Positions 1 to 64,000 of a stretch of 64,000 bases of DNA are shown here, one piece after another; position 1 is the first letter of the stretch; each line of letters opens with the position of its first letter. The position numbers and the translations under genes were made by a program. The DNA comes from Narcine bancroftii (lineage: Eukaryota), in assembly GCF_036971445.1 (NCBI RefSeq), contig NC_091481.1:69130001-69194000 (forward strand), read 5' to 3'. The notes beneath the pieces were generated by a model that did not search any database, was not told the DNA's origin, and saw only the letters and a program-made list of their open reading frames with translations.

Positions 1-1646
1 GTTACCTCCAATTTGCAAGTAGTCTCAATCTTGCAGTGCATGAGACCATGAACAGTCACGTTGGCAAGGGAATGGGAGATTTCATTTCTCAATTCCACTG
101 CTGCAGGCAGAGCCAAGGTGCTCAACGAAGTGATCTCCCAGTCTGCATCTAGTCCCTCCGACCCAGAGGAGACCACAACAGGAGCACTGGACACAGCAGA
201 TGATCCCTGCAGATTCACAAGTGAAGTGCTGCCTTAGTGAGAGTGGGATGGAGAAATAAAGTGACAGGTGAGTTAAACAAGAGAGTCTGCAGATGCTGAA
301 GTCAAGTCCAATACCCCTGATGAATGATCAAGGGCCAAAACGTTGGTTACCCTTTACTTCCGATAGATGCTGCGTGACCTGCTGAGATTCTCCAGCACCT
401 TAGTGTATTGCAGGCAACTGCAAGCTCAGAGTCATCCCTGCAAAGGTGTTCCTCATACCTGTTCACTCAATTTGGAATTAGTTTCTCCAGTGTATTGTGA
501 GCACTAAATGCAACACAAAACTAAAATCATACAATTGAAGTGCAGCTTCATCTTAAAATACTGTTCACATCACAGTTTGTTGTTCATCAGATGTGTTTTT
601 CTGGTCCAAGCTGAATGAATTTTTATAACAATATTACTATTTAAAAGCATCCTGTGCCATGTGGTTAGAGGTATAATTTAAGTGGGAGACAGGGGAGGTC
701 CAATAATTTGGTTTTTTTTTCAGTATGTGAAAAGGAGATGAGGGCAAAGATCCCATGTTCAAGGGTACGATTTTTAAAAATTCTTTTGTTTCTGGCACTT
801 CTGACGCCCTTTACTTTGGAGATGTAGTGTAGGCATGTCTTGCAAGAGCCATTCTATCTAGTCAGGAATCATCAGACATATCAGTTATAATTTAGAATTA
901 AAATCAAAAATGCAAATGCTGAAAATCTGAGATAAAAACAGAAAATGCAAGAAACATTTAGCACATCAGGGCACCTTCAGTAGAAAAAGAAAATGTTATA
1001 GATCCAAGTGTCTTTGTCAGGTCCAAGAAAGAAAGAGAAGCTACCTTTCAGAAGAGATGAGAATATCTGACAGGTTGAGTCCACATGGGTTAATGCAAGT
1101 ATTTAAAACAGCAGTTAGAGGAACAAAAAGGTCTACAGACACTGTGATTGTCGCAAATACACAAAATTGCTGGAGGAACACAGCAGGTCCCACAGCATCC
1201 ATAGGAGGCAAATATATATAAACCAATGATTAGAGTTAGACTTTTGTTTCTGCAGTATGGTGTTAATTAGCAAGGTTGTGGAATATGCCCACAAACTAGA
1301 CTCTAGGAATAGAATAAGAAAAGCTGAATCACAATATTGACAGGAAGGATTGGATAGTTCTAATACTGACAGAAAATGATCAAAACTATCTGCTGGAGAA
1401 ACTCACCAGTCGAATAGCACCAGAGGGAGAAAGAGAATTCCTCCAACATCTGCAGTCTCATAATCTCCAGACAGAAAAGAACCGTTTCAGGCTGATGAGT
1501 TTTCTTTCAGTTCTGTTTTGATGCAAGCAGATCAGGGTGAAACATTTATGGACTTATTCCTGTTTGTGTGTGTGTGTGTGTATTTTAAATGAAACAATTC
1601 CTTTCTTCATTCATGAACTGAGTTCCTTCTTGTGTTTTTCTTACAG

Positions 1647-1793
1647 AATGCAGCTGACATAAAGAAATTGAAAAGTGTTGGGATCTGTACGGTGAAAGGG
1701 ATTCAGATGACCACGCGAAGGGCGCTCTGCAACATTAAGGGTCTTTCTGAGGCTAAGGTTGATAAAATCAAGGACGCAGCCAACAAACTCATA
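1647..1793 (+). CDS. DMC1: DMC1 meiotic recombinase coding exon ([18 protein letters not shown]...AANKLI); upstream coding exons are outside the window
   Basis: ttacag| acceptor, |gtaaga donor, 147 nt; peptide matches the vertebrate DMC1 N-terminal HhH domain. Confidence 0.97.
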
Positions 1794-2984
1794 GTAAGAA
1801 TATATTTACTGATATAAATGTCATAGAAGAGACTGAAAATGAGTTGAATTGATGTTTATACCAGTGCTTTATACTCCATCTGAGCTTCCTGTCATCCAAT
1901 TCTTTTGGCACACCCTATTTCTTTCTCCCTCATCCTCTTAAATGAATCTAAATATTTTACCTTTACGTTCTAACTTCTTAATTGAACTTATTAATGATTC
2001 TCTTACGATCTTTCTTGCAAATGTTCTCTATATTTTCATTACTCCAAAGTGTGATACAACCTTAACATAATTTCTTTGTCTTTTATTTCTTATTAACTTT
2101 GACACTTTTTTGGTAATTTGTGTATCTGGTATGGGTGTTCCTGTACTCTGTTTGGATTCAGTGTTAGTCTTTGTACAAAATTACTTCTAGTTAGCAAATT
2201 GATACTGAACTGTCAGGCTATTTTCACGGTCTTTCAACTCTGACATCACCCTGACTAGGAAACACATTGCTCTTTCTTTGTCATCACCGTGGCAAAATCC
2301 TGAAACTCTACCACTTTGTGGGAAATGACTTCACTGTTAAGGCTGTGAAAGGGCATTAAATATTATCTCATAGTATTATCAATGGTTGCAGTTTACTACA
2401 GATCTCCTTGAATCTAGCAAGCGAGCATTTGATCACACCATAAGGGGCCCTCAGAGATTAAAATCTACTATGTCAAACAGCTGTTTAATCAAACCCTTGC
2501 TGGCCTGAAAATCCACTGATTAAAGCACTGACTAAAGCTTCTGTGCCATCCTAAAACCTTTCATGTTAAATGACTCATTTCTTTAATTTACCTTTTGAAG
2601 TGGTGAGTTAAAACACAATCCTGGAGAAACCAACAGATCAAACAGTGTACTTTATGTAACAAAGATAAAGATAAATAACCAATGTTTTGGACTTGAGCCC
2701 TACAAGGTATCTATCTTTGGCGATATTTGTGCTGAGTTTCTCCAGCATTGTGTTTTTACTTCACTCACGGGGGCTGCGGATTCTCGTGCTTTACTTCATT
2801 AAAGGGGTTAGATTCAGCAATGTGCTCCTTCACTTGCCATTCGACTGCCCAGCCCTGATGCAGGCATCAGTCATCTTACTCTCTGAGGAAATGCTGATCA
2901 AAGTAAACACTGACCAAAAGGAGAGAAGAGAAGGTCATTAAAAGGAAGCAGCTAATTCTGCAGCTTGCATACTTGTGCATCAAT

Positions 2985-5900
2985 GTTCTTTTTTTACTTT
3001 TTCACACTGTGAACCATATCAATCAAAATGCAAGCAAACATTTCTCTCTTCAATATACACAGTGGCATTTTCTCCCCCCTCCCTCCAAACCCACTGAACG
3101 TTCAACATATACGATACAATAAACCCATTAAACAATGTCGTCGCACAATGGAAATAAACAAGAAAAACGTGTCATCTACTTTTACACACTGGGTCAGTTC
3201 ACTTCGTCTTCTTATCATTTTAGGGGGTGGAGGTCCGAGGCAAGCCCTCTCTGTTACGTTCCATGTACGGTTCCCAAATTTGTTCAACTAATGTGACTTC
3301 ATTTTTTTAATTATATGTTATTTTTTCCAATGGAATACATTTATTAATTTCCATGTACCATTGTTTGTATTCTCAGGCTCTCTTCTGATTTCCAAGTTGA
3401 CATTATACATTTTTTTGCTACAGCTAAGGCTATCATAATAAATCTTTTTTGCGCTTCATCCAGTTTGAGGCCTAATTCTTTACTTCTTATATTACTTAGA
3501 AGAAAGATCTCTGGATTTTTTGGTATGTTGCTTTTTGTGATTTTATTTAATACCTGATTTAGATCTTCCCAAAACTTTTTCACTTTCTCACATGCCCAAA
3601 TTGCATGTACTGTTGTTCCCGTTTCCTTCTTACAGCGAAAACATCTGTCTGATAATGTTGGATCCCATTTTTTTTTAACTTTTGGAGTGTGATATATAAC
3701 ATGTGTAACCAATTATACTGTATCATACGAAACCTTGTGTTTATCATATTCTTCATAGTTTCAGAGCATAACTTTTCCCATGTTTCATTTTTTATCTTTA
3801 TGTTTAAATCCTTTTCCCACTTTTGTTTGGGTTTATAGCTTATTTCATCATTTTCCTTCTCTTCCAGCTTGATGTACATATTCGTTATAAATCTTTTTAT
3901 TATCATTGTTTCTGTAATCACATATTCAAAGCTGCTTCCTTCTGGTAATCTCAATCTGTTTTCCATTTTATCCTTTAAGTAGACTTTCAGTTGATGGTAT
4001 GCAAACAGTGTACCATGAGTTATTCCATATTTGTACTTCATTTGTTGAAATTTTAATAAATTATTTCCCAAAAAACAATTTTCTATTCTTTTAATTCCTT
4101 TTTACTCCCATTTTCTGAAGGAAAGGTTATCTAATGTAAAAGCGATTAGCTGATTTTGCGTCAATAATAATTAAGGTAGTTGGTAATTTGTTTTTTTTTC
4201 CTTTCTAACTGAATCTTCTTCCATATATTGAGTAAATGATGCAGTACTGGTGAGCTTTTATATTGCACCAGCTTTTCATTCCCATTTATAAAGTATATGT
4301 TCCGGTACCGTTTCCCCTATTTTATCTAGCTCTATCTTAGTCCAATCTGATTTTTCCCTGGTCTGATAAAAATCTGATAAATACCTTAATTGTGCTGCTC
4401 TATAATAATTTTTAAAGTTTGGTAACTGCAAACAACCTTGGTTGTACCTCTCTGTTAATTTATCTAACGCTATCTTCGGTTTCCCCCTTTCCATAAAAAT
4501 TTCCTTATTATTATGTGTGAAAAAGAAAAAGTGTATATCATGGCTAATGTGATTTATGGTGTGAAAAATTTAAAAATTTTAAAAAATTAAAAAAAATTTC
4601 CTTATTATTCTCTTTAGTTCATTAAAGAATTTCTCTGTTAAGGGAATTGGTAATGATTGAAATAAGTATTGTATCCTTAGGAAGACATTTATTTTAATGC
4701 AATTTACCCTCCCTATCAACATTAGTGGTAATTCTTTCCAATGTTCTAAGTCTTCCTGCAATTTCTTTATTAATGGCTGATAATTTAATTTGTACAGGTG
4801 GCTTAAATTATTATCTAATCTAACACCTTATCATCGGATTGCTTGTGTTTGCCATTTAAATGGTGATTCTTTTTTAAATTCTGTATAATCCGCATTACTC
4901 ATTGGCATCACTTCACTTTTATTTGCGTTGATCTTGTACCCTGATATTTCTCCATATTCCTTCAATTTCTTATGTAGTTCTTTTATTGATATTTCTGGTT
5001 CTGTTAAGTATACTATGATGTCATCTGCAAATAAACTGATTTTATACTCCTTCTCCTTTCTTTTTAACCCTTTTACTTTATTTTCTGTTCTTATCAGTTC
5101 TGCCAATGGTTCTATTGCTAAAGCAAACAGTGAGGGAGATAGTGGACATCCCTGGCTAGTTGACCTACTTAATTTAAATTGGTTCGTTACATATCCATTT
5201 ACTGTCACTTTCGCCAATGGTCCATTATATAATGCTTTAATCCAATTAATATATTTTTCTGGTAGATTTAACCTCTGTAATACTTTGAATAAATAAGTCC
5301 ATTCTACCCTGTCAAAGGCTTTTTCTGCATCTAAAGCAACAGCCACTGTTGGCATCTTATTTCCTTGAACTGCATGAATTAAATTAATAAATTTACAGAC
5401 ATTATCCACTGTTCGTCTTTTCTTAATAAATCCAGTTTGATCTTGTTTTACTATTTTTGGTACAAAGTTGGCCAATCTGTTTGCTAATAATTTTGCTATT
5501 ATCTTATAATCTGAATTAAATAGAGATATTGGTCTATATGATGCTGGTGTTAATGGATCCTTCCCCGTCTTTGGTATTACTGTAATTATAGCTGTCTAAC
5601 ATGAATCTGGCAAGTTTTGCGTTTCTTTTATCTGGTTCATTACTTCCAGGAGAGGAGGAATTAATAACTCTTTAAATGTTTTATAGAATTCTATTGGGAA
5701 TCCATCCTATCCAGGCGTTTTATTGTTTGGCAGCTTTTTTAATATATCCTATACTTCCTCTATTTCAAATGGTTTTATCAGCTTGTTTTGCTCCTCTTCT
5801 TGCAATTTCGGCAGTTCAATTTTAGCTAAAAACTCTTCTATTTTATCATCTTTCCCCTAATAATCAGTTTGGTATAATTGTTCATAAAATTCCTTAAAGT

Positions 5901-6375
5901 TCTCATTAATCTCCATTGGATTATATGTAATTTGTTTGTCCTTTTACCATGATGTCAATACCATTCTTTTAGCTTGTTCTGTTTTGAGTTGCCAGGCTAA
6001 TATTTTGTGTGTTTTTTCTCCTAGTTCATAATACTTATGCTTTATTTTCATTATGTTCTTCTCTACCTTATACATTTGTAATGTTTCGTATTTTGTTTTT
6101 GTCCGCCAATTCTCTTCTTTTTGTTATATCATCCCTTGTTGCTAGTTCTTTTTCTGTACTTACTATCTCCCTTTCCAACTGTTCTATTTCCTGACTGTAG
6201 TCCTTTTTCATCTTAGTTACATAACTTATTATCTGCCCTCTAATGAAGGCTTTCATTGCATCCCATAATATAAATTTGTCTTTCACTGATTCCGTATTTA
6301 TTTCAAAGTACATTTTAATTTGCCGTTCAATAAATTTTCTAAGTTCCTGCCTTTTAAGTAGCATGTTTGTTTTTT
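2985..6375 (-). mobile_element. 5'-truncated L1/Tx1-clade LINE (ORF2 RT and C-terminal Cys/His region, frameshifted)
   Basis: ORFs 4831-5475 (DAEKAFDRV, QGCPLSP, LFADD) and 3344-3712 (CFRC...HAIWAC). Confidence 0.92.
4513..4591 (+). mobile_element. About 80-bp LINE 3' tail inserted inside the larger LINE
   Basis: 18-bp TSD AAAAATTTCCTTATTATT at 4495-4512 and 4592-4609; the same tail occurs on the minus strand at about 53620-53760. Confidence 0.8.
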
Positions 6376-6482
6376 TCCTGCTAACAACATGATCTTTTCT
6401 CATTATTACAGACGCAGACTGATATTTCTGAAAGTCTCAAGCGATTTCTTTGCAAACAAAGCTTGTTGTTTATGTGTTACAG

Positions 6483-6565
6483 GAGCCAGGGTTTCTCACT
6501 GCATTTGAGTATAGCGAGAAGAGGAAGACAGTGTTTCACATCACCACAGGCAGTCAAGAATTGGA
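6483..6565 (+). CDS. DMC1: DMC1 exon (EPGFLTAFEYSEKRKTVFHITTGSQELD)
   Basis: ttacag| ... |gtgaga; contains the FxxA oligomerisation motif (FLTA); phase fits neighbouring exons. Confidence 0.97.
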
Positions 6566-7742
6566 GTGAGAGTAATATTTATTTATGGAAACACTGAAAT
6601 GTAGAATTTCGGCCACAAGAATATTTGACACATTGTTACCTTTGGATTCATACAGAACAGAACCAGGCCCTTTGGCCTGCTGTGTCCATTCCTGACTATC
6701 CATGATCATCCTTCTTACCACCACTTGACCTAATTCAAGTGCTTGTGCAGATACAGTACAATTGCTGGTATCCAGCAGATGCTGGATGTGTGAATTTTCC
6801 TGCTGACAGACACATTTTTACAATACCTAACCAATACACCTGCTTTAAGAATAAACATTTTAAAAGACAAAAAGTAGTGCATAATATAAAGTAATTTGGG
6901 GAAAAAAAATCAGTATTGTAGCCCTTAATCATGTAAAGTTCACTTTAATCAGGAAATTCTTGTAACTTACAAAATTTAAATTAGATATTTACAGTCACTG
7001 TAACAGCTTTGCATTAACCGCTACACCATCATATTTACATTCCCCCCACCCCCACCCCTCACCCCCACATTTACAGATAAAACCCTATATACTTAATACT
7101 AATAAAGATAAAGACTCTTACTAGGCAGAGATAGTGAGACACTTTGGGAGAGTCGCCACAGAGGAGAGTGACATAGGCCGGCTCTTCATCCTGGGTGCCG
7201 CCAATTTATTCAAACACAACTTTATTCAACCAGCTGCTGCAGGCGGGGCATGACTGGGCACTCCGCTGGCTGAATGTTTCCTCCCATCCTCACCAAGAGG
7301 TTGGGTGTTGTTTTGGAGAATGTTTACAATTTTAAACTTTTATTTGCATTTTTTTGCCAGTGGTTTGGGGTTGTCGGATGCTTGAATTTCAGATAGCAGG
7401 GATTTTACTGTACTTGATGTGAGTGTGTCTGCCTCCACCACCCCTTCATCAGAGCATTTCAGATTCTATTCACCCTCACATCTCCTCTGAACCTCTTTAC
7501 TCTGTGCCTTCTTGTTACAGACATCTTTGGGGAGAATTTTCCTGCTTTCTACCCTTATACCTCAATTTTATGTATCAGGTTTCCCTTCTGCCTCTGCTCC
7601 AAGGTAAACTAATCCAACCGATCTACTAATAAATGAAAGATTTCATCCCAGGCAACATCCTGGAATCCTTTTGCACTCTGTCCAGTGCTTGCATGTTCTT
7701 CAGACCTGGCGACCAAAAGTATAGACAGTGCTCCCGGGGCAG

Positions 7743-8310
7743 CCACTTCTCCATTGGGAAGACTGGACGTGATTGGGGATCACTTTGCTCTGTCCACTGA
7801 AACAGTAAGGAACTCCCAGTGGCCAGCCACCATTTCCATGCACCACTACATATACTGCTGGGTTGAGGCCACACATAAATTAGAGAAACAACACCTTGTA
7901 TACCATCTTGGCAGTCTCAAACCAGACAGAGTTATTATCAACCTCCAATGTTTGGTAACCCCACCACCCCCATTTCCCTCATCCCTCTGGGTCCTTTCCT
8001 TCTGTTTCCCCCCATATTGCTTTCTCCAGCTCACCATCCCATTCCCTTCCTGCTATCAGAGCATCTTTCTCAGTTCTCTGCTCCCCTCTATCACTTCTCC
8101 ACTGCTTTCTTTTCTTACCCCTTCCACCTGCATCTTCCTCTGACCTGCAAGCCTGTGCTCCTCCCCATCCCCCTTTGCACATTTTTATTCCAGTTTCTGT
8201 CCAATTGCTGGCATTCCTGATGAAGGTCCCAGGCTTGAAATGTCAACTGCCTTCTCCTTTCTATGGATGCTACTTGACCTGCTGAGTTCCTCTAGCACTT
8301 TTGTGCATTG
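7743..8310 (+). mobile_element. Penelope-like element 3' fragment (GIY-YIG C-terminus plus terminal repeat); related fragments near 1-410, 9490-9710, 21510-21750, 44130-44510, 51650-52100 and 61545-61680
   Basis: Peptide EATHKLEKQHLVYHLGSLKPDRVIIN; recurring CTGATGA...GAAA(C/T)GT...GACCTGCTGAGTT tail. Confidence 0.7.
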
Positions 8311-8982
8311 TACTGTTCTACTTGCACTGCCATCTTTAGGAATCTTTGGACATATACACTAAAGGAACTGTTGCTCAATGCTCATAAAGGGCTTACTATC
8401 TATTATTTCCTCATGTGGTTGCCTCCCTGGTTCCAAGATCAAGGTTGTCTCTGAATGGATGCAAAACATTTTGAAAGGAGAAGATGAGCAGACAGTGGTC
8501 ATTAGTCCATATTGACACTAGGGAAGGACAGGGATGAGATTCTGCAAAGAGAAATTAGGGATTTTAGGTGGGACCTTCTTAATTAGAACTACTGCATTAT
8601 TTTGGGATTACTTTCTGTGCCATGTGAAGATTTAACTTTTTTTAAATCTTCACCTTATCACGGAGAATGAGGGTGGCCAAGTGGTGGAAGTATGTGAAGG
8701 AACCCTTTGGATTTAGTAATTTTCAAGGTTCTCGTGGAAAAAGATAAGGTTGGTACTGGAGTTAAGGACAAATTTGAAGAGGGCTGATTTCTACAGTGTA
8801 AGGTAGGATCTGATTCAAGTAGATTAGAGGCACTGCTAGAGGGAAAAATAACCGGATAAGTGGGGGCTTTTTAAGGTAAGATGTAAGAGTTTCGAGTCAG
8901 CATGACTGTGAAGATGGTACGATTATGTGACTTTGGTTTAAAAAAAGAGGAAATTGAAGATTTGATCAGAAAAGGGGAGGCA

Positions 8983-9442
8983 GAGTAGCCCGGCCGGTCC
9001 GGCGTTATCGCAGTGTGCGAGCGGGCGGTCGCTGGGCAGCTGACAGGAAACGGCAATGGACGACGGCCATTGAGCTCTCGGTGAGGGCGCAAAACCTCAA
9101 GGATGGAGATAGAGAAAAGAACTAATGGCTACGAATACGAAGAGAAAAATGGTTTAGCGCCCCTGATATTTTTTGATGACCACCCACTAGAAAATGACCA
9201 GTCTAATACCAGTACAGATGTGCAGCATTTGGAGTCCTCTTCAATGCTTCAGATGAACTCACTAAACAGTGAGTAATGGTCCAGCAAAATATTGAAGTTA
9301 CAGTGATGTAGCATTTTTACTCTTAAATATTTTGTGGAGATTTGTTTTTACTCTGTGACCTTTACATTATAAGATATTTGCAGAAATCCTTAAATACTGT
9401 AAATATGGTGGACTAAAATTTATTTTAAAAATTTTTAAAAAA
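8983..9442 (+). pseudogene. Processed retrocopy of an unidentified short mRNA; intact 57-aa ORF at 9103-9276
   Basis: 15-bp TSD AGAAAAGGGGAGGCA (8968-8982, 9443-9457); CpG-rich 5' UTR, ORF, AT-rich 3' UTR, decayed A-tail. Confidence 0.75.
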
Positions 9443-10324
9443 AGAAAAGGGGAGGCACACATCAGGTATAGGCTTTTGAAGTCAATATTAATACCATCTG
9501 GTTGGAGAGTACCCAGGCGAAATATTAAGTGTTGTTCCTTCAATTGTGAGAAGCCTCAGTTTGGCAGTGCATGAGGTCATAGACAGACATGACAGTGTGG
9601 GAATGGTGTGGAATTGAAATGACCACTGGGAGGTCCTTGGTATTGCAGCAGACAGAAACTATCTCCCAGTCTAGTTCCAGTCTCCCCAATGTAGAGGAGG
9701 CCACATATGGGTTTCTCCTAGGTGTTCCAGTTTCCTCCCATATCCAAAAGACATGCAAGTGGCTACAATAACATGCCCATAGTGGTGTGGGTAAGTTGTA
9801 GAATCTGGAATAGTTGGAAAGTACAAAATGTGATTTGTGTAGAATTAACACTAATGGGTGTTTGACAGCCAATGCAGATGTGGTGGACCAAAGGGTCTGT
9901 TTCTGTGCTGTATGATTAGATATGACACCAACTCAGCAAGGAGCAGACTTATTAATGGGCATACAAATTGGACATCTGTGGACTATGCAAAAGGGAGCAG
10001 CCTCCTTACAGCCAAATTAAGATGTGTGTGGGGGGGGGGCTAGTGTGCGGCATTGCATTGTGGGTCTTTAAAACTCCATTCCAAATTGTTTATCAGAGAG
10101 TGTACTTATGATGCCCTAAAGCAATGTTTCTCAATCTTTTTTTGTTCTGTTTTCTCATTTTACTTTGAACCACCTGTAACAAACCCAAGTATCACTAGTA
10201 GGGTGGAAGGCATGAGCTGGAGAGCTCAATCCCCCTCAGAGACAACCAATAGCATTTCTGGAGGGAAATTCTTTTGAAAGTTTACAGTTTATTTGTTGTC
10301 TTGCTTTACTTCCTACTTGTTATG

Positions 10325-11190
10325 ACAATAGACAATAGACAATAGGAGCTGGAGTAGGCCATTTGGCCCGTCGGGCCAGCACCGCCATTTTAGATCATGG
10401 CTGATCATTACCATCAGTACCCCTTTCCAGCCTTATCCCCATAACCCTTAACTCCGTTACCCACAAGTCTTATCTAACTCTCTTTTGAACATAGTCAGCG
10501 AATCCGCCTCTACCACCCTCTGTGGCAGAGCATTCCACAGATTCACACTTCTCTGGGTAAAAAAATGCTTTCTCATCTCCGTCCTAAAGGGCCTACCCTG
10601 TATTCTTAAACTATGCCCTCTAGTCCTCGTCTCCCCCATCATTGGGAACAAGTAATCAGACTTCACATTGTCTATCCCCCTGATGATTTTGTATACCTCA
10701 ATCATGTCCCCCCTCATCCTTCTAAACTCCAATGGATACAAGTCCAGTTTTTCTAGCCTTGCTGCATATGACAACCCTGCCATCCCTGGAACTAACCTTG
10801 TAAATCTGCGCTGCACACCCTCTATAGCTAGTATTTCCTTCCTCAAGTTTGGAGACCAGAACTGGACGCAATACTCCAGGTGGGGTCTCACCAGGGCCCT
10901 GTATAACTGAAGGGCGTCTCTGTTCCTAAACTCCAATCCCCTCTTTATGAAAGCCAACATTCCATTTGCCTTCTTCACAGCTTTCTGAACCTGCATGCTA
11001 GCCTTCAGTGACTGGTGAACAAGTACACCCAGATCCATTTGCACTTCCCCACTCCCTAGCTTGTCTCCATTTAAATAATACTCAGCTTTCCTATTACTTC
11101 CCCCAAAATGAATAACCTCACATTTGTTCACATTGAAATTCATCTTCCATTTAGCCGCCCACTCCTCCAGCCTGTCCAAGTCCCTCTGCA
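10325..11190 (-). mobile_element. Relatively young CR1-clade LINE 3' fragment
   Basis: 253-aa ORF (RPHLEYCVQFWSP...TRGHSLRI...FFTQR); (CTATTGT)n tail at the 3' end. Confidence 0.92.
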
Positions 11191-11571
11191 TTATGTAAAT
11201 AATATTTGTTTTCGCCACAAACTACCAACTCAGTGGACCAATGGTTGAGAAATACTTTTCTAAAGCACAATGAAGACAAATGTAGTTTATTTAATTTTAA
11301 CACTAAAAACATTGATATCTTTCTGACAAACACCCTTTACTTCTTGGTGGCCACTGTCAGGGACCCTGTACATCACTCGTACAACTGAAGATTTAGCTAT
11401 TGGTATTTCTTACATCCCCTCAAACCACTTCCATATCCTGCTTTCCCAAACTTGTGCCATGCTTCTTTATTCCTACAAGAACATCATGAATTAACAAAGC
11501 CTATCCAAGCTTTTAGTGAATGTAAATGTTACGTACATTCAATTATGCTTCATGCTGATAAAGCAATTCTT

Positions 11572-11795
11572 AGTTGCAGCACGGTTAACGTTAGCACCAG
11601 TGACCCGGGTTCAAATCCCACGCTGTCTGTAAGGTGTTTGTGTGTTCTCCCCGTGTCTGCGTGGATGTCCTCCAGGTGCTCTAGTTTCCTCCCTCCCTTC
11701 AAAATGTATTTATGGTTGAAGGTTAATTGGGGTAGTTGGGTGGCACGGGTTCATGGGCCAGAAGGGCCTGTTACAGTACTGTATGTCTAAATTTT
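11572..11795 (+). mobile_element. tRNA-derived V-SINE/HE1-like SINE (related copies near 21130-21310 and 22600-22790, minus strand)
   Basis: B-box GGTTCAAATCC; central TTCTCCCCGTGTCTGCGTGG...TTTCCTCCC domain; LINE-like tail. Confidence 0.7.
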
Positions 11796-12166
11796 AAAAA
11801 GCTAACAAAGCAATGGATTCACATAAGGCACAACTGGAAACTCGTGTTTTATTTACTCGTAGGTGGTGGACTGCTATAACTACTGGCTGTAAAGTATATT
11901 ATTTAACTGTTTGACCAGAACTATTATTTGTTTCCTTTCTACAATGAGTTTTTCTGAGTTTTTGTAAATTTCATGTTTTCATTTTGTATTTCCAGCAATT
12001 GCAGTTTCTTGGCTTTCACTGAAAGCATAAATGGGCATAAAATCTTAACGAACATCGAAAATATTTTAGATTTCATTTAACAGTTCAGAAAATAATTTGT
12101 GATTTTGTTGCATAAAAGTGAAATTGAGCATGTCTTTGTAACCATCCTGATCTGTTGCATTCATCA

Positions 12167-12770
12167 GACCATAAGATATAGGAATAGAAAGGCCATTCAG
12201 CCCATCGAGTCTGCATTTTCCCTCTCACCCCACTACTCAGCCTTCTGTCCATAACCTTTGATGCCCTGGCTAATCAAGAATCTATCAATGCCTTAAATAC
12301 ACCCAATGACCTGGCCTCCACAACCACCTATGGTAACAAATTTCACAGATTTATCCTCCTCTCTGGCTAAAGAAATATCTCCATATCTTTTTCTAAGCGG
12401 ACGGCTTTCAATCCTAAAGTTGTGCCCCCTTGTCCTTGACTCTCCCACCATGGGAAACACCCTTTCTACATCAACTTTGACCACACTTTTCAATATTTGA
12501 AATGTTTCAAAAAATCCCCCCCAAATTCTTCTAAATTCTAATGAGTACCGGCCAAGAGTCATCAAAAACCCTTTCATTCCCAGAATAATTCTTGTGAAAC
12601 TTCTCTGAACCCTCTCCAACGTCAGCACGTCCTTTTGTAAATGAGGAGCCTAAAACTGCACGTACTACTCCAAGTGAGGTCTCACCAGGTCCTTTTGTGC
12701 TTCAACATCACATCCCTGCTCTTATATTCTAGCCCTCTTGGAATGAATGCTGGCACTGCATTTGCCTTTT
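12167..12770 (-). mobile_element. CR1-clade LINE 3' fragment
   Basis: ORF 12293-12628 is similar to the CR1 C-terminus at 10457-11218. Confidence 0.85.
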
Positions 12771-12845
12771 GTTAACATCGCTGATGTTACATTTGTTGCA
12801 TGAACATGAATGAGATTCCGAGTGACATTTGTTGTTCCTTTGCAG

Positions 12846-12898
12846 TAAATTGCTGGGTGGAGGAATTGAAAGCATGGCAATTACAGAGGCATTTGGTG
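12846..12898 (+). CDS. DMC1: DMC1 exon (KLLGGGIESMAITEAFG)
   Basis: tgcag| ... |gtgagt, 53 nt, DMC1-type ESMAITEAFG. Confidence 0.97.
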
Positions 12899-26037: not shown

Positions 26038-27469
26038 GTAAACATTAACAAGTAATGTGTACCTCAAAATATATTATTTCAAAGTTGTGGTGCTGTAATG
26101 AAGAGTGAGAGGTCATCATGGGTAGTGCACATTAGGTTATTTTGAAAGATAATCTATGAGAATATAGAATCCAGGATACTATATTCTCAAAGATGATCTT
26201 TTAAAAGGGATGTCTTGGACTTAAAGCAGATTTTTTTTGTTTTCCTTTCATGACATTCTCATTGCAAATTGTTTAAGCAAAGCTGCCTGTATTTCCTAGT
26301 CTGTCCTGTCATCAGGAGGGCAATTACTGTCACTTATTCCCGGAATTGGTGTCAGTTACTTCAGGATCAACTGGAGTTGGAATACTACATTGTGCAAAGC
26401 TGGGCTTAAACGTACAAGAATGTTTGTGATCACAATCTTCCTGCCTCATTCCACTGAATAGTTTGGATTTTTCCCATCTGAAACATTCCTACGTTGCTTT
26501 TTGAAACAAGATGATTTTTGTTGATTATGAAAGATTCTTCTTACTTCAGCACATTTGATTCCCATTAAAACTTAGGAGCAGAATTATGCCATCGATCTTA
26601 GAGTCTGCTCCACCATTCAAATCATGGCTGATGTATTTTTTTTCTTTCCACCCGATTTTCCTGCCTTCTCCCCATAACCTTCAACTTCTGCTTTAAATAT
26701 ATCTAATGACTTGGCCTCCACAGTCAACAAATTCCAGATTCGCAACCTTCTGACTGGAAACATATGACACATAAATGATGCTCCTTGTCCTGATGTGGCT
26801 TCACTAATTTCATTGCAGCCAAATTCTTTCTGCAGCCAAGCTTTATCTAATTTATAGCCCCATTCTGATCACGGAAGTTACTCAGATCCATCGGGTTTAG
26901 GAGTATTAAGTTTGCTGTTTTGGAAATATATTTTGATTTAAGTTGTTTTATCATAAACAACGAGCAAGGAAGTTGAGAAATTGAATTTGGACAATCTGGT
27001 TACAAAAAAACAACAGCGATATCTCAGGATAAACCAGACTTCAAACCATTATTTCAATCTCTACTGCTGAAATACATCTCTGTGCTTTGGTCATCTCCAT
27101 GCATTGTTTCTCTACTGGATTTTTGACGGCTGTCAAGGAGTTGTATAGCACAGAGACAGGCCCTTCACCTCACTATGCCCATATCTACTTTTTCCCATCT
27201 ATGTATCCCTATTTGCCCACATAGGTCCTAATCCTTCTTTGGTTTGCCTATTTAAGTGCCTCTCCAAATACTTCTTGAACTGAGTTATTGCTTCTGATTC
27301 CATCACCTCCTCTGGCAACGAGTTCCAGATATTAATCATTTTGTAAAACAAGCTTTCCCCTCAGTTTCCTGCCTCTCACCTCAAACCTATGCCCTCTTAG
27401 TTTCTGATCCCCCTATCGGGGGTAAAAAAAAATTTAATTATATCTATGATTCATAATTTTGCATCCTTC

Positions 27470-28392
27470 TATAAATGACCTGGACGAAGAAGTGGAAGGA
27501 TGAATCAGTAAGGTGCAGGTGACAAGAAGGTTGGAGGTGTTGTGGAAAGTCTAGAAGGTTGTCGTAAGTGACAACAGGAAATAGATAGGATGCAGGGCTA
27601 GACAGAGAGGTGACAGATGGAATTCAATCTGGGTAAGTAAGAAGTGATACATTTTGGAAGATTGGACGATCTTGATTCTTGCATGATACTTAACAGTGTG
27701 GAAGAACATAGAGTCCTTGGGGTCCAAATCCATAGATCTCTCAAGGTTGCCATGCAGGTTGATGGTAGTTAAGGTTTAGGGTAACGATAACCTTCATTAA
27801 CTGGAGAATTGAGTTCAAGAGCCGTGAAGGAGTTCTATAAAACTGGTTAGATCACACTTGGAATATTATCTTCCATTCTGGTTGCCTCATTACAGGAAGG
27901 ATGTGGAAGATTAGGAGAGGGTGTAGAGGAGGATTACCAGGATTTTGCCTGGATTGGAGAATGTGTCTTATGAGGGAAGGTTAACAGAGATTTGGCTTTA
28001 CTCTTTGGTGAAGAAGCATGAGAGGTGACTTAATAGAGATCTCTAAGATTATGAGAGGCTTAAATAGGATGGACAACCAAAACTTTTTTTCCCCAGAGCA
28101 ACAGCAGCAAATACCAGAGGACATCTGCATAAGATAAGGGGAGGAAAGTTTATGCGTGATGTCAGGGAAATTTTTTTTTACCCACACAGTAGTGGGTGCC
28201 TGGAATGCATTGCCAAGGGTAGTGGAGAAGGCTGGTTCAATAGGGATATTTAAAAGACTCAGATATGGACACAGGTGCAAGAAAAATGGAGGGTTATGGA
28301 TATTAGGTAAGGAAGGTTAAGATTATTGAGTAGGTTTATATAGGTCGGCAAAATATTGTGGGCTGCAGGGCCTGTACCGTGTTCTATGTTCC
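27470..28392 (+). mobile_element. CR1-clade LINE 3' fragment nested in an opposite-strand CR1 fragment
   Basis: Decayed RT C-terminal motifs and a TGTTCTATGTTC tail; flanks 27140-27470 and 28392-28560 are minus-strand CR1. Confidence 0.75.
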
Positions 28393-28599
28393 ATCAAGTC
28401 TCCATTCAGCCTCCTTCACGCTAAGGAAAACAAATCCAGTTCTCCCACTCCATAACTATTGTCCTCCAATCCAGGGAATGTCTTAGTGAATCTCTTTCCC
28501 AATGCAGTCTACCTTTCCTATAATGTGACAACCGGAATTATACACAATACTTGTGTAGACTAAGCAGAGTTATGTGTCAGCATTAAAAAAAAGTTTCCT

Positions 28600-29578
28600 G
28601 AACCATTTGCTGGTTCAGTATTTATTTGAGTAAGATCATAGTTCTGTAGGTCAGTGAGATGCACTCAAAAGTATCAACCTGTCACTTAAATCATAGTTCA
28701 GCTAAATGAGTGGCCAAGGGTAGCAAGATTATGTTTTGTTTTCTGCCAAACTCATCTATTGCTGCTAATCTAAAATGGTCCTTCAAGAATCACTGTAACA
28801 TGGCACATTTGCTCATAGAGCCCCTGATGTGCAGCCCTGAGAAGGCAGTCTAAACTTCTTTCTGTGATGAGCATTCAAACAGCCAAGTTTTTACATAGCA
28901 TCTTCTGCCAAGTGTTTCTGCTTCATTTGTTTTACATTGCAAAGAACCCCTCATGAAAGCCATGCACGTGTGGTGACAATTTCTGAAGCAATTCAGTAAT
29001 ATGATCCTTCATGTAGAACGTGATAGCATCTGTATGTGCTGCTAAATTTCCATTTGGATCTTTAAAAAGCATCTTTATGGCTGACAGATGCTTTGTCTAT
29101 TTGGTCATGTTCTTCCAAAGTACTTGTGCCATAGACCACAGGTGTACACATGTGTACAGCACTTGATGTAGTCGGTCTAAGTACTGGAAAGGTGTTAAGG
29201 TAACTTCTCAAGGCTGTCGCAAAGCTTAATTTTGTCAAGATGAGCCATCTTTCTTGTTAATGGCCCCCTGCCTGGGCGCTAAGAGAACCCAGCATGTTCA
29301 CAGAGGGATTCTTTATTACAGTTTGCCAGCACCGGTTCCTTCTCCTGCTGTTCTTGCTGAAATACTTTAGCCAAGGGTTGAGGTCACATGTTGGACAGAT
29401 GATGAAACACACTGCTCACAATGATATTGCACGTAGTCCTCCACGGAGATTCCGGCACGAATCTCCGCTAAGCCTACTAGTGTACTTTGTGCGAGCAGTG
29501 GCCAAGAGAAAAGGTAACATCCAGGGAAAGAGGAAATAGCCTTGTATCCAAAGTGCTAGCCTCTGTACGGCATAGTTA
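28600..29578 (-). pseudogene. Putative terminal exon of the nested antisense unit
   Basis: ctttgtttcag| acceptor; about 1 kb of non-repeat sequence with long protein-like frames broken by stops; AATAAA at 28626-28621 followed by a U-rich tract. Confidence 0.55.
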
Positions 29579-29649
29579 CTGAAACAAAGTGCTCATCGTG
29601 GACTGTGTGAAAATAAATGACCTCCCGTCAAACGTGACAGTGAACAGTG

Positions 29650-30330
29650 ATCATGGGGGATCAGAGGTTGAGATGATCAAGTTCTTGGGAGTTACTATCT
29701 CGGAGCATCTTTCCTGGACCCAACCCACTAATGGCATCATGAAGAAAGCACGTCAATGCTTCTACTTCTTCAGAAGTTTGCAGAGGTTTTGGCATGACTC
29801 CAGAAACCCTGGCAAATTTCTACAGATGTGTGCTTTATGGTCTGGTATGGGGACACCAATACCCCTGAGCAGAAAGCCCTCCAAAAGATAGTGGACACAG
29901 CCCAGGACATCACAGGCAGAACCCTCCCCACTATCAAGAACATCTACAGGGAACACTGCCGTCAGAAAGCAGCAGCGATCATCAACAATCCACACCATCC
30001 AGCACACGCTCTGTTCTCGCTGCTGCCATCAGGAAAGAGGTATCGGTGCCACAAGACTCGCACCACCAGGAACAGCGGCTACCCCTCCACCATCAGACTC
30101 CTCAACAACAGAGACTCTTTTAAGGACTCTTACTTTTCCACTTTATTGATTTTTGTTTCTCTGCATTGCAGTTTGTTTACATTCATTATCTATTTATTTA
30201 CATGTGTACATTGTGTAGTTTATTTTTTGCATTACCAATTTAGTGGTAATTCTGCCACACCCCCAAGAAAAAGAATCTCAGGGTTATATGTGATGTCATG
30301 TATGTACTCTGACAACAAATCTGAAATCTG
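29650..30330 (+). mobile_element. Rex1/Babar-like LINE 3' fragment
   Basis: ORFs 29589-29891 and 29828-30331 (KFLGVTISEHLSW...HPAHALFSLLPSGKRYR). Confidence 0.8.
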
Positions 30331-30460
30331 ACCATTGGAAATCTCATGTTTACAAACCAGTTATAAATGATGCCTTTTCTGAATTATGCTGAGTTTAAAA
30401 TGATACATTTACAGGCTGTTACCATGGCCCTTCCAGGTGTTCTCATAAATTAATGCTCAC

Positions 30461-30721
30461 CTTTATTCAAAGAGGAGTTCCTTTCAGTAGTGAGCATTGG
30501 TGAATAGTAAAGCTCCTTACACAGTAGGGGGCAGCAAATCAAAATATATCCTTAGACCAACTGGGAAAGATCTTCTAGATGCTAAGGTGGCATTAACTTC
30601 ATAGGCAAAGCAGTCCAGGTGATGTAACTGGAGCTCTGTCTGCAGATCTTTATCTTCACTAACATTTAAACCAGTAGCCTTGGATCTATTGCTGAGAAAC
30701 TGGAGGTGGAAGGGTAGATCC
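30461..30721 (-). pseudogene. Putative exon 3 of the nested antisense unit (261 nt)
   Basis: ccctttttaaag| acceptor, AAG|GTGAGC donor; 67 open codons DLPFHLQFLSNR...LLPPTV, then stops or a frameshift. Confidence 0.6.
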
Positions 30722-31317
30722 CTTTAAAAAGGGTGGGTCTTTAGCCTCTAATGCCTGTTCTGCTATTTATTGTTGATCTTTTCCCTCATTCTCATTTTCC
30801 TTTACTCAGCCCATATCTCGATTCCCTTAATATATAAAAGTTAAATATTGTTCATAATTATACTCATAGATGAACCTCCACAGTCCCCTAAGGTAGGAAA
30901 TTTCAAAGATTCACGACCATCTGTATATAAAGATTTCTTCTTATCTGTGTCTTAACTAGCAAACCCTGTATTTTGAGCCTGTATTTATAAGCCTGGCCCC
31001 AAAAACCCCAGCCAGCAGCCAGGGGATACTTCACACCATCACCTACACTGTCAAGCCCCTTTGGTACTCATATATTCAGTTTAGTTGCTACTGATTATGC
31101 TGGAGGAGATTCACCAGAATGTTTCCTGGAGGGCTTTAGTTATGGTGAAAGACTGGATAGGCTGGGATTGTTTTCTCCTGGAGTAATGGAGGCCAAGGAG
31201 TGACCTGATGGAAGATTATGAAAAGCATAGATAGGATAAATAGTCAAATGTTTTTCCTATGGTAGAGGTATCAAGAGGGCATAGCTTTAAGGTGAGAGGA
31301 CAGTGTTTTGTATACAG

Positions 31318-31608
31318 TGTGGTGTACTGTTAGCCAGAATCAGACACACCAAGATAAAGACTGTACAACAGGATTTAATCTACAAAGACTTCCACAGAGC
31401 CAGACTGGCTGTGGCTGCAGCAACTTTGAGTGAGGCCTCGGGAGGCTGGCGCAGGCTTATATTCCAGAGGGTGAATGACACCCGACCAGGTGGGGCTTGA
31501 TCTGTTCAGGCAGACTGATTGACAGCCGGCCAGGTGTTGTCCTGTCCCCTTACACTCCTGCAGGTACAGAGGTTGCCCCCTGCAGTAGGCCGGTGGTATA
31601 CCACCACA
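31318..31608. mobile_element. Solo LTR inserted in a CR1 fragment
   Basis: TGTGGTG...CACCACA inverted termini; 5-bp TSD-like TACAG/CACAG. Confidence 0.7.
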
Positions 31609-32431
31609 CACAGAGAGTGGTTGATATTTAGAATGCACTGCACCAGGAGGTGATGTAATCAGATAAAATTACTGCTTTGAAGAAGTATTTAGACAGACAG
31701 TTAACTGGACAAAGGAGGATATGGTCCTAATGCAGAGGTTTTGAGGATCTCTGAAGATGGCAAAGAAAATATTAAGGATACCTGGCTTCATTAGCTGAGG
31801 GATAGATTATGAGATCAGAAAGGTTTTGGTTAGGTTGCAGCTGGAGACCTGAACAGTTTTAGTAGGAGGACATGATTGCATGAGAGAGTGAAAAGGAGAT
31901 TCACCAAGATGTGGGATGGAGTGTTTAATTTATGAAGAGAGACTGTATAGGCTGGGCTTGTTTTCCTTGGACTGGAGACTGAGGGGTGACCTCTTAGAGG
32001 TACAGATTATTCTGAAGGTCATATGTAGCAGAGATAATTTTCCTCATATCATAGAAAACTAATGGACATCTATGCTTTAAGGTAAGGGATCAGGGATTTA
32101 CAGAGATCTGGAGGATTTTTATTTCACATAGGGTATTTGAATGTGAAAAGCAATGCCTGATGCAGGAGTACCAGAATCTCTTAAGTAAAGCAGGCTACAG
32201 ACCAAATGCATAAAACATGGATGGTCTGTTTCTATACTGCACGACTCCATGACGTGAGATGTACTCGGACAAATGTGTTCTAATACACTGGGATGTACTC
32301 TCGGAATACCCAGAATGAATGCCCTTGTTCTTCTCATGACTTCCTCCTTCAACCCTTTAATCCCTTCTAGTCTTCCTTTAATAGGCGATTCATTCCTCTC
32401 GGGACCCCCCCCCCCCCCCTCCTTCACTTAC

Positions 32432-32939
32432 CTTCCCTCTTCAACTTGCCACCCCCAACACCTGGATGTCCTTTCTTTTGCTGATGGCAGTTTGCCCTCT
32501 CCCAAGATAGGGCTGTTTTCTGGCTGTCACTTTGCCCATTTGGGGGAAACTCCTTGAATACTGATATTCTGCCTCTACTCCACCGTTTGCTCCTGAGCTG
32601 CTGGTCTTCTGTTCTCCCTCATCCCCATGAATGTTTGCTTTGTGATTATCCCCTCTCATCCTTTTAATACTACCCCCAAAATACTCATTTAGCAGCTGCT
32701 CCCCAGCCACTGAATGTCCACTCCCGATTCCATCAGGTCCATTGCCTATGTCTTTCAGCCTCACGCAGACCTGCCACCTACAACTCCCCTGAAACTTCTT
32801 CAAAGATCCTGCTTTGTTGTTTCCTGGGGCCCGTGGTCACTATTTTACTTAGTGGATTGGGGTGCATGTTTGACTGGCCAAATGGGAAGGGCTCATCATG
32901 TGGGAATAAGAGAGTCTACCTCATCAGCCACCTGATTGG
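32432..32939 (-). pseudogene. Putative exon 2 of the nested antisense unit
   Basis: Acceptor tttatttattctgccag| (alternative AG 8 nt further in); donor AAG|GTAAGT at 32431; non-repeat sequence containing a 120-codon open stretch. Confidence 0.55.
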
Positions 32940-33137
32940 CTGGCAGAATAAATAAATCTGAGGCGAACACAAGAGCAGTAAACTAATATAACAAGTGGAA
33001 AAAAGTCATAAAATTACAAGGAAGGAGAATTTACTGTCTGTTCAATGTAGATTATTTATTTGGGGCAGATTTTTCTTGAACAGTTTTTTTTGCAATTGGC
33101 TATGTTGAACAAAGCTTTATTCATTCTTTCACTTCAG

Positions 33138-33198
33138 AATACAATGTGGCTGTATTTGTTTCCAATCAAATGACTGCAGATCCAGGAGCAGCCATGAG
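33138..33198 (+). CDS. DMC1: DMC1 exon (EYNVAVFVSNQMTADPGAAMS)
   Basis: cttcag| ... |gtaagc; start of L2 loop. Confidence 0.97.
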
Positions 33199-33552
33199 GT
33201 AAGCATTTGGTTTGTTGTCGACAGTGTTTATATATGATAATCCAAAGATGGGAGAGGAATCAAATTGGAGAATTTCTTTATATTCTTATGCTGAACAAAG
33301 AAGTATAATTTATGACTCCATTTTAATAAGTTTAAATTGGTAATAAAACCCAGGATATTTAATGAAAGTACAATCAAACGTATTCCAGCTATTTTAGGAG
33401 GATGAACAAAATATTTTCCAAATACATATGCTTTAAGGCTGGAGAAAATACTGTGTAAGAAGATCACTGGAGTCTCCCTTTCCTCTACTGACAACATTCA
33501 CTGGATGTGTTGCTTAAATAGGGCATAAAGACTTCTTAAGGACCCTTTCGAT

Positions 33553-33870
33553 CACCACACACAGAGAGTGGTTGATATTTAGAATGCACTGCACGAGGAG
33601 GCGATGTAATCAGATAAAATTACTGCTTTGAAGAAGTATTTAGACAGACAGTTAACTGGACAAAGGAGGATATGGTCCTAATGCAGAGGTTTTGAGGATC
33701 TCTGAAGATGGCAAAGAAAATATTAAGGATACCTGGCTTCATTAGCTGAGGGATAGATTATGAGATCAGAAAGGTTTTGGTTAGGTTGCAGCTGGAGACC
33801 TGAACAGTTTTAGTAGGAGGACAGGATTGCATGAGAGGGTGCAAAGGAGATTCACCAAGATGTGGGATGG
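33553..33870 (+). repeat. Near-identical local copy of 31602-31919
   Basis: About 318-bp direct repeat, offset 1951 bp, few mismatches. Confidence 0.92.
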
Positions 33871-34174
33871 GAGGTATAGGTTTCACAAGACTCACACAGT
33901 ACCTTTGACTCACTGCCAGAAAGAGGAGGTATAGGAGCATCAAAATGAGAACTGCCAGGCTGGGGAATAGCTTTTTCCTTGTGAGATTGCCAAGTGCATT
34001 ATCCCAAAATATCTATAAACAGCTCCTGCCTGACTTGTGACCTATGCGACTTGCGTACATCCACATAGATGATCGAAAATGTGTTTTTTTAATATACAAT
34101 TTACAAGGTTTATGTTGTATTTTACAAACTATAACAGAGATACAGGGCATGTAAGAGCCAAAATGCATATTTAC

Positions 34175-34360
34175 CTTGTTAGCATCCCGGGGTCTGTCGG
34201 CGGGAGTGGCCATCTTGATTCCAGTGCGCATGCGTCAGTCTTCGGTTTGTACATGCGCGGTGGGTTCATATATTGGAGTTTAGATGGCGCATGCGCGAGA
34301 GTTAAAGGCACGAATTCAATATTGTCAGGGCGCATAACTCTTGCGCATGCGCCAACCGAA
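34175..34360 (-). promoter_or_regulatory. Intronic CpG-rich promoter and first exon of an antisense transcript (MATPADRPRDANK|GTAAAT)
   Basis: NRF1 palindromes GCGCATGCG at about 34226, 34287 and 34343 plus a half-site near 34251; YY1/Kozak AAGATGGC with ATG at 34213; AAG|GTAAAT donor at 34174. Confidence 0.7.
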
Positions 34361-35213
34361 CTCCAAAACGTGAACCCTCCACTCATCCGTGACTTGTGCA
34401 TGTGGGGTTGTTGTAGTGGGAGTCTTTCATTTCCCTTTTATTGATTGATTGCCCTTAGTGCCAGAGGCTGAGGTGGGGCAGAATTTATTACGTGCATCCA
34501 AGAGAGTTTCTTGAAGCAGCATGTAGACTGCCCAGCCAGGAAGGGGTCATTCTCGTCCTAGTACTGGCAAATAAGCCTGGCCAGGTGATTGGAGTTTCCG
34601 TGGAAGAACATTTTAGGAATAAGTTTGGGCCTTGGATTTTAAAAAAGTACTAAATTTAAGGAGGACAATTTATGATGTGATTAGACAACAGTCAGGGGAA
34701 TAAACTGGGAGCAACTGTTATAAGACAAGCCCACAACTAGCAGTTGGGAGTTGTTTAAGAATCCAGGACTGACGTGTTTGATCGTGAAGAAAGGTGGCAA
34801 GAAAAGGGAAGCTTGGATGATGAGAGAGAGGTCACGAACTTAGCCAAAAAGAAAAAGTGTGTAAGGTTCAGGAAGCTACAATCGGACAGGGTGCTGGAGG
34901 AACATAAAGATTGAAGGAAAGAGTTCAAACAGGGCACCAGGTAGGCCAAAAGACACAATGAAATGTCCTTGGTGAGCAGGATTAAAGAAAATCCCAAGGT
35001 ATTTGTGGGAGAAAACCAGAACATCCAAAATGTGTAAACTCCAAAAACAGATTGAACCCTAGAGCTGAGACTGCAGCAGTGACCCACGCAAGGAGCAGCA
35101 GACAACCTGCCTATTTCTGTTGTAATCATTAACTCATATTTTGTTGGGATTTCTCAGCTTGCATAACACGGCATAATTTTGTATTTACTTCTAATGGATT
35201 ATGTTTTCCCAAG

Positions 35214-35330
35214 TTTCCAAGCAGATCCAAAGAAACCAATTGGTGGTCACATTTTGGCTCATGCATCGACAACGAGGATAAGTCTGAGGAAAGGACGGGG
35301 TGAATTACGTATTGCAAAAATCTATGATAG
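35214..35330 (+). CDS. DMC1: DMC1 exon ([39 protein letters not shown])
   Basis: ttcccaag| ... |gtatgt; overlaps ORF 35179-35430. Confidence 0.98.
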
Positions 35331-35357
35331 GTATGTGACCAGTGACACGTTCTACAT

Positions 35358-35612
35358 CAGTGGTTCTCAACCTTTTTCTTTCCACTCACATCCCACTTTA
35401 AGTAATCTTTGTGCCATCAGTGCTCTGTGATTAGTAAGGGATTGCTTAAAGTGGGATGTGAGTGAGAAGGGAAGGTTGAGAATCACTGCTCTAGACCTAA
35501 TTGCTACTGAAATATTTTGGTTGAGAAAAATTGTCATTGGCCCATTTCCTTTGGAATTATGAATCCGTCCACATAACGAGTCAATTAAGTACGATTAAAA
35601 CAGTGGTTTTCA
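35358..35612. mobile_element. hAT/Charlie-like non-autonomous element, partial
   Basis: CAGTGGTTCTCAA terminus; same family as 45536-45911. Confidence 0.75.
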
Positions 35613-35733
35613 AAAAACACAATTCTGGAGAAACTCAGCAGGTCCAATAGCAAAGTTAAAGATTTATAACCAACATTTTGAGCTTGAACCCTTTATGACA
35701 AAATGTGGTGGTGGGGGGGTGGAGACGGGTGCT

Positions 35734-36290
35734 GTGTTGAAAAGAATATCAGGTTCAGTGGGTTCGCAGAGAGACCAGTTTGGGCACAAGTGTTACAATC
35801 ACAAGTAACTTTTATTAACACATGGGAAACAAACGGGAGAACGTTAAATGGTACACAATTACTAATTCATGTAAGCGACAATACAGACATTCACCTCGGA
35901 CATCAGTTGGATTCTGACAACAGTAAACCTATATTTGACCCTGCTCACACACTATAAACAGGGACTCTTACACATCAACGGGGGTGCAGGTCCACCGTGA
36001 GCATTGATCTATCGCAATACTACGGCTCAGTTTCAGCAGCCCTTCCAGCGATGTCCACAGCAATGACCTGGCATGGAGTGGCGTCCAAGAGAGTGCATGT
36101 GCTCTGTGCTGGTGTTAAACACGGTCCTAATCTGTGCTGCTAGCCAATGATGAGGCTAAGTGATTAAAATTAGCCAATGTCAAGGTGTGCACTAATGGGT
36201 GGCCGGAGTCAACTTTGATTGACAGGTGCTATGACTTCCAAATAAGTTTCAGGTGGAGATGATACGTGATGTGACCGCCTGTAATACACA
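35734..36290. mobile_element. Possible solo LTR inserted in a Penelope-like fragment
   Basis: TG...CA-bounded block with CCAAT boxes and a minus-strand AATAAA; no clear TSD. Confidence 0.35.
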
Positions 36291-37447
36291 CATTCCAGAC
36301 AGGCGGGAAGGTAACATTTCCTCCACACACAACAGAGGGGCAAAGGGAGGAGCACAGCCCCAAATGCTGAGGGTAATAGGTAGATGGGGAGGGAGGGCAC
36401 AGCAGCAAACAGGGGGAGGAGGAATGGCTCTGTGAATGGAGGAGGTGGAAATCAGCTGGATTCCTTGGAGATGCATTCACCCCTGCCAACATGAAGAAAT
36501 GGTTTGGAGTGAGGTTTCCCTGAGTATCTTCTTTCCTTGCTTCCTTTGTCTGATCACCCATTTCTTGTCTGACCTTTTCTTAAACTGTCTATGAGCACTA
36601 TTATTGCCCCCAACTGATATTCAGGCTTTTGGCACTCAAACTAACCAAACTGCAGGTCTTGGAATTCGCACATGGTGCAAACGTCACACAGGCCCAAATT
36701 CTCCTGCTGTTGTTGTGGGAGGTGCAGCGAACAAACCACACCAGCAGCCGTGAGTGAGCCAGACCAACTGATTTTAATTAAGCACGCGCTTATACTCCCC
36801 ATTCCTGATGATACTTGTGACTCCCAAGACGGAAATGACATCAGCCCGAGGGCTGGAATCACACCCAGTACATTGGGGCTCTCTGTCCTCAGCTCCTTAA
36901 CCCAGTTTGCTCGCAGAGTGGCTCAGCCCCCCACACTGCCATATTTTAATCTAGAAATGGTTCCTTAAAATGTAGTTCAATCTCTATTTCCACACTGTAT
37001 GCAGCCCTTCCCCATCCCATGCCCATCTCCAGGCTTTCAATTCCCTCTCATTCAGCCACCACATATTTAAATAATTGGAAGGAATATTTAGCAGCTCATT
37101 TTTGACCATGGTCTGATTTTCCTCTGAGGACCATGCCCAAACACAAGGTTAGGATTATTTCATTCATGCAATAAATAATTTAGGGATCAAGTAATTATTC
37201 ATACATTAGGATTCAGTGGAGAGGGTCATTGAGGGCACTGTGTTTGATACAGTCAACATGGATTGCATCATTGCTTTTTACAAGGTTAATATGGTAGACT
37301 GAATAAACTAATAAAGGTGCAAGGGAGAGAGGCAGATTGGGTCTATGATTGTCTCAATGACTAGAAGCAGAGGATAATGACTGATAAATCTTTTCACGAT
37401 TAGAATATTGTTACCATTGGGTTTTCAGTCCTTTATACTTTATGTTT

Positions 37448-37448
37448 A

Positions 37449-37510
<62 letters not shown>
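37448..37510. repeat. (TC)n(AC)n microsatellite
   Basis: Directly visible. Confidence 0.95.
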
Positions 37511-37514
<4 letters not shown>

Positions 37515-38296
37515 CGTATATTTTTAGATCTCAATATTAGGGCATGATTTAAAAAAAATTATTTACAATAACCCAATAATTTGACTATGTTTGTTCGGTG
37601 AAAAGAACAAGACTTCATACTTGTGATACTTGGGCAAAAAAATTGTCAAATTTAGTTTAATCCAGAGTATTCCAGGGAGAAATGCAACAAGACTAAGGTA
37701 CTTTGGAGAATATTGAAAAATGTGGAGGAACAGAGGAATTCTATGCCCACTCTCCCAAAAAGTAGACAGAGTGGTTACAAAGGCATATGGACAGTTTATC
37801 TTTATTAATTGAAACAAAGGATATAAGAGCAGGAAGGTTACACGGAATTATATACAATGCGCAGCCACCGTTTGAAGTAGTGTACACTTCTGCTCACTAC
37901 GTTGCAAGGAAGATTCATTGCATTGAAGAAGATTCAGGGGAGATGTATGAGGATTGGAAAATTATAGTTTTTAAGAAATTGGATAAGGTCGGATTGTTTT
38001 CTTTGAAGCGCAGGAGACTGAGCAGAGACGTAATTGAGATGTATAAAATTATGATGGAGTAAATAAGGTCCTGATTTCCTTAGCTGAAAGGTCAAAACCA
38101 ATGTACATTAAATTAATTAGTAGGAGGATGAGAGGGTGGATGTTTTCTCACCTGCAGGGAGGCAGAGGTCTGGAATTCACTGGTGGCATCTCTCATCACA
38201 CTTGAAAAATGCTTTGATGTGTTCATGATTAACAGCCCTGAGCCCTGCAAATCACAGCTTTTTATGTGCTGGAAGAGTAGGCTGCACTCTTCATTA

Positions 38297-38698
38297 AGCC
38301 TTTTCAAACTGCCATGTAAAATGGGGTTAACCGGGCAATTTGCACGGTTAGCGCCCCGGTTACGTGGCAGTTTGAAAGGGTCCAACCGGGTCCCTGACCA
38401 CCTCAGAGGTAGTCAGGGAACCCAGTTTAACCTACCTAGGTCTCGTCCATGGTAGATTTGAAAATGAAAATGGCCAGCCCGCTTATTCTGGTGACGTCAG
38501 TGCGTGCGTTACCGGGCAGCCAGCATCTGAATATCCGGCAGTACTGCATCACTGGGGATGGGATTCCCCCTTAAATTGCTGGATTGGCGATTTAATGGGT
38601 CGATCTCCCTGCGATTTGAAAGGTGCTTTCAGCACCTTTGCCTCAGTAATCACACGCGGGTCCCAGGATTACCCAAGGGTTCCAATTTGAAAGGGGCT
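38297..38698. mobile_element. Harbinger-like MITE
   Basis: AGCCTTTTCAAA ... TTTGAAAGGGGCT inverted termini after TTA; internal repeats of TTTGAAAGG; a similar element near 56840-57127. Confidence 0.6.
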
Positions 38699-39481
38699 AT
38701 TGACTGATGCAAACATATCTAGTTAGAATGGCTTCCTTCTGTGTTATAGAGTCTGCATACACAAAAATGCTGGAGAATCTCAGCAGGTCATGCAGAAGGG
38801 CTCAGCCCCGAAACGTTGATTATGTATCTTTACCATAAAGAATGCTGCATGACCTGTTGAGATCCTCTTGTATAATTTTTTTTGTTCTTCAATGTGTGAA
38901 TGAGAATTTAAAGGTTCCATTATTGTCACATGATACGCCACTTAGAATGTAACACATATGAATTTAAGCTGACTAGCATACATTTTTTAAAGGAACCAAA
39001 GTGCAGAATGACAAGGGAAGCTGAAGAATGTTTAGAAGAAGCCAGCATTTATGGTTTTTAGACTGCAGGCATCTAATGGCACAATCCAGGAATTTTGCCA
39101 CTATACGGCCAGTCTAAAAAGCAATGTGCAAAGAATTTTGAGTCAATTCCTGCACAGCAATCTATCCTTCAGGACCCCTACAACTTTTTGGAGGAAGCAT
39201 GCGGTGTAAATCGTAATGGAAAAACTCGTCAGCAGTCATCCACTCCACTGCGCGACCAACCAGGTACTTGCAGTCTAAAAAGGTGGTCAGTGTGAACAAC
39301 CACAAGGGCAGTAATTATGTTAATTTTTCCCACAATTTTCCCAACATTGGGTGATGAGATAAAATCAGGCGTGAGAGGCTTGTATGGAGCAAACCAGCAT
39401 TTAATCATTGCCTGTCATATGCTAAGTTCAATGTAATATTACTTTGATGACTTTAACATAGAGTTTTCCCTTCATTCTCAG

Positions 39482-39551
39482 CCCAGACTTACCAGAGAAT
39501 GAAGCCACTTTTGCCATTACTGCTGGTGGAATTTGCGATTCAAAGGAGTGA
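39482..39551 (+). CDS. DMC1: DMC1 last coding exon (PDLPENEATFAITAGGICDSKE*)
   Basis: ttctcag| acceptor; TGA at 39549-39551. Confidence 0.97.
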
Positions 39552-39876
39552 GGCATCCAAGCAGAGTTGAGCAAGATGCTTCGAGTTTTCTGGAGATTAG
39601 TAATGATTTAGCTGTTTTTTGAAGTTGATGTTTAATTATTAGTGTACCAAATTAAAAGATTACAATTTACCAGATTTAGAGAAAGATAGCTGTGAAAGAT
39701 CCAGTTCTTTTGTGAAATAGTAAAAATTTTAATATCCAACTATATTTTTATCTCTAGGCTCGTACAAAATTCGGCACACCTAAATTCTTAGAAAGAAATC
39801 TCTTTGGGAGAGAGGCTTTGACGATATTGAAAAATAATGTGATAGTTTCTGTTATGTGCCATGGAACGTGCCATGG

Positions 39877-40230
39877 AATAAATCTACATATCTTTTGTGA
39901 TTTTAGTCTGTACTTGCAGTGTAGGCAGAAATCTACAATGCAACAAAAAAAAAAGGTATAATTTACAGCTTGATGGGATATTACAAAAGCAGTTTCTATT
40001 CTTGGAACAGATGTAGAAGTACATACTTAATACTTGTATAACTTATTGTTAGAGAAAGAACATAATTCATGTGTCCCTTTCCTTCAAAGCTTAGTTGCCA
40101 CATTCTCAGTAGCACCACACGTTGTTAGCTTGTACAGTAGATATATGGAGAAAAGTAGCTTCTACACGATTGAATCTTGTAATGATCACCTTATCAAATA
40201 TCTGTCGTAACAATCTTTTAAATTAATAAA
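39877..40230 (+). terminator. DMC1: Candidate DMC1 polyadenylation signals
   Basis: AATAAA at 39877-39882 and 40225-40230 downstream of the stop codon. Confidence 0.55.
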
Positions 40231-40944
40231 CTCATTCAGTGTGCCAAATTAATGATAAGTGAGCAGTTGTGAATTATATAACATTGAACTGAGAAGGAAC
40301 TAAATCTTAGAATTCAGATGATTGCAAGGTAGGTGAACATAAATTTAATATCAATGAGTGAAATCTTCCTGAACAAGGACTTGCCAACCAAAATCATTAT
40401 CCACATTACCACATTTTTCTTACCTGTGCAAATGCATAGGGTAGAAACTAACTGCTCCTCTGAAATCTGCAGGCATGAAGTGTTGTGAAGCCTTGGGCAG
40501 AATCCAGGAAATGCCTCTGACTGGTTTTGACAGAAGGCAAAGCTGGGGCAGTTATTCATTCCAAATGAATCTCCGTTCATCACGGCAGCATCTGTCACCT
40601 GTCACTCAGTAGGCCCTGGACTTACTAAGAGTACTCATAGGTGTGGGAATTACATCATGCAAAGGGTCGTATGCTGGCAGTTTCCCTTCACACCCAAGAA
40701 GATTGGTCCCTTTTTGTCTTGATTCAAATTATAAAATGATTTGCTAACGAGTCCTTATTCAGTAGACCAATTTTCTATCCCCTCATCCATGCTGTACATT
40801 CTTTTTCAGCTTAGATGTTGGTCATATTGATAACTGACGCAGCAGAATTGGTGGACAGCACTTGTATATGAGAGCTTGTAACAGATCCTATCTTCCTGCT
40901 GATCTTGTCATTTACCATGCTGCTACTTTTGTGATGTCTTGTAT

Positions 40945-41290
40945 TTACTCTGACACCCTGTCAAAGGTCCTATATTTCATATTAAATGGATGGCTCGAGG
41001 CCGAAGCCATTCCTCCTGAATTGAAACCTTATTATACACGGCACAATGAAATATCGATTGAAGATGGTTGATTATTATGGGGGACCAGGACAATTATTTC
41101 TTTCGAAAGGGCAGGCTGTCATGCACCACAATAATCACCCAGAGATGGTTTGAATGAAAGCTCTGGCACACGTGCATGTCTGGTGGCCTTCGATGGACAT
41201 CAATATTGAACAGATGGTCAGGAAATATTGCATTTGTCAGGAGATGCAACCTCAAGCTGAAGCTAACCCATGGAAATGGTCATCGCGAAA
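40945..41290 (+). mobile_element. Decayed Ty3/gypsy pol remnant (integrase zinc-binding region)
   Basis: LSKVLYFILNGW...PELKPYYTRHNEISIEDG*LLWGTR, then MKALARVHVWWPSMDINIEQMV...CICQ across stops and frameshifts. Confidence 0.75.
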
Positions 41291-41657
41291 CCCAAGTCTG
41301 TGTCAAACACAGACTTAATGGTTACATCTATTGTACTTACCAATTGGTGTTGGACACTGGTCAGGTAAACCCATGACGAACCTGTCTCTTAAGGCTTCAT
41401 TTAAGAAAGCACCAAACACAGGTTTCTGACAGTCTACATAATTCAGCCAAATACTCGCTTACAGATTCGCCTGTTTCTGAAATAAAATTTGTCTTTCTGC
41501 GATGACCAGTGGCTTAGGATATAGATGTTCTCCAATTACAGCACACAACTACGCATTTGTTTTTGTACTTGGTCTTTCAGGTGCCAACATTAGTTTAAAT
41601 GTCTTGCTTTCCACTTGGCTCAGAAATTTTCTGCTCAAAATCAATGTGTCAGTAATA

Positions 41658-42882
41658 CAGTGGAACCCTGTCATATCGTGATGGTTTGGGTCCAAAAGAA
41701 ATTGCATCATGAGAAAAAGCAGGGTTGCACTAATGAGGGTTCACAAAAAAAATCAGCATTTTCAAAAAAAAAATCAAAAATGCATGTACAGGTCCATTAT
41801 TGTCACATTTAGAATGTAACATACATGAAATTCCTTAACTTGTCTACTGTAAGGCAGACAACTTTGTCTAGTGCTCCTCACAGCGGAAACCTGCAGCACC
41901 TGATGTTCCTAGGCAGTCTCCCATTGAAGTATTGACCAGTTCTGTACAATACTTGTATTTGCAATTGTCTTTTTACTTCTTAAAAAAGCGATTGTGTGTT
42001 CGTTGTCTGAATGCAGCGTGTCGCTGGCGGCGAGCGAAATCCAAAATGCTTCTGAGCTGGACGATTTTTATGTGGTCCACATCCTGGGTCTCCAGCCAAC
42101 GTAAGCTAGCCTCAAGGTGCTCAATGGCTTCAGACACTTTTGGGGGTGGGGCTGGAGGCTTTTCATTATCATCCTCCCGTGGTTCACATCGATGGGCGTC
42201 ATCTTTACTAGACGGTGTGCGGTCTGGGATCATCGTGTAGCAGAGGCCTGTTTTGTCACAGTTGGGTGCTGGTTCTTTGACGTAGCCACCTTCTGCTAAG
42301 AGAGGTTTTAGTTCTGCCGGGTATTGCCTGGCGGCGGCACTGTCGGCTGAGCGAATTTCTCCAGACACTAACACTTGAGAAATCCCGTGACGGCGTTTAA
42401 ACCGGTCTAGCCATCCATTGCTAGCTTTGAACTGCGAGGTTTCTCCGTTGATCAGCTTGTCAAACATCTTGGCTTGAGCTTTGAGAATAGGCCCGGAAAT
42501 TGGAAGGCCTTCTGAGCGCGCTTGAAGGAACCACTCGTACAGGGAGTCATCGAGGCTGACGTCTTGGGCCGTCTTCATGCGTTTGGCCTTGAGTCCCGCG
42601 TCTTCCTCCACTTTCCAAAGCGATGCGCGTAGCTTTTCCTCCTGAGACTTCCAGCCACGAAGTGTTGATTCCGGTACGCCGAGGTCACGTGCAACTTGGG
42701 TCTGACTTTTATTCTTGATCGCATCAAGGGCGCGAAGCTTATCTTTCACGGAAAAAGCGTTTCGTCTTCTAACAGTGCGATCCATTTTGATAAAAATATT
42801 CAATTCAGGAAAGAGCAAAAAGAAAAGGGTCCAATGGCTCATTGAGTTAAATTCGGATTGGCGTTAAATCCGGGTTCTACTG
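41658..42882 (-). mobile_element. Internally deleted Tigger/pogo-family DNA transposon
   Basis: TA|CAGTGGAACCC (41658) ... GGGTTCTACTG|TA (42882): terminal inverted repeats matching 10/11 plus TA target duplication; encloses a transposase-derived ORF. Confidence 0.85.
41973..42785 (-). CDS. Tigger/CENP-B/JRK-like protein of about 270 aa: HTH_psq-like + HTH_Tnp_Tc5-like + start of DDE region + C-terminal helical region; DDE core deleted in frame
   Basis: Uninterrupted ORF 41973-42842 (likely start MDRTV at 42785); SQTQVARDLGVPESTLRGW; GLPISGPILKAQA; FKASNGWLDRFKRRHGI; NCDKTGLCY resembles NxDETGLF. Confidence 0.8.
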   Translation of the reverse strand: MDRTVRRRNAFSVKDKLRALDAIKNKSQTQVARDLGVPESTLRGWKSQEEKLRASLWKVEEDAGLKAKRMKTAQDVSLDDSLYEWFLQARSEGLPISGPILKAQAKMFDKLINGETSQFKASNGWLDRFKRRHGISQVLVSGEIRSADSAAARQYPAELKPLLAEGGYVKEPAPNCDKTGLCYTMIPDRTPSSKDDAHRCEPREDDNEKPPAPPPKVSEAIEHLEASLRWLETQDVDHIKIVQLRSILDFARRQRHAAFRQRTHNRFFKK

Positions 42883-42884
42883 TA

Positions 42885-43640
42885 TCATGGCCAATTTCTA
42901 TACCTCCAATACACAATAAAAATTTCCCTGTTCCTGGGCTCCAATGGTTTGGCCCATCCCCCCCCCAGGGCCCGACCTCCAATGGTTTGGCTCGTCTCCC
43001 CCCTCGCTGCGCGGGTCACGCGGTCCTCCCCACCGCCCCCTCCCAGCCTGGCCGCGCGCTGATTGGCGGAGCCACTGTGCGCTGCCGCTGACGTCACTGT
43101 TGCTGGGTGGAGTGGGTTCCGGTGGCTGGTCGGTGGAGCGAGCGCTTGACGGACGTTCTCCCTTCGTGGTTTGCCTCAGTCGGAGAATCGGCGGAAAATG
43201 AGAGGTTTTGGCGGTGACCGCGGCCGAGACCGGGGAAGGTAAAGGCGGCGAGCGGGCCGGGCGAGGCCAAGATCCAGAGGCAATGCGACGGCGCCGGGCG
43301 AGGCCCCCTGGGCGGATGGCGGCCGGCAAGCTGCTGCAAGCCGGGGGCTGGAACTATGGTTGTCCTCAACCCGCTTGGTGCGGCCCACGGTTCGGATGAA
43401 CCGGTTCATTCCGGCTGGCGCCGGTCATCGTGAGGTGGTGAAGCTGGGCCCGCCTTCCGTATTTCCCCCGCTCGGATTGGCGGGACGTGCGCCCTCTCGC
43501 ACGATGACTGGTTGAATCGGCTGTCCGTCTGATTGGTTCGATCCCTGTCAATCATCCCAACGTAACACTCCTAGTCTCATCCGGGTCCTTGCCCGAGGCT
43601 CAGTGATGTCATGCAAAGGGCGGAAGTGGGGCATCAGGTT
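42885..43640. promoter_or_regulatory. CpG-island promoter of DDX17 with bidirectional-promoter motifs
   Basis: GC/CpG-rich; CCAAT at 42891, 42941, 42979 and ATTGG at 43062; perfect CRE TGACGTCA 43089-43096; GC box near 43033; ETS-like CGGAAGTG near 43621. Confidence 0.85.
43198..43238 (+). CDS. DDX17: DDX17 coding exon 1 (MRGFGGDRGRDRG)
   Basis: ATG in a CpG island (gaaaATGa), |gtaaag donor; resembles the p72 N-terminus MRGGGFGDRDRDR. Confidence 0.9.
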
Positions 43641-43868
43641 CGAGCCCAACGCAACCAGCTCTGAGTGTGAAACATGGAGGAAGCTGTTTCATTATGCAGT
43701 TTCAGTTTATTGTCATGTAATAAAAACAACGCAATATTACACAAAATCTGTTTTCGTCTGCCTTAAAGCAGACATGTGCCATCGTCAGAAATTCAGGCCA
43801 GTGCTGCCTGAAGACTTGTTTTAATTTTCCACTGTTGTGTAAAGTAAACTAAAACCATAGATACGGAA

Positions 43869-43939
43869 TTCTGAAATAAAAGCCGATGTAGGAAGTATTC
43901 AACTTTCTGAAATAAAAGCCGATGTAGGAAGTATTCAAC
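43869..43939. repeat. 36-bp tandem duplication
   Basis: TTCTGAAATAAAAGCCGATGTAGGAAGTATTCAAC twice. Confidence 0.9.
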
Positions 43940-44960
43940 ATTCAGAATTATTGTCAGAGTCTCACCATGTACAGCCCTGAGATTCATTTTCCTATAGGCC
44001 AGGAATTGTAACTGTAAACTGCACAAGAAGAAAGAATTGTATACAAATGAAAGAAATTTATGCAAACTGCAAATACAGAAAATTAAATATTCAGTTATAA
44101 ATAATGAGCAAAGTAAGAGTTTTTAAATTAAAAAGTTTTTGGTTTTGTATAAAGGTATGAAAAAAATGCAGGCAGGTGCCTGAACAAAATGGTGGGAGGA
44201 GCAGAGGGAGTACAGGAGTACAAAGAGGTGGATGAAGGAGGGCCCTGTGAATGGAGAAGGAAAGGGGTTGAGAGCTGGAGGAAAGAAGTGAAAGTGAAAG
44301 GAGGGAGAACGGAACATAGGCTAGCAGAAACCGGAGAAGTCAATGCCATCTGGTTGGAGAGTGCTCGAACGCACAGTCCAGTGTTGCTCCTCCAATTTAC
44401 ATGTTACTTTGGTGGGATAATACGAGGCCATGGACCCACACATCTGCGCAGGAGTGGGGTGCAGAATTGTAGTAGTTGATAATTTTAAGTGAGAGGGATC
44501 TCCCAAATTGTCTCTGAATGAGTCTATTGTTTAGGAGTCTTTAGGTTGAGGGATAGCAACTATTTTTGAACCTGGAGGTAGGAATTTTGTGGCAAAGGCA
44601 TACAGAAATGCTTGAGGAACCCAGCATCCTAAGGAAGTAAAGATATATTGGCATTTCAGGTTTGTCTCCTTCTTGGTCCCAGCATTTGTGTGTACGTCTT
44701 GCTAGTCACAGTGTCTGCATGCCTTCATGTTTAACAGTAGTATTGAGGCACCTTTATCTCTTTCCTTATAGCGGGTAATAGTAATCATTGAGTTGGTCAG
44801 CATCTGTGGTGATAGAAATGTTTCAGGGAGTATTTCACCATCTATGATGTTTCCTGTTAGTGTTTAATACCGGCCGCCCATGGATTTATTAATCATTGAA
44901 GCTGTCTAGCGTATATAGAATTCTGTGTTCTTTCTTGTGATGGATATGATGTCTCTTCAG

Positions 44961-45117
44961 CAGCAATGGTCCACGGTTTGGTGGAGGCTCATCACTGGGA
45001 AAGAAGTTTGGACAACCTGGAGAGCGGCTTAGAAAGAAGAAGTGGGACTTGGACGAACTGCCAAAATTTGAGAAGAATTTCTATGCAGAGCACCCTGAAG
45101 TGGTTAGATTAAGCCCA
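44961..45117 (+). CDS. DDX17: DDX17 exon 2 (SSNGPRFGGG...KKFGQPGERLRKKKWDLDELPKFEKNFYAEHPEVVRLSP)
   Basis: tcttcag|cag tandem acceptor, |gtaggt donor; DDX5/17 signature peptide. Confidence 0.96.
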
Positions 45118-45535
45118 GTAGGTATCAGTTTATCAGCACGTTCCATGCATTATATTGTGATAAAATACTTATAATTCACACTGCCTACTCCTCTTAAGTT
45201 GGATCCTTGGGTTATGTGATAATACATTTCTCTAGGTGAAAATGGCACAGAACCTTGAGCATAACTATGTTTTTACTTTTATCTGTGTCAAGATCAACTT
45301 TAGTGCTTTGATGGTGTGACAACATGATTGTTGTTTGGTCCTAATGATTTACAATCTGTATTGATTTGCCTTAAGTTTCCAAGTTTATGAAGCTAAGCTA
45401 ATGTGCAGGCTAATTACGACGGCTGATGTTATATTTTTCCTTCTTATTAGAGGCTGAAAATGTAAGGGGACAAGTTTCAAAGAGCTTTGAGATCACACTG
45501 ATGCACTTAGTACCTTACCAATAGTTGCTCGAGAG

Positions 45536-45911
45536 TAGTAGTTTTCAAACTTTTTCTTTTCACTCACATGCCACCTTAAGTAATCCCTATGCCATAGGTG
45601 CTCTGTGATTAGTAAAGGATTACTTAAGGTAGTATGTGAGTGGGGGGGGGAATGTTGAGAACTACTGCTCTAGACCCAATTGTTACTGAAATATTTTGCT
45701 TGAGAAAAATTGTTTTTGGCCCATTTCATTTGGAGTTGTGAAACCATGCTCATAATGAGTTAATTAGGCTTAATTAAAGCAGTGGTTTTCAAACCTTTTT
45801 CTTTCCACTCACATACCATCTTAAGCAAACCCTTAATAATCATAGAGCACCTATGCATAGGGATTGCTTAAGGTGGAATGTGAGTTTAGGGGGACAGTTT
45901 GAAAACCACTG
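45536..45911. mobile_element. hAT/Charlie-like non-autonomous element
   Basis: TAGTAGTTTTCAAAC ... GTTTGAAAACCACTG termini; flanks resemble a CTAGAG-type target site. Confidence 0.75.
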
Positions 45912-46249
45912 CCTAGAGGGAGTGCATCTGTCATACAAGGAGAGTTTCAGTGGACTGGGCTTTTATTCTCCAAGTTTAAGAGAATGAAGTCCATTGAACA
46001 TTAAAAATTCTTACAATGCTCAATAAGGTGGATGCAGGGAGGATAAGTCACCCTGTTTTAGTCTAGGATTTGGGATTACATTCTTCAAATAAAGGTTGGG
46101 TGTCTCAAATAGGAAATTTCAGTTTGAGGTAGATCATGATCTATGAAACACATGCAGTTCAAGTGGTGGTCGAACATATTACATCCTTGTGATTTATGGA
46201 GACTAACTAATGGGATTAAATTTTATTTATTTAAATGACCAAAGCTATG

Positions 46250-48240
46250 ATCTTAAACTACACAAGGAGCAGTTATGACATACAAAAAGACATCTCCTGG
46301 GTGAAGTGGAGGTTCTGGTCAAGAATGAAAATAATGAAGGATACCCAACTGCTGTGACAGGCTCTAAATGATGTAACCTTCCAAAACCAAATCCGGTGCA
46401 GCAGTGGACAACAAGGCGTCATTCCCAGATGAACTCAATACCTTCTACGTCCGATTTGGTCATCCGGACAAGGAAGAACCACTGCACACACCCACATCCC
46501 CTGATGTTATCCTCAATTACTGACAGTAGAGGATGGTGTGGGCTGCATTCAAGAGAGTGAATCTAAGGAAAGCTTCTGGTCCGGAGGGAGTACCCAGCCA
46601 AGTACTGAAAACTTGCGCAGACCAACTTGTGAATGTTAGATATCCTCAACACATTAATCCTGTGTGGTGCTCCCCTGTTTCAAACAGGTCTCAATCATAC
46701 CTGTACCCAAGAAGAATGTGGTAACTTGCCTGAATAACTATCGACCATGGCACTCATATCCTCAGTGAATAAGTGTTTAGAGAGGCTGGTATCTAATCAT
46801 ACCACCAGCTCCTGTTTGAGCGGTGACACGGATCTGTTCCAATTTGCCTACCACAACAAGGTGCCATCTCACTGGCTCTACTCAAAGCCCTGGAACACCT
46901 GAACAGCAAAGACCAGGGTGTTCTTTGTCGACTACAGTTCGGCTTTCAACACCAACATCCGCTCAAGACTGATCAGCAAACTCAAAGACCTAAGCCTCAA
47001 TACCCCATTGTGTAATTAGATCCTGGATTTCCTCACCTCTAGACCACAATCAGTGAGGATTAGAACATTTCTACAATCTTCATCAGTACTGAGCACCACT
47101 TGGCTACGTTCTTAGCCCCTGGTCCACTCTTTGAACACCTATGACTATGGCTTGGTACGACAATAACACCATCTTCAAATTGGCTGACCATACCATATGA
47201 AAGGGGGCGATGAGTCAACATACAGGAGGGAGATTGAAAACTTAGATGAATGGTGTATGAACAACAACCTTGCCCTCACTTGTCACCAAAACCAAGGAGC
47301 TTCAGGAGGGTAAAAGCAGAGGTGTTCAATCCAGTGATTATTGGGGGATAAGAGGTGGAGAGGGTGAGCAAATTTAGATTCTTGGGAGTCACTATCTTGG
47401 ACAGCATTTCCTGGACCCAACACAGAACATTACAGTACAAGCCCTTTGACCTTCAATGTTGTGCCGACCCATGTATTCATTAAAAAAATACTAAACTCTC
47501 AAAAAGAAATTTTAAAAACTAAACTCTCCTTACCCCAGAGACCTCTATTTTTCTTCCATCCATGTGCCTGTCCAAAATCCTCAAATGCTCCTAATGTTTC
47601 AACCTCCACCACCATCCTTGGCAAAGCAGAGTTTTACAACTCTTTAAAAAAAAAAAAAAAAAATCCCCTAATCTTTCCACCCTTCACTTTGTCCTCTGGT
47701 GTTTTCTATTCCTGCCTTGGGAAAAAAGTCACTGGCTGTCCACCCTATCTATGACTCTCAGAATGAACTTTCTAAGGAGTTTGCAAAGGTTTGTATGACA
47801 TGGAAAATCTTAGCAAACATCCGCAGGAAAATAGTGGAAAACTTGCTGACGGGCTGCATCACACCCTGGTATGGGGGGCACCAGATGCAAACACAGCCCA
47901 GGACATCATAGGCAAAACTCTCCCCACCTTTAAGAACATCTGTAGGGAATGCTGCTGTCAGCAGTGATCATCAAGGATCCACACCACCCACCACATGCTC
48001 TGTTCTCACTGCTTCATCAGGAAAGTGGAATAGGTGCCTCAAAACTCGCACAACTGAGTTTGGGAACAGCTGCTACCCCTCTTCCATCAGACTCCTCAAC
48101 AACAAACTCAATCAGGGACTCATTGGTTCTTACTTTACATTATTTATTACTGATTTTTTTTGAATTACAGAATGATTGTTTTCATTTTGTATACATTTAT
48201 CTTTATTTGAGTACAATTTTCTATAGCCTAATCAGGGCTG
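46250..48240 (+). mobile_element. Decayed Rex1/Babar-like LINE (RT to 3' end) with a nested insertion at about 47425-47765
   Basis: VWAAFKRVNLRKASGPEGVPSQVLKTCADQL; FVDYSSAFNT; IIKDPHHPPHALFSLL. Confidence 0.8.
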
Positions 48241-49618
48241 GATATTTTAAGCTCCTAATTTAAAAGAAATGGGAAAGATTGCAAAATTGATTTGCCAAGG
48301 GGTGACCAGAACTGAGCTAGTCATAATCAGAAAAAAAGAATGAAAAGTAAAGACGTGTTTGGATGTTTTCCAAAGGAAAGGTTGCTTCCTTGACAACGAG
48401 GAGCAGGAAGATATTTTGAAAGACATTGAATGGAAGTAAATGTTTATAGACTATCCGCAACAATTGCTTCTGCTCTTTGCTCTGTACTTTATCCTATACT
48501 CTGTGCCTTGTAAGCCTGAACTGTTGAATTTTCTTGAAAAATTTAAGGATCCAACTGAATCAGATTTGGGGAAAATAGTGAGGATCTAGTTGTTTTAAGA
48601 TGAATAAGTGTGTAATTTAACAGATGAAGAAAAAACTTGGAGACACATTTGAGCTGAACATTGAGAGAATACAGATTCCAGTCTACCCAGGACATGGTGT
48701 GCACGTACATATACCGTATGTAAGAAGTACATACGTGATTTACATGAAGTTCTTTATTGCCATTGTAAAAGAAAACCAACGAAATTTTTAAAAACACAGC
48801 CTGCGGTACTCACAAGTAAATCATACAAGAGCATTATATTAAACCCAAAAAAAAGCAGCATTAAAACAATACAAAATACATGAATTGGTGAAGTTTAATT
48901 CTTGAATGGCTCTGGGATAGAAACTGTTCTTGAGTCTGTTCGTCTGTGATTTAATGGATCTATATCGTCCTCCCGAGGGCATTAGGTCAAGCAAATGATA
49001 GCTCGGGTGGGTATGGTTCTTAAGGATATTAGCTGCCTTCCCAATACAGAGAGATCGAAATAAATAAATCCAAAGACAACAAGGAACACCCAATCATCTG
49101 GGTGATTTTGATAAAGATATAATTTCAAATATATATATAAATATTTTTCCAATGATTTACACAGTTACAGGATACCTAGCCTGCGAGAAGAAGCTATTTC
49201 CCAGCCTGGCAGTTCTGATTTTGATGCTCTTGTACCTCCGTGGTAGTTGGTCAAATATACTTTGTGCTGCATATTTCTTTGAACCAGATTTAAGCCATGC
49301 TCTAGTAAATGTCAATAGAGGGGGAAAAAAGACACCAATGATCTTCATGGCCATTTTGATAATCCTCTGGACTGATGCTTTGCAGCTACCATTACCATGC
49401 ATTTATGTAGCCAGACAGGACACTTAATTGTGCTCCAGTAAGATGTTATCAAGATGATATCTGGAAGCCTTGTCCTATTCCACCTCCTTAAGAAGTGTAG
49501 ATGCTGCTGCACCTTCCGGGTAATGAAGTATATTCTCACTAAATTATTTGTCCTCCTCTGTTGGTGATAAAGAACTTGGGTGAGTGGATGTGCTAATTTA
49601 GATTTTTTTTCTTGGCAG

Positions 49619-49715
49619 TATGATGTGGAGGACTTTCGTCGAAAGAAAGAAATTACCACCAAGGGAACCGACTGCCCAAAGCCAGTGTTCCAGTTTCATC
49701 AAGCCAATTTCCCTT
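49619..49715 (+). CDS. DDX17: DDX17 exon 3 (YDVEDFRRKKEITTKGTDCPKPVFQFHQANFP)
   Basis: ttggcag| ... |gtgagt. Confidence 0.96.
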
Positions 49716-50074
49716 GTGAGTTCATCAAATGTGTTTGTCACTTTCGCCACGCCAACTCATTCACAGTGAAATTGCTAGATGTTGATTTTTGCAACTTGTG
49801 TAAACCAGGAAGCCTATCTTTTACTGCATTAGCCTGTTGTATTTAAGTCATTTGCAGTCTTTAGATTTAATTCCATTGGAGTTCTAATTTTATACTGGTT
49901 GCATAAAACAAATAATGGAGGAAGGATGTGCTGGCTTGGTCTTAAGGTTTTTGCACTTGAAAATGAAGTGGGCATCTTTTGCTCAACTGAGCACTTTCAG
50001 TCTTCTGTAGGCTAAAGTTTTGAATATCCTTGTGCTGGTACGTGAAGATTTGGATTAAGTATCAATTAACCGCA

Positions 50075-50478
50075 CAGCAAAAGTCTGAAAATCCAGACTG
50101 CTCAGGAATTTGGGTCAGTCCAGATTTTCCAGATTCTCGGGAATACTTTTAAAATTCAAATTTAAGGAGAAATAGTTGAACTGATAAACCTGATAGTTAA
50201 TTCATTATTTATGAAAATGAGCTGCAATTTTAAAGAAAAATAAAGTCAACTCTTGACAAAAATATTTTAAAAATAGTGTCATGCTTGAACATTATAAAAG
50301 TAAAATACAATATAGAAATGAATTTCTTTGTGATAAGGATACCCATACTAAGCACAGTGCATCTGTGGTGCTTACGCATGCATGCACGCATAAAAATAAT
50401 GCTAAATTTAAAAAGTGAGTGTTTTCAGATTTTTGGGTGGTCTAGATTTCTCACATCCGGATTTTTAGACTTCTACTG
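50075..50478. mobile_element. Tc1/mariner (Tigger-like) MITE
   Basis: CAGCAAAAGTCTGAAAATCC ... GGATTTTTAGACTTCTACTG inverted termini. Confidence 0.6.
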
Positions 50479-52156
50479 AACAACACAAAGTGGTAGAAAT
50501 ACTTCAGTTTGTTGAAGTTCGATGTTTCAAGCTTGTTAAAACTGATAAACTTGATAAAGGGCTACAGGACTAATAATTGCTTACAGTGTTCTATCAAAGT
50601 GCATCTGTGGCAGACTGGGAAACCCTTCCCAGTTCTGCATTTTGTCTAGCAATGGCACTTGATCTAAAAACATTTAGATTCTACTGTGTTACTGGTAATG
50701 TTAAAATAATCTAGTTCAGAGGATTACTAGTGTGTGGTTTTTTTTACGGGATTGGATTGCAAAGCATAAGAAATGTTGCTCTCATGAAAGAGCATGAACC
50801 ATTTGATTTTGTGCTGTTCAGTTTTTGACCTATTTATACTTTTTTGTCTGTCACACTGGAATCGAAGCAGGTGGAATTCAGTATTGACCTTGTATTTGAT
50901 TGGTATTTGATTGAAATGTGCGTGCTAAAGTCATGTTGGATAATTTGAAGTTATACAGATTAAACTGAAGAATTGAAGGTTTTTATGGTGTGCATTTTTC
51001 AGTCTGGCCTAAAATGTTGCATGGAATTCGTAAATACATTTAGCACATTTCGTAGTCTAGACTCTCTGCATGCTTTCTATTGTGGCAGTTCATGTATCAA
51101 TTTCATTGCAATTGAAAGAAATTACAAGTGAACATCTAAGAGGAATGGCACAGAAAAAAATGGGTAATTAATTAATGAGCTTGTGGAGTTGGTTATCTGT
51201 TGTGTACATAGATCATAAATGGGAAAACAGGATACAGCTATTCATGGAAGGTGTAATAGAGCATTTGAAGGCCACGTTGATAATACTCTGTTTTAACTGC
51301 CCTGTTCTGCTTCCCTGTAAAGAATCTTCAAAACAAGTGCCTTGTTATGAAACACTCTTATGGTCACAGCTTGTGCCAAATTCTTTTGCAGATACAACTT
51401 GTGAAATTAAATTCTGTGGTGAAGCAAATATGAGCTCATACAGAGCTGCCACAGTATGATTCAAACATGTGGTGTAGTCGAGGCCCTGGAATAATTTTCA
51501 TGCTCTGCTAATAGAACATTGGGACCCGTTGTGAACCTGAGAACAGGAGATGTGATGTTAATGGAATTTAATAATTTATTTGAAAATTGGCATCTATAGA
51601 ATTGAAGCAGTGTTTCAGTGTATCAGCCTGGCTACAACAGTTGTAACAGCTGCAATCCACAAAAGCGCTAGAGAAGCTCAACAGGTCACGCAGTATCTAT
51701 AAGAAAGAAAAAGACCGTCGCCGTTTTGGGTCTGAGCCCTTTAAGAGTGCCAAAAATCAGGTGGATGTCTGAATAATGTGGTTGGGTGGGAGAGAAAGAA
51801 GCTGAGGTGATTACTGGAGAGGACAGAGGGCTAAGGAGGGTAGTTCTCTGATAGGAGAAGGAAGGGGAGGGAGTGGGGTGGAGGAGGAATGGAGACAGGG
51901 TTGAAGGAAAGAGAGACTGGGAGGTGGTTAATGGAAATTGGAGATCAATATTGATGCTGTTTCTTTGGAGACTCTCAAGATGAAATATCAGGTGGTTTTT
52001 CCTCCAATTTTCAGGTGGACTTAACTTGGCTGTGGACAGACCTGTCAGTGTGACAGTAGAATATGGAATTGAAGTGGTTGGCCACTGGGAGTTCCTTGCT
52101 CTTATAACATGATGATAATTGGTTTCCTTTGCTAATGTTTTTGGATTTTATTCTGA

Positions 52157-52387
<231 letters not shown>

Positions 52388-53144
52388 TAGTATTGTATTA
52401 TATTCGGGATCAAGCAGCACTTGGATACTGTTTTCTTTATGGTAACATGCTCAAAGGTTGAAAGTTTTCAGTGCCAATAGACATACATTTTTTTCCAAGA
52501 GGGCCATAATCACAACTCCTGCTGCCTCGGATCAACAGCCAATCTTGGACACAATCTCTTCACCCACTCCTCCCAGCAGTGATATTTACAAGTGCAAGAT
52601 CACGCTCTACTGCGTTCAAGTACCGTTTCTTTCCTACTATTATCGGACTCCTGCAAGAACCCCAAAATAGCAAAATTATGTTGCCATTACTCTATACCAG
52701 CTAATCTTTCTCTGTAACTTCAGACCTTTGTACAATCTTGTATGACGTATGAGATGTCTATTGGTCTGCCTGCAAAACAATGATTTTTGTGGCATTTTTG
52801 ATACATGCAACAGTAAACGAACTTGACATCGTGGTCTTCTGCATTCCTCACAGTATTACTGCTGTCAAGCTGGGGATTCAAAGGGGGAATCACCAGAAAT
52901 ACTTAAAAATGAAGTGCCAACTTATTGACAAACATGCCGGAGAAACTCAGAAAGTAATTCACTATCCAAAGGAAGTTTTAGGCCCGAGCTCTTGGTCATA
53001 GCTTGAAACGTTAGTTATCCTTTACTTCCTATAGATCAGCATTTATTATTATGAAACTTGTGTTTGCGATGCCGCGTGACTGAATTTCTCCAGCATGTTT
53101 GTACATTGAAATACATCTGCAAAGTCTGTAGACTTTCCTGTTTA

Positions 53145-53461
53145 CTGTAAATATTTGTGTATAATGTGACCCCCACCCCTCCACTTTTGAGGGGATAAAG
53201 GTGGGAAAATTTTACCCCCGTGTATAATACGACACCCCTCACCCGCCTGAGTCGCGCTGGCGTCACTTCGCTCGTCCGGCCTCCTGAGTCACGCTTGTGT
53301 CTCTCCACCCGCCTGGCCTCCTGAATCGCACTCGCGTCTCTCCGCTTGCCTGCCCGAGTCGCGCTGCCGACTACTGCTCATTTGCAGAAAAAGTGTATAA
53401 TGCGACCCCCTCCCTATTTTTGAAGGGGAAATTTTTTTGCATTATACACGAATATTTACGG
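53145..53461. mobile_element. Tc1/mariner-type MITE with TA TSD and an internal GC-rich minisatellite
   Basis: TA|CTGTAAATATTTGTGTATAATG ... CATTATACACGAATATTTACGG|TA; repeated GAGTCGCGCT units. Confidence 0.8.
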
Positions 53462-54278
53462 TAACTCCTGCCATCTTATTGCAGCTACATGGCTCCAAAT
53501 AGCAAATGCAGCACATAATGTTCAGAGATAAGTGATTCAACAAACAATAGATCAAATTGATGTTATTCACAATTGTTCATTTCATGGTTTTGCTTCTTCT
53601 GAAGACAAATTTCATTTACTGCTTTTTTTTTTTATTTTTTTTATTTTTTTTAATTTTTTTATTTTTCACACCATAAATCACATTAGCCATGACATACACA
53701 ATTTCTTTTTCACACATATACAGTGACTTTTTCTCCCCCCCCCCCTTTCCTCCCAAACCACCCCCCCACCCCCCCTCTTTTTACTGCTTGATATCAATAA
53801 ACATCTGAGAACCTTCTGATTGTCAAAATAACATTCCAGCTTAGAACTAGGCAGGCTTTTCTTTTAGCTAAGCAATTCCAGTGTGGTTATAATATTGACC
53901 TCTATCGAATGGTGTGGAAAATTGCTTCATTATTGTTTGCACTCCAGTCTGACTAATTACCACCAATGGGTTCTACTCTCAACTGTTCGCAAAGAGGTAG
54001 AAGATGAATTCTAGTGCTGAGAATGACTGACCATGATATAATACAGAATTTGACTGTGGCACCAAGGAATCCTGGTTACATTGATCAGTTCGCATCCAGC
54101 CACTGTGTGTACTATTAACAAAATGCACTGAAGCGTCTTCCAATTCTGTGACTTTTTTTAGAAAAAATCAGGAGGCACATAATAGTTCTGATATGACATT
54201 GGCTGGTTGAATAATTTAGAAAGTTCAGAATTTAATCATTTATTGAATAAATGTATGCATTTGTTAATTAACGATTAA

Positions 54279-54383
<105 letters not shown>

Positions 54384-55577
54384 TGAAACTAAACCATTAA
54401 TCTGCAATATAAGTATCTTTGTTACTGGCTTGTTTCCTGTGGCAAGTTTATATGTTGGTTGCAAGTTAGCAGAATGGTGACACTATAGAAAGATGTCAAG
54501 TTTTTATTTCTCTTCACGAGAATCTTACCCTTTAATAATAGCTGATAAATTATTTTTTTAATTATTGTCCAGATTCCTTTTGAAGCTGCTTCTGCTACCA
54601 TTGGTGGGGAAGACCAGAACAAGGGAACATAGCCTCAAGATTCAGGATTATAGATTTAGGACAGAAATGAGGAGGAACTGTTTTTCTCAGAGGGTGGTGA
54701 ATTCGCTGCCCATTGAAGCAGTGGAGGTGAACTCATAAATATATTTAAGATAAGGTTGGATAGATTTTTACATAGTATGGAAAATTAAGGGATATGGGGA
54801 AAAGGTAGGTAGGTGGAGATGTGTCTATCAATCAGATTAGCCATGATCTCATTGAGTGGCTGAGCAGGCTCGACAGGCCGGATGGCCGACTCCTATATTT
54901 TTAAATTGTCCTACCAGGTAGTACATTCCAAACTCACAACCACTTGCTGTAAATTAGATTCTTTTTATGATTCCTGGTTTTTGACCCTTCTGTAAATGTA
55001 AAGAGCTTCAGTTGAGTTTATTTGGATCCTTCGTTGCATTAAATGGCTTGAACAGATCCCGGCTCAGCCTTCTTGTTCCACGGAGAACAACTCCAGCACC
55101 TCCAGTCCGTTCCACACAACCAAAGACCCAAATTCATTTTAGTAAGTCTCTGCACCCTCTTCAACCCTTACATTTTCTCCTAAACCTTGGTGACTAGAAG
55201 TGGTCACAACCTGATAAGTTTAGAATAAGTATGGGAAACATCGCCCTGGTCAGTTGAAAGCAAGCCTGCAAAATGACCCCAAGTTAATTGAATGGGAGTA
55301 TGGGAACTGGCAGTGGTATAAGTATTAGAGCTGCTTCTGCTCGGCAGGTGTCCAGCTTCATCCTGTGCTTCTGTCCATGTTGACTTTGCACATTGGCCTT
55401 AAGACTTCATGATTTCCACCAAATGCTCCAGGTTCCTCCCACATCCCCAATACTTGGGTTGATAAGTTAATTGGCCACTGGAATTTCTTGTCTCCAGGTG
55501 AGTGGTTGGAAGTCGTTGGTGAGAATACAGGGAGGAAAGAAATGGAATTAATATGGCATTAGTGGAAGTTCAGATTG

Positions 55578-56642
55578 CAGGCGCCTCAGATTGAAGCTCA
55601 CACCAAGACACAAGCAACTTGTCCGTGAACTACTCTTTGCAGGCGATGCCTCTTTAGTTGCCCATTCAGAGCCAGCTCTTCAGCGCTTGACGTCCTGTTT
55701 TGCGGAAACTGCCAAAATGTTTGGCCTGAAAGTCAGCCTGAAGAAAACTGAGGTCCTCCATCAGCCAGCTCCCCACCATGATTACCAGCCCCCCACATCT
55801 CCATCGGGCACACAAAACTCAAAACAGTCAACCAGTTTACCTATCTCGGCTGCACCATTTCATCGGATGCAAAGATCGACAACGAGATAGACAACAGACT
55901 CGCCAAGGCAAATAGCGCCTTTGGAAGACTACACAATAGAGTCTGGAAAAACAACCAACTGAAAAACCTCACAAAAAAACCTCACAAAGATTAGCGTATA
56001 CAGAGCCGTTGTCATACCCACACTCTTGTTTGGCTCCGAATAATGGGTCCTCTACCGGCATCACCTACGGCTCCTAGAACGCTTCCACCAGCGTTGTCTC
56101 CGCTCCATCCTCAACATTAATTGGAGCGCTTTCATCCCTAACATCGAAGTACTCGAGATGGCAGAGGCCGACAGCATCGAATCCATGCTGCTGAAGCTCC
56201 AACTGCGCTGGGTAGGTCACGTCTCCAGAGTGGAGGACCATTGCCTTCCCAAGATCGTGTTATATGGCGAGCTCTCCACTGGCCACTGTGACAGAGGTGC
56301 ACCAAAGAAGAGGTACAAGGACTGCCTAAAGAAATCTCTTGTGCCTGCCCCATTGACTACCGCCAGTGGGCTGATATCGCCTCAAACCGTGTATCTTGGC
56401 GCTTCACAGTTCGGTGGGCAGCAACCTCCTTTGAAGAAGACCGCAGAGCCCATCTCACTGACAAAAGACAAAGGAGGAAAAACCCAACACCCAACCCCAA
56501 CCAACCAATTTTCCCCTGCAACTGCTGCAACCGTGTCTGCCTGTCCCGCATCGGACTTGTCAGCCACAAACGAGCCTGCATCTGACGTGGACATTACCCC
56601 TCCATAAATTTTCGTCCGCGAAGCCAAGTCAAAGAAAGAAGA
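55578..56642 (+). mobile_element. RTE-clade LINE 3' fragment
   Basis: ELLFAGDASLVAHSEPALQRL...FGLKVSLKKTEVL; QLRWVGHVSRVEDHCLPKIVLYGEL; (AAG)-rich tail. Confidence 0.88.
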
Positions 56643-57762
56643 GTGGAAGTTCATGGTTAGCACGGATGGGCTGAAGGACCTTCCTCTGTGGTGTGATTCT
56701 CAATGACTGAACCATGGTTTTGGGGAGTGTAAAGGAGCATGGGAAATGGGACATGAAGAATGTAAATGTAATTTAACATACCAGTAAACCAAGCTTTTAA
56801 AAAAATGTGGAAATTTTTCAAAACCTTGCATTCACTGAAGGCTTCTTCAGGTGCATTCTCCACCAAGAATGCGCCTGCAGAAACAGATTCAGACCTGTGG
56901 AATGGTTGGGCGCTCGCCAGCTGATTGTCATCCCCTTAGCCGCTTTCAGGCGGCTGCATTCAGGTGCCGGGGGGACCTCAGTGCTCCAGCGATTATCTCT
57001 CCCAGAGGAGGGTTACAAAGTTTGCCTCAGATGTGTCTCCTGCACTTTCAAGTGGCCTCCTGACAGCCGCATATGGGCATAATATGCGGCTTTACATCGG
57101 AGGATTTTGGCCACCTGAAAGTGCCTTGATTGTCCAAATGTTGAAAGTCTTAAGCTCACCAGCTTCCTTTGTTGGATACTAAATTCACTATGAAGAAGTT
57201 GGAGAAATAAGAGCCTGAAGATGCTGGAATCTGGAGCAAAAGGTTGCTCGTAAAACTCAGCAATTTCACCCATCACCTACCAGCTTCTGTCCCACTCTCC
57301 CTCACTTGCACATTCTGCTGTCTTCTCCCTACCTCTGTCCTGATGCAGGGTTTTCACTGAAATGTTGACATTTTTTTGCCTCCACTGATATTGCTGGACC
57401 GACCCTATGTGGAGAAATTACTTGAGCATGCAGGTTATCCCAAAGTCTACCATATTAAATATTTAGGGTTGTATGAAATATTCCTTCTTTACTCTCTATA
57501 GATGCAGTTTGACCTATTAAGTATTTCCATCAGTTTCAGAGTTCCCTGTATCCACAAGGAACCATGTTGAACGTAATCAGTATATAGCTTGCTTGATCTT
57601 TAGATACCAAGATAGATAAAAGATAATGGAAACAAGGGAACTCCTGCAGTTCGGTTGAATCGTTGTTTCCTGTTCCTGTAAATAAGAATTGCGAGGGTGT
57701 TTAATAATTAATTCTTTAATTATTAAGAAAAATGTTTGATTGTTGGGTTTCTCCTTCCATAG

Positions 57763-57951
<189 letters not shown>

Positions 57952-58613
57952 TAGATACTGTCTTTTTATATGTAGATTTTGCCAAAAAAAAAGAATAGTT
58001 ATTCGTGCATTTTCAGGGTTTCCTGTTCCATTAATGTGCATTTTCTATTTTGAAGAGGTACATAAATTTAAGTAAGGCAGTTGACAAGTCGTCAGACGTG
58101 AAATTGGATCTAAAATTGGCTTAGTTTTTATGATTGGAAACCTTCAACCTGTGGCACACCTCAAGAATTGTTGCTGGGACCCTTATTTATATATGGTTAT
58201 CATGTGAATATGACTGTAGGAAATACAGTGGCTACATTTGCACAAAATTCATTCTGTTGCTGAAAGTGAGGAGTGGTCTTGGAGAAACAATAATATTAAT
58301 TTCCTGACAAGATGTACCAAACACTGGCAGATCGAATTTAATCTTAATAAACATGATGTACAGTATTTTAGGGGCCTGGGTGTACACATACAAGAACCCT
58401 TTAAGGTAGCATTTCAGGGGAATATGGGGTAAAGAAGACGTACAAAATACTTTCCCCACAGCATAGAATATAATAGCAGGATGATTATGTTACAACTGTA
58501 TAAAAGATTGGTTAGGTCAAATCTGGAGTACAGGTTTCCTCCCAACAGTGAAGGAAGAACATGATTGTAACTGAAGAAAGGGTTCATGAGAGGGAGCATT
58601 AACATTCTATTGA

Positions 58614-59115
<502 letters not shown>

Positions 59116-59221
59116 TAAGTTGTACATTTGAAACTAATTGAATTGTAATTTTACATCTTGAAGTCTCGCTCAGTGGCATGCAGGGTGTAATTAATGTGTG
59201 AAATTGTGTGTTCATTTGTAG

Positions 59222-59332
59222 ACTGCTCCACCTTATGGAAGAAATCATGGCAGAGAAAGAAAATAAAACAATCATCTTTGTAGAAACTAAACGTCGCTGT
59301 GATGACCTGACTCGCAGGATGAGAAGAGACGG
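59222..59332 (+). CDS. DDX17: DDX17 exon 9 (LLHLMEEIMAEKENKTIIFVETKRRCDDLTRRMRRDG)
   Basis: ttgtag| ... |gtaggc; MAEKENKTIIF and CDDLTRR are DDX17-type. Confidence 0.97.
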
Positions 59333-59416
59333 GTAGGCTTTCGTCATCACAAACCTGGTTCCAAAATCATTAGCTTAGAAATGTCAAATATTCAATTTCT
59401 TGTTGGTACTCTAAAC

Positions 59417-59516
59417 CAGTCATTCTCATTGGGAGCCAAACCGCTTCCAATGAAGAGGGCCCATAAACTTTGAGCTGTTTTAAAGGGCCATCGCCAAAGA
59501 AGGATGAGAATAGCTG
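59417..59516. mobile_element. Small hAT-type MITE
   Basis: CAGTCATTCTCA ... TGAGAATAGCTG with 8-bp TSD-like CTCTAAAC/CTCTATAA. Confidence 0.6.
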
Positions 59517-59892
59517 CTCTATAATTCAAACCAGTTCAGATTATTTACTAGGGTTACTGGTTCCTGCAGAGCATAATTAGAATGCTTCATTGAGGCAGGG
59601 TGAGAAGCACTGCAATTGCACAATTGAAAATGAAAAGATTGCAATCCTGAAAATCTGAACTACAACTTGAAAATGCAGGTCAGGTAGCAACTGTAGAAGA
59701 AGAAACAGGACTAATATTTCAGGTCAAAGGGAAAGAGTTAGAACCCAGGTGTGGGTGGAGTAACAGACTGATGGCAGTAGCAATGACCTCCAGTGAGGAT
59801 AGCAAATCCATGGTCAAATTTGTGAAATTAACAGTGGTGTTATATTAAATTATGTCATACAAAAAAAATTGAACAAAATCATTTTTTTGCAG

Positions 59893-59954
59893 CTGGCCAG
59901 CAATGTGCATTCATGGAGATAAAAGTCAGCCGGAGAGAGATTGGGTCCTTAATG
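59893..59954 (+). CDS. DDX17: DDX17 exon 10 (WPAMCIHGDKSQPERDWVLN)
   Basis: ttgcag| ... |gtaagg; AMC and SQPER are DDX17-type. Confidence 0.97.
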
Positions 59955-60424
59955 GTAAGGATATAACCAGTAGCAGGTCCTGGAGTCTGCTTTTAAACTC
60001 TGTTATAGCTGATCAAATCTTAAATTCTTGTCCTTATTTTTGAATCATCTCATTGTCTCACTACCAATCTAGTTTCTGTGTAGCTTACACCAGCTCCAAC
60101 CACTTGAGAGCTGCATTGCTCCAAATCTCATCTCTACAATCTCACTGATCTTCAAATTTTCACAAGTGATCATGTTGATTGCAAAGATCTAAATTTCTCC
60201 TTAATGGTTGCACCCATGGCAAAGCTTTTGGGTGGCCTTTTGCACATCTCTCCTGGTGTGAAGTGCTTAGGGCTGTTTAACAATGTTAAAGACATAAAAT
60301 AAATGACTAGTTCTCCTTGGTGCAAGAGTATTTTACTAATTTAACCATAGTCTATGCCCTTTTACAGTCACATATCATGGCATAATATTTCTGGTGCTGA
60401 ATTTTATTTAATTTTTTTTTACAG

Positions 60425-60484
60425 AATTCCGATCAGGAAAGGCACCCATCCTTATTGCAACTGACGTTGCATCTCGAGGTTTAG
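60425..60484 (+). CDS. DDX17: DDX17 exon 11 (EFRSGKAPILIATDVASRGL); remaining exons are beyond the window
   Basis: ttacag| ... |gtttgt; motif V; the next exon (DVEDVKFVIN) was not found before 64000. Confidence 0.97.
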   Translation, partial: NSDQERHPSLLQLTLHLEV

Positions 60485-63400
60485 GTTTGTACTTGACTTG
60501 TTTACAGAAAAATGCTTTTCAGAGCAAGCTCTGAAATTTTCTGATTTGGGAGAACTTGTAGTTAAAGTGATGAACTGATGAACCATGATTTACTCACCAT
60601 CTTGAGTATGTTAACTAAGTGGCTTAATTTTGTTTTAAAATATCTCTTTGTTTTTGTATTAAGGTACAGGCCTGCGGCAAGGCCTAGGCATGACAAAACG
60701 AGCACCAAGAGGGAGAGGAGATATCCATCTACCGCCACCTACATAAACCAAGCTTAGCCTTACCGTGTGGGGCCTTTAACCCCTATGCACTGGGCTGGCT
60801 GTCCAAAATTTGGGGTCTTCGGATAATGTTTATCCCCTCTACTGTTGTCCAGCTCGCCCTGGCAGTGTCTGGTTCAACCTCTGCAGCGGATTGGTTCGTT
60901 AAAAGAATAGGGTCTTCAGATAATGTGTTTGCCAGCTGACTGAGTTTCTAGCTTGGCCTGGCCAAGTGGGGTTTAAACCCTGCTCCAGACCATTTTTTGG
61001 AGAGAAATCCTGACTTTTCCATCATGCCAGCATAGCCTTCCACTGAGCCAGCCAGGCTTTATCTTGTATGTGTTCACCTGTCAACAAGGACCATTTGGGT
61101 TCCAGTTAATTTTCCCCATTCATGCCAGATTAGAGAATCTGGAGCTTTGTGCGCAGTCTGAACTCTCAATTGAGATTTTAAAATGTCATTTTTCGTAAGG
61201 AATATTCAGTAGAATGCTTATGTATTTGACATTGTATTTACTTGTGGGTGGTCACCAAGTTTAATACTTGACCACAAGGCAGTTCAATAGGAGGTACAAA
61301 ATTTAGAGTGAATTAAGATGCCCATCTAGAAATGGAGCTTTTCCTCTGTGTTTTTTGATATCTGGATTTTGATTAAGTGAATGGAATCCATATCATTGCA
61401 TCAGTTGCTTTCTACATAATAGTAGTTCTAAATGATGCAAGTGAATGTAGGGGAGCCTTCAGAAGTGTCGTGCAGGTGCGGGGAACCTTGCCTTTCTGGG
61501 TATTTTTTATATACTAGTGTCATTGGAAATGTTGGTTGTGTTAAAACACAATGCTGAAGGAACTCAGCAGGTCAAACAGTACTTTATATAGCAGAGATAA
61601 AGATATTTAACCAACGTTTTGGGTTTGAGTCCTTCATCAAGGTACGAGCAAAATTTAGACAGGTGCCCAAGTAAAATGGGTCGGGGGGTGGTTTGTATTT
61701 GCATGAAACATTTGTTTTCTTGATTGGCCTGGATTATATGGGATGATAGAAGTCATTAATGTGCACAAATAAAGTAATTTTTTGAAACACCTCTGCTTAA
61801 AGAGCTTGCATTTGAAAGTGATCATCCTGGACTGGCTTTATATAAGGAAGCAAGGCAATCTGCAATATTTATGGGTATTCTGACAACTGATGGGTTAGAT
61901 TTATGTCTTTTTTAAAAGAGAAGGATACAACTTAACACCCTGTATCCTCGATCTGGCCTGAAAGAGAGCTCTTTTAACATTCCGCTACTTCAGTTTTCTA
62001 ACAGCTGGAATTCGGTATATCTCAGTATTTCACTGACAAGCGTCGTTATCTGAAACCCTGTTAATTAAAAACCAGCACAAGCCAATTCCAATATCAGAAA
62101 ATTGAAAGCAGAATCAAAATTCCCCTGTTGAAATCTGATTTTACCCTCTCAAATCTGACACACTTGATAATTGGTTTACTTGCTGAAACTAAGGGGCGTG
62201 TGGAAATGTCTGCTGATTAGGGGTTTCACACCAAGCACTGCATTTAAATGGCAGGACAGTTCTGCAATCAAACTGTTAAAGTGACTTGGAGCTAGAAACA
62301 AACCTTTCTAGCCACTGATGTGGATGGGAAGACTATGCATGGACTGACTGTTACTGGCCCACTATTTAAGACTGAGATGGACAGACTGTTCCGAAATAAC
62401 CTCCCCTTTAACGGGCACTGGCAGTAAAATTAATGGTATTGTGTTTTTGGTCTCATGCAGGATGGAAGCTTAGACGAGCAGGGAAAATAAAACAAATGTC
62501 CCTTAATGGGGGAATTCCAGTTGGAACAGTTTGCTCATTCTTAGTACAGATACAAAAGAAACTACTTGATCCCCCTGGTTAGCAGCAAGTAGCCAACTGA
62601 TCCATCTGGAACATTGTGGATTCGTGGCTCTATTTGCAATCTTTGGGGAATGGTTTCTGATGAAGTGGAGTGATGTGGTGCAAACAGTTTACTCTCAACT
62701 ATTGTGAAACCCCTACTGCCAAGCATGCCAAGTATCTCCCTCACCTTCACAGGACGTCATGTCGGGGCTTGTCCGGTTACATCTTGGGCCTGTCTGAGGT
62801 TTCTCTGCCCGAAAAGCGGGTTGCATAAAGGTTTGAAGGTAGGAATGAGTAGATTGCTGCTTTCTGCATCTTGCCTAGACATTGTTGAATTTGATACAAA
62901 ACTGAGAACTATTTCATTTAGGTCAGTCTGTTTCTTGTTACCTATTGATTCCATCAGGCTGGGAAAAATTTGTTCTAAGGCACAGGAGAACTGTTGAAAG
63001 CCAATGGGCAACCTCATCAAGGGGTCACGCTGAAGGTTATGTTGGGGCTTGCTTCATGTGTATGGAAAACACTCTTTAAGAATGTTCGATCAGCATAAAA
63101 ACTAGAGTAGCTACTACACTTTTATCAAATCTCCACAGACAAATGCATTACTTAGTATTTTTCCCAGTCTGCCGTTAACAATGGGCTCAGATTTTTAAAA
63201 ATTGCAGGTTGTGTTGTATGGAGGTTATTTCAGGGTCAGCTAAAACCTTTTCAAAATGGTATTTTAAAAAAAGCTCTGGGATTTAATGTTCCACTTTTTC
63301 CTGTCCCTTTTCCTTAACATAGCTTTCCTGTCCTTTATCATCAGCTGGGATTGGAATTGCAGGAGTTACTCCACAGAAGGTCTCTCAGCCACAATATCAA

Positions 63401-64000
63401 AGGCATCTCTTGCCAGTTTTTGGAAGTGCGCCACCGGACAGTGATAACGTTATAGATGGTGGACAAGACACTTGCATGGCTTCATAAATTACTCGCCATT
63501 TCTTGTTATTGTTAGGTTTTGTCAATCTATTTCTCAAGGTACAGAGATTACTAAAAAAGAATCTCATCTGAAGGATGCAAGTAAACCTATTGGGCTTTGT
63601 ATATGACGTGGCAGTTAAGAGTCAAATGGGGTCATCACCCAGACTATCTGCTGAGCACCATTAATCAAGGTGTTAAGGAGATTTACTTGTTTTCGGTTCC
63701 ATTTTTTTTAGGATATTTCACTGTTCCGTTGATTTCAAAACAAAAAGGATGTCAGTTTTTCAGGGTTTGTTTCTTGGAGATGCATTTGCTCCAAAAAGTA
63801 GAAATATTGGTGAAAAGATGGCAATTACAGACATATCCAACATATGATAAAGGCATCCTCTAATGTAAATTGTGAGCCTAGAATCTGAAGAGGATGTTTA
63901 CAATAAGTTCACATAGGTGAAAAGCGATGGTGGAAGCGTTTTGCTTAATTTGCAGTATTAAATGGAATTGTCCTTTTAGGGTTGAGAATGGGCTGGTGAC

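Follow-up and report, generated by a model that had tools for sequence, protein, structure and literature searches.

The 1225-bp Tigger/pogo element that lies head-to-head with DDX17 (41658-42882) in the 64-kb window, by which we mean the whole stretch of DNA analysed, is probably a young, lineage-restricted domesticated DNA-binding gene that uses DDX17's bidirectional promoter, a reading to which we give a probability of about 0.65. At this locus we observe an aged insertion, a deletion junction that is single among the scored copies, an intact frame, purifying selection specific to certain domains, and RNA cover.

The neighbouring genes on the + strand, recognised by short motifs as DMC1 (ending near 39550) and DDX17 (ATG at 43198), lie on either side of the element. 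The sequence-only reading had placed the element 316 bp from the DDX17 ATG in divergent orientation; the adjacency stands, and the gap is 315 bases. The element ends in a 14-nt inverted pair that is 93% complementary, which bears out the 1225-bp length, TA target-site duplication (TSD) and decayed short terminal inverted repeats (TIRs) first read there. The two marks of a Tigger/pogo origin, a TA duplication with TIRs and the pairing of CENP-B_N with HTH_Tnp_Tc5, are both present (Table 1). What had been described as a retro-tail in the 3′ part, with similar pieces nearby, turned out to be a SINE insert of ~150 bp between two TGTACA copies in the 3′ UTR, and the similar pieces lie at 38906-38965 and 43723. 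Full-length relatives of this insert resemble 5S rRNA (two of two loci tested, slightly below the Rfam gathering score), which identifies it as a 5′-truncated 5S-derived SINE; an Rfam scan of the Tigger element itself gave no match. Since the SINE has its own target duplication and its nearest genomic copies are only 77-84% identical, it provides an independent sign that the Tigger element is long resident. A 4-nt deletion has removed the splice-acceptor-like AG that precedes the family-consensus ATG. Outside the element, a short decayed frame at 41154-41318 has repeat-like depth, and we take it to resemble a Gypsy-type integrase zinc-binding region.

Table 1. Features of the Tigger element and the adjoining DDX17 promoter, in window coordinates.
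Feature	Position	Strand	Remarks
TA target-site duplication, 3′ side of Tigger element	41656..41657		
3′ terminal region and TIR	41658..41790	-	decayed, 77% to family consensus
5′-truncated 5S-derived SINE in 3′ UTR of Tigger element	41791..41942	-	TGTACA duplication on both sides
C-terminal ORF part, aa 201-270	41973..42185	-	acidic/Pro linker, predicted helical hairpin, PIP-box-like tail
Catalytic-domain start relic, aa 146-200	42186..42350	-	E178K, predicted disordered, stops at ~790-bp deletion junction
Bipartite CENP-B-type HTH DNA-binding domain, aa 1-135	42381..42785	-	
5′ UTR and 5′ TIR	42786..42882	-	ancestral splice-acceptor-like AG gone
TA target-site duplication, 5′ side of Tigger element	42883..42884		
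Shared CpG-island promoter region	42885..43197	.	CCAAT boxes on both strands, CRE palindrome at 43089, GC box at 43033
DDX17 first coding exon	43198..43238	+	spliced to 44961/44964 in RNA run X1

The minus-strand ORF runs from the ATG at 42785 to the stop at 41973 and encodes 270 aa without a stop, making it the longest open frame of the window (296 codons stop to stop). Its start codon has a strong Kozak context (A at −3, G at +4) and is preceded by two short upstream frames and a weak in-frame upstream ATG at 42842. The protein matches the Pfam models CENP-B_N (E 1e-7) and HTH_Tnp_Tc5 (E 7e-20), so that the stop-free ORF of about 270 aa with both HTH domains is as first read, and gives no match to Pfam DDE_1. 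Compared with the family consensus, the coding part has a single in-frame ~790-bp deletion of the catalytic core and no second indel, with family codon 200 joined in frame to an acidic/Pro linker and C-terminal segment at 42186/42185. Two features that had been noticed from the letters held up in this comparison, namely K in place of E in the first catalytic motif and the in-frame join to an acidic linker and C-terminal helical segment. An autonomous pogo transposase is ruled out by the removal of ~790 bp of the DDE domain and the missing DDE_1 match.

The genome holds a large old Tigger family, with 2375 first-look candidates, of which 40 were scored and the best are 81-84% identical; our genome searches score the best candidates alone, and copy counts are lower bounds. 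The element is of similar age to its paralogues (dS 0.167 vs 0.155). A 131-nt junction probe found no second copy of the deletion junction among the 40 scored of 404 candidates, and in a protein search (142 scored of 2010 candidates) no locus besides this one proved free of stops across aa 1-270. A young non-autonomous family sharing the deletion, which the sequence-only reading had named as the outcome that would speak against its proposal, is thus ruled out by the single junction among scored copies and the distance of the best paralogues. Two loci considered as further junction copies, L051 and L053, were rejected because their deletions differ. Perfect 24-nt family ends number nine in 3.3 Gb, one of which is the Tigger element itself (the pattern was written to include the locus) and seven of which are short or MITE-like, and the family looks extinct in this genome. 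Elsewhere, L007, L015, L016 and L020 form a separate group of shorter (~1 kb) deletion copies sharing family ends, L057-L063 are short MITE-like elements whose ends are common to the element's family, and L052 (G000:C9:60306400-60309600) is a different Tigger member, 47% identical to the 270-aa query, whose frame stays open for 440 codons before a frameshift interrupts it.

Selection was assessed by aligning the element against a scripted consensus of 39 paralogues, to which 21 non-duplicate paralogues were added for a total of 60 (six loci were excluded as duplicates and seven as too short). Every one of the 60 paralogues examined carries a stop or frameshift, against none in the 270-aa ORF: each of the first 39 has at least two over the same codons, with a mean of 7.5 in the 30 of them that cover more than 230 codons, and each of the 21 added has at least one. 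With synonymous rates taken from the ORF itself and the frameshift rate taken from the paralogues, the neutral probability of an intact frame at this age is 0.0013, with ~6.6 disablements expected over the element's full age and 4.2 frameshifts expected. The ORF differs from the consensus by 27 synonymous changes (15.7 expected) and 33 nonsynonymous ones, giving a whole-ORF dN/dS of 0.43 (p=7.7e-4) under a null model in which base, type of change and CpG context are preserved and stops disallowed, and with the in-genome family consensus rather than orthologues as reference; the dN/dS check proposed with the first reading therefore gave a value that is not near 1. Among the 58 paralogues with at least 40 changes the median is 0.965 and the minimum 0.54, all above the ORF; the next-lowest are L002 (G000:C9:183393142) at 0.54 and L047 (G000:C15:232340452) at 0.61, both stop-broken. 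By region, with boundaries set after the alignment had been viewed, dN/dS is 0.26 in the HTH domains (p=3.6e-4), 0.36 in the C-terminal segment (p=0.028) and 1.39 in the catalytic stub. Judged by these substitutions, the locus shows what appears to be purifying selection on the HTH domains and the predicted C-terminal hairpin and none on the catalytic stub, and the sparing of the stub argues that it was probably the short protein, once the deletion had happened, that came under constraint. Among ~2000-2400 candidate copies a single intact frame might turn up by chance, but its combination with a dN/dS this low is improbable, as arithmetic from the counts gives ~0.001-0.002 such occurrences per genome.

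The locus has evolved unlike the average copy, with CpG decay of 0.146 vs ~0.35 in paralogues and a strong AT-to-GC bias (30:8 vs 464:849). Both are what the margin of an unmethylated island should show, and the dN/dS test is conditioned on both, yet they also suit a rather improbable alternative in which the ORF is a lucky neutral relic beside an unmethylated, GC-biased CpG island, from the tail of ~2000 copies, and its RNA is promoter-upstream noise or DMC1 read-through; the size of the family and the unstranded nature of the RNA contigs point the same way. The null already accounts for base, change type, CpG context and the absence of stops, however, and synonymous transitions in the ORF run near the normal rate both at CpG sites (0.22 vs 0.33 in paralogues) and for non-CpG GC-to-AT changes (0.057 vs 0.067), whereas the nonsynonymous ones are low (0.075 and 0.006, respectively). 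The expected frameshifts, moreover, are independent of methylation. On the paralogues, the mutation-class check behaved as it should, with synonymous and nonsynonymous rates about equal, and in the ORF synonymous rates exceed nonsynonymous ones in four of six classes, which hold all 27 synonymous changes.

It is very improbable that the synonymous excess instead arose before insertion, in a divergent active master element belonging to a hidden sub-lineage. Several paralogues do have a few of the non-CpG changes, and at some residues the protein agrees with copies from hagfish or turtles; but the private non-CpG changes alone (34, found in at most 2 of 60 paralogues) still give a dN/dS of 0.46 (p=0.02), the best match to the most-changed 161-nt stretch is 87% identical (40 scored of 267), and pooled family contigs of another species (run X9) carry the other allele at these sites. 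In an active transposase lineage the reverse of the pattern found here, where the catalytic stub is the least constrained region, should be seen, and an origin before insertion would leave the absence of frameshifts unexplained.

Run X1 was identified as RNA by splice joints, with DDX17 exons 1 and 2 joined GT-AG at depths of 757 and 1222, and these joints fall on two tandem NAGNAG acceptors of exon 2, 3 nt apart, at 44958-44964. Zero-mismatch X1 contigs cover 42473-43166 (depth 254), 41812-42092 (123), 41250-41831 (57) and 41000-41279 (75), and compared with a depth of 5.4 deep in DDX17 intron 1 the island and element contigs stand 25-50 times higher, on unstranded contigs of a single run in which contig depth is a poor gauge of level. 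The first of these contigs may take in the DDX17 5′ UTR, and among the pieces displayed for X1 none lies over 42093-42472 and none bridges the deletion junction. Depth declines away from the island, which divergent transcription fits better than DMC1 read-through; a + strand DMC1 transcript could nonetheless read through the Tigger element. X1 is the one aligned out of four runs from a single study that were presumed to be RNA and that contain 68-92% of the words sampled from the ORF. Within DDX17 itself, an exact X1 contig covers the first 660 bp of intron 1 (43209-43898) at depth 215, falling to 5 thereafter; it may represent a DDX17 RNA that terminates early or retains the intron, or else an overlapping antisense transcript seen at its 5′ part.

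By both sequence and fold, the nearest solved structure to the HTH region is the CENP-B DNA-binding domain (1HLV). Residues 111-152 are identical to the family consensus and contain the last helix of the second HTH, which we take to be the recognition helix. In an AlphaFold model the HTH domains and the C-terminal helical hairpin are confident and the stub and linker disordered. A PDB sequence search with the C-terminal segment gave no match, and the hairpin has no specific structural match: all Atlas matches are below 0.9, and in the hairpin fold search the CENP-B dimer domain (1UFI) ranks 39 (E 4.9), amid numerous generic hairpins. The tail motif corresponds to the PCNA-binding PIP box, canonically Qxx[I/L/M]xxF[F/Y] (PMC5371812), which is conserved in the family and hydrophobic at position 4 in most relatives that extend to it; in the 270-aa protein position 4 is His (L264H), and this degenerate form suggests a possible release from PCNA.

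We propose that a Tigger copy of the Jerky/TIGD5-like pogo type inserted long ago, when the family was active, at a TA ~315 bp upstream of the ATG of DDX17 and pointing the opposite way, and that the DDE catalytic domain was largely lost through an in-frame deletion. Divergent, unspliced transcription across the element would start from the unmethylated CpG island of DDX17, and the strong-Kozak ATG would yield the 270-aa protein. Given that residues 111-152 are unchanged, the HTH pair would be expected to bind a CpG-containing subterminal motif of its own family without cutting, and the modelled hairpin may give self-association or partner binding; self-dimerisation is reported for pogo transposase, CAG and CENP-B proteins (PMC4231638). 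At relic ends, among them perhaps the 5′ end of the element itself next to the DDX17 promoter, the protein would not cut but would influence chromatin or transcription in the manner of CENP-B or CAG, and it may initially have been retained as a KP-type dominant-negative repressor.

The sequence-only reading had offered domestication and transposition repression side by side. Domestication is favoured by the intact frame, the dN/dS and the RNA cover, whereas repression in the present day is unlikely: no active family was found, as there is no young or intact copy among the scored matches and perfect ends are as few as given above, and today the protein would more probably serve in regulation, either at relic ends or at the element's own end by the DDX17 promoter. 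The repressor idea is thus historical at most, and may account for early selection. The Drosophila P-element derivative KP is multicopy, and the deletion copy beside DDX17 is single. Like KP (PMC7776569), the element is internally deleted and encodes a non-cutting protein, with DNA binding here predicted from its domains; KP targets a currently active family, unlike this one. An unlikely variant holds that the protein is a former KP-type dominant-negative inhibitor on which selection ceased with its family, leaving a frame that happens still to be unbroken. The dN/dS of 0.43 is intermediate, as would fit early constraint giving way to neutrality, the PIP box and stub have decayed, the family looks extinct, and the architecture suits competitive repression by the KP precedent (PMC7776569). 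Given the disablements expected over the full age of the element, however, the frame would probably not have survived a long neutral phase, and the nonsynonymous excess sits in the stub instead of being spread over the HTH domains.

As a domesticated gene, the DDX17-side element has several partial counterparts. Of 13 human Tigger-derived genes, 8 sit in bidirectional CpG-island pairs (PMC2777200), and the closest parallel there is the primate TIGD1-EIF4E2 pair, in which a housekeeping gene at a CpG island likewise faces a young Tigger insertion head-to-head, with CpG content preserved inside the element; TIGD1 has kept its DDE core and lost one TIR, whereas the DDX17-side element has lost the DDE core and kept both TIRs and the TSD. 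In domain layout it resembles Drosophila CAG/CG12346, a CENP-B-type bipartite DNA-binding domain plus C-terminal region with the DDE internally deleted (PMC4231638). CAG is described in the same paper as old, being without TIRs, with a dN/dS of 0.08, syntenic across Drosophila, with lethal alleles and PCNA-binding; the DDX17-side element appears to be an independent vertebrate event with a dN/dS of ~0.43 and a degenerate PIP box. It shares with CENPB, CENPBD1, JRK, JRKL, TIGD2-7, POGK and POGZ the CENP-B_N plus HTH_Tnp_Tc5 module, a single locus and purifying selection (PMC7386202, in the portion available). That portion says that all surveyed vertebrate pogo-derived genes retain a full DDE, whereas the 270-aa protein lacks it and is about half as long; it gives dN/dS of 0.055-0.14 for established genes among the rows seen, far below 0.43, and lists pseudogenes alone for cartilaginous fish. 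Domesticated genes are conventionally expected to have no TIRs or TSD in their flanks, and here both TIRs and the TA are present, decayed, as expected for a young domestication event, so that we do not claim formal membership. Of the six domestication criteria in PMC4231638, two describe the locus (transposase similarity and an intact, constrained frame) and one does not (TIRs and TSD remain), which makes it a strong candidate but not a proven domesticated gene.

Protein searches found no orthologue: neither word-seeded searches nor a 50%-cluster search gave a same-family protein spanning the junction, and an exact look-up of the 270-aa protein in a 15-billion collection found none. Annotated family relatives occur in hagfish (78-80% aa identity), stingray (73%) and turtles (~60%), a distribution that suggests possible horizontal spread of the family. 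In the stingray Hemitrygon akajei, the gene models XP_072905188.1 and XP_072905186.1 fuse the family HTH part to a prostatic acid phosphatase-like model. Three runs from other organisms (X9, X15 and X22) yielded paralogue-like pieces alone, which bear neither way on orthology: in X15, two short pieces diverge at 42172-42173 from the window sequence, a little short of the junction, and in X22, which likewise bears neither way, one piece stops at 42173 and DDX17 is expressed without a junction contig. X9 gave no cover of the single-copy CpG island. The literature searched contains no report of this locus.

The nearest likeness in layout comes from predicted 281-aa DDE-less proteins of two Acipenser sturgeons (RXM37435.1 and MGH0149869.1), which have an HTH pair, short linker and hairpin and are 32% identical over 282 columns, but belong to another Tigger lineage with another breakpoint and an intact PIP box; both are predicted gene models, one of them in a record that bears a flag for unverified contamination. 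Three further unrelated DDE-less pogo proteins (P0122, P0139 and P0175) also have an HTH pair and C-terminal hairpin, the set including the sturgeons spanning 247-281 aa, and these predicted proteins suggest that the layout may recur independently. We tentatively raise the possibility, which we regard as speculative, of a recurrent and unrecognised class of vertebrate ‘mini-pogo’ genes, CENP-B-type DNA-binding domains with a C-terminal hairpin from which independent in-frame deletions have removed the catalytic core, here and perhaps in sturgeons. The DDX17-side copy would then have been caught at birth, TIRs intact, and would work as a newly formed regulator of transcription or chromatin at the family's thousands of relic ends, its own at the DDX17 promoter among them; it could be a functional CENP-B analogue in a non-mammalian lineage. 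Known vertebrate pogo-derived genes are mostly old and DDE-retaining, which makes the early steps of domestication hard to observe, whereas this one locus displays together the donor family, both ends, target site, captured promoter, deletion and domain-specific selection. It makes testable the idea that domestication is seeded by bidirectional CpG islands, and also the idea that the path from transposase to transcription factor leads through truncated repressors.
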